Source: Rhodosorus marinus CCMP1338 | Taxonomy: Eukaryota; Plantae; Rhodophyta | Direction of reading: 5' to 3' | Assembly (NCBI GenBank): GCA_029953675.1 | Contig: JAMWBK010000008.1 | Location: 1,488,001 to 1,552,000, forward strand | DNA length: 64,000 nt | Part shown: positions 1-64,000 of the stretch, in pieces | Position numbering within the stretch: position 1 is the first letter of the stretch | Layout of the letters: the number at the start of each line of letters is the position of its first letter | Program-made: the position numbers and the translations under genes | Notes under the pieces: generated by a model | Told to the model about the DNA's origin: nothing | What the model saw: only the letters and a program-made list of their open reading frames with translations | Database searches by the model: none

Positions 1-13
1 TTGCGTTTTCTGT

Positions 14-1440
14 GTGTTAGAGCGACCAGCTCCCGCCTTTGGTATATGGCTGAACTTCAAAGCGTTCCTGAATAGCGATCAACCATGGGCTGGAAAGGGG
101 CATGTGATTGCGCAGTATCAAGTCCAAGTAAAAGATGGCAGCCCTGCTGGAGACCTGTTAACGAAACAGGCTTCAACAGGTATTCGGCGGAGGCTCTCAG
201 CGACTGTGAAGCGGCTGAACGTTGTTAGAGATGAGTCGGTGATGGTTGCCAGTGCTGGCGAGCTCTCCATAAGATGTGACTCCTCGGCAGGAAGAGTGGA
301 GAAGATATCCTACGGTGGAAGAGACCTGGTCGGGCGGGCGAGCCTGTGCCTTTTCCGCGCCCCCACGGACAATGACAAGTGCGGAGGTGTAGAGCCGTTT
401 GACCTGGCAAAAAAGATTCGCTCTGTTCTCCCAGGGGGTTTCTTTTATCCCACTGGCATGGTTTCTTCCATGCGTTCTATGGGCTTCCTTCATAGACACA
501 ACGAGTACTCCTGGATGTGGGATCAGGCGGGACTGGTCTCTCCGAGGTGAGTTCAGACATGACCAAGTATCACGGTTGCCACAGCTTCGCGATCGCTCAC
601 AGAGTTGACGGGCCTTTGTACAAAAGCGAGGATTTGGTGGACACGAGCATCTCGGTAGCGGAGGAGGAGTTTGTCCAAATGACAAGTTTATTCTCGTACG
701 GGAAGATTGGAAGGGGCCGGGTAGTGACTCGAATGTTCACTGACGGAATTGTGGCCATGGACTACGAAGTGACCCTGTCGCCAGACCTCCCTACATTGCC
801 CCGGGTTGGACTCCAGGTGAAGATCCCGGCAGAGTTCGACCAGGTTGAGGTAATGGGTATGGGGCCTTACGAGAACTACGTCGATAGACTAGAGGCCTCG
901 TCTATTGGCTTATGGAAATCTACAGTGGACGATCGATACGTCCCATACATATTCCCGTCAGAAAACGGTGGTGCTGAGCAAGTCCGATACCTCGCGCTGC
1001 GGAACAAAGACGGAGCAGGATTTCTAGTGACGCCGAGCAGGAACGAGAAGGATTTCCACGCGTCAGTTTCGAGGTATTCACCCGGGGAACTTGCTGGTGC
1101 GATGCATCAGGAGGAGGTTGTTTCAGAGGATCCGAGCCACATTTACTTGCACCTCGACCACCTTCATATGGGAGTAGGCGGAGAAAACAGTTGGGTGCCG
1201 CATGTGCCCGACCAGTACCTGGTCAAACCCGGAAGGTACACAGTGCCGCTCTCGTATATGATCATCGCAGCTCGCGTGTCTCTAACCATTCTGTCCTTTC
1301 CGGTTGTTTCGGGGTTGTGTGTTCCATGCCAGGTTCCGATTTGGATTCGTGTTCTCTCCCCTCAAACGCGGTCAGAAGACTGTAGAGATCGCCGCGGCGA
1401 CTTATTCAATTGTGTCGAAAATCTGATTAAGTTGTTTTAG
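14..1440 (+). CDS. C-terminal part of a GH2 (LacZ-type) beta-galactosidase (beta-gal small-chain domain); gene begins before the window
   Basis: Motifs FRAPTDND, LPRVGLQ, GMGPYENYVDR, YIFPSENG, LHLDHLHMGVGGENSW. Intron 547-602 (GTGAGT..GCTCAC..AG) joins ORF 14-550 to the frame of ORF 517-1440. A further in-frame intron near 1243-1333 is likely. Confidence 0.9.
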
Positions 1441-2431
1441 AACGAAACCTGTCTTCGCCGGTCTCCGCGCAGCTCTTCGAAACGGAGCGTCGCTCAGAGC
1501 ATCGGTTGGAGACATCTAACTAGGCGAACCGTGTTTCGGCACCGAGCAACGAGTGACCAGGAAAGCCTAGGAATAGCTTCCTGACAGTGCCAGCGTGGAT
1601 GGCGCCGGCAACCGCCATGAAGAAAGCAACGTCGAATCCAATTGCTATTAGCTGTCGAGAAGCCAGTTTGACTGGACCTCAAATATTGAGAGCGAGAGAG
1701 GAATTAGAGCGTCTTACTGACGTGAGCATATTTTCATAAGGCGGATTCGAGAAGTGCAGGATAGAAAACGCCCCAGCTGCAATAGATAGCTGCTCAGGGG
1801 ACAAGACCCACATGAACAGTGTGGCTCCATTCTTGTGCGTACTTTAATTATAGAGCTAGAGTGCTAAGCATGCATCAACTGGTTGGACGATGGCTCTTCA
1901 CAACTTGACCTTACATCACTCTCCGTCCGAGTACTAGAAGAAAAAAAGCTCCCGGACTACGGCCAACGCTAAAAAGCCTACAGATCCAACTGGCTATGAT
2001 TCTCAACACGAGGACAGGAAGAATTACGTATAGGCTCGTATCCTACGCATTCACACGAAAGGATCCAGCCGAACGAATACAACTGCCACACTCACGCAAG
2101 CCCGGTAAGCAAGGCCAAGGTGTGGAAGTGAACTTGTTCCCCACCCGAAAACACCCTAAACAGTCTCCTAGGACACGTGTACAGAAATAATTTGTTTCTC
2201 AAGAACCGCCCGTTCGGTTGGGAGCAAATCGTTCACCATACAATTGGACAAATATCCACCTGACAACACAAAAACTCAAAAATAAAATCACACGATATCA
2301 CATTCTCCATACTTCATTGGATTAAATCTCAAAAATCAACACGCGGCAAAAACTAATTCCTCCATCGAATGACTTATCCCCAATTATATTCTAAACAATT
2401 AATCGGCTACCAAACAAAAAAAAAATTCCTA

Positions 2432-2808
2432 AACATCGACCCACCCCTGAGAAAAAAATATCCACTCCTATGATCGTCATCACCCATTTATACAATAATA
2501 CATTCATAAATTACTTAATACGATCTAATTAATAGGACAACTATATCACATAACGGCATTTTAAGCAATATATAAAGAAGGGTAATAATTATCTAATGAT
2601 TTAGTTTTAATTTTGGACTCCTGAACATTGACCCACCCCTATGAAAAAGTATCCTCTCCTATAATCGTCACCACCCTTTTATACAATAATACATTCATAA
2701 ATTACTTAATACGATCTAATTAATAGGACAACTATATCACATAACGGCATTTTAAGCAATATATAAAGAAGGGTAATAATTATCTAATGATTTAGTTTTA
2801 ATTTTGGA
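2432..2808. repeat. Tandem duplication of a ~191-bp AT-rich unit (2 copies)
   Basis: The TACAATAATACATTCATAAA...TTTTGGA block recurs at 2491-2617 and 2682-2808 (period 191). The 5' CCACCCCT parts are slightly diverged. Confidence 0.95.
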
Positions 2809-3118
2809 AACTTTTTCAACGGAAAAATTGACATTTTTCCGGTCGGCCGTGGATGACGTTGAGATACTTGTAAACCAGGATTTGGGAGAATGGGATGAAG
2901 GCGATTTAGTATTTTGGGGGGATTGGGGTGGAGAGGAGGAAGGGGGGTTGGGGAGGAAGGGAGGAGGAGGGAGTGAATTGTAGTGTTTGTTTGTTGTAGG
3001 TAATTGAAGTGTTTAGAATAAGGACTGAAGGATTGTTAAACCGAAGAGGTTTTAATTTATGAATTGAAGGAGTTTTGTTTTTTTTTGGGGTGGGGGAGGG
3101 GGCGGTTTGCGGGGACGG

Positions 3119-4857
3119 ATGGAGGGTTGTTTTGTTTTGAGTGGGGCGAAGATCCGGTCGTTGAAGGGTGGAAAGAGGTCGGTACATTCATCTAAGCGAT
3201 CTGGGTGTCGTGTTATGAGGATGGTTGTTGAGGAGAGAGCATCGATTGCTAGCGGGAATGTACCGCTTGAGGAGGCAGACCCTGAGGTTTACGAGCTTGT
3301 GCAGGAGGAGAAGCGTCGTCAGTGGAGAGGTTTGGAGCTGATCGCGTCGGAGAATTTTACGTCAAGAGCGGTCCTAGATACGCTCGGATCGGTGTTCACG
3401 AACAAGTACTCTGAGGGGTATCCGGGCGCACGCTATTACGGTGGAAACGAGGTGGTTGACAAGGTTGAACGGCTGTGTCAACAGAGGGCGCTTGAGGCGT
3501 TTGATTTGGACCCGAACGAGTGGGGAGTAAACGTTCAGCCCTACTCGGGATCGCCGGCGAATTTCGCAGCGTATACGGCGCTTCTCAACCCCCACGACAG
3601 AATCATGGGACTGGATCTTCCCTCAGGCGGCCATCTTACGCATGGATTTTATACTCCAAAGAAGCGAGTGTCTGCGACTTCCATCTACTTTGAGTCGCTG
3701 CCGTACAGAGTGGACAACGAAACGGGGCTAATTGATTATGACAGGCTCGAGGAACAGGCGAAGCTGTTCCTCCCCAAGCTGATCATTGCTGGCGGGAGCG
3801 CTTACCCGAGAGAGTGGGAGTACGCCAGGTATCGTGATATCTGCGACTCAATTGGCGCGTACCTGCTTGTGGACATGGCACATATATCCGGACTGGTGGC
3901 GGCAAAAGAATGCCGCTCTCCGTTCGAGTACGCGGATGTCGTGACGTCGACAACGCACAAGTCACTCCGGGGACCACGATCCGGTTTGATCTTCTTCAGG
4001 AAGAAACCAATCTGCCCAGCTGGTAGGCTTGACATGACAAAAGAAATGTTTCTTGTAGGGGACCTCTCTGATGCCCCTTCCTCCGCTGAAGTAGACCCCG
4101 TTTTGATTCGTAAATTTCGCTTTTGGTCACTCTAGGCGCAGAAATCGATATTGAGTCCGCGATCAACCAGGCTGTATTCCCGTCACTTCAGGGAGGCCCA
4201 CATAATCACCAGATAGCTGCGCTTACGGTTCAGCTCAAGGAAGTTGCGACTCCCGAATTTAAGACTTATATCCAGCAGGTGAAGAAGAACGCGGTTGCGC
4301 TCGCGGATCAGCTGCAAAAGAACGGCCTCAAGCTCGTCACTGACGGCACTGAAAACCACCTGGTCATGGTGGACCTGAGAACCAAGGGCTTCACCGGAGG
4401 CAAAGCTCAGAGCTTATGTGACGAAATCTCGATTACGCTCAACAAGAACGCTGTTCATGGGGACAAATCCGCAATGAATCCCGGTAAGTTAGGCTTCAAT
4501 GGCATACGAGCAGGCACGTGGCCATGCTCGGTTGCAGGGCTAAAGCTCCGAACCCCTGCTGGCCTAGTGTACACAATCTGATCGCGTTTTACCATGTCCG
4601 CAGGTGGCGTTCGAATCGGATCTCCCGCACTGACTTCGAGAGGTTTCAAGGAGGACGATTTCCGGCAGGTTGCCGATTTCATCTCCCGAGGTGTGGACAT
4701 CGGCCTGCGGATTCAAGAGGTCTCTGGGAAGAAACTCAAGGACTTTGAAAGTGCAATGGTGGGCAATGAGGAGCTCGCCGCTCTGCGGGAAGAGGTGGAA
4801 GCATTTGCGAGCGGCTTCGACATGCCGGGTTTTGACGTGGCAGAGATGAAAAAGTAG
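3119..4857 (+). CDS. SHMT: Serine hydroxymethyltransferase with N-terminal, probably plastid, transit peptide; 3 exons
   Basis: [35 protein letters not shown] (PLP lysine), [19 protein letters not shown]. Introns 4023-4135 and 4484-4603 restore the frame. Confidence 0.97.
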
Positions 4858-5310
4858 ATTGACTAACGTACGAGCCTCTGATAGAGCTTTGCCATATATG
4901 CCTATAGGAAGGCATCATAAACATGTGATCTTGTAAAGAACGATTCCCTTAGACAGCTACTGCCTTGCTGTTGACGACCTGTTCGCGGCCAGCGACGTGA
5001 GCTGCAGGGAAAATGGCTAATCGACATTTGGAGGGTTTGCAAATGTTAACCACATCTTTCGAGCGCAGGAAAAGAGTGGAAACGTGAGGATAATCTTCGC
5101 GCTTTTGCACTTCTTCTTCCTTTCTCGCTCTCTTTTATATCGCCTATGAACACAATGGTGAAACAGGAACCGTCCACCGCGGATGGGCGTTCTCGATTCC
5201 TATACAAAAAAAATTATTAACAAAGGAAAATACCCAAAAAAACAACAAACCAAATCTAGAAAGAACAGAGCAAACAAATCGCCGTTTGGACAATGCTCTT
5301 GACCGCGAGC

Positions 5311-5973
5311 CTAGCTGACAACGACTTGGAACTTTTCGGCGTGTTCGAGCACGGACTGGGATGGTTCGGCATCGAGGCTCCTCGGTCTGACTTTTTCTTC
5401 CATTTTTCTCGGAACTCTTCTCGCGGATGGCTTGCAGTAGAGGAAATCTTGCTCCGTAGGTGCTGCGAGCGCTCTGGCTTTTCCAATCAGGACTGTTTCA
5501 GCCTCGATCATCTCACCGATGTCCACGCAGACGTCGAACTGGAGCCGTAGGAGGAGGTCGGTCTCGAGTCTATTCAGCTCACCGAGAGGTAGACCCCCGA
5601 TCCTTGCAAAGTAGGCATTGTCGTAGTGGATATCCTCATTCATTTTCACCGCAAGCATGACGGTCGCCAGCACAATCCGATGCACGTTTTGAGAGCTGGG
5701 AACCATACACTTGTACGACCGTGCCAACCTCAAAATGTACGCGAACGCGACTGAAAAACACGCCGGGGAACAGCTCGAGTACTTCACCACCCTACTCACA
5801 TAGTTGCGCAGACTTATCGGCGGAGCACGCTTTGCATGAAACAAAGACTCAGCCTCCCATCTGTCCGAACAACGGTCAGACTGTTGCACCCACGCACAAA
5901 GACCAGCCGTCAACACCATCTCAAAGGCGTCCGAAGTGTGCAAGTACCCACTACTCCAATTCAACACATCCAT
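5311..5973 (-). CDS. PHO80/U(P)-type cyclin, single exon
   Basis: FHAKRAPPISLRNYVSRVVKYSSCSPACF; NVHRIVLATVMLAVK..DIHYDNAYFARIGG...LNRLE..LL..L.F. Confidence 0.93.
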   Translation of the reverse strand: MDVLNWSSGYLHTSDAFEMVLTAGLCAWVQQSDRCSDRWEAESLFHAKRAPPISLRNYVSRVVKYSSCSPACFSVAFAYILRLARSYKCMVPSSQNVHRIVLATVMLAVKMNEDIHYDNAYFARIGGLPLGELNRLETDLLLRLQFDVCVDIGEMIEAETVLIGKARALAAPTEQDFLYCKPSARRVPRKMEEKVRPRSLDAEPSQSVLEHAEKFQVVVS

Positions 5974-8439
5974 TCCTACAACCGTCTCTCAAAAACTTTC
6001 TATCAAACAAATACCTCTTCTCATCCTATTCACCCCCTCTCCCATGTTCACTCCACCACAAACCACCCAAGTCCCTTATCCCACTTCCAACCACCCCACC
6101 CCTTTCCCTCTTCTCAACCTCAAATACCGTACCCCCTCTCCCTCTTCTCAACCTCCAATACCCCACCCCAGACACCTACCCTCTTCTCTCCAACCTTCCA
6201 TCGAACTCACCCGCTCCCTCTCCCGCATCGAACTCATTCACTTACCCCTCCCACCACCACCACCACCACCCCCCAAAAAAAAAAAAAACTCTACTAAAAA
6301 AATTTTACCATTCCCTACCAAAACCCGTCTCAACACAGTTTAGCCAAATTCTCCTGATTAATTTTGCGAACAAAAAATCCTACCAAACAATTCCAAAAGC
6401 AAAGACAAACAAAAAAATCCAACCCATTCCTCCCCTCCTTCCCCCTCCCTCAGTTTTTCCTGTTCCTTCCCTAACCCCTTAGTCTTTTCAAAACAAATTT
6501 GTCCAAAAACAACAAATATCTTTGTAATGCTTCGAATATTCTATAATCAAACGAAATTAGATTCATCCAAATTCTTTTCAACACCCCTTCCAAAAACACT
6601 AGAAAAATAGTGGTAGGTATTATATTATTTAAAAAACGAATACATGTAAATTTAAATATATAATATTTTTGTTATATGACGGGCATGGAAATAATTTAGC
6701 CGTTTTGGAGAGGATAGTTTGGATTGCCATAAAATGTCTGATAAGATCTGTCCGATAAAAGTGGCTTGTACCACATATTATTGAATTAAAGAATATATTG
6801 TAATGTGTATGAGTGAAAATCGTTTAGTATCCTGTCTGATATATAAGACAGGTTTTCTGAGCGAGTTTCATCCATATACGCAAAAAAGCTTCGCTTATTC
6901 TATAATTTATGTACTAAGAAATAAAATCGTACGAAACTGGACAACCCTACTAAAAAGTCTTTATTTTAGAAAGTTTTTCTCTAAATACTTTTTTTTTTGT
7001 AAACTGGACGACTTAACGGTTTTCCGGTCCGGGTGGTCCAACGGTGCGCGAAACGAAAAACGAAAGTTTTAACAGTTTGTTTTTCGTTAGCATTACTGTT
7101 TCGATTTAAATTTTGTATTTTTTTGTCAATATTCTGAAGGACTTTTTTGTTTAGATGAAAAATAACGAATAGAAGAGGAAATGATTGGATAGGTTGGTCG
7201 TGCCCCTGGGAATGTGTTTTGGAATGCAAAAAATGAAGGCGCAGTGAAAAGCAGATAGTAAAGTTTGGGGGGTATTTTAAAGAGGGTAAGCGGAATAATG
7301 TACGTTTTTGAAGGACGTTTGGAATTGGAATCATTTCCAAGGGAGGTGACGAATTCATTCATTGGATGTTTGGTTTTGCAAGAGAGGAGAGGGGGGAGTA
7401 GATTATTTTTGGAGGCCGCTTTCCCAATAAGGACGTTAGTTATTATTTTCATTTTTGCATATTTGTGGGTAGAAGTCAATTAAACAGGAGTTTAGGGAGG
7501 GTGAGATTTGGAGATACTTCTCGACATTGGATAAGCCACTGCGGCTTTTCACACCCAATTAAAAATTATTATTACAGAATTTTTGATATCCTACTGCAAT
7601 GTGTGCTGTCCAAGTACTATATGGACTTGAACGACTTTGCGCTTCACCCACGGGGGTATAGGATTGCATTAAAATTCGTAGTCGGGGAAAATCACTACAA
7701 AAGCATCTATTTTGAGGAATTGCAATCCCAGGAATTTGGGGGGGGGGTTTCAGATAGTCACGTGGAGCCGGTGACTACACTATTCTAGGATAGCTGATTC
7801 CTTAACATGTCCAATTCATAGGTCGTGCTTTCATACTACGATCGAATCTGTATTTATCTAACTTTGTAGAGTATTTTTAAGATCCAGCTGTTGGCGAGAA
7901 TTCCAGTATTGAGAACTATCCCCCTGTTTTTGGCGAACTTATAACATTGACTCACGGGCTTCTCACTAGCTAGCCCCCTCTTTTCGGAACTCGGCACCTA
8001 CTGACACTACTGATTTTTACTGTCTCTATCGTGAGCGATCAAGAAGAAGCATCAATATTTCACAAATATTGTGTGGATCATACTGTATACTATTAAGATA
8101 TTCGTGATACTATCCACAACACATGTGCGGACCACCCGATTGTCGGTATTTTCACCCGCTGGTTCGGGCAATGTTCTTATTATAGACCGACTGTTCCCCA
8201 TCCGTACCCAGAAATAGCCTGGCTCACGGACAATTTGGCACGACAAAAGAAGGGAGAAACTTTTGTCGTCAACCGGTTGTGCAGAAAAGAGAATTCAAAT
8301 ATCGTATATCCATTAAATACCCTAAAATTTATAAATTTTAACCTCTATCTTGCAATTTACTTTTACGCATAGCGCTATTACGGTATAGGTGTTTTTTTCT
8401 CTACTGCCTCACCCTCTTCTGGAACCATAAATTGTCTTT

Positions 8440-11000
8440 TTTTTTTTAAAACCGGGGTTTGTTAATCAACGATCGGGCACTGGCGCTTTTGGGTAGCCCT
8501 TGTATTTCATTCCATAATCGCATCTGCCTCCATACCTGTAAGCAAGCGCCGAGTACGTAGTGACGAGTTCTGTTGGCACGCCTTGATAGGGATCGTAGGT
8601 TTTTGGAACCCTTCTCGGCCTCGATTGTAATCGCCTGTGTCTCGGAAAAATGGGAGTGAAGTCCATGTTCTGCTTTTGATTCTTGCCGGGGGAGGTGCTG
8701 GATATCTTGGCAATCTGAATCGACGGATTCATTTCCCCCTGTGGTGTTCATGATGTGCCAGGTTGCACTTGGATACATACCTAGGGTTTTCGCAGAACGG
8801 AGACCGACTTTTAGGGAGGAGACCCTTCCGCGACCTTTTGTTGCGTTTAGTCTTTGTACAAGCTGGGTATCCGTGCCCACTAGTTCGTTTGGCATCCAAG
8901 GGGGCTTAAGTGGGACACTGTTCCCTGAGCCGTATGCTGCGCAGTCAAGAAAGATTGTCTCTACTTCCAAGCGTTCTGCAAGACTAGATACCTCCTCTGT
9001 TAGAAACGTCAGATTCGTTTGTGAGAATATCAGAGGGCAAGCCTAATCGGAGTGCAGTACGTTTCTAGCATAGACAGGGTAGCAAATGGTATCGAGAGAA
9101 GAACTGTCATGGGGAAAAAAAGTTTCCCAGGTATCTTTTAGCGGCGAAAGCGTAGCTCAATGATGTTACCGCGTGGTACCGCGTGGTAACTCGAAAGCAA
9201 AGGGCTAGGGTCGATGTCTATTTTTTCAGTTCAGTGAATAGGCGGAACCCCACTCGAGGCTTGTTCCGCACGTGAACCGCCGCGTAGGGGTCTCGTTCTA
9301 CTGTACTCAAGGAAATTAGGGGTGATCAGCACGATCCTTCTCGATTGCTATTTGGACAAGTCTGCCCATAGGGAAGTAGGCCCTGGAGATCCTGCAGGCA
9401 GCGGCGATTCATTGTGGCAATAAAAGCAGAAGCGAAGTCGCCTACAACATGTAACCACTGCAAGAAAAAAAGGATGAAATGAATGGTATATATTGTATAC
9501 GACTACCTTGGCCTACGCGCTTATTGATTAACATCACTCAAGACGATCTTTACGGTACGCGAGTACAGCCCAGTCTGGGTGTGCCCGCTTTTCGTTGCTG
9601 CTAGAAGGTGCTGCGGGTGCTTGGTTGCGTGAGTGTTGCCGTGACCGCCCTTGTGCTCTTTCCAGACTGCGTGCTTCTTTGAGTCTGACTCTCTGGCGCT
9701 GTAATGCTGCCTGAGCTCTGGAGGTGCGCTCTGTGGGCTTTCCTAGCGTACCACATTCCGTGACCTTAGCCTCCGATTCAACAGATCTGTCAGTTCTTAT
9801 CCCCGTTTCATGAAACCATGCTGATGGAGTAGGTCTCGGCGATCTCACTATCAGGGTGCAAACCCTAGCCTGCTTCAGCCGTTGGCTGGCGGTAGGGCGC
9901 TCGTACACAATTGGACTAGTTCGAGCTATATTGACAAACTAAACGACGCATGTACGTCGATCAACCTGCGGACGACCGAGGCGTTCGACCGCTGATGCAC
10001 TCTACGCACCAGCTCCGCGAACAACTGATCGAAGCCAGCCCAATCAAAAAGCAGCCGTGCACGAAGGAGACTGGCACCTGTCCACCACATCACGGAATGC
10101 AATTCCCTTGGCAGCCCACAGGAAGACGTGAATCCGGATGCCCGTCATCAGGGTCTCCCATTACGCTCCTCAGCGCAGGTAGGCTCTGAATAAACTCATC
10201 GGATAACTGACTACCCGTCATGCCCAGCTCCTATCCAAGCGCTTCCACCTACAGGCGTTCGAAGAATTGGTGGCCAACCCGCTAATCAGTGAGACGTTAC
10301 GATTGTGTCTTCCCTCCTTAACCGGATCTAGCTCGGGGAGTTCCTGACGAGACACCCGCGAGTGTGATCACCGACCAACTCAACCTCAGCCCTCGCCAGT
10401 TGCTGGGACTCCCCTTTGTGGGGTACGGATCCTTCGTACATGTACTATTTTACTCGACCTCAAGGTACCCAACGCCACCACCACTTGCACCAGTTCTTCA
10501 GGACGCTGGACTCCGAGACATCTCCTGCTCCGCGATACTCTGGCCACGCAGGTTCAGATAAATGGTGACTGAAAATGATCATAAACCCACTGCCTACTAC
10601 CTAGGCAGCCACCCTCCTTCCTGACGTTCTATCTCGACAGCCCTGGACTGGGAAAGAAACAGAACTGATGTGGAGGCTTGGCCATTATTGCAAAAGATGT
10701 ACTTCTCTAGAGCGTCCTGGGAGACCGGGTACGCGGCTCACAAGGCCGAAAAAAGAAAGTCAACTAGTCAATCAGCTCCTGAGAGGTGTCAAGTTGTACC
10801 TACAGAACCCTTCAACGCAAGCAAAGCGAGGTACGGGCGACGTTGAATCAGAACAAGTCGAACGGAAATACACTCCTTGTCGCACAGGCTCGTTAAACAG
10901 ATGAACAGAACTTTGCATTAGTACCAAGGATAGCACGTAGCCACCTAACCCACCAGGGTTTCCTCAACGCGCGTCGATAGATTCCTTATCTCCACAAAGG
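8440..11000. other. Degenerate, unassignable coding-like tract, possibly a non-LTR retroelement relic
   Basis: Many short broken ORFs. A frameshifted C-T-K-E-T-G-T-V-H-H-I-T-E-C near 10055-10105 loosely resembles the LINE C-terminal zinc motif. No RT core motif found. Confidence 0.2.
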
Positions 11001-11074
11001 AGTCCTTTAGTAAAGCGTTTTTATGGCTACGATCTCAGCGACCTGTAGGGATCGTGCCTGCTGGTTGGAGAAGT

Positions 11075-11160
11075 CGATTGATCACCGCGGTGAGTAATTG
11101 AAGAGGGTGGATTGATCCCCGCGTTGAAGTATTGGAGAGGTGGATTGATCACCACATTGG
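11075..11160 (+). repeat. ~33-34 bp tandem repeat (about 2.5 units; GATTGATC(A/C)CC core) upstream of the small ORF
   Basis: GATTGATCACCGCGGTGAGTAATTGAAGAGGGTG / GATTGATCCCCGCGTTGAAGTATTGGAGAGGTG / GATTGATCACCAC. Confidence 0.8.
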
Positions 11161-11235
11161 CGTGATTTAAAGCAGACGAGGACGGTCATTGATCTTGAGG
11201 AAATTGTTGGTAGTTGTGGTTGTTTGCTGGGGCTT

Positions 11236-11385
11236 ATGGCGCTTCGAAGCACACTTGGGGCGTTTCTTGCTGGTTGTGTGGTAAGCAACGCCCTTGGTTA
11301 CTTTTTCTTACACCAGGATGTGGTTCAGGCGAATGGAGCGGTGAACGAGTCAGTTAAGGTTTTGGCGGAAAAGGTGGGGAGCTGA
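11236..11385 (+). CDS. 49-aa single-membrane-span micropeptide (MALRSTLGAFLAGCVVSNALGYFFLHQDVVQANGAVNESVKVLAEKVGS)
   Basis: ATG 11236 to TGA 11385, below the ORF-track cut-off. Hydrophobic segment followed by a short amphipathic helix. G/T-rich leader; convergent with NMD3. Confidence 0.7.
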   Translation: MALRSTLGAFLAGCVVSNALGYFFLHQDVVQANGAVNESVKVLAEKVGS

Positions 11386-11863
11386 GTGCCTAGTCTCATC
11401 CGTTTTGTTCCTGCCATCGAGGGAAAGATCTGATTGTCTTTTTTGTTTTATTTCCCTGACCATCGCAATGCTTTCTTCCCCGTTGGATTTGGATAGGTGA
11501 GAACTGGAGAGGAATTGGAAAAGCGGATATCTATCTTGGAAGAAACTGTGAAGGAGATGCAAGGTGCCAAGTAACGGTCTCTGGAAAGCCTATCGTCAAC
11601 CACTTGATTTAATATAGTGTGGGGGGAGGGGGCGACGACAAAATACCGGCTAATGCCCTCAACTATGACAACCACGCGAAAAGCCCTGGATATCTTCTGG
11701 GCGCTCGTTTCAACAGCTTAACGGAGCCCTTCGCAGAACTCCCCCGCAATAGTACAATAGCCGGTCCCTCGTACAACGAATTTAGTAAAAGCAAATATTA
11801 GCACCGGTCACGGGTTTTCTAAAAACCCTGCAAAAACTTGAAAAGCGGAAGGGACAATAGACC

Positions 11864-13756
11864 CTATTCTTCATCAGGCCCATCCTCAATGTTGAGCCCT
11901 TCGATAAGCTCGTCTAGAGGAATGTCAGGGTACTCGTCCGGGTTCGTTTCCGCGTCCGTCATCGCATCCTCTGCGGCCGGATCTTTATAAATATTTACCC
12001 CCAATCGCAACTCCGGATCCTGTTCAAGCTCCCGCAGAAACTGTTCGCGATCCAGCTCCTCTCGGTCCTGCATTGATCAACCAGGAATTCGTATCATGGG
12101 TCAGCGCTAAATTGACACAAGCCCGACAAGCAGCAACTATCTTTGCTAAACGTTCGACCAGATCTAGTCGCTAAAAAAGCAGCAAAAACTGAGCAAGGAG
12201 GTGCAATTGTACGTACATTTCCACGGTCAACCTGTTCATCCGCATCCACTACCATGCTCTTCAGCTTCCACTTTCTTCTTCGCCTGTTCATTCGAGGATA
12301 AGTTTTCTTCACCAACACGCAATCTTCGAGCTCGAGGTGTTTGTGCCCCTCGATCAGGGCTTCGTTGTAATTAGCGCTCTTCAGGTCGTACCCGACTGAA
12401 ATATCTCCAGACTGTACTTACCGCAGTGTATTTACTACTGGTCAGTTCTGAGCACTCCGCAACGCCAAACAACGGGAACTCTGTGGGATAGTCAGGCAGG
12501 TGAAACGTACCGATAAGTGACCACCAAGATGTGATCTGGTCAGTACGACGTTGTCGTTTGCTCCAAAATCAGAAGACTTGGCAGCGGTGATATACGCTCC
12601 CTGATTCCTCCCACTCGTTTCTCCAGTATGCTCTACATCCAGAATTGTGTATTCAACGAGCTGTCGGGAATTCATTAGGGATACAAACCCATATCGCCAG
12701 TAGACGTTCGGAGCGATCTAGTGAAAATCGAACAAGTCCACACGACAGGGTTAGCCTCGATAGCTTTTCCTTGGTCCGAAGTTTTTGAATCCCGAAAAAA
12801 AGCCTCAGCCTACCTCTGCATGCCGCAAGCTAGTTGGATCTGTAACGACTATGGATTGCGATACTCGAGATACGATAACAATCGGGCCTGCCACGAAGAC
12901 AACAAGCTCCTAGTTATTCAGAAGCGATCCTCAGAAGCAGTTATGAGAGGGATTGCTCACCTAATCCTCCAAAGGACTGGGAAAGTTTCAGCGGTAGGCA
13001 GACGAGATCGTCCTTGCAGACGGGAGCAATATCCACTGAAAACGTGTACTTGTAACGGAAATGATTGCTCTTCGGGTCGTGAGAGACAAGATGCTCTGAG
13101 CTCTTGTGCTTGATTGGCATCACTTGCTGCAAGAAGGACACAAATTTTAAGGCCGCGCTCTTGGAGATGAAAAAGAAATCGATTCCGTCCGACATCTGCT
13201 TGATTCCAAGAGCTTCTTCATGTGCACCGTGCTTAAGGATCAGCTGCTCCAGGTACATGAAACTCCGCTTATGTTCAACTTTTTGGCGTACTTGGACAAC
13301 CGCCTGCCACGCATCGATTTTTGCGGCATCTCTCCTACAGCGTTCACATTGCTGATACAGAACCACAAACTCCACCGTGAACGAGTCCTCCAAAATAGCG
13401 TTCAAAAATACCTCCTTTTGAATGGTGAGGCGAACTATAATCCGACGAGAATGAGGCTCCGTCCACTTGAAGCTCGCATCGATTAGCTTCACCTTATTAA
13501 GACCTCTCAACCTCTTAATCAACAGACCTAGAAGTTCCTTCGACTCCAACTCTGCTACAAGCCAGAACTTTGGTGGCTGCAAATACCTCGCGCACTGACG
13601 ACAATAGTACACTGTGCTTTTCTTCGGAATGCCCTCTGTTATATCCACACGTCCACGAATACAGTTCATGCACATATTCGCCGCATTCGGTTCGATCGGG
13701 GTGCCGCAGTGACAGCACAGAATCATCGACCTTGTCGTCTCACCACCTATTTCCAT
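11864..13756 (-). CDS. NMD3: 60S ribosomal export adaptor NMD3, multi-exon
   Basis: ILCCHCGTPIEPNAANMC..C, CRQCARY, QCERC, WQAVVQVRQKVEHKRSFMYLEQLILKH, C-terminal FLRELEQDPELR..VNIYK and acidic IPLDEL. Confidence 0.97.
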
Positions 13757-15022
13757 ATCTTCCCCTTCAGATAGACACAGAAAAAAAAAAAACCTCCCCA
13801 ACGTCCAAACCAGAATCCCAAAAACCTCAAAACCACCCCACCCCTGCCCTCCAAAGGCCTCCTCAGTCCATAAATACACCAAAACACTCTCACCAAACCC
13901 ACCCAATTCACCAAAACAAAACCTCAAACTTCCGATAGATAGGGTTTTCATCATCCACTACCCTATACACTGACCTCCTTCCCTCCTAACCTTCCCCAGT
14001 CTCCCGGCAACCTCTCGAACAGCTTTTATACCTTCAGGTCTAGTCTGGAACATTCGCCACATCCAATTTGGCCCGGCTCCCTAAGTCCACGGTCAATAAT
14101 GATTGTATAATTAATATTTTTCTAAAATACACCAATAAGAATGACTGAATTTGCATCGGCGGTGAGTAAGGCTTTGGGTTTGATTTGTTTAATAATAACG
14201 AAGATAATTTTTACTGAATAAAAAAACGGCACGTGTCTTTAAATTTTTCTTTTCGATTGGGCGAGATTGGAATATTTTGTGAATATGTTGTTTTATTTTT
14301 ACAGTAAAGCTGATGGGCGCAGTTGGGACAGTTTGGGACAGAATGGGACAGTTGAGGCTGGGTTGGGGCCGTGCACGATCTATGAGTATAGATTTTCGAG
14401 TTTTACATTGTACGAAGCGGGAGTAGGCTTCGGAGGAGTTTTCGATGAGTCTTTGCGATTAAAAAAATCTGGTTTTCAGGCTGAACCGCGCTGTTCTGGT
14501 TCCGGACTGCCCGCTCCGGGGATCCGGGTTCCACCTAGAAGATGACATTCTCTAGGTTGGGGCTTTTTGGAAATTATCGCTCTCACTCTAGACGCTAAAA
14601 AACATGCTTGAGAGCTCAAAACATGGACAGTAGCACCGTCCGAAACCACATCAACACCCCCTCCGCGCAACTGGGAAGTATCTTCGCTTCTATCGTTAGC
14701 ACTCTGCGATGCTAATGCGCAGTTCTGAATTGTCTCTAGTTTCTCATCCACCCCCATCAAGTTGATGCCTCCATGTGGCTAGACAGCGCTGTACAGTCCG
14801 GTCGAATCCGACTAGACACGCCGGTGATGCGGACTAGGTGTAATGCAGCGCTGAATTCGATCGCGCCAGCTCTTAAAACTTCACCAGAAATCCTCTTTGT
14901 CTTTATTCCGTAATCTTGTAATCTACCACCTTGACGCCGATGGGGTATAAATAGATCGGTGGTGCACTTGTACAGATAACTCAGATACCACCCCATCTCT
15001 TTCTGAGGTACTCAAACAGACT

Positions 15023-18000
15023 TCAGTTTGTTCGTACCTCAGACAGCGGTGCTGGATGAAACCTTTCAAGTTTTCTCGACGCAACCTTCAGACCCGAAAT
15101 GTAGTCTTCGATCTGGTGCGCGAGAGATTCACCTTCTACGGTGCTCTGAAGTCTAGCTTTGTTCAGGTCCCGGTTCGCTGATTTCTCCAGCGTAGATAGC
15201 AGCCGATATGCTCGACGCCTTCGCTCCCTTAGGTCCTGCACGATAGAGTCGTCCTGTCTCTGAAATGTTTTGAAAACATTATTGTTTTCATTGCTGGCAT
15301 CAAAGTCAACTATGTTCGGGTCTAGTGCTTCGTCGTGAGCCAAGTCCTTCTCTATGAAGTTGACAGAAAGCTTCTTGACTACCTTCTTCACCGCCTCCCC
15401 CTGCTTTTCTCGCTCGAGTCTAAGCCGCTTCACAGCTTGCGAATAGTCCTCAAGTTTGGATTTGTAGCTCTTAAGCTTCTTCTCTGCCTTTGTTCGACCC
15501 TCGCGCTCCGCTTTCAGCTCCAGACGAATCTTCCCATTCTCTTCGTTTGATTTACTCCACTTGCTCAGCACCTCTGACACCCGCTTCGTCACGCTTGACA
15601 TTTCCTGCTCCAGAAGCTCGTTCGCTCGCTTCTTCTCTTCGATCTGCTGCACTTGCTCACGATATCTCTCCTCAATGTCCTCCTGCTTCTTGTACAACCC
15701 AATCCTGTAGTCCTTCTCCTTAAGCGTCTTTTGCAGAAGCCTGACTTGATCAACCGCTCTCGCAGGCGATATGTCTTCCGCTTGACAAGCCCTCCAGTTC
15801 AAAGTTATCTGGCCGATATCGTATGAGTGAGAAACGTTGATCGCGGTTTCGGTCTTCTCTGCGAGGCTTCCGAACTTGTTGTACGCCATCACTGCAAGAA
15901 CGTATGATCGGAACTTCGATTTGAGGTCAACTACCTGCTCGTCTTTCCACTGCTTCCCGGGTGGTGCCTCTCCACGAAGAGAGTACACATGAAGGACTAA
16001 CAACTTCTGGAGCTTGAGATTCATGCAAGAGTTCTCAAGTACCTGGAACTCTCTGCGCAATCCCGGTAGAGAGGTCAACTGACTTTCCATGCGGCACATG
16101 TTTTGCGAGATTTCTTCCCTCGCTGCATCATCCCTGGCTTCGGACGAGTCGCAGCTATCGTGGCTCTGAGTCAATGTCTTCGCCCAGGATCTGTAGTGAT
16201 CCAAACATCGATTTACGTGCATGAATTCCTTCTGAGCATCTTCACGTTGCTTCTCGGCCTCTGCCAATTGGGCTTTCATCCGCATGTCATTTTCAGCAAG
16301 TAGTGTGCGGAGCTCCTTGTTGGAGTCGCATTCATGCTCAGCCAGTTCCCTCAATCGATCTGCGTGCGACTGAAGAATGGCGAACGCTTGTGCATCCGCC
16401 TGCCGCTCAGATAGGTCCTTCTGGAGGCAGTTTATTGCCGATTCCTGGACGTCGAGCGTGTTTATGGCTTCCTCGATGAGACTCCTTCTTTTTCCATCCG
16501 CGTGTATCTCCGTCCCTCGGAGCCGTTTGATGGTGGAAAGGAGCTGTGTCTGGTGCTCGAGAAGGTCTTCTACTGGTCCTAGCGCCAGCTCCATGCTCAC
16601 ATCTGCTCCACTGTGATCGCTGTAAACCAAGCTTGGAGAGCTAAACGAGAGCGAGATGTCGGCTTTCATGTCCTCCCGAATATCTTTTAGCTGCTTCTGA
16701 AGTGCTTCTTTCTCCTCTAAGACTGCCGTCAGCCTCGCTGTGTGCTGCTCTTCAACGATCTCCCTCTCCTTTGTGCTGTCGTTGATCTGCTGGCCAATCA
16801 TTGAATCCTTCAGGGTAAGCTCAGATCGGAGAGATTCCACAAGAATGTTCAACCGATCCTTGTCCTTGATAAGAGCCTCTATCCTACAAGTTAGTTGCTC
16901 CTGTAGAACATACGAAATACGCGAAAAGAACGTCTCAGTCCCAGAAAAATTCAGAGGTTTTGGAAGGAACGTGAAAGGATGGAAGCCATGAAACGTACAA
17001 TCAAGTCTGGACTTCCTTCTAATCTCAAAATTTCGGATGGTGTCTGAACACGCTTCTCATCTTGGATCTCAGTCATGCTGAGGTCCACCGCGGTCCTCAG
17101 TTGCTCATTCATAGTCATAATGTCCCTATCCTTCTCTGCTGCGACAATTCTCCATTTCTTGGACTCCTCTTCTGCCACGGAACGCTTTTGCACAGCATCC
17201 TTCAGCTCATTGGTCTTGGAAGCAATCTCCTCGTGCAGGGATTCCAGTTCCAGCCCCCTTTCGTGAAGGTCTTTTCTGAGTTTTTCAAGACCCTGGACCT
17301 TCGAACTTGCCTCCTTGAGGTCTGCCTCAAGTTCACTCACTCTGCTCCGCAGAAGTATGGTTTGCCTCGACTGATCAATCGAGTCCTTGTGCAACGTTTC
17401 CTCCGACTGTTCCCGTCGCTCTGCGGACTCTTTGAGCGCATTAATGATACTTCTCTGTTCTGTGAGTTCAAGGTCTTTCTCGTCACATACCTTCCGAACA
17501 TTGTCGATCTCTTCCCTCAGCTCCCTGAGTATTGACGTCGTCTGTTCATGCTCGTCAGATATCATCCTGTCTTTATCGGCCATCCGCTTCAAATCAAGCT
17601 GAGCTCTAGCCACCTGCTCCTCCGCTACCACCAGATTTCTGAACGATTCCTCGGTATCCTTTCTCTGCTCAACGATTGCCTCTCGCATAGCTTCGAGCTC
17701 GCTTTCCACAACTTCCCGCTTCTTAGATTCCTCAAGAACTCGCTGTTCCAACGATCGCACTGTAGCCTTGTGCACTTTTTCAGTGGTTTCACAAACCTCA
17801 CACCTCCGCGGTAGCGATCGTTTCATTTGATGAGTTAAGCGCGTATTCTCACCGCGAAGTTCGGCGCCTTCCTCCTCCAAGGCGCGGATTCTCGATTCGT
17901 ACGCCATCAGGCGCTGTGCAAACTCATTCGAATGAATGGCTTCTTCCTCAGGACTGAATTCTTCATCAAAATCTGACTCAGATCCTTCAGATACGGTCTT

Positions 18001-18546
18001 CTCGAACAACGCTGGCTGGGAAGGTTCAAACTGGACGTCCACATTGCCAATCCACTGGTTGTCGTTCTCGTTCAGCTCGTACTTCGGCATTACCCGCTCC
18101 ACGTCCTTGAAAGGGATTGAAGATGCCTCAGATGCGGTTCCTGGAGGATTCCTCGAGAGGCTCTTCACGTTGGATGATATGCTCGCTGAAGGAACCCCCT
18201 CAAAGTAGACAGACGCGAGTCCACCGCTCGCGTTTTCATTGGCGGGACTAGCACGACTCCCTGGATTGGTGTGCCGAGTTTCTAGAGCGTCCAACGGACT
18301 CTTATTTTCCATTCTCTCCTTGAGCTTGGATTCCGCGGGAACTATTGGAAGACTCACGTCCTCACATTGATCGTCGTTTATTCGCATCCTTTCAAGACCG
18401 CTTGAGATTGTACCGCTGCTGTCCTCCACGTGACCAAGCTCTGAGATCAGCTCACTTTGATCATGGGTGTTTATCAAGCCGGTGCCTTCCGAAAATTCAT
18501 CCAAAAAATCCATTGTCACCCCAGGCCGATCCTCGGACAAGTTCAT
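15023..18546 (-). CDS. Large (~1100-1150 aa) coiled-coil protein of unknown function, 2 exons
   Basis: ORFs 16951-18606 and 15023-16852 are joined by a GTACGT..CTACAG intron (~16900-16997), giving ...PDLI/EQLTCRIEALIKDK.... E/K/L/R-rich heptads. Start at 18546 or 18513. Confidence 0.75.
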
Positions 18547-19515
18547 TCCAACAAGAAACCCGGAAAGACGTACACTATCCCCAATCTGCACACTACACCC
18601 AACCAATGCACTTCAAAAATGCACGCCGAAAGAGAGTTCCTTACAATCCAGTTCGTCCTTTTCTCTGCGCCCCTCTTCGACCCACCAAGCCAGTGAACCC
18701 AACTCACCTTCCCACCTAGTGAGGAGCCCCTCCGTCGAAAACAGAGTAGCGAAAAAAATGCTACTGTCAAACCTTCCAACAGGGCATTGACATATGCAAC
18801 TAAACTACACTACTAGTCCCAATTCCTATACAAAATCCGTCCGAAACGAACAAAGGAACCTATCACCTTCCCTCCCTAACCCTAACGTCCCATCCAACCC
18901 GCTCAGAAACCACACTCCCCTCCTGCCGTTACCAAAAAAAAAAAAAAAGATAACCAGAAATATATCCAAACGTTTCAAAATTTGAAATAAGGACGCGTGT
19001 CCTATAATTTTTCTACCAATTATTATCTGACGCGTGTAACAGTTTACCACCAAATTATTTAATGCCACGTGCCCTATCCAGGTCACGAAAGCTGATCTAG
19101 ATCGATGATCGAGGGTTGAGCGCACATCTTAGCGGGGCTGGGCTCTGTGGAGCTCTTGCTTTTAAAGCGTTCAAGTTGCTCGGTGAATTATGTATGCTTT
19201 GTAACTCTAAATGAGGCTTTTTTTTTGAGCCATGCCTGTCCTGAAGGAAACGCATCGTAGCTTCCTCATCTTCCTGAGTTCAGCCGTTTCTTAGGTGAGC
19301 CCCTGCTTTCTTCATGTTGGGGTTTTTCAAAGGAGTTAGCGGAGGCATCGGGGTGTAGAAGACCACCTCTCTGGTGGTGGGTATTTTTTCTTCCTCTTGT
19401 TTATTTTTTTTGTTTTGAGAGGGGTTGTGTGCAAAGGATCGGAGCAATGTACTGGCCGCAAGCTTGGTGGGTTCTTAGAAGACTCCTAGGTGTCGATGAA
19501 ATTTTTTTTTTTTTC

Positions 19516-20245
19516 CTATTGCTTGTCTCCTGAAACGTGCAGCACGGTCTCGAAGACAATTCTGGTCCCCTGTCTCAGGATGGCGCTTTCCAGCGGAGAC
19601 CGACTCTCAGCTGAGGACGTGTTGGCCAGATTGAATTCCTGTTGGATCATGTTCAAGTCATAACCACGCTGTTGTGCTGCCACAATTTGACGGACAAAGT
19701 CATCGAACGGTCCTGGTGTGAATTCGATCTTCGGGGCATCCTTCTCCTGATCGACATTCAGAACCTGCAACGCCTTGTACACTAACGTGATCAGTACCGA
19801 TCGCAACCTAGACAGGAAGATAATTTTAACACGCAGGACTTGATGAGCACCTCATGTTGGAGCACTAGGGGGCTTGAACAGAACCTCACTCTACTTCGTC
19901 CGCCTGCAGCTGGCGCCCGCCAGGGGCTCCACTACCCTGCATCTCAAGCTGTAGAGCGGTCATGGAATAGCCCTTACTGAACGCGTCGCAAACTGCGGAA
20001 ATGAAGTCTTTCACGGCTTCTCCATACGGCTTCGGACCAACGCAGACCTGAATGAATCCAGCTGACACATCCTCGCCGATTGAAGCTTTAACCTGCAACT
20101 TCGAAACTCCCCGCCCGAGGGGACGCCTCAGTCTCCTTTGGCACAGGTGATTTCTCCCCGAAACCTGACTTCGCACGGACAATGGAGACCCTACAAAACC
20201 CATAGCTGGAAACCCTAACAAGCTGTTCATCTCCATCTGCGCCAA
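19516..20245 (-). CDS. Putative plastid-targeted protein with a two-fold internal helical repeat, 2 exons
   Basis: Transit-peptide-like N-terminus (MGFVGSPLSVRSQVSGRNHLCQRR). Intron 19808-19889 (GTGAGG..CTAG) joins in frame. Repeats: FISAVCDAFSKGYSMTALQLEM and FVRQIVAAQQRGYDLNMIQQEF. Confidence 0.8.
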
Positions 20246-20852
20246 TACCGATTAGCAGTTCCGTCGGTAAATACCCTAGCTATCCATGGAAGAAGTTGGT
20301 TCAGCAAACTTGGCGGTGGGGAGCACGGGCCCTCTAGCCAGACTCTGCTTTAACACGAGATAGAAGAGATCTGATGTTTTCTAGAATCCGTATTGAACAG
20401 AATTTTCCGGAAGGAAGGCAACATTGCTACTGTCCAGAATCATGGCTTCTGTGGACATATCGTCCTGGATTACATTACAGGGTAGGGTTTTCGAGGTCAT
20501 GGGTTTTGTTGGTTTCTAGCCTTAGTTGCTCTTCTCCAATCTAAGAAGGGCCTGTCGATTAGAGCAAGTGATTGGTTTTAGATGTATTGCGACCTAGCAT
20601 CGCCGTAGTTGGTTTTGAGTTTTATACTGTTTTTTTAATACCTGCGGATTGGTTAAGTAGGACGGAAAAAGAAAGCATTTCTAGGTTGGCCGGCAGCAAA
20701 AATCCCTAGTTTTTCCTTCGTTGGTGGGCTTGTTCACATTTTGACGTTCAGAGAGTATGGACGTACGTTTCTTCAAATGTGCCCCCTAGAATGCGGATAG
20801 AGAAGAACCTACGGTCCTATAAACATACGATTAAACGTGGGTTAAGTGGTCC

Positions 20853-21446
20853 CTAACGTCCTGCTTCCATCTGAACTGCTGTCTCATATACTACAATGGT
20901 ACTGCAGCAGATAACCATCATTTCCTCCACGATTTTTCGTCCTGCCAGTGCGAGTTTTCGTGTAGACGCGAAGGTAGGAGAGGACCTACTCTGCGCAGTC
21001 AAGATCGCCTTTATGAAATGGTCGAAGGGTCGGGGGGGTGAAGAAAATATCTGGTGCATCTTTCTCCTGTTTAGCACCCACGTAGTAAAGGGTTTTATGG
21101 ATCAGCCCGTGTTTAGAACAACCTTGTGGTGTCCCAGGAAAGCTGAAGAGGTCCATTCTTCCGGAGAAACTCTCAAGCTAAGCTTTCATGATTTTGCTTC
21201 TTACTTGCTTCGCTTAAATTGCTCATTATCCTCTATCCAGCCCCCGCGCTGGAGAGAGTTGACCTCTTCGTCCATATTCTCGGAGGACTGGGTAACGCTA
21301 CGACTCCGCGGATTGCTCGTTGAGAATCTTGCACGAACTCTTTTAGACTCTCAATAAAGAGGCTAGGACCGCCCGAAGATTAGTGCTACATCATTCCTGA
21401 GAAAAATACATCTTCATCCGAAGCTCTGAGAAACGTCCTCGGCCAT
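20853..21446 (-). pseudogene. Decayed tandem paralogue of the 19516-20245 gene
   Basis: Fragments AEDVSQSF, GPSLFIESLKEFVQD, GLIHKTLYYVGAKQEKDAP, PRPFDHFIKAILTAQSR and VYETAV align in order with GEDVSAGF, GPKPYGEAVKDFISA, TLVYKALQVLNVDQEKDAP, PGPFDDFVRQIVAAQQR and VFETVL, but are broken by stops and frameshifts. Confidence 0.8.
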
Positions 21447-23424
21447 CCAGACATGGATCTCACTCCCTTATCCTCAACCTTCCACAACGGGTTTGATAAG
21501 AAACCTATCATCCTCAAACGCATACTATCAGTACACACTGCACAGCACTAACTTTTCGTATCTCTCACTGGCCATAACTGGATGAACAGAAGGCATAGGC
21601 TCATCGCCCACACCAGGCTGGCTTATGAAAATAGTCTAGTCACAAGAAACCTCTCCATCCGATGTCTCGTCTTTTTCAATTTATTCTGGGAGGATATTAA
21701 GCAGCCTCCAGCAAGAACCTAAAATTCCATAAAAATTGTAGTGCAATGAGTGATGCAGATTGGGTAGGACAGTCTGGCACTGGATACTAGCCAATGAAAA
21801 ACATCGTGGATCGTTGCAGTTGACTTTTTCCGTCTGACAGGGTTTGAGTCGAGGCTTCGTAGGCGGGGTTTTCGGAGACGAGTGGAGGTTTTGGAGCTGC
21901 TGTGTACACCCACTAGCAAGCGTATCATCCTGTGACTGCCCGATAGAGTTGAAAGGGCCCAGCGCCGGGTCTGGAGCTAGGGCGCGCACTGATCTCCGTT
22001 GGAAGTCCTTGTCTGAAAAGCTTCCAACGGAGATGTTCAGAGCGAGTAAATATCTGTGCTATCTTGTGTTCTTCACCGCTACAGATCGATCGTGGTGCGG
22101 CTAGGTAGAATCGTTCTGAGAGAAGAATGGTGGCTCTAGCAGCAGGAAACGGAGATTCCAGGGTTTGCATTAAATACTTTGGAGAAGCTTGCTCGCCGCA
22201 GACTGCGCCCCGATTATCTGCGACGGGTTTGAAATCACTCCTAAACTCATCCATCTTCTTCTGAGATTGGAAGACTTATGTACTTACCCAACCGAGAACA
22301 GGGGAGCATTGTCGCATTAGCTGAACAAAAAACCGAACGAGCTGAGCATCTCGCCATTCACTCATACTAGCATCCTGAAAGAGATGATCCATGAACACTC
22401 TGAACAGTATTGCGCTTTCGAGTCCCCCAGGGCTGAATCACTGCAACCAGGTCGTTCCACATCGACTGCTCGAGAGTCGTTCCCATGTTCCCACCAAGCC
22501 TCTGCGGTTTTTCCTCCTGCTTCAAAACTCTTCAGTATATTCAATCGCTAGTAGAAAGCAGAAGTCCAGAGAATTCGGTAATCGATCTAGTATCTTCCCC
22601 AACGACCACCCATTCGGTTGATCTAGGATCGATTCGCCGCCTCTTTGTCACTCGGGACGCGACTCAAGCCATAGACCCAGCGTAGACACGTAATACCGAA
22701 ATAACCCCCAAAACCAAAAAAAAACAATCCAAAAATCCGATAAATCAACAAAAAAGGACTCAAATAATTTCTAAAACCAATCCGACCTCTATTGAATAAA
22801 CAGATATACCCCGCACCGCATCTCGTATGCTAAAATACTATATAAAATCCAATAAAAACACTTGATCGCAACATGTAAAATATTAACGATATAATAATTT
22901 TTAAATATTATATATCGTACATGTTTTTCTAAATATGAAGATTTCCTAGACGGTGGATAGTTTGAAAAAATGAAGAAAATGGTCATATGCGGTGTCATAC
23001 AATAGTGGCCATTGACACATTGGTCTAGGAGGGATCTCTTGTCAGCGTGCGATACATGACGTGGGATGGATTTTTCTTGCGAGAAGAGCGGGCGGGCGGG
23101 TGCAGTTTTTTCTTGCGGTGGGGTGAGGGATTTTTCTAAAGCGAGGACTTTGTGCGGGGGAGAGAAGGGAGAAGGGAGGAAGGAGACAAGGAGTTGGTAA
23201 TTTTGTTTTTGTAGTTTTTTTTTGGGGGGAGGGTGGGGTGTGTGTTTCGTTGTGAATGAGTTTGTGTTTGAAACACTCTTTTTTGGAGGGGTGGGTTTGG
23301 GGGAAAGGGGTTATGAGTTGCTTCTAGTAGCCTATTCTGGAGGACTTGTGGGAGGGAGAGCGGAGGGGAGTTTGGGGAGTGGAAGGGTGGGAGGAAGCTG
23401 TATCGCTAGAAGAGTGGGGGAACC

Positions 23425-25400
23425 ATGGGGCGGCTGATAGGGATAGGCGGGGTCGCGCTGTTGATGTTTATCTTTTGGGCTGGAGTTGTTCGGGCTGATG
23501 AGGATGTTGTGAAAGGGGACGAGCAAATTCTGGAGGATGAGATTCAGGAGAAGGAGGATCTGATGGCTGGTTTTTCGATCAGCTGCGTTTCATGTCGAAC
23601 GAGTGACGACTGGGATGTTGACTTCAGCGCGGAGCAGGAAAACCTCCGTCTTAACAGCGAGCGCGACGTTCCTATGTACAAGAACAACGAGATTGTCTCG
23701 ATCTGGGGATTATGCGGGGAATCTGGTGTATCAGCAGACGACTGCTATGTGGAGGATAAGTACACGGATGAGATGGTGCTGCGTGTTAGTTATGGAGTGT
23801 TCGGAATAACGTTTGAGAAGAAGCCATACTTGCAAGTTGTGAAAGGTCAGAGCCTGACCGCCGCAATTCAATCGTTTGATGACGAGGAGGATATGTTTGA
23901 GGCGTTGATCACCATCAAATATGATTGTCAACCAGCGGACGACGATGTCAACCAAGTCCGGGCTACGTTCCATTTGGATAAAGACACTGAAATTGACATC
24001 ATGTGGTTAAAGGTGTGCGGGCGTGGAGTGAATCCAAAGTTTGACGTCGGATATGTATCTCACGAGAAAAAGGACGTAGTTCTACCCCTGTACTCGGATC
24101 TCGGTTCAAGTAGCATCCTTGTACCGGCGAATGACCCGTCTTCTTCAATTCGGATGACCTTGTTTCCACCGGCTCGAGCCCAGTCCTACCGCGATCCAGT
24201 GGTTAGCAGCGATGATCGCATTGTTGCAACGTCCCTCCGTGGGACTGCGGCGTTGAAAGGAACTCTGACACCTGCAAACTGGGAGTTCGAGGTATGCTGA
24301 CTGCCAAGCGCGCAGAGAAGGATTCCAAGGTGATTAGATATGGCTAACCGTTTCTTCCTTCATAGGTTAATTACGATTGCAAAGCCCCGGGAACCGCTGT
24401 GGTTCACCTTACGATTCCCATTCCGCCCTTTAACGATGTGAAGAAGGTCTGGAGGAAGGAGTGCGACGCACGGGAAGCATTAGGAGATGCTGGACATGGC
24501 CCAGAAGTACCGACGAAAACGGATGACAAAGTAGGGGAAAACGATTCGACGAAGCCCGGCAGCAAAGGGGAGAAGACCGACAATACCGAGAAGCCTGACC
24601 AGGACACCAACGACAAGGCCAAATCGGATAAGACCGATAAGACTGATAAGAATACGGAGAACGACCCCGCCAAGAAACCTAGCAAGCCCGACAAAGGCTC
24701 TAAGGGTGACAAGGACACAGTGGATCAGAAGGGTACCAAGCCTCCGAAGGACAGTAGCACGCCGACGAAGACAGGCACGACCCCCGAAAGAGTCCTGAAA
24801 GCGCTTGAAGTGGGGACGACATATGAAGGCAAAGAAGTGTTCTCTGATGGGAGACCGATGGAGGCATTTTCCATTTCCTTTGATAGCAGACTCAAGAGTG
24901 CAGACCACCACTACAGGATCGACCTTAACACGACTGAGACGGAGTTCTTCCTGCACAATCCCCGCGAGTCCAGCACTGCTCATCGCATCGATCGAGTTTC
25001 AGTCACAGTCGCGGACCGAACGATCACGCTCGTGAAGGTGACTCAGCCCTACATTGCTCGTCGTTATCTGAGCGAAGCGGGAGGTCTGATTGGACCTGGG
25101 GAGTCGTTCAGGGTCCAACTCCACTTTATCTGCAAAATGGCCGGGGAGAGCTCGGTTCTAATTACACTGGCTACCTTGTATGGTGATAATGTGGAATTCG
25201 GCTTCGTGAAGGAGTGTCGCAGTCCACTGAAAATAACTGATGGCGGAATGTTGACGACAGCGAGTAGCCTCTATGTCACAACGATGTTCTTCCTCGTGCT
25301 CATAACTTGTCTTGGTGCAGCATTCTACTACAGAAGGAAACGTGCTGCGTCCGCAAGGAGGAGGACCACTAGGGCGGAGGCGAAGCAACTGATCACCTGA
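23425..25400 (+). CDS. Type I membrane/secretory protein with three Cys-pair modules and a D/K/T low-complexity linker, 2 exons
   Basis: Signal peptide MGRLIGIGGVALLMFIFWAGVVRA. Phase-0 intron 24292-24365. C-terminal TM LYVTTMFFLVLITCLGAAFYY followed by RRKR. Confidence 0.85.
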
Positions 25401-26489
25401 GCGGGCGTACCGTGGGCCGATTAATCACCGGAGGCTAAAGGGAATCGCACCGGCATGAGGCCGGTGCTTAAGTTCCCAAGATGAACAGCTTGGGAGTCGC
25501 TTTGGACCGCGTTCCATGAACGGGTCTTGAGGATTAGCAAACCGATTAGGGGTTAACTCGTGGACATTTGCGACCGCAGAGCAATGGATAACATGGAGGA
25601 CAGGTCAAATTATAGCAGAAGTGCAAAATCACAGTAGGATGCACCTTGAATGTAGTTGACACTGCTATTTTCGGCGGCCCAGTGTAGAATTGAGATTGGG
25701 TTGTTTCAACAACTGCATTCCGGGACTACTTCAGCGTCTCATGAGTGCGATCCCAGCGCTCAAAGCAACGGAAGCTTGGAATAGTACAATCAACAGCTCC
25801 GACGATACTTGCCCCCCGTTTGACGTGGAGATCGAAAAACTTCCAGAACGACCTACTCTTCGCTATAGGAAAAACTGGCTTAGGGAATCATTCAGAGGAG
25901 AGATACACAGCTGCGCTACACCGGCCTGGCTCTCCGTAACCGAATTACATTCTACACCCAGCCCCTTCGGTCCAGCAGCGTCCAACAAAGCTGACACACA
26001 ATCATCGGACGTGCCCATGTTCTCAAGATCATGCCACATACAACCTTGAGCTCGTTTACGGTGCGAGAGGACCGCACGGGTTGTCCAGACTATGAAGGCC
26101 GGGTAGGCACTAGAAACCAGGTGGAACGTAGAAGAAAAGAAATCGCTTGAAGGCAAGTTCAACCACGAAGTCACTACGGAGGTTCACAATACAATGGGTT
26201 CCCATCCTATCCGGACCTGCTTCCCCCAATACCCCACCGGAAGACTCTGCTTTTCTTCACTTACAGCGAAATATTAAAAACACGAGATAAAAAAGTCATA
26301 TACAATTCTAATAATTACTACTAATAAACAATATATTATTATCTATTTATTGATAATTAAATCATATCTCCTGGAAAGACAAATCAAAATCGCTCTATAA
26401 AAAGAACGTCCGAAATATTTGCTTATAGCGTACTTGTTGAATTCATCCGGTTGGGGATAATGATTGATTAACATTTGAATTTATTTTCA

Positions 26490-26508
26490 ATATATATATA
26501 TATATATA
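26490..26508. repeat. (TA)n microsatellite; (CA)n tracts also at ~29213, ~35759 and ~57835, (CT)n at ~50779, (CCA)n at ~6250
   Basis: Read directly from the sequence. Confidence 0.9.
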
Positions 26509-27805
26509 TTCAGTCAATTTTATCGTGCGCCTTCGCCTCTGCTCTGGAAGGTTGCTGGCTCTCAAACACGCTCACCGCTTTCGATGGTGATCGGTTTGGG
26601 GGAAGTGAGGTTGGGACTGGCTCTGGTTAATGGTGGAAGGTGTGCTGACTTACAAGGTTGTGTTTTTTGTTGTTGTCTTCGCTAAGAGGCGGGATTGTAT
26701 GCGAAAGTGGCTAATGCCAGAAAGCAACCCACCCCGATCGCGGGAAGGACTTCTTCATGTTTACGGATCTGCAGGCCTCATCAGTCCGTCATCCCGATAT
26801 ACGGATGCATCCTGTTGAGGGGAAAGTTGCCGCCCAAAACAGCTAGCACGAGTTGTATGAAGTGAAGGAACCGCGACCGCCCGGAAAACTTCTCAAGAGA
26901 AAACGTCGAATACTGCCTTTTCCACGAAGCCATAATCCATTTCTCCCGAAATCTGCCCCTTTCAACGAAGAAACCCAGGCCAAAATTTCAGCATGCCAAA
27001 CATTTGCTTACCCTGCGAACTCGAATACATCTCTTCGACGCCATCCACTCTCCTCATAGTACACTTAATACAAACCCACCCCCACCCCACCCAACCAATC
27101 CTCCCTCCCCCTTCACGAATCCCCACCACCACCCCCCCCCCAAAGAGCCCATCCCCAACACACTGACAACAAAAAAATCTCCAAATCTCATAAAAAACAG
27201 AAGAAAACATAATTATCATATCCATTGGCGTCAAAAATAACCAAAAAACCATCCTCTGAGAACCAAAATATTTTCCAATACGAATTCCAAGATCCTCGAT
27301 TTCCTCACTTTTCAAGCACTTCCAAAGCTCTCTGTAAAAACTTTCAAAAAAAGGGTCTACAACTCATACCCAATATCTTTCAATGATTGGAATTCAACAG
27401 GTTCCGCTTTTTTTAGATTCGCCTAGTGCCAAATATTTATACGATCCTAAGGTCAACCCCCCCCTCACTTCCCTCCCTTCCCCCCCCCTCCCACCCCCCT
27501 AATTGAGTCCCCGATACTCATTTTGAAAATAAATAGTAAGCGGAAGGAGGATGAAATTCTTTTACAAACAGAACATCATTAGCATCTATCCAATTAACCC
27601 CCTATACCGTTTGAGCGACCAGTGACGAACCCCCCGTGCGCCTCCCTTCGGGGGGGGGGCAGCTGTTGGTACAAAGCATGGTGAGTGGTCGGTGAGCTGT
27701 TGAGAGAGGTTATGTATTGATTTAGGGATCATGATGGGGGGGAGGTGGGGGGGAGGAAGGTATGTGTGGGATTTTAGTGAGCGGGTTAGTGTAGAGGGGA
27801 AGTAG

Positions 27806-28798
27806 ATGTCTTCGTTGTTGGATTCTGTGAGGAGAATGGGACAGAGTTGTACGAAGGATCTTCCTGCGGTTCGGCCGAAGTCTTCGCCTGGGTTTGCTCG
27901 GCCGAAGTCGACTGGGTTTGCTCAGCCGAAGAAGGAGGAGAAGAAGTATGGTGACGAGGATGTGATGAAGAAGAAGAAGCTTGTGACTGAATATGGGAAG
28001 GGGATGAAGGCGATGATTGCTAGTATTGAGGGGTCGGAGAATCAGTGGACTCAGCTGAGGGATAAGACCGTGCAGTGCAAGCAGGGTGTCTCCCACGGAA
28101 GCGGGGAGGCACTTGTTGAACCAATGGATGCTCTGGAGCGTGGGTTGAATGAAACAAGCGTTTTGACTTATGAGAGTGAGCTTTTGATGCTAAAGGACTA
28201 TCTGGCGAGGTGCGAGAAAGTGATCAACGTGGAGGCCAAGCTGTACACCAAAGTCAGGCAGGAGTGGGATACGAAGAACACAAAGCTAAGAAGAAGCAGT
28301 GCGACCGGGGATAAATTGGACAAGCTGACGCTTTCCGTCGAACAGGCTCAGATGAAGTGGGATTTGCACAAGAACCAACTGGATGAGAACCTGACCCCGC
28401 TCGTTGATGATGGTCCTGTCTATCTTGAAGTTGGAGCTGTAGTGATGGCAAAGATTCAGCACGCAAACATGGTTCCCTACAAAGAGAATTCGGCTGCATT
28501 TGAAACCGTACTGGAGAAGGAACAAGAAGTGATCAAGGGCAAGTTGCGAGAGGCGGGTCTCGGGGATGTGTTCGGAGAGGCGATGAATGGCGCCGAAACT
28601 ACCTCGGCCAATCCACAGCCTGTTCCAGCAGCACCAGAACCGATAGCACCCGTAGTACCAGTCCCTACCACGTCGGCGGCGGCAGCTCCTGCTGAATTCC
28701 CTGACTACTCTCTGTCCGGGGATGCAAACAAACCTGGGGGAGGCACATGGGCGACTCCACCACCACCGAAAGGTGAAACATACCCAACCATTGCGTGA
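27806..28798 (+). CDS. BAR-like helical/coiled-coil protein with Pro-rich tail
   Basis: Single 330-aa ORF with long amphipathic helices. Y..VRQEWD....KL and QLDENLTPL resemble BAR helices 2-3. Tail ends PPPPKGETYPTIA. Confidence 0.7.
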   Translation: MSSLLDSVRRMGQSCTKDLPAVRPKSSPGFARPKSTGFAQPKKEEKKYGDEDVMKKKKLVTEYGKGMKAMIASIEGSENQWTQLRDKTVQCKQGVSHGSGEALVEPMDALERGLNETSVLTYESELLMLKDYLARCEKVINVEAKLYTKVRQEWDTKNTKLRRSSATGDKLDKLTLSVEQAQMKWDLHKNQLDENLTPLVDDGPVYLEVGAVVMAKIQHANMVPYKENSAAFETVLEKEQEVIKGKLREAGLGDVFGEAMNGAETTSANPQPVPAAPEPIAPVVPVPTTSAAAAPAEFPDYSLSGDANKPGGGTWATPPPPKGETYPTIA

Positions 28799-30338
28799 GG
28801 CAATGCTACTGAAAATGCCGCTTCCTTAGGGCCGTTTTTGTAAGACCGATCGTCGAGATTAAGCTCAATTAGTATACGAGATTTTTGTTTTTGGCCTTTC
28901 CCTAGCCTTTCGACTGGGAATAGGATTTGCTGTCGCCGTTTGGTAGGAACACGGGCGAGACCATTTTGTGACTAGCCAAACTATAGATTTGAACACGGGA
29001 AAGTGCGGACGTCCGGCTTTACCCGCAGGAAAGTAAAAAGCCTCTGCGGAGACAAACGAAAACCTGAACACATCAAAACTGAAGCAAACACAGCCGTGTA
29101 GCTACAGGACAATCGCCCAGCCAAAATTGCAAAGATGGTCTCGCACACCGAACCAATTCAGTTTGTTCCAAGTTAGTAACAAAGCCTTGAAAACGCCTGA
29201 CAAGCCGGCGGTGTGTGTGTGTGTATCCACTACTGTCGACGAAACAGTAACCTGCATACCAGTATATATAAAATTCTTGCTTCCATATGCACAACAATAC
29301 CCACCGCCGCCTTCCAACCTCAAAAGCCTTTCTCCCTTCCCCTCTCACCCCCCCCAACCTCCTCCGAAGCGATCAAGTCTATCCTAAGCTGACTCTTCGA
29401 CCAATCAAGTTTTCTCCAACGAACTGAAACCTTTGCAACCCCGAAATAGAACATACCCAAATTATCATTCATATTTATCATATATACTATAAAAAGTTTT
29501 CCAATTGATGTTTCTTTATAGTATATACATTGATATACATACGTTATAAATATTAGCTCGTTCAAAACCCCGCCCCCCGCCCCCCCCCCCACCCAGCGCC
29601 CGTTCCGTGCGTTGAATTCGAATAGATATCTTTCACAATTAAGCTATAAAAAAATTTAGTCAGCACAATATTTTCGAATAAAACTTTACCATTCTGCTTA
29701 CAGCGTCGATATCTTCATTTTTTAATTCAAACTTGACGTTTTTATTGGGTTAAGTTTGGCAGAAATTTCACGTCCCCTTTTTAATGATCAATTTCTCCCG
29801 AGATTCTAAGCTGGGATTAAAAAATCAACAAATTCTTTTTCTTCTCCTGTGTATGTAGTTGATTGTTAAATCGATGAGAATTTGAAATTATAGAATAAAA
29901 ATAGCGTATATACGATATATTCGTATCTCGAGGATCACTTTTCCGGTAGTCACCATTCGGGAGTGTACACATTTAATAAATTTTAGAAGAATAGAAAATT
30001 CTCCGTCTTTGGTTGGCTATAATAGTATAATAAACAATTTAAAATCTAAGATTCTTTATCGATTTTCATTGGATATTATATATTGAAATGTACAATATTT
30101 AGATATTTGGATTTTTTTATTGTTGTCATCTGGGTTTCCGAGCTATCGGAGGAAGGTCGGAGGCGGAGGGAGGGGTGCGGAAAGGGATGAGGAGGGTATG
30201 GGAGTAAATGCGAGGGTGGTAGAGGTTTCCGTCGTGGTCATTTGGAGAGAAGGGATTTTTGTTTGAGCGTTGTAGAGTATCTTAGAAGAGGATCTGTTGT
30301 TGGTTGTTGTTTTTTTGATTTTTTGAATTGGAAAAGGG

Positions 30339-31016
30339 ATGGCTTCGGAAGCGATTGAATGGGCGACTGGTGATGAGGTGGAGGAGGCGAGGACGACTCT
30401 GAGTGAAAAGAAGGACACACTCATAGAGGAGAAGACGCAACTGCAGGAGTCTATTAGGGAAGTGGTTGCGTTGAAGAAGAGCTGGGACGCGCAATGGAAG
30501 GAGATAAAGAGCTTCGATGATGCCGCGAGTAAAGCCATTGCGGAGCAGCGAACTTCTGTGTATGAGGAGGTTCTTCAGAGCTTTGCTACACTGAAGGAGG
30601 ATAAGGAGGATGCAGCTTCAAAGAAGGCCCTGATATCAATTGAAACCGTTAGTACCTATTTGAAGGAATGCGAAAAGAGCACCACGATTGCTTTCAACCT
30701 GCTCGATGAAACGTGGAGGGATTTCAACAAGAACGCCACGAAGATGAAGAACATCGAGAACGTTGCCGATGAAAAGAAGAAGATGGAAATGGAAATGTCC
30801 TACGGAATGCAAGCGCAAACTCTCCGGGAGGAAACGAGGCGACTGGACGAGAAGCTCACAAAGCTCATTGCTGCGGCACCCTTCGTTAACGAGATCTCAG
30901 CTCTATGCGCCGCACGAGTCATCGTCAGGAACACAAAGGCCATGAAAAATGGTACAGAAGCGATGGGAGAGATAGTCGCGCAGCACGGTGAGGAAGCTGC
31001 TGCCCTGGGTGTTTGA
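30339..31016 (+). CDS. Second BAR-like helical protein, distant paralogue of 27806-28798
   Basis: STYLKECEK vs KDYLARCEK; RDFNKNATKM vs QEWDTKNTKL; RLDEKLTKLIAAAP vs QLDENLTPLVDDGP. Confidence 0.7.
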   Translation: MASEAIEWATGDEVEEARTTLSEKKDTLIEEKTQLQESIREVVALKKSWDAQWKEIKSFDDAASKAIAEQRTSVYEEVLQSFATLKEDKEDAASKKALISIETVSTYLKECEKSTTIAFNLLDETWRDFNKNATKMKNIENVADEKKKMEMEMSYGMQAQTLREETRRLDEKLTKLIAAAPFVNEISALCAARVIVRNTKAMKNGTEAMGEIVAQHGEEAAALGV

Positions 31017-31831
31017 GGCAGTCCACATAAGCAGACGACAATTAAACTAGACACAAATTTTGAGGACTTAAAAAAGTCGAGATTCAGATCATGTCATTTC
31101 ACACTCTGCTAGACCTCGTTGCAAACCGAAAACAACTGTCATTTCCCCGGGACAATACGTACAATCTTTCCGTGACGACTCACATGGCTGATCCTTCGCT
31201 TCAGCTAGACACCCGACACCCGCCACCCGACACGCGTTTCAGGGTTCGTCGAGAGTTGGTCCTAGCCTATCAAGCACAGAGTGTGGGCTGCTTGGGCCTG
31301 TCATTAGATATTGGTAGGGCTATGAAGCTGCCCTTCGAAGCGATGGGTCCCAAATGGTCGCATTTTCCTCGTTTCTACGACACGCTCGTACTTTCGGACA
31401 AGAAGCCAACCGTGACTGAAAATGGAACCCTCAAAGACTTCTCCTCTGGAACAAGGTTAGAGGTGTCAAGATGGTTCGGACCTCTTTACTTACCGTTCGG
31501 CAAATATCAAGGAGCTAGCTTCTGGGTTTGTTCTTCAGAGCTTCAAAAGCCGTCCGTCATCCATAGCCTATGCGACCGTCTTCTCCGGTGCTCCAGGCCT
31601 TCATCACGACGGTAAAATTGGACTTTTCAACAAGACGTCGAGGGCCGGAATCGTAGAAAAACAAAAACTTCGAAGCCGAAAAAAGCACTGCCTGCTACTA
31701 AAGCCAGAAAAGACAGCAACCAGCAAAGACTCTTCCTCATCTGATCGCTCACCTCACTCGTACTCCATCATTTATCCGAATATTGAAAATGTGTACTATA
31801 AATTCCTAAACATTTCCACCTTTACCATGTA

Positions 31832-31904
31832 AGCTGCGTGGCCTAATGGATAAGGCGATGGACTTCTAATCCATAGATTGCGGGTTCGAGTCCCGTCGTG
31901 GCTG
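31832..31904 (+). tRNA. trnR-UCU: tRNA-Arg(UCU), intronless
   Basis: Cloverleaf: acceptor AGCTGCG/CGTGGCT+G, D arm GCCT/AGGC, anticodon stem ATGGA-CTTCTAA-TCCAT, T arm GCGGG-TTCGAGT-CCCGT. Followed by a TTTTT Pol III terminator. Confidence 0.95.
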
Positions 31905-32380
31905 TTTTTGATTCCGAACTCTTGTTCCTCGCGAGCGCGAGAAATGTGAAACAGTACGTCTCTTTGAAGATATGTTTTACATTTCTTTAGTGAACAGTCA
32001 AACTGCTTGTGTTAAACACAGGTTTTCCTTCCCAGTCACGTCTTGGCGGGCGGTGTTTGCGATTCGCTTCTTGTCTCCAAAACCACGAAGCTTGCTGATG
32101 CCGTGGTCGCTACCGGGTGTTGCTCAAAACACTTACGAAATCCGACCTATGGGGAGCGTGCTCTTCCACAGCCCTTTGTCGTCCAACGCCATGGCAAACT
32201 GGGCGTTCGAACGTTTTCGAAACGCTGCTAGGATACCGTGCATTACGCTCAGGTTGGCTGTACGAGAATGAAGTCGACAGATTGCTTCATCACCGAGACG
32301 CTGAGAACTGGGACAGTCCGACGTCTTCGACCATTTTCTTACTGCTACGGTCATTTGCGAGGTACTCTGAGCATTTCTTC

Positions 32381-33200
32381 TTAGCTCTCTTGGGCCTCCG
32401 AATGCTCGCGACAACGAGCTTTCCAGACTCTAATGAGACGCTTTCGACTGGGGATTCCCTCGTCCTCGTACTCAACGTCTGGTACTCTGTCGTTGTAAGT
32501 CTCCTGATGACTTGCCCAGTTGCAGCAGGGACAAGCAATCACAGCGATGCCAGCCTTCGCTGTAATGCTCTGGATAGCCGTCTCTATTGACACATGAGCA
32601 TGAAACAGGACTACAACTGCGACACCATCTACACCATGAGGAGAGTAGATTCACCGACGTAAGTGGATCCAATTTCACACCGCTGTGAAGTGTACAGCAG
32701 AATGGCCTACCGACTTCGACCTGAGTGTCTTCGATTCTAGATCGACGTGCTTTCAGTCTCGCAACATTACCATCTGACCACGGCACATCCTTAACCTTCA
32801 TCGCAGGGTCGATAGAAATACAGGTCCAAGAGGTTCTGAAAGCAAACAAAGCCGCTGTTCTAGGTGTAGATCCTGAGCAATGGGAAAGAGTTCAAGTTTC
32901 AGTGTTTGTTGGGCTGCTTCCGGAGTCCTTATGCGGCAGTAGTTCCAACCGTCACCGACGAATACTCCAGTAATGGATTTGTCGTCAGAGCGAAGTCGTA
33001 GAACATCTTCAGGATCGTCCGGGTTTGCTCTGAACATGTGAGCTCTAACCGCGGCGTATGTCGCCATTGATTCTGCAAGCTCCTTTCCATCGGGAAAGAC
33101 TCCAAGCTCCAGCAGCGTCGGGGCACATATCAGATCTGCCACAAACTCATCGACGTATCTAAGGTCACAGGCCGACCGACATTCAGAACGGTGAATCGCC
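32381..33200 (-). CDS. Uncharacterised SAM-methyltransferase-like protein, multi-exon; start uncertain
   Basis: Removing intron 32873-32949 gives LRYVDEFV..LLELGVFPDGKELAES...VGDGSTPRTAALFAFRTSWTCISIDP. The last exon has VIACPCC..., EYEDEGIPSRKRLIRVWK. Confidence 0.7.
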
Positions 33201-34578
33201 AGTAGGGGGGTCAGGTTGGGTCTTGATCACACCTCCATCCAACTTTCATTGGCATTTGGTCTCCATTGTCTGTTGGACGCTCGTGGAGTTTGAGCTGTCT
33301 TCTCTTCTCACGCAGTTCAATGACGCTCGGGTCGGTGTGCGAACTCTTCTCAAGGTCTCGACCTTGACGTTTTGCCAACGCTTGGCCATCAGCTAGGAGA
33401 TTGGTTGATCTAACTTTGGGTGAAGTGAATCCGTAAAGCGATCCTGAGGCGGCAAAAGTCGAAGCCAGCTTAGAGAACGCAACGAGATCCCTCGTTGTCT
33501 TCAGTGAGGAAGATGCTTACCGTGTTTCTTAATTTCAGCTAGCTCACGACAGCGCGGTGGATCATCTTCTTCAGCGTCGAGAAGACAGAAGCGAATCACC
33601 CGTCCGAGTGAGGCTCGAAAGCTTTCGAAGAGTTCCACGCCGTACTTGTTCTTTACAATTATTTGAGACTGCGAGGGTTTGTGTTCGGTCTCTAGCTTAG
33701 CATAATCTGCTGCGTAAGGTAGCCATGCTTTGAACAGGTCCTCAGCACTTGTGTATACGCCATTCTCTGATGGTCGAAATTCGTACTCCTACTTAAAACA
33801 ACGAGCACAGCAAGGTCAGCCCAGTTCTACTCTTATTCGTTAGGAAGCTTTCGGTGCGAGACCTACGACGATCATCTTGCGGATGCTCCGATGGAACAGG
33901 TGAGGAGGACAGTGGTCATCCTCTGAGATCGTTGTCATCAGTTCCGAGAAGCCGGGGAGGCTGTGTCAAACGAATTCTTCTCTGCGCTCCAGAGGATTTT
34001 TACGTCCTCAACTTATGCGTGGAATCGTGGGCTGGCCCCAATCGATTCCCCTCTTAACGCCTACTTATCGTCATCACAGAGGCCTTCGCTCTCTACCTCA
34101 CCAGAGATTCGGGTAACACAATATCATTGAAGATAAAACACTCTGGGCTGAGGTTGAGAATCCTAGGAGAGCAGAAGATGAACGTCGTCCTCATCGTCGT
34201 CGCAGGATTGCAATCATTACTAACCCGAATCGGTTGCTCTTCTTTAGGGGGGGAGCAAAGCTCGTCTGGAGCTTTGGGTCGTTGCCACATCGATGAGCTT
34301 TGACATTGATGACACCGGCCTATGGGAAACTCTTGCTGAGGAACCTTTTTGTGATCTTCAGTTGGCGATCGGAGCTTTCTGTTTCTGTTGGGAGCGATAA
34401 GGCCTGGAGTGTTTGGGTTTCTGTTCAACGGGATTCTTAACGAGTAGGACGATTGTCGGCAGATGTTAGGGGTCAGGCTGAGGTTATCTGCACTTTTTCT
34501 CGATTGCTTTCTACTGTTCATCTCAGGGTTATTGTTGATAGGGTAGGGGCGTGGAGTTAGTAGGTGTTTGAGCTTGTG

Positions 34579-35710
34579 TTAGTTGGCTCGCGAAGCTTTG
34601 GCCTTGAACAAGCATTTTGCGTCGATATGTCCAAAGCGACCGCACTTTTTGCATCGCAAGGCATCCTCTGTCCATCCCTGGAAAAGCAGCTCCTCGTAGA
34701 ACTCGCTGATCCTCTGTAGAGACCCGCAGAAGACGTCTTCGCATGCTTTCATGTTGTCCATAGATACCTTGGCATCCAGCATACTCTCAGTCTCGAGGAT
34801 TGGCTGTATCTTGGTCTCGCGAGCTAAGAAACTTCCGATCGCCCCGAAATTATCGTCCTGTCCAGAGCGGAGAAGAAACAAACACCAAATTCCCAATCGT
34901 CAGCGATCGATTGTGACTCTATCCGAGGATTCTGAAGATGCGGTCCTGTCCCACCATCTGCAATTTTCCTCTCTCAAGTGAGAGGTTCCATCCCTGGAAG
35001 CATGAGAGCAGCGTTGCCCAGACTCCAATACCAGCAGCTGTGGTGTCCGCATCCATTATCGTGATCTACACAAACGTGAAGTTGGAGTACGCTCATTGTG
35101 AGCGAAAACGGGTACGAGGCTCTCCTTGTTCACCTGGTGGGCAGGGTCTGGGAGATCAGGATCCTCATGGCTAAGTTTCGCTTACGCTGTCAATGTACTT
35201 CGCTACATCGGTTAGCTGCATAAGTCTGCTGGATTCGAGTGACGTATCTATTCCCATATCCTTCGCATACTTTGTCAGCCATCTGCTGTCCTCTTCAACG
35301 GCTTCTGCACAGGGAAGATCCATTCCAGACTTCTTAAGTCTAGCACAGGCCAGGACAAGCCTAGATGCAAGTAGATGGCGCTAAAGCGTAACGGGAATAG
35401 GGAAGAAATCTACGCGTGAGACTTGACCAACTTTAACTGTCACGAAAAACTCTGTGTCACAAAAAACTCTCACGAAAAAAAACTTATGCGCCAAACTCAC
35501 GAATCGTATCCACTCCTCAAGCTGTTCATCACTCACAGCCTGCTTCTGTACTTCATCGAAAAACCCGCTCATCGTCACCTGGGTCCAAGCGTCATGCCAC
35601 TTCAGAATCATCTGGTGTGTTGGTTTCGCCTCCTTCGGCTCCTTCGATTCCGGGCCATCAGCAGCTTTCCTCTTCCTAGAATTCTTCGAAACCTTTCCAT
35701 TTCCTTCCAT
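34579..35710 (-). CDS. Putative multi-exon nuclear protein with C-terminal CCHC zinc knuckle; exon joining uncertain
   Basis: N-terminal NLS-like SRKRKAAD (35381-35710); coding-like exon RHLLASRLVLACARLKKSGMD; CKKCGRFGHIDAKC (CX2CX4HX4C) at 34612-34653. Confidence 0.45.
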
Positions 35711-36072
35711 GTCCTCAAACCCCTACCAAAGCTTCCCAGGAAAATGCAGAAAATAAAACACACACACACACACACACATCCACACACAACCAGCCCAAAC
35801 AAGAACCAGAACAACAGTCCAAACGTTATCGAAAAATACTCTTCCACAACAGATAATGAGCAGCAGCAGCAGATCCAAAAATCAGTCCATCCAGGTCAAC
35901 AGACAACAGTCTACAGCCCAAGCCTTCAAATACTATGACATACCTCGTTGTCTCCCCATACCCAAAAGTGAGTCCAAAAGATCCCTCAATTCCCACCGCC
36001 TCAAAAAACTGGTTGAAGATTTCAACGGTTTTATGACCGTGCCACACCAGGAAGCCATATCGGTCAATTCCA

Positions 36073-36650
36073 GATTCTGATGCCCCCAATGCCCCTCTGG
36101 TATGCCATGTCGTCGATTCCAATCGGTTTGTGCAGATTCCGATGCCCCCTAGGGTATTTGCCATATCCGCGATTCCAATCGGTTTGTGACGATTCCGATG
36201 CCCCCTAGGGTATTTGCCATATCGGCGATTCCAATCGGTTTGTGAAGATTCCGATCCCCCTAGCGTATATATGTCATATTGTCGATACCAATATGTTTGT
36301 AGAGATTCTGATGCCCCCTAGCGTATATGCCATATTGTCGATTCCAACACGTTTGTAAAGATTCTGATGCCCCCAATGCCCCCTAGCGTATATGCCATAT
36401 CACCGATTCCAATATGTTTGTAGAGATTCTGATGCCTCCATGCCCCCAAGGTAAGCGATTCCAATCGGTTTGTAGAGATTCTTGTGCCCCCATTGCCTCC
36501 AGGGTAGCCATATCGGCGATTCCAATCGCCTTGGTGAGATTCTGATGTCCCATTTGCCCCCCGGGTAGGCCACATCCGTGATTCCAGTCGGTTTCTGGAT
36601 ATCTTGATGCCCCAAGTGTGCCTACATATGCCCCAAAATCGTTTGCTGGC
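36073..36650. repeat. ~56-bp minisatellite, about 10 diverged units
   Basis: GATTC(C/T)GATG unit starts at 36073, 36135, 36191, 36247, 36304, 36360, 36425, 36477, 36538 and ~36598. Most units contain the GATTCCAATC dyad or a close variant. Confidence 0.92.
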
Positions 36651-37177
36651 GTTGAACAAAAACTCGGCAGAGGTGGAGACTTCTCAAACTAGTGGCTTCG
36701 TCCGTAGGGTTGGGGAGGGTCAGGCAGCGATGGACTTGGCTAGCGAAATGACTTGAGCAGCGGCATATGGAAGTTGAAGAAAAAGGAATTTAGGACGCTC
36801 CGTCCTTAACAAAGGTGTCAACGTCTGTGTGGAGAAGTGGATGCTATATAGTGGCGGTTGAGCTAATGCAAGACCGCTCGTAAGGCGCCGAACTGTATAA
36901 TGACCTTCAGTTCAATAATTCATGTCTTTTTTATCGGGGCAATGAATTTTTCTTCATTGGACGAATGAGCCTTTATGTCTCGTTTTCGGTGTTTCCCAAA
37001 CCGCATAACTTTGGGAGCATTGTTTTTCATGAACGTACAAAACATATTTCAGAATGTGCAAGCCTCGATGCGATAGTGGCCCGAAATCAGCAAGACCCAT
37101 CGAAATTTTATTTATTTGTATCGCCGGTGGGCGTCTAATCCTGAAGGGGGCATGCCTCATGCCGGTTCGCGACCCAA

Positions 37178-37433
37178 TGTCACGTCCTGAAGAAACAAAC
37201 CATGGCACGACCGGAGGGCTAACATAGCACGACTGGAGGGCTAAACATAGCATGGACGGAGGTCTAAACTTGGCACAGCCGGAGAAAGATAGCCTATAAA
37301 TACGAAGTTACGACGTCCCAGTGTACACGGGGCTAGAGTGAGAGAGGAGGTATCCAAGATAAGAAAAACATATAAAAGCTGAGTTGAAAAAGGATTTTGG
37401 ATCAAAGACATATTATTAACGGGGAACGTGTCA
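37178..37433 (+). mobile_element. Full 5' LTR (256 bp) of Ty3/Gypsy element A
   Basis: TGTCACGTCC...GGAACGTGTCA imperfect inverted termini, ~22-bp U3 tandem repeats (37201-37283), TATAAATA at 37295, followed by putative PBS TGGTCTCATCG. Confidence 0.85.
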
Positions 37434-39334
37434 TTTTGGTCTCATCGCTTAGTTGCGATTGCCGGGGGGAAGAACCTGGAAAAAATTGAGCCCTATAAAG
37501 AACCAGAGGAATTACCTATAAAGAACAGAAGGAGAATCTTAACCAGCGAAAGAAAAAGGACAATAATGGCGCTCTAATCAAAATCCAGGCCCCACAGCCG
37601 AAGACCTATGATGGGAACGGGATGCGCCGCTAATTAGTACATTCCTGAACAGTCTCAGGACGTACTTTAAATTAGCACGGCTTCCTGATGACGACGACGA
37701 ATACAAAATTACCCCGGCCGAAGGGTATTTGACAGGAGATGCCTCATACTGGTGGTCTCTGATTCCTGAAGAATTTGAGACAACGTTGAAAACCCAGTTC
37801 TATCCGGCCGATGCGAAAATCCGAGCTAAGCAACAGCTCGCGAGAGCGGTCCAACGGACATCTGTAGCGGCGTACTCCGCGTATTTCAACAAGTGCCTTA
37901 TCCAAGTTGGCACGATCTCCGACTCGGAAAAATTCGATAGATTCGTAGACTCACTGAAACCGGACGTCAAGAAGTATATTTACATACAAGACATCCAGAC
38001 CTTCGACGAGGCGCAGGCCCTAGCGCTCAAGGTGGAGGGAGCCGAACGGGCCAGCCAAGCGTACAGGGGGGAGGAAAAATCATCTACGAAGGCTGCTACG
38101 CCACCGTCTGTCGTGAAGGTTGGTACCCGCTCGGGGCGTACGTACCAACCCACCACCCAGGCGCTCACAAAGCGAAGCTACGCCCACGTCGCCTGCAACT
38201 ACTGTGGAAAACGGGGGCATACGAAGCGTATTTGTTGGAGTAATCCGGAAAGGGGCCAAACGGTGGCGAAGACGGCACCTCCCCTTACTCAACAGTTAAA
38301 AGGGGAGCAGCAGTAGACGACGCCGTTACTGTTGCTGAAAAAGGCGTCCCCTTCCTCTCCACGGGGATATGACAGATGATGATATGACAATCAAAGGGTT
38401 GGTCAACGGCAAGGAAACCCTCCTGCTAATCGATACAGGTAGCAGTCACTCTGTCATAAGGGGATTGCGAGAATCGAGGCCGTTGTTACCGTCTTGACAT
38501 AAACAATTGGATACGGCAGCACCGGGCGCATCCGTTAAAATCTTGAGCGAGGCCAACGTGACTTTACAACTCGGCGGTCACTACTTCGATTGGCAGCCCT
38601 ATATTGTGGAGGACGCTGTGAGCCCGGGATACTTAGGAAGAGACTTCCTAAACCACTACCAAGCGAAGTTTGATCTACCGAAGCAGATCCTGACCCTGAA
38701 ACCAAGCGAAAAACCTGAACCAACAATACAACTTGAAAACGAACTCGAAGAAGAACCTGATAAACCCGGAGAATACCCTGCAGTGATTGCCATGAACCCG
38801 AAAGGAAATAACCCCGACGAAATAAGGAAGAAAGAAGCGGAGGAGCTGGAAAAATGGGTAACATCCAAATACAAGTCGGTTTTTTTCGACGATATATTAA
38901 AGCATTACCACCTTGGCGAAAGATGAACTTCGCTATAGACTTGAAACCAGGAGCGGAGCCAACATCGCAACGACCTTACCGAATGAGTCTTGCAGATCAG
39001 AAAGAGCTTAAAACTTCAACTCCATGATCTTTTGGACAGCAACCTGATTCGACCCAGTTCAGCGCCTGCGCCTCTCTTGCTGGCGTCTGTACACACAAGG
39101 AACGTTTTTCTAAAATCTGGATTTCGCAAAACTGGTATCTCTGTCAATTCCTTCCGTAGTCTATCGAAAGCTTGTTGCTGGTTGGATCCCCACTGAAACT
39201 GAAACGTTTTTCTTCGTCAGTTCCGTTAACTGTGCCGCGGTACATAGGTCCGTAGGTACCGCGTGAAGCCTAGGAATGCACGTATGTCGTGTACGTTCTC
39301 TGGGATCCTCCTTTTATTAACGCGGAACGTGTCA
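37178..39334 (+). mobile_element. Ty3/Gypsy element A: LTR, frameshifted gag, protease and RT start, then an inverted RT/RNase H fragment and a 3' LTR tip
   Basis: gag with YLTGDASYWW and CNYCGKRGHTKRIC; protease LIDTGS; RT start LLDSNLIRPSS; 39061-39310 antisense RAFLGF...QQQAFD...TDASKRGAG; tip TTATTAACGCGGAACGTGTCA; flanks CCCAA / CCCAC. Confidence 0.85.
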
Positions 39335-39379
39335 CCCACCTGACTCACATTGACAGCCTGTCAAGCTCGGGAATGCGTG

Positions 39380-40740
39380 TGTTACGTCCTGACCGAACTA
39401 GTCAGCCGAATGGCTTGTCATGCCATTCAGTCTGACAAATGCACCGGCTGTGTTCACCAGACTTTTGAACCACATCTTTTTCAACGAGCTCAATGACTTT
39501 TTCATGATTTTCTTGAAAACGATACTGTCACCGAACCTGGAAGCACACCGAAGGCATCTGGGTATGGTGTTCAACAAACTACGCAAACATAAATTGTTTG
39601 CCAAGCTATCAAAGTGTACTTTTGGAGTTCCCGAGACGAAGTATTTGGGTCACCTAGTTGGAGGCGGAAAACGGCGACCGGACCCCGGCAAAGTAGTTGC
39701 TCTCAAAAACTGGCGACCTACGAAGAATGTTCAAGACGTCAGATCCTTTCTGGGTTTTACGGGCTACCTACGAAATTATGTGTCGCGATTCAGCCTAATT
39801 GCGGCACCGCTGACAGAGTTGACAAAGAAGGGAGTTAAGTTTCAGTGGGGAGCACAGCAGCAACAAGCTTTTGATAGTTTGCGGACAAAACTATCAAACG
39901 AACCAGTTTTGCATAACCCGGACTTCGGAAAAGGGTTCATCGTTTGTACGGACGCCAGCAACAAGGGCGCAGGTGCCGTACTTCTTCAAACCTTTGACGA
40001 CGGGGAACACCCGATCGCGTACTACTCGAAAAGGTTTACAGAAGCAGAGGAAAGGTACTCAACCTATGAACAAGAGTTGTTCGCTTTAGCGGCTGCAGTC
40101 CTTCACTGGCGCACATATCTGGAGGGGTCGAGTTTTCGGTTCGCACGGATCACGACCCATTGAGATTCTTACATTCGCAAAAGGAGCTTACGAAGAGACA
40201 AGCCCGATATTTATATCGGCTAATGCCCCTTCAGTTCAACATCAAATATAAACAGGGCAAGGAGAATATTGCGGATGCGCTGAGTCGCCACGCCATACAA
40301 CAATTAACAGCCGTACAGTTGTACCCAATCCAGAGTTGGGGCAAGCGTACCTGCAGGATCCGGAGTTCAGCGAAATCTTTGAGCATCCGGAGCGGTACCG
40401 GCAGCAAGGATTCATTCGCAAACTATCAAAAGCTTGTTGCTGCTGTGCTCCCCACTGAAACTTAACTCCCTTCTTTGTCAACTCTGTCAGCGGTGCCGCA
40501 ATTAGGCTGAATCGCGACACATAATTTCGTAGGTAGCCCGTAAAACCCAGAAAGGATCTGACGTCTTGAACATTCTTCGTAGGTCGCCAGTTTTTGAGAG
40601 CAACTACTTTGCCGGGGTCCGGTCGCCGTTTTCCGCCTCCAACTAGGTGACCCAAATACTTCGTCTCGGGAACTCCAAAAGTACACTTTGATAGCTTGGC
40701 AAACAATTTATGTTTGCGTAGTTTGTTGGAGAACGTGTCA
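39380..40740 (+). mobile_element. Ty3/Gypsy element B: LTR tip, RT C-half and RNase H, 312-bp inverted duplicate, LTR tip
   Basis: Starts TGTTACGTCCTGA and ends GAACGTGTCA. EWLVMPFSLTNAPAVF, DVRSFLGFTGY, TDASNKGAGAVL, YSTYEQELFAL. Flanks GCGTG / GCCTG. Confidence 0.85.
39572..40728. repeat. 312-bp inverted repeat (39572-39883 vs 40417-40728) with a 533-bp loop
   Basis: Both arms read as reverse complements by eye. The ORF track gives identical peptides on opposite strands (39614-39838 + and 40462-40686 -). Confidence 0.95.
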
Positions 40741-40767
40741 GCCTGCCATGCAATTCGCAAGTGAGAA

Positions 40768-41165
40768 TTTGAACGCCGGGGAAGAAGATTGAAATTCAAT
40801 CAATATTCGTCGTTGATTGAAGAATATCGGATTCTTGTCGGATAAAAAGAGTTTTATTTTGTATTCAGGTCTGAGAAACTTGTATCGGACGCGAGGCAGA
40901 GGTCGGACAATCGAATTATTACGCAATTGCCGTCCAATATTTATCGGACACTATGGGATTTTTATTATATCGGACGGAAACGACAACCAGATTTTTGACG
41001 TCAACCGACCATCGTTTCAAAACAGAACGTTTAATTAATTAAATTTCACTGGCCGATAGGCTTGCTGATGATACTGCCACTTGACCAAAACTGTTTTATA
41101 GTTTTTCAATATCGGTAAAATTTCGTCTACCTAGTAATAGTTGCTGCCGACTCGGCCCGTTCAAA
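40768..41165. mobile_element. Possible MITE/DNA-transposon relic
   Basis: TTTGAACG..CCG at left and CGG..CGTTCAAA at right; six TCGGA (mostly TATCGGA) motifs in the same orientation; no clear TSD. Confidence 0.35.
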
Positions 41166-41370
41166 ATATTCATAATTCGAAGGACAATGACCAAACAGCC
41201 TACGATGGAAAGAGTGCTTAGAGGCGCTGACCCCGTGTCCACGACCGGCGATGACCTTCTAACGATTGTGGTGAGCTTCTAGACACGAGGAAAATGATGA
41301 ATCAGAGCAAAAAAAAGCATTGAATAACTCGCCACTGCTGACCCCTGGGGTTGCGCTCGCGCTGGGTTCA

Positions 41371-44300
41371 TCAGGACATGAGCACTTCTATTCGGATTGT
41401 CTTCGCGCTGACGTCACTAGGAAGCTGGAGGATGCCCGCGAAGTTCACAAGGACTCTCGCGTAGGCCTTAATTTCTGCCCGAACCTCAGCTCCTCCCTGA
41501 GCACGGCTTCGCCTGCGCTCACTTGAGTACATCTCTGCCAAGCACTCCATTGCTGCTACCAGAATGTCTCCAATCCTGGGGTAAGGTCGTTTTGCAAAAA
41601 AAGAAAACCAGTGAGCCAAACGCTGGTTTCACCAAAAGCAAGTCTATTAAAGGTAGGGCCCGGTTACCTATCTGTTACGTCCTCGTTCAGGTCTCTGCTT
41701 CCATCCTTCCACTCGACCGCCTTCTGTATGAGTTGGTCATCCCTGGTAGGAAGGATGTTCAACTGCTTTATCGTTTCCCATGCCTGTGAGAACTTCCCGT
41801 CCTCCTTAAGGTTGAAAAACTTGTAGAGGCTCAGTAGGGTAGAAAAAGATCTCTCCAGTTTTGCGTCGCGAATAATTCCCGACGAGTTCTGAACCGTGCG
41901 CTTGTGGTCCTCCGCCCGCCGAAGGATCTTTCTCTTCCCATCGTTGTTTGGTCCCAGCAACTGGGCGGATAGTACGTGCAAGAGGATGCTCGTGACTCGC
42001 TCTTCCTCACCGCAGAGAGAATACAGAGCAAGAGCAGCGTCCCTGTCACCATTGTTCTCAGCCGCTTCGGCCGCAGAAGCAATGAGGAGGTTCTTCGCCT
42101 CCAGGGGTTCGCCACTGTACTGCCAAAGCTCGTCCAGAGCACCCTTTCCCTGAGCGTCAGGCTTCGTGCTGCCGACGATCGCGTCGTACTCGCCAGTATC
42201 CAGCATCAACATTCGCAGGAGCGAATGTCTCAGAATGGAATCTCGGAATACAAACATATACATGGCAGCCTCCCTCGGGTAAGGACGGGAAAACTCTTTA
42301 ACGTATCTGCCGTGAGCAAAAGCAGAATTGGAGACGAACGCATCAGGCTTCCAGTGCGTTTGCAGTCTCCATGAAAACCTTGAAGAGCTGACAAAGATTG
42401 TCACTCACTCACCTCCAGATCAGTTCCGGGAGAGTGTCCAGTCTTGGAGATTCCTTCTCGTCCAGAGGAGCTTCGCCAGCCTCTACGAGGCCGTAGTAGT
42501 ACATAGCCAATGCCAAGTGAGCCGTATCAGACAAGTCTGCGCTCGAAGATCGGCTCATGTATTCTAATGCCGCCTTGTACTGGCAACTAAGGAGAAGGAC
42601 GTGAACATACTGGAAACTCCTAAAAGATGAGACAGAGTTCAAAAACGAATTAGGCCATGACTCGCACACCATCGTTGGTATTCACATCTGTCGAGCGACC
42701 AAGACGTACCTGTCTCCTTTAGGATCGAAATGGGCAGAACCGAAAGATAGGACTTCCTCCTGAACTTTTTTGAGCAGCAGACGCTTTCCAGTGTTTGAGG
42801 AGGCACCAGATGCGCTGGAGTCTTCTCGTACAAGACTTAGACGAAGCCAAAGATAGTCCTCAATGGAATTGAAAAGCAGGTGGTAGTCATCTTCAACCAG
42901 TGACATGGTGTCATCCCCAGAGGCGTCCATCCGAGCGATAAGGACGTAGCAGACGCGCCGGAACGGGTCGCTGCCCCTTCGGACCTTAAGACAAAACGGA
43001 TTTATTCATATTCTCAGATTGGTGTTCGAGGTGTACATGCTCTTCCGTTCACAACGGAGCAGTTTTGGCTCTATCGAAATCAAACAGGGCTGACAGTAAA
43101 CAACTTACCAGGACGGTGTACTCCTGCACAAGCTTCCCCAGTGAACCGCTAGGTACTGTACGGCTATCACCGCTGTTAACGTACTGTCGGATGTAGTGGT
43201 GAAACAGGCCTCCTTCACCTTCGATTTGCTGCAATGGGTCGTCGTCGGCACAATGGAGTACACCCAAAATTGCTTCAGACATCAAGCTTGGCAACCGCAG
43301 CCGATGACTACTCTATCCGTAGTATTCTCTAACATCCGTGATGTGTTTTCCCGCCTTACCTCTTTCGCCTGTTCAGCCAGGTCAGCAGCTGCATCGGGGA
43401 ACCCACAGCGCATGAGGTAGTAAATCTGCGGCCAAAGCGGGAGTCCATTTACAGTTGGTCCGCCCTCGAGGATGTGCGGGATTCCTCTCTCAAAAATAAC
43501 ATTTAAATAAGCACGCACATCTCCTAGGATGCTGGGATCTCCTCCTCGACGGGCAACGAGTGGAGCTGCGGCAATCGCTCCTCTTAGTTTTTTTTCAAGA
43601 AACAGACCGCAAAGGTACCTCAGTACCCCGGTGATTGCCATTTCAGTGCTTGAAGGGGTGCCCTCTGCTAGCGAAGCAGAGTTTGAGTCCTGGCCGAGTT
43701 AGGAGTAAGTTAGTAGTCCAACCTACTTTGGTGACCAACACATTGGTGAAGTAGATACCTCATGCGCGATGCCTTTGAGGACTCGAAAGCATTCTTCAAC
43801 TTGAAAGCCGCGTTTTTCTTCTACCGTAATCTTCTCAAACTCGTTTGCAACTTTGAAACGACGCGTTGATGGAGTTCTTCTCGACTGAAGGATGCTCTTG
43901 ACTACTTCCGAATAAAGAACATCCACCCTTGCTCTTCGGGCGGAAGATGAAGCGGATCTGAGAGCACAAACGCAGAAAGCAGATGTGAATCGACTGTGAA
44001 AAAATTGTGTCAAATCGAGCTATGGCAAGAGTCCGTTTGACTGAGGAAAGGTACCTCGGTTGTGGTGCGACGCGGAAAGGACTTGCAAAGAATATCGAGG
44101 ACGATTTTTCAGTTGGTGGCTCTTCGACAATTGCCTGCGGTCTTTTGAGGGCCAGGAGCTCCTTCTTCTTCAATTCCCAATCAGAATCCATCGCCAGCGC
44201 GTCTGCTTCTCTTGATTCACGGAGAACGCGCTCGCGGTTTTCTTCCATCGCGCCGAGTATGAGCATTTCGTGCTGAGCGAGAAGACAGAGATGAGCAGAT

Positions 44301-44869
44301 GAGATTTTCAACCTTGGAGACGTTTCCGTTTTCCTAGAGCTGTGCTGGAGACGCCTGATTTCTTGTCTGAGAACACGCTCAGCCTTGACCTTGGAGAGTA
44401 CCTCCACCAGTAGTCTCCTCAACGGGACTCCTGCTGTTTACTGTGTTTTGCCCTTTTTTTCCCTACCTCGTGACGCACAAACGCGTCGATATTGGTTTCA
44501 TCAAAGCTTTCATAGGGCTCAAGCCGATCCAGAAGAGCAACAGACTGCAAGGACCTCTCCAGTTTATCCGTTTCGAACCCATACTCTGCGAGGAGCCTCA
44601 CAGCACTTTCTCCAGCGACCTAAAGTGCAACAACTCGCAACGTTTCAGATCCAAGAACCATCGGAAAAGCTAAAAGCTAGACAAAGCCGGCGCAGAAAAA
44701 GGGTGAACTTTCTCACCCCCGCAGCGCCACTTTTCGAACTCAAAACTCGCCGAGATTCCTGATCGATCTGGTCCAGCTGCCTCTCAAGCCTGGGAATCTG
44801 ACTCCGCCCAAGGACACTTGCATTCAGCCCCTGCGATCTCGCAAGGACGTCAGTGAAATCCATTTCCAT
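41371..44869 (-). CDS. NUP93: Nucleoporin Nup93/Nic96, multi-exon
   Basis: N-terminal IPRLERQLDQIDQESRR and RLLAEYGFETDKLERSL; LWPQIYYLMRCG; FNSIEDYLWLRLSLV; YFHVLLL-type YVHVLLLSCQYKAALEY; LRMLMLDTGEYDAIVG. Confidence 0.95.
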
Positions 44870-45242
44870 TGCGCTGTTTTAAAGAATACTAATCAAATCT
44901 GTTATTCTTCCATCTTGTTTCAGTCGCCTTGGTTCCAACTTGTCTTCTCAGTACTACCGCAAGCTCATGCTCACATCACCGTTCCCGTCCCCACCGAACG
45001 TGTGGGGATAAGAGCTGGGATGGTGGAGGTAGGTGAACAGTATTGATCCATGGTTTCAAGCTATCTAAACAGACCTGATGATGTGTAATGTTTCTAGGAC
45101 AGACTAGATGGGACTCTTTGTTCAGACGAAAAGCTTTGACAATGAAAAACGGGGAAGGATAAAGGCACTGCAAGCGAAGTGCCTTGAAGAGTGAATGTCG
45201 GATCGCGCTCCGTTCAGGCTTCTGCTCAGACTGACCGCTTGT

Positions 45243-45600
45243 TCAGATGTGGACCCCAACGTCGTCTTTGAAATGATCCTGTGTGCGTGTTTCGTAGGAG
45301 GCCAACGAAAGATGGGGTTTCTCTCTGCTGAGCCAATTACCCTTCTGCAGCTTTTCGGTCGGATCTACTGACGACTCGTCCTCGAAAAAAAGGCTGTTGG
45401 ATGGGTACTGATCGCGTGAAGCAGCGGAATTGACTGCAGAAGTCAGCTGTTCTGTCATGTTTCACCGACGTGAATGTACCGGCGCACGAGTTGGCAGAGG
45501 TCTGATGCGGAGTCAGTGTCAAGGAGTGCCCAGCCCAGACCTGGAAAAGGTAGCGGGGTTATCGGGGGTATCGGGGGCCTGCAACGGGGAATTTTCAAAA
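45243..45600 (-). CDS. Possible small unknown gene between NUP93 and the divergent promoter
   Basis: ORF MTEQLTSAVNSAASRDQYPSNSLFFEDE... and an upstream MGRELDVVVEDRNFENS.... A C/A-rich leader at 45820-45880 indicates a minus-strand start. No family recognised. Confidence 0.3.
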
Positions 45601-46286
45601 TTCCGATCTTCAACTACCACGTCCAGCTCTCTTCCCATCCAATTATTCTACAGAGCGAGATAGTCGTTGCCTAGGACACCACAGCAAGCAGAATGCTCTC
45701 AATCCGCCAAGTATTGTTGTTGCTCACCACGGACTGGGGGGCGGGGAGGGAAGGGGGGTAGTAGAGAGAGTGCAATCCTCTGGGAGCACTCGGGTGAACC
45801 AATTTCAACGTTCGAACCCCAAAGCTCCCACCCCAACTCGCTCTCACCTCAAAAATGTCTCACAATAAATTTCACTTAACAAAGATAGTCAGTCAACTAC
45901 AATAGTAATATTTTAATCATATGCGTATTCAGTCAATAAAATACATATTTTATTCGTAAATAGAGTTCTATATAGACTGACTTGAAATTTGTTTTAGAGA
46001 TTCGTTGTTGACGTTCTTTTCTTGATCGAGTGTTTCACGTCAAGCGTGGTTGATTGGAAACTCTTCGTTATTGTGGGGAAGCGATTCACGTCAGGAGATA
46101 TGACAGAGGACGCGTTCTGTTTTGGCCATTTGGTGAATGGGAGAACAAAATCTGTCCGGATGGATAGAAGGTGAGTTACGTCGGAGGTGATGACGTAGGA
46201 CGTGATGGCGTTGGAAGTTGTTTTGGTTTTGAGGTAGTTGAGGAGAGATTTTGGAGGGAGAGAGTGGGGGGGGGGGGGGGAGGAGG

Positions 46287-46598
46287 ATGGGGACTTTTAT
46301 GAAGAAGCTTTGGGCGGATTCGAAGAGTTTGGTAATCAGGGAGCTGAAATTCTACAAGGGAAAACTTGACGATTTCCATAAGGATCCGGAGAAGTGGATT
46401 GTTCCAAAGTCCTTGCGAGGATTTGGGTTTGATTATCACTGGATAGAGAGGAAGTACGCCGAAAACAAAACGGGCGAGAAGACGTCGAGAACGATTAAGG
46501 GGCTTAAGGATCAGGAGACCCAAGAAGCCCTTGGATCGTTTTATACCGCTGAGAAGAATCGTCCAAAGTTCTACAAGTTTAACCGAAAGAGGAAATGA
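46287..46598 (+). CDS. 103-aa unknown basic protein whose stop overlaps the RFT1 start codon
   Basis: ATG 46287 to TGA 46596-46598; the RFT1 ATG is at 46595 (ATGA overlap). Coding-like composition; preceded by a G/T-rich leader. Confidence 0.6.
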   Translation: MGTFMKKLWADSKSLVIRELKFYKGKLDDFHKDPEKWIVPKSLRGFGFDYHWIERKYAENKTGEKTSRTIKGLKDQETQEALGSFYTAEKNRPKFYKFNRKRK

Positions 46599-48672
46599 GC
46601 GAGCAGGTGATTGAGAGCGCGGCAAAGGGCCTCGGATCCTCAGTCGCGCTCCAGATCGCTTCTAAGCTCGTGACCTTCGGAATGAGAGTGATTATTATAA
46701 GGCTGCTGGGACCTCAGCTCTTTGCGTTTTCCGAGGTGTGCAGTGCTCTCCTGTCGATTGGCTGCGCGGTGTCCCGCGGGAGCTTGAAGCGTCGTACGGT
46801 ACCTGAATCCAGCCCCGTTCAATTCCTCGTAGGTCCAGATGTCGCTGATGATCTCGTTAGTTCTACTTCCAGCCAGAGAGGGTCTCCGCAGGATTGCCAT
46901 ACGAGAAGAGACTGATCTTCAATCGCGTCTGCTCGCGACAAGCGGAACGTTTCTCTCCGTCCTGCTGGCGCTTTTCACTGCAATTTTCAACTCCTTTTTC
47001 TACAAGGACGTACAATCAACTGCGATGGTAAACATCGTTGAAATTCGTAGCACGATGCGAAACACATCGACTTGCTGAATTTGCCGAGACTGCGTCAGGT
47101 TCTCTCCAGTGTAGCTGCCGCCGTTGAGAGTTTTTCAGAACCCGCGGTGGTGAATGCAACTCGGAGGGAATTGTACAAGGCAATATCCACTATACGAGCA
47201 GTTGCCCTGATCAGCAGTAGTGCGGTTGGAGTGGTATCGGTCTACATGCTACCTCAATCCCAAGGAGTCTACTCGATCATTCTCTCCAATTTGACGTATG
47301 GACGAAGAGCAAACCTTAATTACAGGCGAGGCCTTATGTCTCATTTCTCTCAAAACCAATGCTCTTCTTTAGACACGCCCTCGTACTCGTCGTCGGCCTA
47401 ACCAGCACCAGCGGGGGCGTCTCAGACGTGTTTAGTATCGGCATACCAAACTCTGAAGTGATTCGGCTTGCATTTGACGCAGTCGTGCAGTCCGTGATGA
47501 AGTTCGTGCTAGGTAGTCTCCAGCCAAGCTCGCACAGGCGTGCAAGACTACAGCGCGAGTTGCTGACCAGCCTTGTTTCTTGTACTAGGGAACGGGGAAG
47601 GTTTTATCCTCCTGCTTAGCTGCGACGAAACCTCCCGAGGCGCGTATAAGCTGGCAAGCAACATATCATCCCTTGCGGCTAGGTTTGTCTTTGATAGACT
47701 GGAGGAACAGAGCTTTGCTGCTTTTTCAAGGCTACAAAACGTAATGAACGCGCCGCGCACTGTTGCTTTGCCTCAAGAGCTTTTGAGTTCAGTTTCTGAG
47801 CGGACGGAGACTGTCACCTGTTTAGGACGTCCCCGCGATGGAACGCACGTTTGTCCTAGCGACTAAAACGTCTTCCATGATAGCCATGCTGTTCAGTTTC
47901 ATCGGACCAGCCTATTCGCGGCTTTTTGTGAGGATCATGTACGGTCCCGAGTGGGAAGCAGCCGGAGTTCCGTTCCTCCTGAGCTTGAGTTTTTTTTACC
48001 TTCAATTCATTTCCGTGAACGGAATTGCGGAGGGCTACTTCAATGCTGTTGCGACTTCGAAAGCCGTTCGAGGCTATTCGATGTTCACTTTCATTGTTAT
48101 GATCTTGTATATGGGTACGTGAAGGATGATGTGCCGTACGCATCTCAAGCAGTAGAAGCTCACAGACCAATGCGACTTCGTAGGATTCGGGACGGCCTTT
48201 GCTGTTTACTATGGCCCAGCTGCTATCATCCTGGCCAATGCGTTGAACATGATCTTCAGAGCGGTGTACTGTGCACGGTTCATTGCCAGATTGAATTCTA
48301 AGAAAACAGATCAAACTCGAACGGCTTTGGCCCTGCTGAAAGAGGCGACTCCCACGCTCGGGTTTTTCTTCACTATGGTCGCACTGTCCTTGCTCACGCT
48401 TGGCAGTGAGAGGCTCATGAACGACCAGGTACGCATATAATTTTGAGCTTTTCCGAAGGAGCACAAGAGAACTTCACGATTACGTTCTCAATTTCTTTTC
48501 CGAACGTGTTCTGCATCCGCTCCAGCTCAACCCGGTGCACGTGGGCTTGCATCTTCTAGCAGGGTTCGGCTCCTGTATCGTTGTGCTCGCTGCTGTATTC
48601 AGGTTTGAGAGAATTTTCGTTCAACAAGCGAGGAAAATTTTTCGCGGGGAAATGCCAGCCAAAGAAGACTAG
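46595..48672 (+). CDS. RFT1: Man5GlcNAc2-PP-dolichol translocation protein RFT1, multi-exon
   Basis: LQIASKLVTF...IIRLLG, LPAREGLRRIA, YKLASNISSLAARFVFDRLEE, SVNGIAEGYFNAVA, LANALNMIFR; last exon ends ...MPAKED* at 48672. Confidence 0.93.
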
Positions 48673-49205
48673 CGGTTAGCTCAAAGTTTTCGCCGGACAG
48701 GTTGCCGCCTTGCACATTCAGCGTGACTATTACTACAAAGCCTTCCAAAGGATGGTAGCGAGGTACTTCAGTGTACAGGGGTTTCGAAGCAATCCCTCTA
48801 CGTTTCTCCTTAAAAAAAACTGGCTGCAGGACCGAAGATTTTTATTGCACAAGAAGCCCTCGCCAGTTGCCTAGCTTATATTCTTCAGTTGACATCGAGC
48901 GCCCAAGCGACTTGTCGAGTTTCGACAATCCGAATCGTTCGAGAACATGGTTCACAAGCGTTTCAGGTAGCTCAGAGGCTTAGTTTCTCACGAACGGTGT
49001 TCAAATTCTTCCATAGCCATCGCTCGCGCCAGCAGACCAATCGTCGTTCGCAACGCTCGACGATTGGTCCTTGCAACCCGCATCCAATCAACCGCTTCAA
49101 ACAACGACGAATGGAAGCACAAGAGTGAAGAGCCTGCCCAGGCACGGTCGGCATTTGCCTCTTGGCCTTCACGACACAGTTTGGTTTTAATAATGCCTCC
49201 AATTG

Positions 49206-50525
49206 TCACACGAGGAGAACCCAGATGAACATGAAGACCAGAACCGTCGCGAATACTTTGAGAATCAAAGCTCTGTTACTGGTTAAACTGTTATAATATT
49301 GCATTAACTGCATGTGACCAGCCTGCACGTTCATTTGAGCGTCCTCTACGTTGGCGTCGATTCTTTCCACCATCTCGCCCTGTTCAGCCACCATCGTCGC
49401 GAGTTGGTTGAATATTTGACCTAGTTCTACGATCGTGCTTTCCACTTGCTGGACGGCATCAGCCCGTGCTTGCTGGTAGCCTTGATCTGGCCGTGCTTCC
49501 ATCATGGACAGGGAGAGCGCATTGTTTCGCCGCCCAGATGAGCTCCTCTCCGCCGCCCCCAAAGAGTCAGATCCGAGATCAATTGCAACCGAGTCACCGC
49601 TTGGTGCCTTTGGAGCTCCTGGTAACTGTCTCCTTCTGGGCTCTACCGGAGCCATTTTTGGGGACGGCTTCGTCGCACCCAGGAATTGAGACCGCCGATC
49701 CTGTTGAGCATGAAGCGAGTCTGTTCGCGTTTTTAAGACCTGAAAAAGGCACGGAGTGACGTTAGCAAGCTCACTCAACACAACCAACGGTTGCTGCGCT
49801 TTCCTTTTTCCCAGCGAGTGTTCTCACCTCCTTGAAATCTTGCGTCGTGCTCATCAGCTTTGTCTTCAGCTGATTGACGACATTGGATGTGTGATCCGAA
49901 ACTTGCTTGTTAGTGTTGACCTCGCGCATATGAGAAAGCTCATCCAGCTTTCCATTCAAGGTGGCAATGTCTTGCTTCACCATGAAGGTCAAATCCTGAA
50001 TTTCCTCCGTTGGGTCATCAAATAAAGTACGCCTGCGTAAATCGATGAGGATCATTAGAATCCAGAATTTCTACATGGCCTGGAGAGCAGTTGCAATTAC
50101 CTTTGAGCCAAGCTCGTCAGCTTTTCCAATTTCAGTGACGTGTTCCGAATATCCCTACCAATTGACGCAGCGAGCTGAGACCAACAGGAGGAAGCGGAAG
50201 TCAAGAGCACGCGTGTAAGAAGAAGGTCAACCTGACATTAAACGAATCCTCCTAGCATGTCAAATTTTGCCTGCTTCACTCTCACCTTTGAAAAATCGGA
50301 CTTGGCTCTTTGTCTCTTGTTGACGGCCTGGAGTAGGCAGCGAAGTAAGATTGAGGAATCTTTCTCAGTCGGTAGTGAATCCTCGATTTCAAGACGAAGG
50401 AGAATACCGAACAAATAAAGAAGAAGGAATCTTACCAACGCTGATGACGGAGCTTTCGTTGCTCGGACACTTTCAATAATAGACTGGAACTCAGAAGTCC
50501 GGTTCCTGACTGAAACTCCCGGCAT
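49206..50525 (-). CDS. STX5: Golgi Qa-SNARE syntaxin-5 (Sed5/SYP3), multi-exon
   Basis: N-peptide RNRTSEF; TLFDDPTEEIQDLTFMVKQDI; SNARE motif RADAVQQVESTIVELGQIFNQLATMVAEQGEMVERIDAN; C-terminal TM. Confidence 0.97.
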
Positions 50526-53294
50526 CTTTCCAGAGCCGCTATATTCCTCAAAGGGAAATTCAGCCTCACAAAACCCAAACACAGACAGCCAATCTCTAAA
50601 AACAAAGCGAGAGACGCGGCCTCCCCGTCTAATCTCTCACCTGGCAAAAAAAAATCCAGGGAACGACATCTAATACCCCTCCTCCAAGAAAAAGCGTGAT
50701 CAGAAAAAACTAAAGACTCAAAACACTCCCTTCAACCATCCAAAAGCACTAAGTCTTAAACTTATCCTTTCAACATCTCTCTCTCTCTCTCGCACTCTCT
50801 CTCCACACCCTCCCAACCACTTTCGTTTCTCTAATTAAATACCCCCCCACCAGGGTATCATTCGCCACTTAAAAAAATATCGACGTCAGCAATCGCGTTC
50901 CTTTTCATGACAGCAGACACACCTCTCTTTCCCCATCTCTCAGCAAAATAAAAAAAAGAAAAAAAAACGGGGCGGGTGTGACAAAAAAAATTGCCCTCTT
51001 AGTATTTTCTAGTACAACTACTAAATTCGAAAAAAGGCAATAAAATATTTTCCTTTTATTCCTCTACTACCAATAAATCCTTTCTATGGTGGGAAACGGG
51101 CTCGGGGGGGGGCGCTGAGGGGGCAGGAACCATGCCCCCTCCCCACTCCACCCGAAAATTTGTACGCGAACCGAAGATGAGGATTAAAAATAGAGGGATC
51201 TTCCTCGATTTTGGGGCAATTTGGCCTGGGCGGCATGCCCATTAGAAAACTTATTTTGAATATTCATGATATATATAGTCCGAAATTATGTTCGTTATTA
51301 CAACTAACAATAAAATATACCAATATTTATTCGTATTATGAAGAAAAATGGATGTCCTCATTCCTCCAACTCGCCCCCGCGCTGAAAAATGAATTATTAA
51401 ACTGAAATTCATTGACAAGGATAGACCTGATCCAGAGGGCGTTGAAGACGTGCTGAAGGCGACAACTTTACTGGTAGTTTTCTGGAGGTCGGTAACCGTA
51501 ACCTCTCTGGGCAGCTACCTACTGCAGCGCAACACTGATTCTATTACGATCTATGGGGAAAGTTCAGGTTTAACCCGGCTTGCGGGGGTCCACCTACGTT
51601 CAAAAAAAAAAATAACAGGGACCAGTTGAGCTAGGGATTGTCCAACTGGTGCACATGCAGAGCTGCTATCGCAAGCTCCTCGTTCCCTTTACCAATAGTG
51701 TCCTGTGCACCTGAGCTCGCACGTCGCTCTGCTCGTTCGTCTTGGGTCATTCGTCCGGTACGTCCAAAAGCCGCGCTCACCATTGGAATGGACTTCTCGT
51801 GCTGAATTTTCAATAGACATCCTTCCCTTCCTTTGTATGCGCCTGTTAAGAATTTTCTGCGAGTCTCGCTGTGTAGCGGTTCTCGGCCCGGCTCCGGTTC
51901 AGATGCTTCCCCTCAAGGACGAGATTACTGAACACATTCAGGGCAAACCTTTGCAAGGTCTTCCGATGGATGGAAACTGCATCCGGTCGCAGCTGTAGTT
52001 CTCGAACTAGTCTAATCTGGTTTTTGCTTAATGTCTATGGAAGTTCCACCGGTTTAGCCACCGAGCGAGAATGGTGTGGGGGGGGGGGGAAGGGCATGAG
52101 AATATGGACGATCGGATTGGAATCGCCGTTATGGCTAATAGGCCAGGATGGGGCTTGGTGGCCTCAAAGTAGTTGTCGAAATCAGCACCATTCTCCAAGA
52201 GGGGTATTCCGGGTCGAAGCTGCATTACGTGAAGGCTTTAGGGATCAGATCAGATCATAGTGGTCCATGCTCGACCTAGACGCCGCTTAGTAGCGTTTTT
52301 GGATAAATGAAGGTTGTGAAGCGCGTTAACCCTGGGGGGCAGTAGTGCGGGCTCCTTAAAAAGAGGACAGGGGCTCCGAAGAAGCAGTTTTGAAGTACTT
52401 TCATGGAGGTCGAAACGGCGGGTGCCAAGGCGCCAGCTCCACTTTGGACACGTCCCAGAGCTTTCCCCCCAGCAGTTGCTTTGAGTACGAAGGTTCCCCC
52501 CTCTTCGTCCGATTGGAGCGCAATCCACAAGCCCCAGACTTTTGCATGGAGATTGTGTAGTTGCTCACGCGTGAAGGATTCTCAATGACAGTCACGACGA
52601 CTACAGGAGAGCTTTGTGGGGCTCGAGGTCAACTGTCGATCGTTTTCGAGTTGTAAGGAGTCGCATTTCGCTTATCGGAATCGCCTCGGGACACACACAG
52701 ACCTCATCGGAAACCAAGATCGAGAAGCCGTACGCAAGACTGATTGGCTGTGAAATAATCGTTCTCCTCGAGATCAATCTTTACATAACAAATAAGAAAG
52801 CACGCAACACACAAGTAAAGCGTAATCGCAACCCTTCGCCAATCGACCGAGTTGAAGATGCTTTGTACATACAAGCAAGTGAGTAAATTGATCATCAAAC
52901 AACACACCAACAACGCAAATCTCCGTCATCGCCGGTCGCTAATTACAAAAGACAAACCAACATTAGAATGTTATATAGTTAACACGACAGTTAGTACACA
53001 ATTGAAAGCCTCGCTCTCGCCACTCGACTCTCGAAAGTTGTCGTCCTTGCCCTCGAAAGTGGAAAGTACAGGCGCCAAAGTCTCTACCCAGAAAAGTCTG
53101 TCCCGTGCTGGACGATTCCTCTGCCGCCTCCACATCAGTCCACTGTGCGCTTTCGACCCACAGGCCTAGAGTCGTAGAAAGACGCCAGGTTGACTAAGCA
53201 TCACACGCCGGTAGTGGACAGACATGGTCTTGCGAACACGGCCAACAGCACCGTTTCGATGGAGGTTCCCTCAAGACAGCTTTCCAGCTGTTGC

Positions 53295-56200
53295 CTACTC
53301 CTGATGCATCCCGAGAACCTCATCAAATGAAAAACCGAAGACCTTGCTCTCATCCAGCCCGTGCCCTCGCGGGTCTCCGAAGAAGAGCGACATGTCAATG
53401 CCTTGAGAACCTGCGTCAGGTCTCGCACCAGCCTTGTCGTCGTTGATCACTGCTCCAGAATTACTCGTCGGTTCCTGGGTCAACGTCTCTGCCAGAAGCG
53501 ATTCCGAAAACTCGTCTACACGCTCAAATTCTCTAGACATCTGCATGAAGTCGGTGTTCGGTGCTCCCGTCATGCTCGGTACCGAGCTGCTTCCTTTACC
53601 TGAGGAAGACGCCTCCTTGGGCACCTCCTGCTTTTCCGAGCCAGGTTCAAGTGCGAGCTTAGCTAGAGTCACCCCCTCCTCTTGTTCGAAACTCTCTAGA
53701 GTCTGATGCTTCTCAGCCTTCTCCGTGAGAATCGGCAGGACCCGGTTCATGGTGTTGCAGATCACCTTCACCTTCTCGCTCTTGCTGGGGCCGTTCCCGC
53801 GAATCCAGTTCGACACTACCGACTGTGAAACTCCGGTTAGGTTATGGATTGTTCTCTGCGAAATCCACGGAATCTTCTCCGTCAACTGCTTTGTCCGGAT
53901 TCGTGTCTCCACCATTGCATCGGGCTCCGCCGATGAAGCATTGCTGGTTTCTTTCTTCCCCTTCGATCCGGCCGCTGCGCCGGACTGCTCTCTCTGGCTA
54001 GGAGCCTTCTTCAAAGAACTTGCGGTATCCGTTGCGGCGTCCATTGCCGCCCCTGAATCAATGGTATTATCTGTGCTGTTGACGGTCGCCTTCTCCGCTC
54101 CAATAGTGTACTGGGCCCCTAGTTGCGAGAACACGTCAAAGTTTGCTACTTGCTCTTTCCCTCTGCCTTTCGGTTTCGGTTGGCTGTTTTTTCTCTTCAT
54201 TATTCCCAGAATATCGCTGGAAGAATCGCGGTTCTGCGGGGGAGCTGATTCCGGCGTATTCATGCGATTCTGCGCTCCGGCGGGTTCCACCTACGCGTCG
54301 GGGAGGGATCATTCAAGGGGGACAAGTTCAGGATCACAGGTTCTGAAGTTTTGTGCACGCGCTTAGTACAGTACTCACCATTGCAGCAGGGTCACCTACC
54401 GAAGCCCTCTGTTCCGGCACTGGCCCAACCCCGCTGAGAAGCTGCTGAAGGATTCCATCTGCATCGCTGCTTTCCTGCTTTGATATCGAAGCCTTTCTTT
54501 GCAGTGGCCCTGACCCAAAGCCTTTAGCGGCGCCTCCCTTCACCGTTCCCCCAGAGGGCCGTTGCTTCAGCGGACCACCACGCCCCTTCGGAGCGGGCTT
54601 GTCCTGAGACCTCCTCCTACCCTTCGACTCCGAGGTAGGTTTCCCTACTTTCTCGACTGGCTTGGGTTCGTTTTTGCTGGCGAGCTGATCTATATTTGCG
54701 TCTCGCTGAGGCGCTTCCTGTGCAGACTTAATCGTCTGCATCTGCAAGTTCATTGCGTTCATCAGCGACTCGGCATTCGTGCTAGGCTGATCCTTCTGCG
54801 CGCCGCGTGCTCTTCCACGGCTGGACTTATGGAATAAGTCAGCCGGCTGCATGCTCTCGCCCTCGGGAGACCCGCGTTTCTGAGTTTCTGCTCCATCACC
54901 CGATACCATGCCATCAAGCAGGAATCTTAACTGGTCTCCCTGAGCAACGGAAGTAGGCTTTTCCTCCTGTAGCTTGTTTCCAATGCTTGAAGCCACCTGC
55001 TGTGCGCTAGCCGCAGGATTCTGAAACTTCGGACGCTTGGTAGCTGCTGAACCTCCCTGCTGTTTCTGACGGGAATTCCCTTGCGGTTGGGCGTTTTGCT
55101 GCTGCTTCCCTTGTGGCAGCTGCGCAAATCCTTGCCACTGATGTCCGGCTTGTCCTACTGCTCCGACTTGTCCGAGTTGTACAGGTTGTCCAGCTGGTCC
55201 GGGCTGCACCGGCTGTCCAGGAAGTTGTCCCGTCTGTTGCGGCTGTTGTCCTTGCTGTTCCTTTTGCAGCTGTTGTCCCATTTGCTCATGGCGGTGTCGC
55301 TCGAGCTGTCGCTGAATTTCGCCGGAGTATGGTTGTGGATTTTGCGATCGGGGTGTCCTCGGTTGAAGCTGTGAGCCTCCCTTTCCAGCACTCAACATGG
55401 CAGTCGGGTCCGTATGAACCTGCTTTGTTGGCGCGCTTGCTCGCCTGAATTTCAGTGGATCCTGACTCCCATCCGCGGCAGATGCTTGCTGCTGTTTCTG
55501 CCGGCGTCCTCCCCTCTTTTCCGCAACTGGCGTCTCAGGTTTTGCTTTTCCCGTCATCATAGCCGCGAGCTGATCCTGTTCCCATTGCAAAAGTCCACTC
55601 CAAGTTAGTTCAAGTTCCTGCGAAAAGTACAAAGAAGCAAGGCGTACCTCTCGACTCTGTTTCGCCGTTGCTTGCCCCTTGGAAGATTGCTCCGATCCTA
55701 TTGCTTCGGGCTTGTCAAAAATGCTACCAAGGATTGCCATCTCTGATATAGAATTGAACGTCTTCGACTTTCTCAGATCGTCCAGTTGCGATTCTGCTTA
55801 CGCACGGGGCCGAAAAATTTAGACTCTGCAAGCAAGGGCATTGCCGCGTTTTCGCGCTATCATCTACCTTCAGTCTTCTTGCCTCGGCCCGACCCCTCGG
55901 CTGTTTTCCTCTGGCCACCTTTCTGTTGCTTTACTTGCAAACTTCCGTCGCTCTTCATCCGCCGCAGTGTACTGCCGCCCCTCTGACCTTTCTGCTAACG
56001 AATATTGACAAATCGGAATCAGGTTAGAAACCGCACGTTTCTCCAGAATCCTATGTGAGACGCCCAACCTGCTTGACGCCCAAACCATCAATGATGTCCT
56101 GCGCTTTCGCAGATTGCAGTCCCTTCTCCACTGGAGGAGACGCCATCAGCGTTTCTTTCCCTTCCCGGCCGGTAGAGAAGTCCTCCCAATGCGTATTCTT

Positions 56201-57257
56201 CGCCACCTCCGGCTGTTGCCGGGCCGACAGATCGAATTGTGGCAATTGCCTCCCGGAACTAGCCTCCAGAAACTGTTTCAACATCTGCTCTTCATCACTG
56301 CCCATCATATTTTCGCGACTTTGGGTCGTTGCTTGGCTCTGAAGCTGACCAGTTCCCGTCGAATCCGGCATGAGATAATCGCTGAAGTTCACCGGGCCCT
56401 TCTGCATTAGATGCTGTTGTATATTCTGCGCTTGCGACAGACTACGCGCTGATGTCACAGCCGGCGTACGCTGTGGATCGTTAGCCCCGGCGCCTGCTAG
56501 GCCCGCTTGCTTCGGGGTTTCATGCTCCTGTCTCTTAGAACTGGCAGGTCCTTGTGCGTGCAATGCGTCCCCAGTTTGATCCGGCAGCGCTTGTGGTGTG
56601 GTAGCCGAAGCTTGCTTTCCTCCTTTTGGCTTTCGTGTTCCTTTGGTCAAAGTCAGAAAAACGCAGTCGGTTTGAGTGAGAAGTACAGCTCGTTTGGCGT
56701 GAGCAGACCGCTTTCTAGACAGGGATAGACTCGTACCATTTTTTCGGCTTCTAGCAGCGGGCTTCCTAGAACTTCCTCGCCCCTTTGCTTTGCTTCCCGC
56801 AGAGAGTTGAGTACTAGCAGTCGAAATTTCGTCACTATTGTGCGAAGTTTCTGCATGAGTTAGCGCAGCCTGCGGGTGGCTGCTTAGCTGTTGTTGCCTG
56901 CCAATTGACTCCTCATGCGGGACGCTGGCTTGAGCTGGAGTATTTGCGAAAGTGATATTACTGCCGTCTGCGGGAGCCCGCAGAAGTTGTGATAACTGCT
57001 CTGATTCATGGTCTAGGAACGACCAAGACCGCGACCCGGATAGAAATCGAAGTCAGAAGCTAAACGGGTACCAGGATGGTCGAGGAAAGTGAATTCCAGA
57101 CTGAACCCAAGAAAAAAGCTTCGGAGCTAAAGCAAAGAAAGAGAATCTCACCGTTAACAGACCCCAGGAGGACGTCTAAGTTGTCAAACTCCATATCCGC
57201 GTCATCTTGGAAGAAAGAATCCGGCGCGGGTTGCTCTTCAAAACTTCCTGCAATCAT
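53295..57257 (-). CDS. Large low-complexity (Q/G/S/K-rich) protein with a C-terminal Cro/C1-type helix-turn-helix, multi-exon; start uncertain
   Basis: ORFs 57060-57362, an ATG-less frame ~56730-57010, 56051-56650, 54334-55740 and 53295-54290 are separated by GT-AG introns (e.g. GTGAGT..CGTAG near 54291-54380). HTH ISQRTIHNLTGVSQSVVSNWIRG at ~53795-53865. Confidence 0.65.
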
Positions 57258-60200
57258 CTGGGCGGGCTGAAATCCAGAAGATGAAGAAAAGCGTAGTCGG
57301 CGTTCGTCGGCGTAGGAAGATGCGGAAAACCGAGGAGACAAAAACCACAAAGTTAGTTTCAAAGCTCAAAAAGCCGCTCGACAAACTACATAACCAAAAC
57401 CCAACGCATGAGAAATCCGCTCACCCTTTCATGCACAGGTTTCATAATCCAGGTCCTTCAGACCTCTCACATACCCCAACCCAACCCCCCCTTTTTCCAG
57501 CGCCTAAAACTCTGCGGACACACCTTACCTACACATATTATGTGCATGCCATGGTTCCGCTGTCCATTCCTCCCTACGCGGACACGGAAGTGAAGCAACG
57601 CCAACACCTCCCCCAAACTAAATCAACCCCGAAAACCCAAAAGTACTAGGTCCAAACGACCTTCCCTCACCGTACCCGGTCCGCCCCAAACCAAATACCA
57701 AAACGCTTGACACCAAAGTACCTGTCGTCAACCCTCAAACCCTACCCCCCCCCCCCACCAGAAGAAGGAAGAAGCAAAACGCAAGCAGGAAAGTGCACTT
57801 CCCCCGCAAAGGATGAACGAAAAACATAAACAAACACACACACACACGAAAACAAGAATCACAACGCGTGCAGGAGCCCGAAAGGCAGTGATTAACAATA
57901 CTCCTTCATCGGCCTAAAAGACCCACTTTTGTTAGAAACGCTGTCAACATCTTCTCTCCCTTGCCTTTCTCTCTTCATGCCTGCTTTCACCGTCCCTAAC
58001 CAACACACCACCCCAAACCCGCCCAAAATCTAAAAACTGACCCCATCCCACCTCCCAAATTCCAACAGAAAACACCCCAGCATACCATAATCTAACCCCA
58101 GCTAGGGCATATCCACTAAACCTTTCTTAAAAACACATTCTTGCCTCTTCCTTAAAAAGCATAATAAATTTTGAATTCGGCGTGAAAAAAAATTTCGTGG
58201 TGGAAAGGGGGGGGTGGGCGGGGAGGTAGACAACAACAAAATAGCTAAAACTATGCCAAGAGAACTGAGCAAGATTGAAATATCCATCTTATCGGCTTTG
58301 ATCTTCAAGAGCGGTTTTCAGGGGGGGGGGGGAGTATACGTGGAAGTAAGGGTGAATACAGAAATGGACAAATGATGTGGATATACCCCGTCTCTTTAAA
58401 TAGGAAATTTAATGATCGTCCCAACGTGAAAAATGATGAATTGAGGTAGAGAAGGAGGTGTGAAGGAGGGGGGGGGGGTGGTTTGCAAAGAAGAAAACAG
58501 AATGGGCTATTTTGAGCTCGTTTTTGAGGCAAGTTCTTGGGATTAACAAGAAAACCCTGACCCTCCTAAAACAACTAAAATCATCATATGGCGAGGAGAA
58601 ACTACTCTATGGAACCCCCAAAGGTATGCTGACAAATGCGTTCACTCATATACTAGATTATTAAGGAGGGTTTCCCAAAGTGGAAAGAATATATACCCCC
58701 TAAACTACATTGGCATCGTCCGGGGCGAAAGAGGAGGGGGAAGGGGGGGGGTAAGTATCTTTGAGGGCGATCATTTGGACAGCTGTCCATTCATTTATTT
58801 TTATGAAATTCTTTACGGGTATTTATAGATATTGTCCATCGTCTGCACATATGCTTAGAGTTAGGGTAGCTTGCTTAAAATTAGAAGTATGATGTCAGAT
58901 ATGAGGGGGAGAATTACTGGCATATCGGGAATAAATTTTGGTTTTAATCTTGTATTTTAAAAAGAAATACAATATATATCAAAATATCTAGATAAACATG
59001 CTACGAACAAAGTTCCAAAAGCACTGAAATTGTACTTCAAGGTTGAAAAACGTAATAGTTTCACCGTTGCTGTCTATCTGGAAGTTTTTCGCGCAAATTG
59101 CTTATGTTATCACGGTGAATCTCTAGCATCAACGTTTCTTAATTATGTCGTTTGTCCGTTGGCGAATGTACCCAGGGCCTGGGGGAAAAAGAATTGAAAC
59201 CTTCCACAAGCCTGAGGATCAGGGAAAAGGGGAGGGGGTTGGAGCTGAGGATTGGTTGCAATCAAAAAGTTGTTTTCGGTTTATTTTGATTATGTTATTC
59301 TACCTCCAAAGTGACCGTACATGAAGCTATGCCGAACTTACAGGACTGACCATAAATCTTGCAGATCAAACGTCACAACTCTCTGAACCCCACCCCCCCC
59401 CCCCTCCCCCCGGAAAACCGCGTTCTGCGTGCTCAAAGCTACTCCTCCCTATTGTGTCGTTCATCATTGAATAGCACCTTCTTTTCTTAAAAAACAAGGC
59501 TATGTTTACATTTGAGTGAAAATGGCTACCCATCCATAACTCTGGCAAAACACTTTTGTTGTTCTTTCTTCCCCTTTTTTTGGCAACCCCTGACATTCTA
59601 TTGTGTGGAGGCCCTGCCAACCTCCCCCCCCCCCTGCCCCCAAGCCGCCCTGAAAATTACGCAGTCAGGTACTTCGTCCTTGCAAAAAAAAACCGAGAAC
59701 TTTAGAAAGTATTTCAAATAAAATTTATTGGTTAATCCAATCAGGGTGAGATCTTGCCTTAAAATCCCAGCTAAGCCAATTAGAATTGCTTGCTTGTTTT
59801 CTGGTTGTTTTCATGGTAGGATTTGAGCAGATACTTCAAGATTAGGAACCTTAACTCACAAAATTAAGGACCTCTGTCGTCATACTATCTGCTAAAGGGG
59901 TTGGAGAAGGGACGAGAAACAAGAGTTTTTAAAAAAATACTTCGTTTAACCTTTATTTTCCGTGACGAAACAACCCCTCGGAAAGATTCTATTCTGGGTT
60001 GACGGTTTTGGGACGCTCATAGTTTGATGTGGGACACACGGTCACGTCTCATTGAGGCCCCCCCTAGGGAGCAATCTCCGGGATAAGAAGGTTGTAGAGT
60101 ATTGTGCTAGAGCTTTGCTTTGCAGCCAATGCTCACAGTCCGCATCCCAAAATATTCCGTTTGTTCTGAGGGGTACACATGCATGCAGACACCCTCAGGA

Positions 60201-60825
60201 ACAGTTCCTTACTCTTGCGACGCGAAATATTCCAATTCTTCCACGAATTCAAAGGATCCCCGGCGAGGCCGGATCGCGTAGTCGCTGGAAAGTGAGGAGC
60301 GCTCCAGAGTCCCTCCTGAACGATTGGAATGCGACGTTCCACTCCTTGTGTGCTGTTGCATCATATTTTCAGCTTTGAATTCCGCCGCTGTCTGCCACTC
60401 GGAGAATTCACCAAACCCTCGAATTTGTTGGTATCTTAGCCCTCCTTGTACTATATCTTACAAGTGACAGTCGAGGGGTCTCGGACCTCATCCCATCCAG
60501 GTTCCACGTGTTTTTCGCGGAAAGCTTACAAGAATTGGCGCTGCTGAGCATCGCATGAAGTGATCTCAAGCGGTCTTGCAGCCACAACCGCAAGCCCAGT
60601 ACTTGGCATTGCGAGGCGGACACTAGTGCGCACCCGACCAACTCGGTGGGAAGGGAACCTCAAGCCCGGTTGTTACCTACCGCTGTTCCATCGCTCGCGC
60701 GCCATCCTCCAACTTCGTCCTCGGGTAATCATGTTAATACACTGAGCCATCTGGACCGTGTCTCAAACTCGGCAACAACAGAAAGGAACCTCAGATCATT
60801 ACGAAATTTTCTTCGTGCAAGCTGG

Positions 60826-62811
60826 TCAGCTTCCATTCGGCATCTGTGGTGTGCTGGGCTCGATCTGGCTGGGGTTGAAGCACCAGGTCCTAACCACACC
60901 ATCGTATCCTGGAAACAGTCACCAAACTTTTGTTTTCAGTAAATACCAGGCGATACAAACCAAAACTAGACTCGGGGCGTAGATTCTTGAACGGACCACA
61001 GCTGGCAAGCAAACTCTGTTTGGTACTCCACTGAGCGTTGTAGACTGGTCCATCACAGGGCCCCAGCTTTTGAACAACCGATTTTGTGTCTCTGTCCCAA
61101 ATATATACAAAGCCATCCTCGGATCCGCCGATGATCACACTAACGTAGTTCAAAGCAGAGAAGATGGGATAGACGGATTCAGCTACTCAGCAAATGCTAC
61201 GAGCTTTCGTGACGGTCGCAGTGCCTACCTTTCTCTCGGCCCAAAGGAGCTTCTGATAAAGTTCTTGGACGTATTCTGGTGTTCCTTATACCGGCGAATC
61301 GGTTTCCCAAGCGCGAGGTCCCATAGTCTATTAGAGTTGTCCTTAGAGCTCGACAGCAGCATCGACCCAGACGAGTTGAGTTCAACCGAGGTGACCTCTC
61401 CCAGGTGACTGCTGAACGTCTTCACACATAGGCCGGAAAGGACGTCCCAGCACTTGATAGTCGAGTCCTTGCTACCGCTGATAATCAGATTGCCGCGTGG
61501 GTTGAAGATCGCCCTCGACACGGAGGAGTTGTGTCCCTCAAAAGTGCGAACGATTTGACCCGTCCTAATATCGTACAGCTTCAGAGTCTTGTCATATCCA
61601 CCTGTAACGAGGTGGTTTCCACCTGGATGAAAGTATACAGTATAAACGTCACCCTCGTGTCCTTTCAGAATCGCTTCTGGGGTCTGGTTCGATTCCAAGT
61701 TCAACTCAGATCCTTTCCACAGCCTAACCGATCCATCACCACTACAGCTCGCGATCAGCTCTCCTCGTCTTGTAGTCGCAACGTCCCATACTCTAGCCGT
61801 ATGTCCAGTGAGAAACGCCTGATTTTCTCCAGTCTCAGTATCCCAAACGCCCACCGTATTGTCGCTGGATCCGGATACGATGAGCTGTCCTTCCTCCCCA
61901 CAGAATGCTATGCTCTTGATGTTGCCCCGGTGACCACGGAAAGAGTGGCGAAGCGCGTTGGGAAGAACGAAACACTCATAGTCCTCGAGAACTGTGCCTA
62001 TCTTTGGCGGCACCTTTGGATGATATGTCCCGTTCTGAACCTGAAACTGAAACGCCTGCTCGATCAGATCCAGCAGGCGCTTCGGAGGTGTGTTGACGTG
62101 AGCCATGGCTTCGCGGCTTTCAAGGTCGAGGATGTTCGAGAACCGGTCCACCAACGCCTCCCGCGTGGCGCTGACTCCGTTCCAGTTCTGGTACGTTGCG
62201 GCATCATTTACGCTCTTGCAGGTCAGCAGGTAACAGAGGTCCTTGAAGCCGTCGCTCGGGAACGCATAACTCTCCAGAGGCTTGAGCTTCTTCCCAAGAA
62301 GCGACGACGCCTTCTGATACTCCTGTCCGTTGATTAGCTCCAGATACATCTGTTCATATACGCCATAAAGGAAACTCTTCTGGTACCTAAAAGTCTGTTT
62401 TGTACATAGCTTCTCCACTTCTATCCAATCTCCTTCCAAAATCGCCTTCTTCATCTTCCTCAGCTGAGACTTTTGAAGCGCCATATTCTTCATCTTCACG
62501 TTCGCCTCGTCCTGAAGAATCATTGAGCTGCTGGTGTACCCTTCATCCTGAAGATACTGAATGATAATCCGAATGATATCCTCCTTAATCTTCGGATCAT
62601 TTGGGTCAAAGAGGGGCTTCAAGGCCTTCGGCAACACCGCGTCCTTCGCCAGAGCAACGTTCAGCGCCTCCCGCTTCAAAATCGATTCCAGATTCGAAAA
62701 GCTGTGCTCATCATCGTAGATGATCGTGCGAGATCCCATTAAACTACTCCCCTCGCTCGTCTTCTTCGAGAGGTGGCTCCCACCCCTACCAGATTCGAAT
62801 TCCTCATCCAT
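60826..62811 (-). CDS. LisH-CTLH-WD40 repeat protein, 3 exons
   Basis: LisH IIRIIIQYLQDEGY; CTLH KKAILEGDWIEVEKL; WD repeats (GHRGNIK..VWD, GHTARVWD, GHEGDVY..LYD, GHNSSV..CWD). Splicing the last intron gives CGYDGVVRTW...PNGS* ending at 60826. Confidence 0.92.
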
Positions 62812-63138
62812 TGGTACCTCCTACCGACACACTAACCAGCCCAAAAACTCACGCTCTCCTAACCCCGTCCCATCTCACACACCCGCTTCCTCCCTCATGT
62901 CAATAGATCCTTTCCTCGTGAGGACGATGCGCAGCTGAGAAAAGCAAAAAAGGCGCTAGAAAACCAAATCCTTTCCTTCCAAGGTGGAACTGCCACAATG
63001 ACTCCACACTACGTAAGTTTCTCGTTGTCGTTCGCCTTTGAGCAAACCCGATCTCCTTGCGTTCTCACACAGTTCGGATCTGACGGGATCGAAGACTGCA
63101 CTGTGACTACAGGCTGTTTGCTTTAGCCCGAGATCTGC

Positions 63139-63400
63139 TCACTTCAAATCTGGCTCTTTGTCCGTATAGCAACGACGAGGAGGTTCGCCGCATCTGGTTA
63201 TGTCACCATGGAGATGGAATCTGTTTGAGCTTGCTCGAGTCTTATCCTTTCTGATAAGGTACTGAATGCTAATCCGCATGATATCCTCCTTCGTCTTCGG
63301 ATCATTCGGGTTGAACAGGGTGTCCGAGGATGGCGTTGGCGACATTCCGTTGACCAGCGCAAAGTTCAACGCCTCCCGGTTCATCGGTTCCACCGTGAAA
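63139..63400 (-). pseudogene. Truncated duplicate of the LisH-encoding 5' end of the adjacent WD40 gene
   Basis: REALNFAL...LFNPNDPKTKEDIMRISIQYL vs REALNVAL...LFDPNDPKIKEDIIRIIIQYL; similarity ends after QYL. Confidence 0.85.
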
Positions 63401-64000
63401 AGCGTCGACCGGACTAATAGAGCGGCGTCATGTCCTTGAAGATATAAAAGTCTTTAGCAATGTTATTAGGCAGCCTTGAGAACTCTCGGGGAGGTCAGGT
63501 TCATGCAACCACGATGCGATGGAAAACTCAACTCTACTGGATTCCTCAAGGTGCTGGATCTGATGAATTGAGGATCAGTCGACTATTGCCCGATTGCTGA
63601 GCTTGTGTCCGCGCTTCAGCACTCGGTCGCTTAGCAGTGGTAGCGTGACAAGAGCATCGCGGTCGATCTTGTCACGAATGGGATCCGTTCTTGAAGCCAG
63701 AGCCTAGTTGTTACGGAAACCTGTTTTTTTTTTGTCTTTGAAATGTGCTCTGTCGATAGGTTTTGAACATAGCCAGTAGAAGACGCTGAGTTCGTCGGGA
63801 AGGAAGGATCCTCACTCGCCACTGCACGTCCTGCTCAGTAGATCCTGCATTCGTCTCAGCTTTCGACATCTCCAAGGCCGTGTGAGACTCGTTTGAACGA
63901 AGACAACGCACAGGATCTTTAGGCTAGCTGGGGGGACTCCACTGAACGGGCTCAGCAAGCATCCAGACGCAAAGTCAATTGGACTTCTTCGTGTTGCCAC

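Follow-up and report, generated by a model that had tools for sequence, protein, structure and literature searches.

Two neighbouring Ty3/Gypsy derivatives in the red alga Rhodosorus carry antisense reverse transcriptase segments joined to residual LTR tips: candidate products of faulty reverse transcription before integration

The stretch of nuclear DNA from the red alga Rhodosorus analysed here is 64 kb long and is referred to below as the window; outside the locus described it is ordinary, gene-dense sequence. The locus contains two broken Ty3/Gypsy copies, A and B, with 45 bp between them (Table 1). Both are built alike, with a sense part followed by an antisense RT-thumb/RNase H part and then by a U5 tip of 10-21 bp, and the left end of B is likewise reduced to a U3 tip of 13 bp. 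Taken together, the two copies display the domain order gag, protease, RT, RNase H, integrase, with gag, protease and the RT N-terminus in A, and the RT palm, thumb, RNase H (RT_RNaseH_2) and the integrase linker in B; no integrase core was found within the 64-kb window. A complete member would carry two LTRs, identical at insertion. As the window holds a single LTR and the other ends of the two copies are tips of 21, 13 and 10-13 bp, A and B are classed as derivatives of Ty3/Gypsy elements (Metaviridae) and not as complete members.

Table 1. Coordinates of the features of elements A and B and of the adjoining DNA (positions within the window)
Feature	Position	Strand	Remarks
A left copy, putative 5-bp target-site duplication CCCAA	37173-37177	.	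4/5 to CCCAC at 39335-39339
A 5' LTR, sole full LTR	37178-37433	+	256 bp; TGTCACG...CGTGTCA
A PBS TGGTCTCATCGC	37437-37448	+	starts 3 nt past the LTR; short hairpin ATCGC...GCGAT next
A gag (capsid and CCHC zinc knuckle)	37566-38316	+	frameshifts/stops break the first ~100 nt
A protease and RT N-terminus (fingers, end ...LIRPSSAP)	38369-39067	+	Pfam Asp_protease_2
Junction A1, 8-nt overlap CAGCGCCT	39060-39067	.	common to the end of the sense fingers and the start of the antisense RNase H
A antisense RT thumb (..NKRRIPENVHDIRAFLGF..) to RNase H start (..FLVCTDASKRGAGA)	39060-39318	-	Pfam RT_RNaseH_2, E = 5.7e-11
A 3' tip TTATTAACGCGGAACGTGTCA	39314-39334	+	last 21 bp of U5; 20/21 to 37413-37433
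Spacer, presumed host DNA	39335-39379	.	45 bp; first 5 nt CCCAC = A right duplication copy, last 5 nt GCGTG = B left copy
B 5' tip TGTTACGTCCTGA	39380-39392	+	first 13 bp of U3; 12/13 match
B sense body: RT palm (from ..EWLVMPF), thumb, RNase H, linker to integrase	39393-40416	+	Pfam RVT_1, RT_RNaseH_2, RT_RNaseH
B inverted-repeat arm 1, sense thumb region	39572-39883	+	312 nt, 100% complementary to arm 2 (repeat search, blastn)
B inverted-repeat arm 2, antisense thumb segment	40417-40728	-	exact inverted copy of 39572-39883
B 3' tip GAGAACGTGTCA	40729-40740	+	last 10 nt = LTR end exactly
B right copy, putative target-site duplication GCCTG	40741-40745	.	4/5 to GCGTG at 39375-39379

The LTR of element A runs from TGTCACGTCC to GGAACGTGTCA, begins with TG and ends with CA in short, imperfect terminal inverted repeats, and contains three tandem 22-bp repeats (37201-37267) and a TATA-like CCTATAAATAC (37293-37303). 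An earlier reading of this DNA from its letters alone (the sequence-only reading) had called it the only full LTR, and indeed no second copy exists anywhere in the 64-kb window. Its final ~75 nt align to the 5' ends of two Rhodosorus transcripts, L005 and L006, which continue into the PBS. There the PBS, identical in L005 and different by one base in L006, comes immediately after the U5 end (...ACGTATCA and ...CTTATCA, respectively), so that U5 terminus, linker and PBS read ..GGAACGTGTCA-TTT-TGGTCTCATCGC in A, ..GAGACTTATCA-AC-TGGTCTCATCGC in L005 and ..GGACGTATCA-AG-TGGTCCCATCGC in L006. Because U5 end and PBS are kept in these transcripts, the tip motifs TGTYACGTCCTGA...GAACGTGTCA can be taken as the real termini of the family. 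The gag of A shares 66% identity with P0247, a Ty3-capsid protein of Rhodosorus, its matches to Pfam Retrotrans_gag and Ty3_capsid falling slightly under the cut-off. The protease and RT N-terminus, interrupted by one in-frame stop and at least two frameshifts, align to P0125 (MSLSDQQELK...IRPSSSP).

At junction A1 the shared nucleotides read ...TCA GCG CCT (S A P) in the sense direction and, in the antisense direction, as the reverse complement of GGC GCA GGC GCT G, which encodes the GAGA of DASxxGAGA. The antisense block beyond it matches the thumb and RNase H start of the relatives P0001, P0002 and P0125 (tblastn) and carries stops of its own and a ~16-nt deletion. At the nucleotide level it is 74.5% identical to L002 and just 73-74% identical to B, so it comes from a lineage different from that of B. 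No sense template for this block is present in the locus or in the 64-kb window. The U5 tip that follows, which may share up to 5 nt (TTATT) with the thumb segment, differs by one base from A's own 5' LTR; a match of this kind is not expected by chance (0 in 100 shuffles).

Element B is a mosaic of the same kind. Nucleotide homology to a relative's RT begins only at ~39406, and its 5' tip is thus not RT coding. The sense body has 66-69% amino-acid identity to the Rhodosorus proteins P0001 and P0125, has lost the catalytic YxDD (..IFLKTIL..) and is frameshifted near 40130 and 40320. The sequence-only reading had placed a piece of the RT-thumb/RNase H linker, in antisense, directly inside both 3' tips. 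This holds for both elements; for B the description was incomplete, as it overlooked that the antisense piece is a perfect inverted copy of 312 nt from B's own sense body. The two arms, identical at 312/312 positions with 533 nt in between, fold into a hairpin with a perfect 312-bp stem and a 533-nt loop. At the right end, the G at 40728 extends the tip to GGAGAACGTGTCA (12/13 over 40728-40740), and tip and arm 2 overlap by at most 1-2 nt.

The terminal motifs had been located at 39312-39334 (~23 bp), at 40731-40740 (10 bp) and from 39380 onwards, and all three were recovered there or a few bases away, with the limits given in Table 1. The two 13-bp tips of B are not significant alone, with 1.1 and 1.5 matches expected window-wide; the chance for a 13-mer with at most one mismatch is ~6e-7 per position, and the tips gain significance from their full-length agreement with an LTR terminus, correctly oriented and placed at the exact edge of retroelement-homologous sequence. 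Each element is also flanked by a pair of similar 5-mers, for which the predicted probability of ~1.6% was reproduced: with the window base composition and the placement fixed, P(at least 4/5) is 0.0157 for each pair and 2.5e-4 jointly, neither pair being perfect. The outermost pair, CCCAA and GCCTG, does not match, which implies two insertion events rather than one; the flanking duplications suggest an integrase-type insertion for each element separately. The DNA flanking A and B is unique sequence, and the spacer shows no similarity to the elements, to the transcripts or to the rest of the window. A palindrome, TTGACAG-C-CTGTCAA, lies within the spacer at 39350-39364.

We consider it somewhat better than an even chance that A and B are separate integrase-mediated insertions of defective Ty3/Gypsy cDNAs that had been mis-assembled during reverse transcription, before integration. 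The type of error is already known from retroviruses, and A and B would be a variant of it. What speaks for this reading is that integration-competent termini have been kept (20/21, 12/13, and 12/13 with 10 exact) while the adjoining LTR and interior have gone, that the tips end at precise borders of retroelement homology, that U5 terminus and PBS recur in related transcripts, and that both flank pairs match at 4/5 and are set in unique DNA. By our reasoning, random post-insertion deletions in a ~5-kb element would produce such an end in well under 1% of cases each.

Minus-strand DNA starts at the PBS, the U5 end being copied first, and plus-strand DNA starts at the PPT, the U3 start being copied first. 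The kept tips would be the first nucleotides synthesised on each strand, and scrambling at this stage would explain why 3/3 shortened ends stop 10-21 bp from the termini. A nascent strand that quit its template after 10-21 nt and joined another replication intermediate with little or no homology would retain the tip alone. The antisense blocks may derive from a strand switch, or "U-turn", in which the plus strand abandoned the minus strand that it was copying (at position 39067 in A, 40416 in B), a plus-polarity strand then being copied backwards over 255-312 nt. In B the template would have been its own or a sister nascent strand, giving a snap-back hairpin; in A it would have been a co-packaged genome of the other lineage, and the 73% identity of the block to B as well as the one-base difference between tip and LTR fit two co-packaged RNAs. 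The end of the antisense block could then pair with the abortive tRNA-primed minus-strand start, and mutual copying would yield a duplex with integrase-competent ends. The complete 5' LTR of A may represent normal plus-strand strong-stop DNA of the particle's second RNA, as in asymmetric-LTR proviruses. Integrase would act as a filter, inserting only molecules with both termini, so that tips are always present. The route suggested previously, with the minus strand moving from U5 onto a template of opposite polarity, describes such switching no better than several equivalent accounts do.

Other origins for inverted segments at LTR ends were considered. That chimeric reads or a misjoin at repeats produced the inverted repeat and the junctions appears very improbable to us. 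B's repeat is the sole 100% identical inverted repeat of its size in the window, which speaks for an artefact, but each junction leads into a specific LTR terminus, beyond which unique DNA with matching 5-mers begins, an arrangement that an artefact would not produce; the antisense block of A is diverged and has no second copy with which a chimera could have formed, and the rest of the window looks normal. Autointegration (suicide) products, or nested insertion of copies in opposite orientation, are barely credible sources. In Ty1 and in Arabidopsis particles, inverted segments attached to LTR ends are known to result from autointegration (PMC7197481); this process, however, would join the outer face of a complete LTR to internal DNA, with a 5-bp duplication of that internal target, and give circles, whereas here antisense DNA lies on the inner side of 10-21-bp tips whose outer face abuts unique DNA with a duplication. 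An opposite nested insertion would put reverse-complemented LTR ends beside the antisense block, whereas the tips read in the sense direction, agreeing with the 3' end at 12/13 and 20/21 positions and with the reverse-complemented 5' end at only 9/13. Twin priming of the L1 type was also rejected: poly(A) is absent, the inverted part is 3', beside the U5 tip, and at the junction the sense segment ends against the distal side of the inverted block, whereas twin priming joins two segment starts.

Rearrangement after insertion is an unlikely explanation in our judgement, if not markedly so. According to it, two full-length Gypsy copies 45 bp apart were later cut down during the repair of chromosome breaks or by template switching at replication (fold-back, MMBIR or polymerase-theta-type repair), through deletion, inversion and deletion in A, and through a 5' deletion and an inverted duplication with deletion in B. 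At its right end B shows a classic fold-back signature, since sequence from 533 bp upstream reappears there, exact and inverted, beside a deletion, and perfect arms in a decayed element with an imperfect duplication fit a recent chromosomal event. Chromosomal repair, however, does not spare LTR termini, and here 3/3 ends keep 10-21 bp while none crosses into the flank, so that the outer breakpoints are related to the element termini. Moreover, since the antisense block of A has no sense template in the locus or window, in contrast to that of B with its exact copy 533 nt away, A would require a true inversion and two flanking deletions, and the like architecture would have to arise twice by chance in neighbours of different lineages. 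These points leave the repair reading weakened.

The internal junctions bear on both readings, their microhomology ranging from 0 to 8 nt: 8 nt at 39060-39067, at most 5 nt at 39314-39318 and 1-2 nt at 40728/40729, with no homology past the repeat at 40416/40417 (39884 and 40416 mismatch), where up to 6 nt (CGCAAA) are possible if common to the lost sense continuation. Such values are expected of non-homologous template switches and suit end joining just as well; short junction homology does not discriminate between the two. In transcript L006, which stems from a sister Rhodosorus, a sense stretch of R/U5-PBS-gag runs into antisense integrase, RNase H and RT N-terminus without an intervening LTR, the HHCC integrase region coming after RNase H. 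L006 lends some support to an origin in reverse transcription, but this contig was assembled de novo from a transcriptome and may be chimeric or represent read-through across nested fragments.

Faulty reverse transcription before integration also has difficulties of its own. Each molecule would have had to switch templates two or three times without homology, and two of these rare products would have landed only 45 bp apart; both duplications, too, are just 4/5. The arms of B are identical throughout, yet its duplication is imperfect and its coding sequence decayed: arms that had diverged by 0.5% per lineage would show no difference with a probability of 0.044, and arms that had diverged by 1% with a probability of 0.002. 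The earlier proposal of scrambling before integration is supported in part, as regards anatomy, termini, flanks, the 3/3 tip-length ends and proviral precedent. The perfect self-copy in B fits poorly with B's imperfect duplication; it would require a very young B derived from a source copy that was already dead, homogenisation of the arms by gene conversion, or an inverted copy made after insertion. Palindrome arms undergo homogenisation by gene conversion, and arms 533 nt apart are good conversion partners. A mixed history, in which both elements integrated as tip-capped, internally deleted cDNAs and the 312-bp inverted duplicate of B either arose later, at a weak internal junction, or was maintained by conversion between the close arms, would reconcile the tips and duplications, both marks of events before integration, with 312/312 identity in a decayed element. 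We nevertheless hold it to be decidedly unlikely, as a later event would, by an extra coincidence, have had to strike precisely where the sense body meets the 12-bp tip, and as A has the same sense/antisense/tip order with no duplicate, a single mechanism being more economical.

The closest counterparts of A and B are defective retroviral proviruses. Among those sequenced, 29.5% had asymmetric LTRs, with an intact 5' LTR and a 3' LTR deleted from the inside, one lacking all of U3 and R, and inversions occurred in 2/78 unique proviruses; these defects were ascribed to RT misalignment or template leaving with two co-packaged RNAs (Joseph et al. 2022, J Virol, PMC9278108). An intact 5' LTR, loss of the upstream side of the 3' LTR with an integration-competent U5 end kept, large internal deletions, occasional inverted segments and normal integration are all shared with the locus described here. 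Unlike most defective proviruses, A and B have a 3' LTR reduced to 10-21 bp and, in B, a 5' LTR reduced to 13 bp, which is far more extreme; the antisense block lies directly at the tip in both; and they are ancient germline insertions of a Ty3/Gypsy element in a red alga rather than somatic proviruses. Short termini need not prevent integration, as Ty1 integrase takes fragments with only the terminal TG...CA in common and still makes 5-bp duplications (PMC2939329). Template switching has also been described for complex LTR-retrotransposon insertions (Sabot and Schulman 2007, PMC1950507), although those products are large fusions with whole LTRs in sense orientation and not tip-only elements with inverted segments.

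Further likenesses are found among other mobile elements. In Ds elements, deletions arise by abortive gap repair, in which the ends required by the DDE enzyme are retained and nearby sequence can be copied in as rearranged or inverted filler. Internally deleted cut-and-paste transposons of this kind include Ds-del and Ds with filler DNA, of the Ac/Ds family (PMC3260210). As proposed for A and B, synthesis begins at the termini and is then interrupted, leaving the interior deleted, but the Ds process is chromosomal gap repair after excision; as LTR elements do not excise, their equivalent of starting at the ends is reverse transcription itself. The 5' inversions of L1 arise by twin priming, which is target-primed and poly(A)-dependent and joins two segment starts. 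Inverted L1 structures have been listed (PMC2912911). Twin-priming inversions share with A and B a duplication-flanked insertion with one part inverted and with some sequence lost or duplicated, on a small scale, where the orientation changes, whereas the inverted part of A and B is on the 3' side and the elements end in LTR tips. The deletion and inversion circles formed by autointegration in Ty1 and in Arabidopsis SISYPHUS (PMC7197481) are likewise LTR-retroelement intermediates with an inverted portion made inside the particle; they are circular dead ends with complete LTRs and outer ends joined inward, and A and B are linear, tip-capped and chromosomal. TRIM and LARD elements also have non-coding or defective interiors and depend on proteins in trans, but keep two complete LTRs, PBS and PPT and replicate as families; with one LTR in A and none in B, neither could be recopied by normal reverse transcription.

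That the route is recurrent is a conjecture based on two copies and one suggestive transcript. We give little credence to the wider conjecture that a recurrent failure of Ty3/Gypsy replication in Rhodosorus generates integrase-competent, tip-capped hairpin elements that make their own silencing trigger. In such a scheme both strands would abort 10-21 nt past initiation and be rejoined through a plus-strand U-turn to opposite-polarity intermediates. The intact LTR promoter of A, with no polyadenylation region downstream, would permit read-through into the perfect 312-bp inverted repeat of B, and the resulting long double-stranded RNA against the RT thumb could serve as a self-made silencing trigger. 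The narrower proposition, that the A promoter and the B hairpin form a natural source of double-stranded RNA against the family, is plausible.

Should the rearrangements have arisen after insertion, the locus would represent ordinary transposon decay with one neat example of fold-back repair. If they preceded integration, A and B would be fossils of the earliest steps of reverse transcription failing in a little-studied lineage, the red algae; they would indicate that this integrase tolerated as few as 10-13 terminal bases in vivo and that LTR retrotransposons, like retroviral proviruses, undergo strand-switch inversions, and they would reveal a way to copies incapable of re-replication or of collapse to solo LTRs.

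The locus was mapped by reading of the sequence combined with repeat analysis, self-BLAST, six-frame translation, Pfam and tblastn searches with Rhodosorus relatives. The resulting map of the two adjacent Ty3/Gypsy copies, A and B, confirms and sharpens the description given in the sequence-only reading, in that the elements, the short LTR remnants (tips) and the antisense pieces are all present. Each element consists of a sense part, an antisense RT/RNase H part and then a U5 tip.

Features of elements A and B (window coordinates)
Feature	Position	Strand	Remarks
A 5' LTR	37178-37433	+	256 bp, TGTCACG...CGTGTCA; no second copy in window
A PBS	37437-37448	+	TGGTCTCATCGC
A gag with zinc knuckle, protease, RT N-terminus	up to 39067 (...LIRPSSAP)	+	all broken by stops/frameshifts
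A antisense block, RT thumb to RNase H start	39060-39318	-	RT_RNaseH_2, E = 5.7e-11
A 3' tip TTATTAACGCGGAACGTGTCA	39314-39334	+	20/21 to LTR end
B 5' tip TGTTACGTCCTGA	39380-39392	+	12/13 to LTR start
B sense body, RT palm (EWLVMPF), thumb, RNase H, pre-integrase linker	39393-40416	+	YxDD lost, two frameshifts
B antisense thumb block	40417-40728	-	inverted copy of 39572-39883
B 3' tip GAGAACGTGTCA	ends 40740	+	12/13 to LTR end

Both elements end in genuine termini flanked by near-perfect duplications. A is flanked by CCCAA/CCCAC and B by GCGTG/GCCTG, each pair matching at 4/5 positions; with placement set by the tips, both pairs would reach 4/5 or better by chance with a joint probability of 2.5e-4. 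The outermost flanks (CCCAA/GCCTG) match at just 2/5, as against 4/5 twice for the inner pairs, and a single element spanning 37178-40740 was therefore rejected in favour of two insertions, which are separated by 45 bp of unique DNA. An assembly artefact would not yield LTR termini followed by matching 5-mers, and we regard this explanation as very improbable. The spacer contains a palindrome, TTGACAG-C-CTGTCAA (39350-39364), with arms similar to TGTCA, the motif at the LTR end; it could reflect target-site preference or chance.

No match of the quality of the A 3' tip was found in shuffled sequence. The two short tips, both of B, are not significant window-wide, nor when the LTR is freely aligned, locally, to 100-bp pieces; they appear convincing as genuine LTR remnants because they match LTR termini (motifs TGTYACGTCCTGA and GAACGTGTCA), in the correct orientation, precisely at the borders of retroelement homology. 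The 13-bp 5' tip of B was also considered as RT coding sequence and rejected, since homology to a relative begins about 14 nt further in; reading the 3' tips as reverse complements of 5' tips from antisense copies was likewise rejected (9/13 versus 12/13). A gag search recovered two Rhodosorus transcripts, L005 and L006, that start in R/U5 and continue into the PBS. The U5-end/PBS region reads ...GAGACTTATCA|AC|TGGTCTCATCGC in L005, ...GGACGTATCA|AG|TGGTCCCATCGC in L006 and ...GGAACGTGTCA|TTT|TGGTCTCATCGC in the window, and because the three agree, U5 end and PBS are conserved in this element group. The terminus motifs taken earlier as those of the family are thus its real ends on the U5 side, and the 3' tip is, on this comparison, the sequence expected for the end of U5. 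The putative U3 (5') terminus is drawn from the full LTR and the tip of B, the transcripts informing the U5 side only. Tip motifs were not found in transcripts L001-L004. A short hairpin follows the PBS in the window (37437-37460), L005 (100-123) and L006 (81-103), conserved in structure and not in sequence (ATCGC...GCGAT; in L006, TCCCA...TGGGA). The tRNA-Arg(TCT) at 31832-31904 was rejected as primer or target, because it is 5.3 kb distant and has a 3' end that mismatches the PBS. Three tandem 22-bp repeats (CATRGCACGACYGGAGGGCTAA, 37201-37267) that look like promoter or enhancer repeats occupy the U3 of the A LTR, upstream of a TATA-like box (37293-37303).

The antisense blocks of A and B overlap in RT/RNase H coverage at an identity of just 73-74%. 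A sense counterpart of the A block is absent from the window, and its nearest available relative is the Rhodosorus transcript L002 (74.5%). At most 8 nt (CAGCGCCT, 39060-39067) are shared where the sense fingers of A pass into antisense RNase H, and at most 5 nt (TTATT) where the antisense thumb meets the tip; in the L002 alignment, thumb homology extends into the first bases of the A tip. The B junction 40416|40417 shares zero bases past the repeat, 39884 and 40416 being unpaired; CGCAAA (40417-40422) also fits the continuation of the sense frame (..GFIRK), so that microhomology of up to 6 nt is possible. At 40728|40729, 1-2 nt are shared. These microhomologies are equally compatible with RT template switching and with end joining.

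In our judgement the best explanation, favoured somewhat over doubt, is that A and B were scrambled during reverse transcription, before integration. Minus-strand synthesis begins at the PBS and copies the U5 end, and plus-strand synthesis begins at the PPT and copies the U3 start. Early abortion and illegitimate rejoining would leave exactly such tips, because the bases that survive are those made first on each strand, and integrase would then pick molecules bearing both ends. All three truncated LTR ends (3/3) keep 10-21 bp, and random chromosomal deletions would have no reason to halt that close to the element end every time. Ty1 integrase can insert DNA whose only likeness to its natural substrate is TG...CA, 5-bp duplications still being made (PMC2939329). 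Retroviruses offer a direct precedent: 29.5% of sequenced proviruses combine an intact 5' LTR with a 3' LTR truncated from upstream, one of them lacking all of U3 and R, and inversions occur in 2 of 78 unique proviruses; the authors attribute these structures to RT leaving its template, the complete 5' LTR being restored by strong-stop DNA from a second co-packaged RNA (PMC9278108). The structure of A is an extreme version of these asymmetric-LTR proviruses. Autointegration, nested insertion and twin priming were rejected on geometry: inverted DNA in autointegration or nested products adjoins the outer side of a complete LTR end or else a reverse-complemented LTR (PMC7197481), whereas A and B have a sense-oriented tip with antisense DNA inside and unique DNA outside.

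The route may have been a U-turn in which the growing plus strand quit the minus-strand template at 39067 (A) or 40416 (B) and a plus-polarity strand was then copied backwards for 255-312 nt. The copied strand would be the nascent or sister strand in B, giving a snap-back hairpin, and a co-packaged genome of another lineage in A. The 3' end of the block would then pair with an abortive tRNA-primed minus-strand start, each strand copying the other. The sequence-only reading had proposed that the minus strand leaves U5; this is the same plus-strand U-turn viewed from the bottom strand, and sequence cannot separate the two. Of that interpretation, the pre-integration origin is supported by the tips and by precedent, while its exact route is not distinguishable from sequence.

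The main difficulty of a pre-integration origin lies in B, whose general anatomy had been correctly described; what had been missed, and was revealed by repeat analysis and self-BLAST, is that the antisense piece is an inverted copy of 39572-39883 in B itself, identical at 312/312 positions, the two arms lying 533 nt apart. The arms are predicted to fold, as RNA or single-stranded DNA, into an uninterrupted 312-bp stem. Zero differences in 312 bp imply a divergence since duplication of less than about 0.5% per lineage, which sits badly with the mismatched duplication and decayed coding sequence of B. There are three ways out: B may be young and derived from a source copy already dead, gene conversion between the arms may maintain their identity, or fold-back repair in the chromosome may have produced the inverted copy. 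This third option is the core of a post-insertion rearrangement, which the contrast between perfect arms and decayed B favours; the tips kept at all three truncated ends, the lack of a template for the A antisense block and the repetition of one architecture in two lineages speak against it, and we consider it unlikely. A mixed model that includes a chromosomal fold-back origin of the inverted copy of B seems less probable still.

Pre-integration scrambling would place A and B in a known kind, that of defective, template-switched retroelement insertions. Unusual are the extreme shortening of both ends to tips, the antisense DNA abutting a U5 tip in two neighbours and the host lineage. Protein searches with the RT/RNase H of B returned 65-69% matches from Rhodosorus transcriptomes only, the next best being below 50%; an exact-product look-up of its 247-aa ORF gave no record, and a metagenome scan with a Rhodosorus RT/RNase H alignment gave 68 loci, all at most 50% identical and none from Rhodosorus.

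L006 (JGI 3300016967, Ga0186194_104995, 1-1372), from a sister Rhodosorus, carries sense R/U5, PBS and about 130 codons of gag (to about nt 545), then antisense integrase (HHCC region), RNase H and RT N-terminus, with no LTR between. In the antisense part, most of RT is deleted (..QIQDLTNKK|FIVCTDAS..), with endpoints within about 30 nt of the inverted junction of A on both sides. This de novo transcriptome contig may be a third scrambled copy, a contig chimera or read-through across nested fragments, and is no more than a lead on recurrence. Its tip-like TGTCTACGACTCCTGAA is gag coding sequence, and its R-like A-rich 3' end was rejected as a tip, being explained by antisense RT N-terminal coding. 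L002, L003 and L004 (JGI 3300017118), which differ through internal indels, run from a sense RT-thumb/RNase H fragment into an antisense monothiol-glutaredoxin-like ORF; they were rejected as inverted-pol copies, the antisense part being host glutaredoxin, and may stem from read-through or chimerism involving a retroelement fragment beside a host gene.

The window is eukaryotic nuclear DNA with genes for SHMT, NMD3, cyclin, Nic96, SNARE and WD40 proteins. At 97% identity to the NMD3 of Rhodosorus marinus, and with true substitutions, its NMD3 exon marks the source as a Rhodosorus red alga near but non-identical to the strains with public transcriptomes. A and B form the sole retroelement locus of their kind across the 64 kb and sit in unique intergenic DNA; the insertion site gave no small-RNA gene hit in Rfam, and its reconstructed empty form contains no conserved ORF. 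A minisatellite (36086-36630; consensus ...CGATTCCAATCGGTTTGTGAAGATTCCGATGCCCCCTAG...) of about 9-10 units of 52-65 bp (also given as 56-bp) lies about 550 bp upstream of A, and a lone related unit, inverted and 75% identical, at 52092-52147. Two 165-bp direct repeats (2453-2617 and 2644-2808; 97% identical, 191 bp start-to-start) lie just upstream of an SHMT exon (3107-4135). Three long minus-strand ORFs, 15023-16852 (609 aa), 16951-18606 (551 aa) and 54334-55740 (468 aa), gave no Pfam match; the first two are within a stretch of strong AT and GC skew.

A retains a complete LTR with its TATA-like box and lacks a downstream R/polyadenylation region, and there is no promoter in B. Transcripts started in A should accordingly cross the spacer, continue into B and yield the 312-bp hairpin. 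Such read-through would give concrete form to the earlier suggestion that these elements could be self-silencing. Neither copy can be normally reverse transcribed again or collapse to a solo LTR, and this inability may favour the persistence of such copies.

Follow-up and report, generated by a model that had tools for sequence, protein, structure and literature searches.

A conserved bicistronic-type ORF103/RFT1 locus, a candidate two-protein mRNA, in the red alga Rhodosorus

Nuclear polycistrony has recently passed from a curiosity to a recognized mode of expression in green algae, with bicistronic and polycistronic loci described in Chlamydomonas, Chromochloris, and Auxenochlorella (PMC7896298, PMC11291117). 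The first ORF of the green-algal bicistrons spans about 300 nt (published medians 291–357 nt; PMC7896298, PMC11291117) and has a weak start context, and translation proceeds by leaky scanning, with depletion of ATGs before ORF 2 and occasional stop/start overlaps (PMC11291117). In red algae, polycistrony is documented mainly in the extremophilic Cyanidiophyceae, for which nuclear polycistronic transcripts were reported from Iso-Seq coverage of at least two annotated genes on the same strand (PMC9812998). The ORF103/RFT1 locus of Rhodosorus described here adds a mesophilic, intron-rich case and a candidate red-algal member to the algal genes that specify two proteins per mRNA. Overlapping stop and start codons are also known from viral termination-reinitiation, as AUGA in the victoriviruses and some caliciviruses and as UAAUG in segment 7 of influenza B. 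Further comparisons come from uORF-encoded proteins and bicistronic cellular genes, among them the plant CPuORFs, plant CDC26/TTM3, the human MIEF1 microprotein, and human PYURF (PreY)/PIGY, the last of which also belongs to a glycolipid pathway. RFT1 is a glycosylation gene whose product, a low-abundance ER membrane protein, is a lipid-linked-oligosaccharide factor; in the literature, no paper tying RFT1 to a bicistronic arrangement was found.

The locus lies on the forward strand of the window, the 64-kb stretch of Rhodosorus marinus DNA that was analyzed. ORF103, the upstream cistron, occupies positions 46287–46598 (312 nt; ATG at 46287, 103 codons, TGA at 46596–46598) and is preceded by an in-frame stop at 46239. 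RFT1 follows on the same strand at 46595–48672 and is modeled as eight exons encoding 501 residues (46595–46735, 46833–47027, 47099–47295, 47373–47512, 47589–47740, 47826–48114, 48184–48428, and 48526–48672), separated by GT-AG introns of 69–97 nt. The two frames meet in the tetranucleotide ATGA (46595–46598, forward strand), where the ATG of RFT1 (46595–46597), the earliest start codon downstream of the preceding in-frame stop, shares bases with the TGA of ORF103. The first-pass annotation of this DNA had described such a stop/start overlap and an unrecognized 103-residue ORF ending in it; both are present, and translation from 46287 gives the peptide that it quoted. The span that it assigned to the locus, 46287–46720, is right at its start, whereas its end lies within RFT1 exon 1, whose last base is 46735.

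The identity of the downstream cistron is clear. The spliced RFT1 model matches the Pfam family Rft-1 (PF04506) with E = 3.5e-61 and 208 bits, against a cut-off (gathering score) of 23.8 bits, over residues 9–488 and profile positions 2–509 of 512. Exon 1 by itself scores 25.7 bits (E = 6e-6), also from profile position 2, in agreement with the earlier choice of the ATG at 46595, which opens MSEQVIESAAKG, as the RFT1 start. The junction between exons 1 and 2 is confirmed by P0011 (MMETSP Transcript_19908), that between exons 2 and 3 by the transcript contigs L002–L004, that between exons 3 and 4 by L003, and the other exon junctions by P0006.

Orthologues of ORF103 of equal length are present in an R. 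marinus genomic contig (L001) and in contigs from two JGI samples, 3300017118 (MMETSP Rhodosorus marinus; L002/L003) and 3300016967 (L004/L007), with amino acid identities of 87% for L001 and L002 and 88% for L004/L007. The ATGA is the same in the window and in all of these contigs. In the ORF103 frame dN/dS is 0.21–0.34 (p = 3e-4 to 0.016), compared with about 1 in the other two frames; dS equals that of RFT1, there are zero indels, and the position of the stop is kept. The purifying selection is spread over the whole 103 residues and is not confined to a C-terminal segment. At the nucleotide level, ORF103 is 91% identical between lineages, like the RFT1 exons, whereas the introns and leader are about 80% and intergenic DNA 64% identical, and this exon-like conservation reaches right to the ATGA; as the first-pass annotation stated, no intergenic space separates the two cistrons. 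The GC3 of ORF103 (0.59) is the same as that of RFT1, and the out-of-frame values are 0.41 and 0.34. The conservation test proposed in the first-pass annotation thus came out in its favor, with length, frame, and ATGA kept in three further Rhodosorus sequences. By these comparative measures ORF103 is a real coding sequence under purifying selection, and its conservation is demonstrable within the genus only.

Overlaps of this kind are rare in the surrounding DNA. On both strands of the window, 3 of 1684 ATGs (0.18%) have an ATGA-overlapping upstream ATG-initiated ORF of at least 100 codons, and as a background rate, 12 of the 501 ATGA starts in the window (2.4%) have an upstream ORF of 60 codons or more. 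The tetranucleotide itself is partly fixed by coding because the ATG and the following Ser codon, AGC, are both conserved. An exact-pattern scan for the junction in JGI metagenome contigs, a collection without the MMETSP samples, gave zero matches. Judged by the conservation data, the ORF103/ATGA case is well beyond chance.

The predicted ORF103 product is basic (pI 9.9), hydrophilic, and predicted to be helical. AlphaFold2 returned helices only, with a pLDDT of 46 and a pTM of 0.25, and no confident fold. ORF103 has no Pfam match at E ≤ 1, a profile search against PDB sequences gave a chance match alone (E = 1.4), and no paralogue is found in the 64-kb window. In an exhaustive HMMER search of 1.84e9 representatives, no homologue outside Rhodosorus was detected. 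The same search returned the Rhodosorus orthologue together with weak matches to P0002 (E = 1.3e-4), a bacterial surface-layer-type repeat protein, and P0003 (E = 8.5e-4), which has no Pfam domain; both are long repeat proteins, and both matches were judged unreliable. The protein is as unrecognized as had been suggested, lacking Pfam, PDB, and non-Rhodosorus counterparts in these searches, and it was missed by automated annotation. On this evidence ORF103 is a Rhodosorus-specific orphan. The length of 103 residues and the constraint along all of it fit an independent protein more readily than a stalling peptide.

The nearest RFT1 mRNA from outside Rhodosorus, L005 (JGI sample 3300016877), is complete and fully spliced and encodes an RFT1 that is 45% identical. 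It includes a uORF of 67 codons and 55 nt before it; this uORF has A-3/G+4 around its start and ends in ATGA on the RFT1 start. Homology between its peptide and ORF103 is not significant (hhalign E = 0.44, BLASTP E = 0.058). With the L005 peptide unrelated and no match beyond Rhodosorus, the cross-taxon peptide conservation by which conserved-peptide uORFs are defined was not found. In the very GC-rich L006 (RFT1 29% identical), a 109-residue frame overlaps RFT1 via ATGA; this frame was set aside as probable chance, being a Pro/Ala/Arg low-complexity stretch in DNA that is open in all six frames. The metagenomic L008 (RFT1 30% identical) has no overlapping upstream ORF.

In terms of expression, four transcriptome contigs from two samples (L002/L003 and L004/L007) run from ORF103 through the ATGA and as far as RFT1 exon 3 or 4. 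All four have lost intron 2 by splicing, and L003 intron 3 as well; the contigs therefore represent processed RNA rather than DNA. Because the same contigs hold ORF103, the ATGA, and spliced RFT1 exons, one RNA assembly covers both ORFs. These spliced contigs lend support to the polycistronic locus that had been proposed; the precedent invoked with it is green-algal, whereas the host here, Rhodosorus, is a red alga. The contigs are de novo short-read assemblies rather than single molecules, so that separate overlapping transcripts could have been merged, or an extra RFT1-only mRNA could start inside ORF103.

Intron 1 of RFT1 (46736–46832, forward strand; 97 nt) has the 5' splice site GTGTGC, whereas the other six introns begin with GTA. 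It is kept in L002, L003, L004, and L007, which are all of the transcript contigs retrieved, and its retention truncates RFT1 in every contig that contains ORF103; among the retrieved contigs there is no RNA that combines ORF103 with an intact RFT1 frame. Retention is also implied for MMETSP Transcript_6551, in which the ORF opens at the exon-2 Met, and it accounts for the internal Met at which one RFT1 product among the MMETSP ORF calls begins. In MMETSP Transcript_19908 (P0011), intron 1 has been removed.

In the transcript contigs the 5' leader corresponds to 46186–46286 on the forward strand, with L002 and L003 beginning at the equivalent of 46186. It contains two conserved mini-uORFs of 2–10 codons, at 46190–46198 (ATGACGTAG) and 46205–46237, and a tract of 15 G at 46266–46280. 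The compositional skew that had been noted upstream of 46287 is evident: the leader is strongly G-rich, with this 15-G run, and the GC skew over 46000–46499 is +0.49. Leader identity between lineages is 78–81% with indels, and the leader is therefore considered non-coding. Four TGACGT/ACGTCA motifs (ACGT-core, bZIP/CRE-like) lie just 5' of the point where the transcript contigs begin, or at that point, at 46009, 46037, 46088, and 46191; together they span 46009–46196 (unstranded). The motif occurs at 35 sites in the window, and nowhere else do at least three fall within 200 nt. Two of the four sites are conserved in the genomic contig L001, and the cluster may represent promoter elements.

The AUG of ORF103 has A-3 and G+4 in all lineages, a context that is strong by the general, rather than a Rhodosorus-specific, Kozak rule. 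Downstream of it, ATG trinucleotides are scarce within ORF103: there is none in L001, L002, or L004 and one in the window (in-frame, codon 5), compared with an expectation of about 4.25 from the density in the RFT1 CDS (Poisson P(0) = 0.014) or about 6.5 from shuffles (P = 0.006). This depletion is a single-locus statistic (p about 0.01–0.07) drawn from lineages that are not independent. The absence of internal ATGs nevertheless favors leaky scanning, so that of the two mechanisms named in the first-pass annotation, leaky scanning and coupled reinitiation, both are still candidates and the former is preferred. TURBS-type coupling calls for an element complementary to 18S rRNA (motif 1, UGGGA) within about 100 nt before the junction. 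A search for this motif over the final 120 nt of the upstream ORF gave no match in the window, L002, L004, or L005.

A very stable RNA hairpin is predicted at 46583–46680 on the forward strand, with the AUGA enclosed in its basal stem (ΔG = −48 kcal/mol for the whole and −30 kcal/mol for the core). The core stem-loop, 46605–46660, sets in about 11 nt 3' of the first base of the RFT1 AUG. The hairpin is more stable than dinucleotide shuffles (z = −3.9) and far more stable than sequences recoded synonymously for that peptide (z = −5.4, −3.9, and −5.4 in the three lineages; 0 of 1000 matched its stability), and in a scan of the RFT1 CDS it is the sole outlier in 32 windows. It is present in all Rhodosorus lineages and absent in L005; no covariation is seen among the Rhodosorus lineages because their sequences are almost invariant, and an Rfam search of 45600–47200 gave nothing at E ≤ 1. 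By these folding comparisons the hairpin at the RFT1 start is selected and maintained at synonymous sites. A hairpin roughly 14 nt 3' of an AUG reportedly favors recognition of that AUG, an effect attributed to work by Kozak in 1990.

The observation itself is real: Rhodosorus has a conserved bicistronic-type ORF103/RFT1 locus, a candidate two-protein mRNA. We hold with moderate confidence that the locus is nuclear, conserved, and bicistronic, and that RFT1 is reached there by leaky or resumed scanning with the aid of the hairpin. A single capped mRNA, starting about 100 nt or less before 46287, would encode ORF103 and the eight-exon RFT1. The ORF103 AUG, with its good context, would take most of the scanning 40S subunits, and RFT1 would be made by the minority that leak past this AUG or that have just resumed scanning after the mini-uORFs. 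The bypassing subunits would find no other AUG for about 305 nt before that of RFT1, over whose weaker context they may be held by the stable hairpin directly 3'. We infer that both ORFs reside on single molecules and are both translated, that RFT1 is reached by leaky scanning, and that the hairpin takes part as described. Two features of the 5' region run against leaky scanning, the generically strong context of the ORF103 AUG and a leader of about 100 nt, which is not short.

The same bicistronic mRNA could instead yield RFT1 by termination-reinitiation, a reading that we consider unlikely. The 40S subunit would stay on the mRNA after the UGA, be blocked by the hairpin at its entry channel, and restart one base upstream. 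Such a mechanism would suit the 4-nt ATGA, which does not vary among the Rhodosorus lineages and in L005 joins an unrelated uORF to RFT1. It would also suit the generically strong context of the ORF103 AUG, by which most ribosomes would translate ORF103, and the placement of the hairpin core about 11 nt past the RFT1 AUG, where the leading edge of a terminating ribosome would sit. However, eukaryotic ribosomes as a rule reinitiate very poorly after an ORF as long as 103 codons unless a dedicated element is present, and the TURBS UGGGA is missing in every lineage. The ATGA is partly constrained by coding, the loss of internal ATGs is not predicted, and mutational tests in green algae argued against reinitiation (PMC11291117). 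Less probable again are two overlapping monocistronic transcripts that were merged by the assemblers, RFT1 having a start site of its own within ORF103 or directly behind it, and ORF103 mRNAs running into RFT1 as 3' UTR. Co-linearity is known from de novo short-read assemblies alone, intron 1 is kept in every ORF103 contig as if these were not productive RFT1 mRNAs, and the intron-1-spliced P0011 is not linked to any upstream sequence. Yet the junction shows neither an intergenic gap nor promoter-like divergence, exon-like conservation continues up to the ATGA, and the sole TGACGT cluster and the G-rich leader are both 5' of ORF103. The ORF103 contigs, with intron 2 (and in L003 also intron 3) spliced, reach well into processed RFT1, the fully spliced L005 mRNA holds its entire upstream ORF, and the ATG depletion of ORF103 would be left unexplained.

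Doubtful as well, and ranked below both of these, is the proposal that ORF103 serves chiefly as a long regulatory uORF, of the conserved-peptide kind, whose translation throttles or conditions that of RFT1 in cis, while the peptide itself does nothing elsewhere in the cell; this is compatible with the scanning mechanism that we favor. ORF103 does sit in the RFT1 5' leader, and the retention in L005 of the position and the ATGA but not of the sequence is typical of uORFs kept for their presence and not for their product; ORF103 also has no homologue beyond the genus and no confident fold. Its purifying selection, however, extends along all 103 residues rather than a C-terminal stalling segment, its length exceeds that usual for conserved-peptide uORFs, and its codon bias is like that of a normal gene. 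That ORF103 is a functionless frame left open by chance in a purine-rich 5' UTR is very improbable and already disfavored: a G/A-rich leader is poor in stop codons, and L006 supplies a 109-residue ATGA-ending frame where all six frames are open, but chance would not account for an in-frame dN/dS of 0.21–0.34 against about 1, the absence of indels, the kept stop, and a coding-type GC3, and just 0.18% of the window ATGs have a comparable ORF. More speculatively, and with low probability, leader, ORF103, and RFT1 could constitute a three-tier translational switch with delayed reinitiation like that of GCN4 or ATF4. The mini-uORFs (at 46190 and 46205) would be translated first and scanning would then resume, with initiation at ORF103 or, when initiator tRNA is reacquired late, at RFT1, which would be reachable only because ORF103 is ATG-free and where the hairpin would capture ribosomes. 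If so, stress would shift output from the orphan protein to the lipid-linked-oligosaccharide factor, and the uORF-ATGA-RFT1 architecture, being common to the L005 lineage, would be older than the genus.

The 4-nt overlap, the selected small orphan protein, the ATG-depleted first cistron, and the hairpin maintained at synonymous sites make the locus a compact natural substrate with which to separate leaky scanning from termination-reinitiation outside the green lineage, and the practical value lies in better red-algal gene models and in design rules for two-gene expression cassettes. Compared with the green-algal bicistrons, the Rhodosorus locus is alike in having a short ORF 1 (312 nt) before a normal-sized ORF 2 on one candidate mRNA, a minimal inter-ORF distance (stop and start overlap in some Auxenochlorella loci as well), ATG depletion, and conservation of both ORFs. 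It differs in its host, a red alga of the Stylonematophyceae, in the generically strong context (A-3/G+4) of the ORF 1 AUG, in a leader of about 100 nt with mini-uORFs, and in a selected hairpin after the ORF 2 AUG, and it is known from sequence and short-read assemblies. With the polycistrons of the Cyanidiophyceae it shares nuclear polycistrony in the Rhodophyta; those algae are extremophilic and intron-poor, whereas Rhodosorus is mesophilic and intron-rich, and its locus has a small orphan upstream cistron and a 4-nt overlap.

In the viral junctions, as in the Rhodosorus locus, a long upstream ORF ends in a stop that shares 1–4 nt with the next start, and RNA structure lies nearby. In contrast to them, ORF103/RFT1 is a cellular nuclear gene without UGGGA, its structure lies 3' rather than 5' of the junction, and its ATG depletion points to scanning. 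The closest cellular analogies, the CPuORFs, CDC26/TTM3, MIEF1, and PYURF/PIGY, likewise involve a conserved gene whose leader holds an ORF with its peptide under selection, but they have no sequence relationship to ORF103.

ORF103, the 103-codon upstream ORF, starts at ATG 46287 on the + strand, downstream of an in-frame stop at 46239, and reads MGTFMKKLWADSK...NRKRK to a TGA stop at 46596–46598. The RFT1 start codon (ATG, 46595–46597; product beginning MSEQVIESAAKG) shares its last two bases with this stop, and the sequence matches the ATGA overlap described in the first-pass annotation. In the RFT1 frame, ATG 46595 is the first start codon following a stop, and the first 48 residues are enough for a Pfam Rft-1 match (E = 6e-6) that begins at profile position 2. 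The gene model that we built has eight exons on the + strand (46595–46735, 46833–47027, 47099–47295, 47373–47512, 47589–47740, 47826–48114, 48184–48428, and 48526–48672) and seven GT-AG introns of 69–97 nt, and its 501-aa product aligns to profile positions 2–509 of 512 (E = 3.5e-61). As a yardstick for chance, an upstream ATG-initiated ORF of at least 100 codons overlaps as ATGA at 3 of the 1684 ATGs in the window (0.18%). A mechanical scan also returned two ATGA-overlapping pairs on the − strand, 33067–32798/32801–32472 (89/109 codons) and 22254–21925/21928–21719 (109/69 codons), whose translations do not obviously look coding. The downstream neighbor, convergent with RFT1, is a SNARE/syntaxin-type gene at 49206–50055 on the − strand (Pfam SNARE, E = 2e-11).

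The single RNA over both ORFs that the first-pass annotation had proposed is found in three processed contigs, L002, L003, and L004, which are short-read assemblies, in which overlapping transcripts can become merged. Each of five retrieved Rhodosorus contigs carries a 103-codon ORF, the identical junction GAAAGAGGAAATGAGCGAGCAGG, and RFT1: L001, a genomic-looking Logan contig that includes upstream intergenic DNA; L002 and L003 (1147 and 1070 nt), from JGI 3300017118; and L004 and L007, from JGI 3300016967, a third Rhodosorus lineage. Alignment to the window reveals that RFT1 intron 2 (47028–47098) is missing from L002, L003, and L004, and intron 3 also from L003, which identifies these three as processed RNA rather than contaminating DNA. 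They extend into RFT1 exon 3 or 4, and L002 and L003 begin ∼100 nt upstream of the ORF103 AUG.

ORF103, which had been taken to encode an unrecognised protein, is conserved among the Rhodosorus lineages. At the nucleotide level, ORF103 of the window and that of R. marinus are 90.9% identical with no gaps; the corresponding values are 88–91% for RFT1 exons, 80–82% for introns, 78–81% with indels for the leader, and 63–64% for intergenic DNA. Nei–Gojobori dN/dS for the three lineage pairs is 0.21, 0.34, and 0.25 (binomial p = 2.5e-4, 0.016, and 2.9e-4), with dS of 0.18–0.35, and the other two frames of the same DNA give dN/dS of 0.93–1.16; for RFT1 exons 1–3, dN/dS is 0.10–0.16 and dS 0.25–0.36. 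Third-position GC is 0.592 in the ORF103 frame, 0.591 in RFT1, and 0.41 and 0.34 in the ORF103 out-of-frame readings. Judged from these comparisons, selection acts on ORF103 at the protein level, and a chance ORF is effectively excluded.

Of 5.8e9 proteins searched, the sole clear homologue of ORF103 is an R. marinus MMETSP protein, also 103 aa long and uncharacterised (87% identity), and no further credible homologue emerged when 1.84e9 cluster representatives were searched exhaustively with an HMMER profile. The window thus belongs to a Rhodosorus lineage other than the sequenced MMETSP strains, and no record carries its exact ORF103 sequence. The product (12.4 kDa, pI 9.9) is strongly hydrophilic, with 19 Lys and no Cys; no membrane segment was predicted, no Pfam family matched among those searched, and no relative was found among solved structures. 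Its AlphaFold2 model is all-helical and of low confidence (pLDDT 46). Residues 36–56 (46392–46454; KWIVPKSLRGFGFDYHWIERK) resemble the W-[VI]-[IV]-P-x3-D-x3-FDFSWHP motif that recurs about 20 times in the metagenomic protein P0003 (1590 aa, without a Pfam domain); the E value of 8.5e-4 is inflated by these repeats, and the likeness may be coincidental or may point to a module shared at very great distance.

Outside the genus, the database's nearest RFT1 is P0007 (45% identical; MMETSP/JGI sample 3300016877), encoded as an uninterrupted 506-aa reading frame on a 2387-nt mRNA contig, L005. Directly upstream, at 56–259, lies a 67-aa ORF in A−3/G+4 context whose TGA overlaps the RFT1 ATG (AAAAGATGAGCC); it contains one internal ATG, out of frame, and its product is likewise basic (pI 10.8), with no significant similarity to ORF103. 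Among ATGA starts in the window, 2.4% have an upstream ORF that reaches 60 codons or more, and against this background the L005 overlap is suggestive of an architecture older than Rhodosorus. A 109-aa frame ending in ATGA on the RFT1 start of L006 (Logan SRR25760728, a very GC-rich eukaryote; frame at 302–631, RFT1 29% identical at 628–2229) was set aside as probable chance, being low-complexity with all six frames open, and the other distant RFT1 locus, L008, has no overlapping upstream ORF.

The leader upstream of 46287 is strongly G-rich, with a same-strand GC skew of +0.49. Two mini-uORFs conserved in the L002/L003 leader correspond to window 46190–46198 and 46205–46237. A G15 run at 46266–46280 lies 6 nt before the ORF103 AUG; the orthologous leaders are G-rich without such a homopolymer, and the run could be assembly-prone or part of a G-quadruplex-prone leader. 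Further upstream, four TGACGT/ACGTCA (ACGT-core) motifs fall within 190 nt (46009–46196) that reach up to and include the transcript 5′ end. No other such cluster occurs in the 64-kb window; this one is partly kept in R. marinus (L001 888 and 947) and may represent bZIP-type promoter elements. Identity to R. marinus L001 is 77% across a block at 45198–45700, which precedes the intergenic region, versus 64% in flanking intergenic DNA; the ORFs tested in this block lack a Pfam match, and it could belong, as exon or UTR, to a neighbor transcribed divergently.

Between the ORF103 start and the RFT1 ATG, no ATG occurs in any frame in L001, L002, or L004, and the window has one, in frame at codon 5. 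The RFT1 CDS density predicts 4.25 (Poisson P(0) = 0.014, P(≤1) = 0.07) and ORF103 shuffles predict 6.5 (P = 0.006). Such scarcity is a signature of green-algal bicistrons, for which ATG depletion has been reported and mutational work supports leaky scanning (PMC11291117). Unlike at those loci, the ORF103 AUG has A−3 and G+4 in every lineage, a context that the general rule counts as strong and at which it would have most ribosomes start; the RFT1 AUG has G−3 and A+4.

A hairpin at 46583–46680 (ΔG −48 kcal/mol) holds the AUGA within its basal stem, and its core stem-loop (46605–46660; ΔG −30) begins ∼11 nt past the A of the RFT1 AUG. When the RFT1 N-terminal peptide was recoded synonymously with codons drawn from RFT1 usage, 0 of 1000 versions were as stable in each of three lineages (z = −5.4, −3.9, and −5.4); over 32 segments of the RFT1 CDS the test gave z = −0.01 ± 0.94, with this first segment the single outlier. 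The pairs are preserved in all lineages, with two one-sided changes of the G-C to G-U type and no compensatory changes, since the sequence hardly varies. This geometry suits a roadblock holding a scanning or post-termination 40S over the RFT1 AUG, a role that we infer. The TURBS motif UGGGA does not occur in the final 120 nt of ORF103. RNA structure is also above average in a second stretch, inside ORF103 (46467–46566, 30–95 nt before the AUGA; z = −2.8 against synonymous recoding for 46467–46559); here L002 and L004 show two one-sided changes in a hairpin at 46531–46566, which leave its pairs intact.

RFT1 intron 1 (46736–46832) is kept in every ORF103-bearing transcript contig retrieved (L002, L003, L004, and L007), none of which pairs ORF103 with a spliced intron 1. 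It is also retained in MMETSP Transcript_6551, whose "complete" 452-aa product (P0006) begins at an exon-2 Met. Retention truncates RFT1, to 106 aa in the window. The intron is nonetheless genuine: its length differs among lineages by amounts not divisible by three (it is 97 nt in the window, with two alignment gaps relative to L002), MMETSP Transcript_19908 (product P0011) encodes the exon 1–exon 2 junction spliced exactly as modeled, and the peptide across this junction is continuous in L005. Intron 1 has GTGTGC or GTGTGT at the 5′ splice site where the other six introns begin GTA, and inefficient removal may follow from this.

The evidence best supports a conserved nuclear locus of bicistronic type, in which a real small-protein gene restricted to the genus, ORF103, shares its mRNA with RFT1. 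For the making of RFT1 we favor, as an even call, scanning-dependent bypass, the sole account that explains an ATG-free first cistron: scanning subunits would pass the ORF103 AUG and reach that of RFT1, where the hairpin would help capture them, and ribosomes resuming scanning after the leader mini-uORFs could likewise bypass ORF103. Termination–reinitiation at the AUGA, which leaves that ATG-free cistron unexplained, is a serious if unlikely rival, consistent with the strong ORF103 start context, the invariant overlap, and the hairpin position.

Overlapping but separate transcripts for ORF103 and RFT1 are less likely still; the short-read origin of the contigs and the retention of intron 1 in all retrieved ORF103-containing RNAs speak for them. 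Least likely of these is a purely cis-regulatory ORF103, to which the conservation of position but not sequence in L005 points and which fits poorly with peptide constraint over the whole length.

Nuclear mRNAs with more than one cistron are well documented from green algae (PMC7896298, PMC11291117), and there are reports of them from the red-algal Cyanidiophyceae (PMC9812998), so ORF103–RFT1 is a further case of a known class of algal loci; we found no paper tying RFT1 to such an arrangement. Overlap of stop and start codons also occurs in some Auxenochlorella loci. Three details are unusual, namely the start context of the first ORF, strong by the general rule, the synonymous-site-selected hairpin at the start of the second, and the habitual retention of the first intron of the second ORF. 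The locus offers a clean case, open to testing, from a little-studied lineage, and not a new principle.
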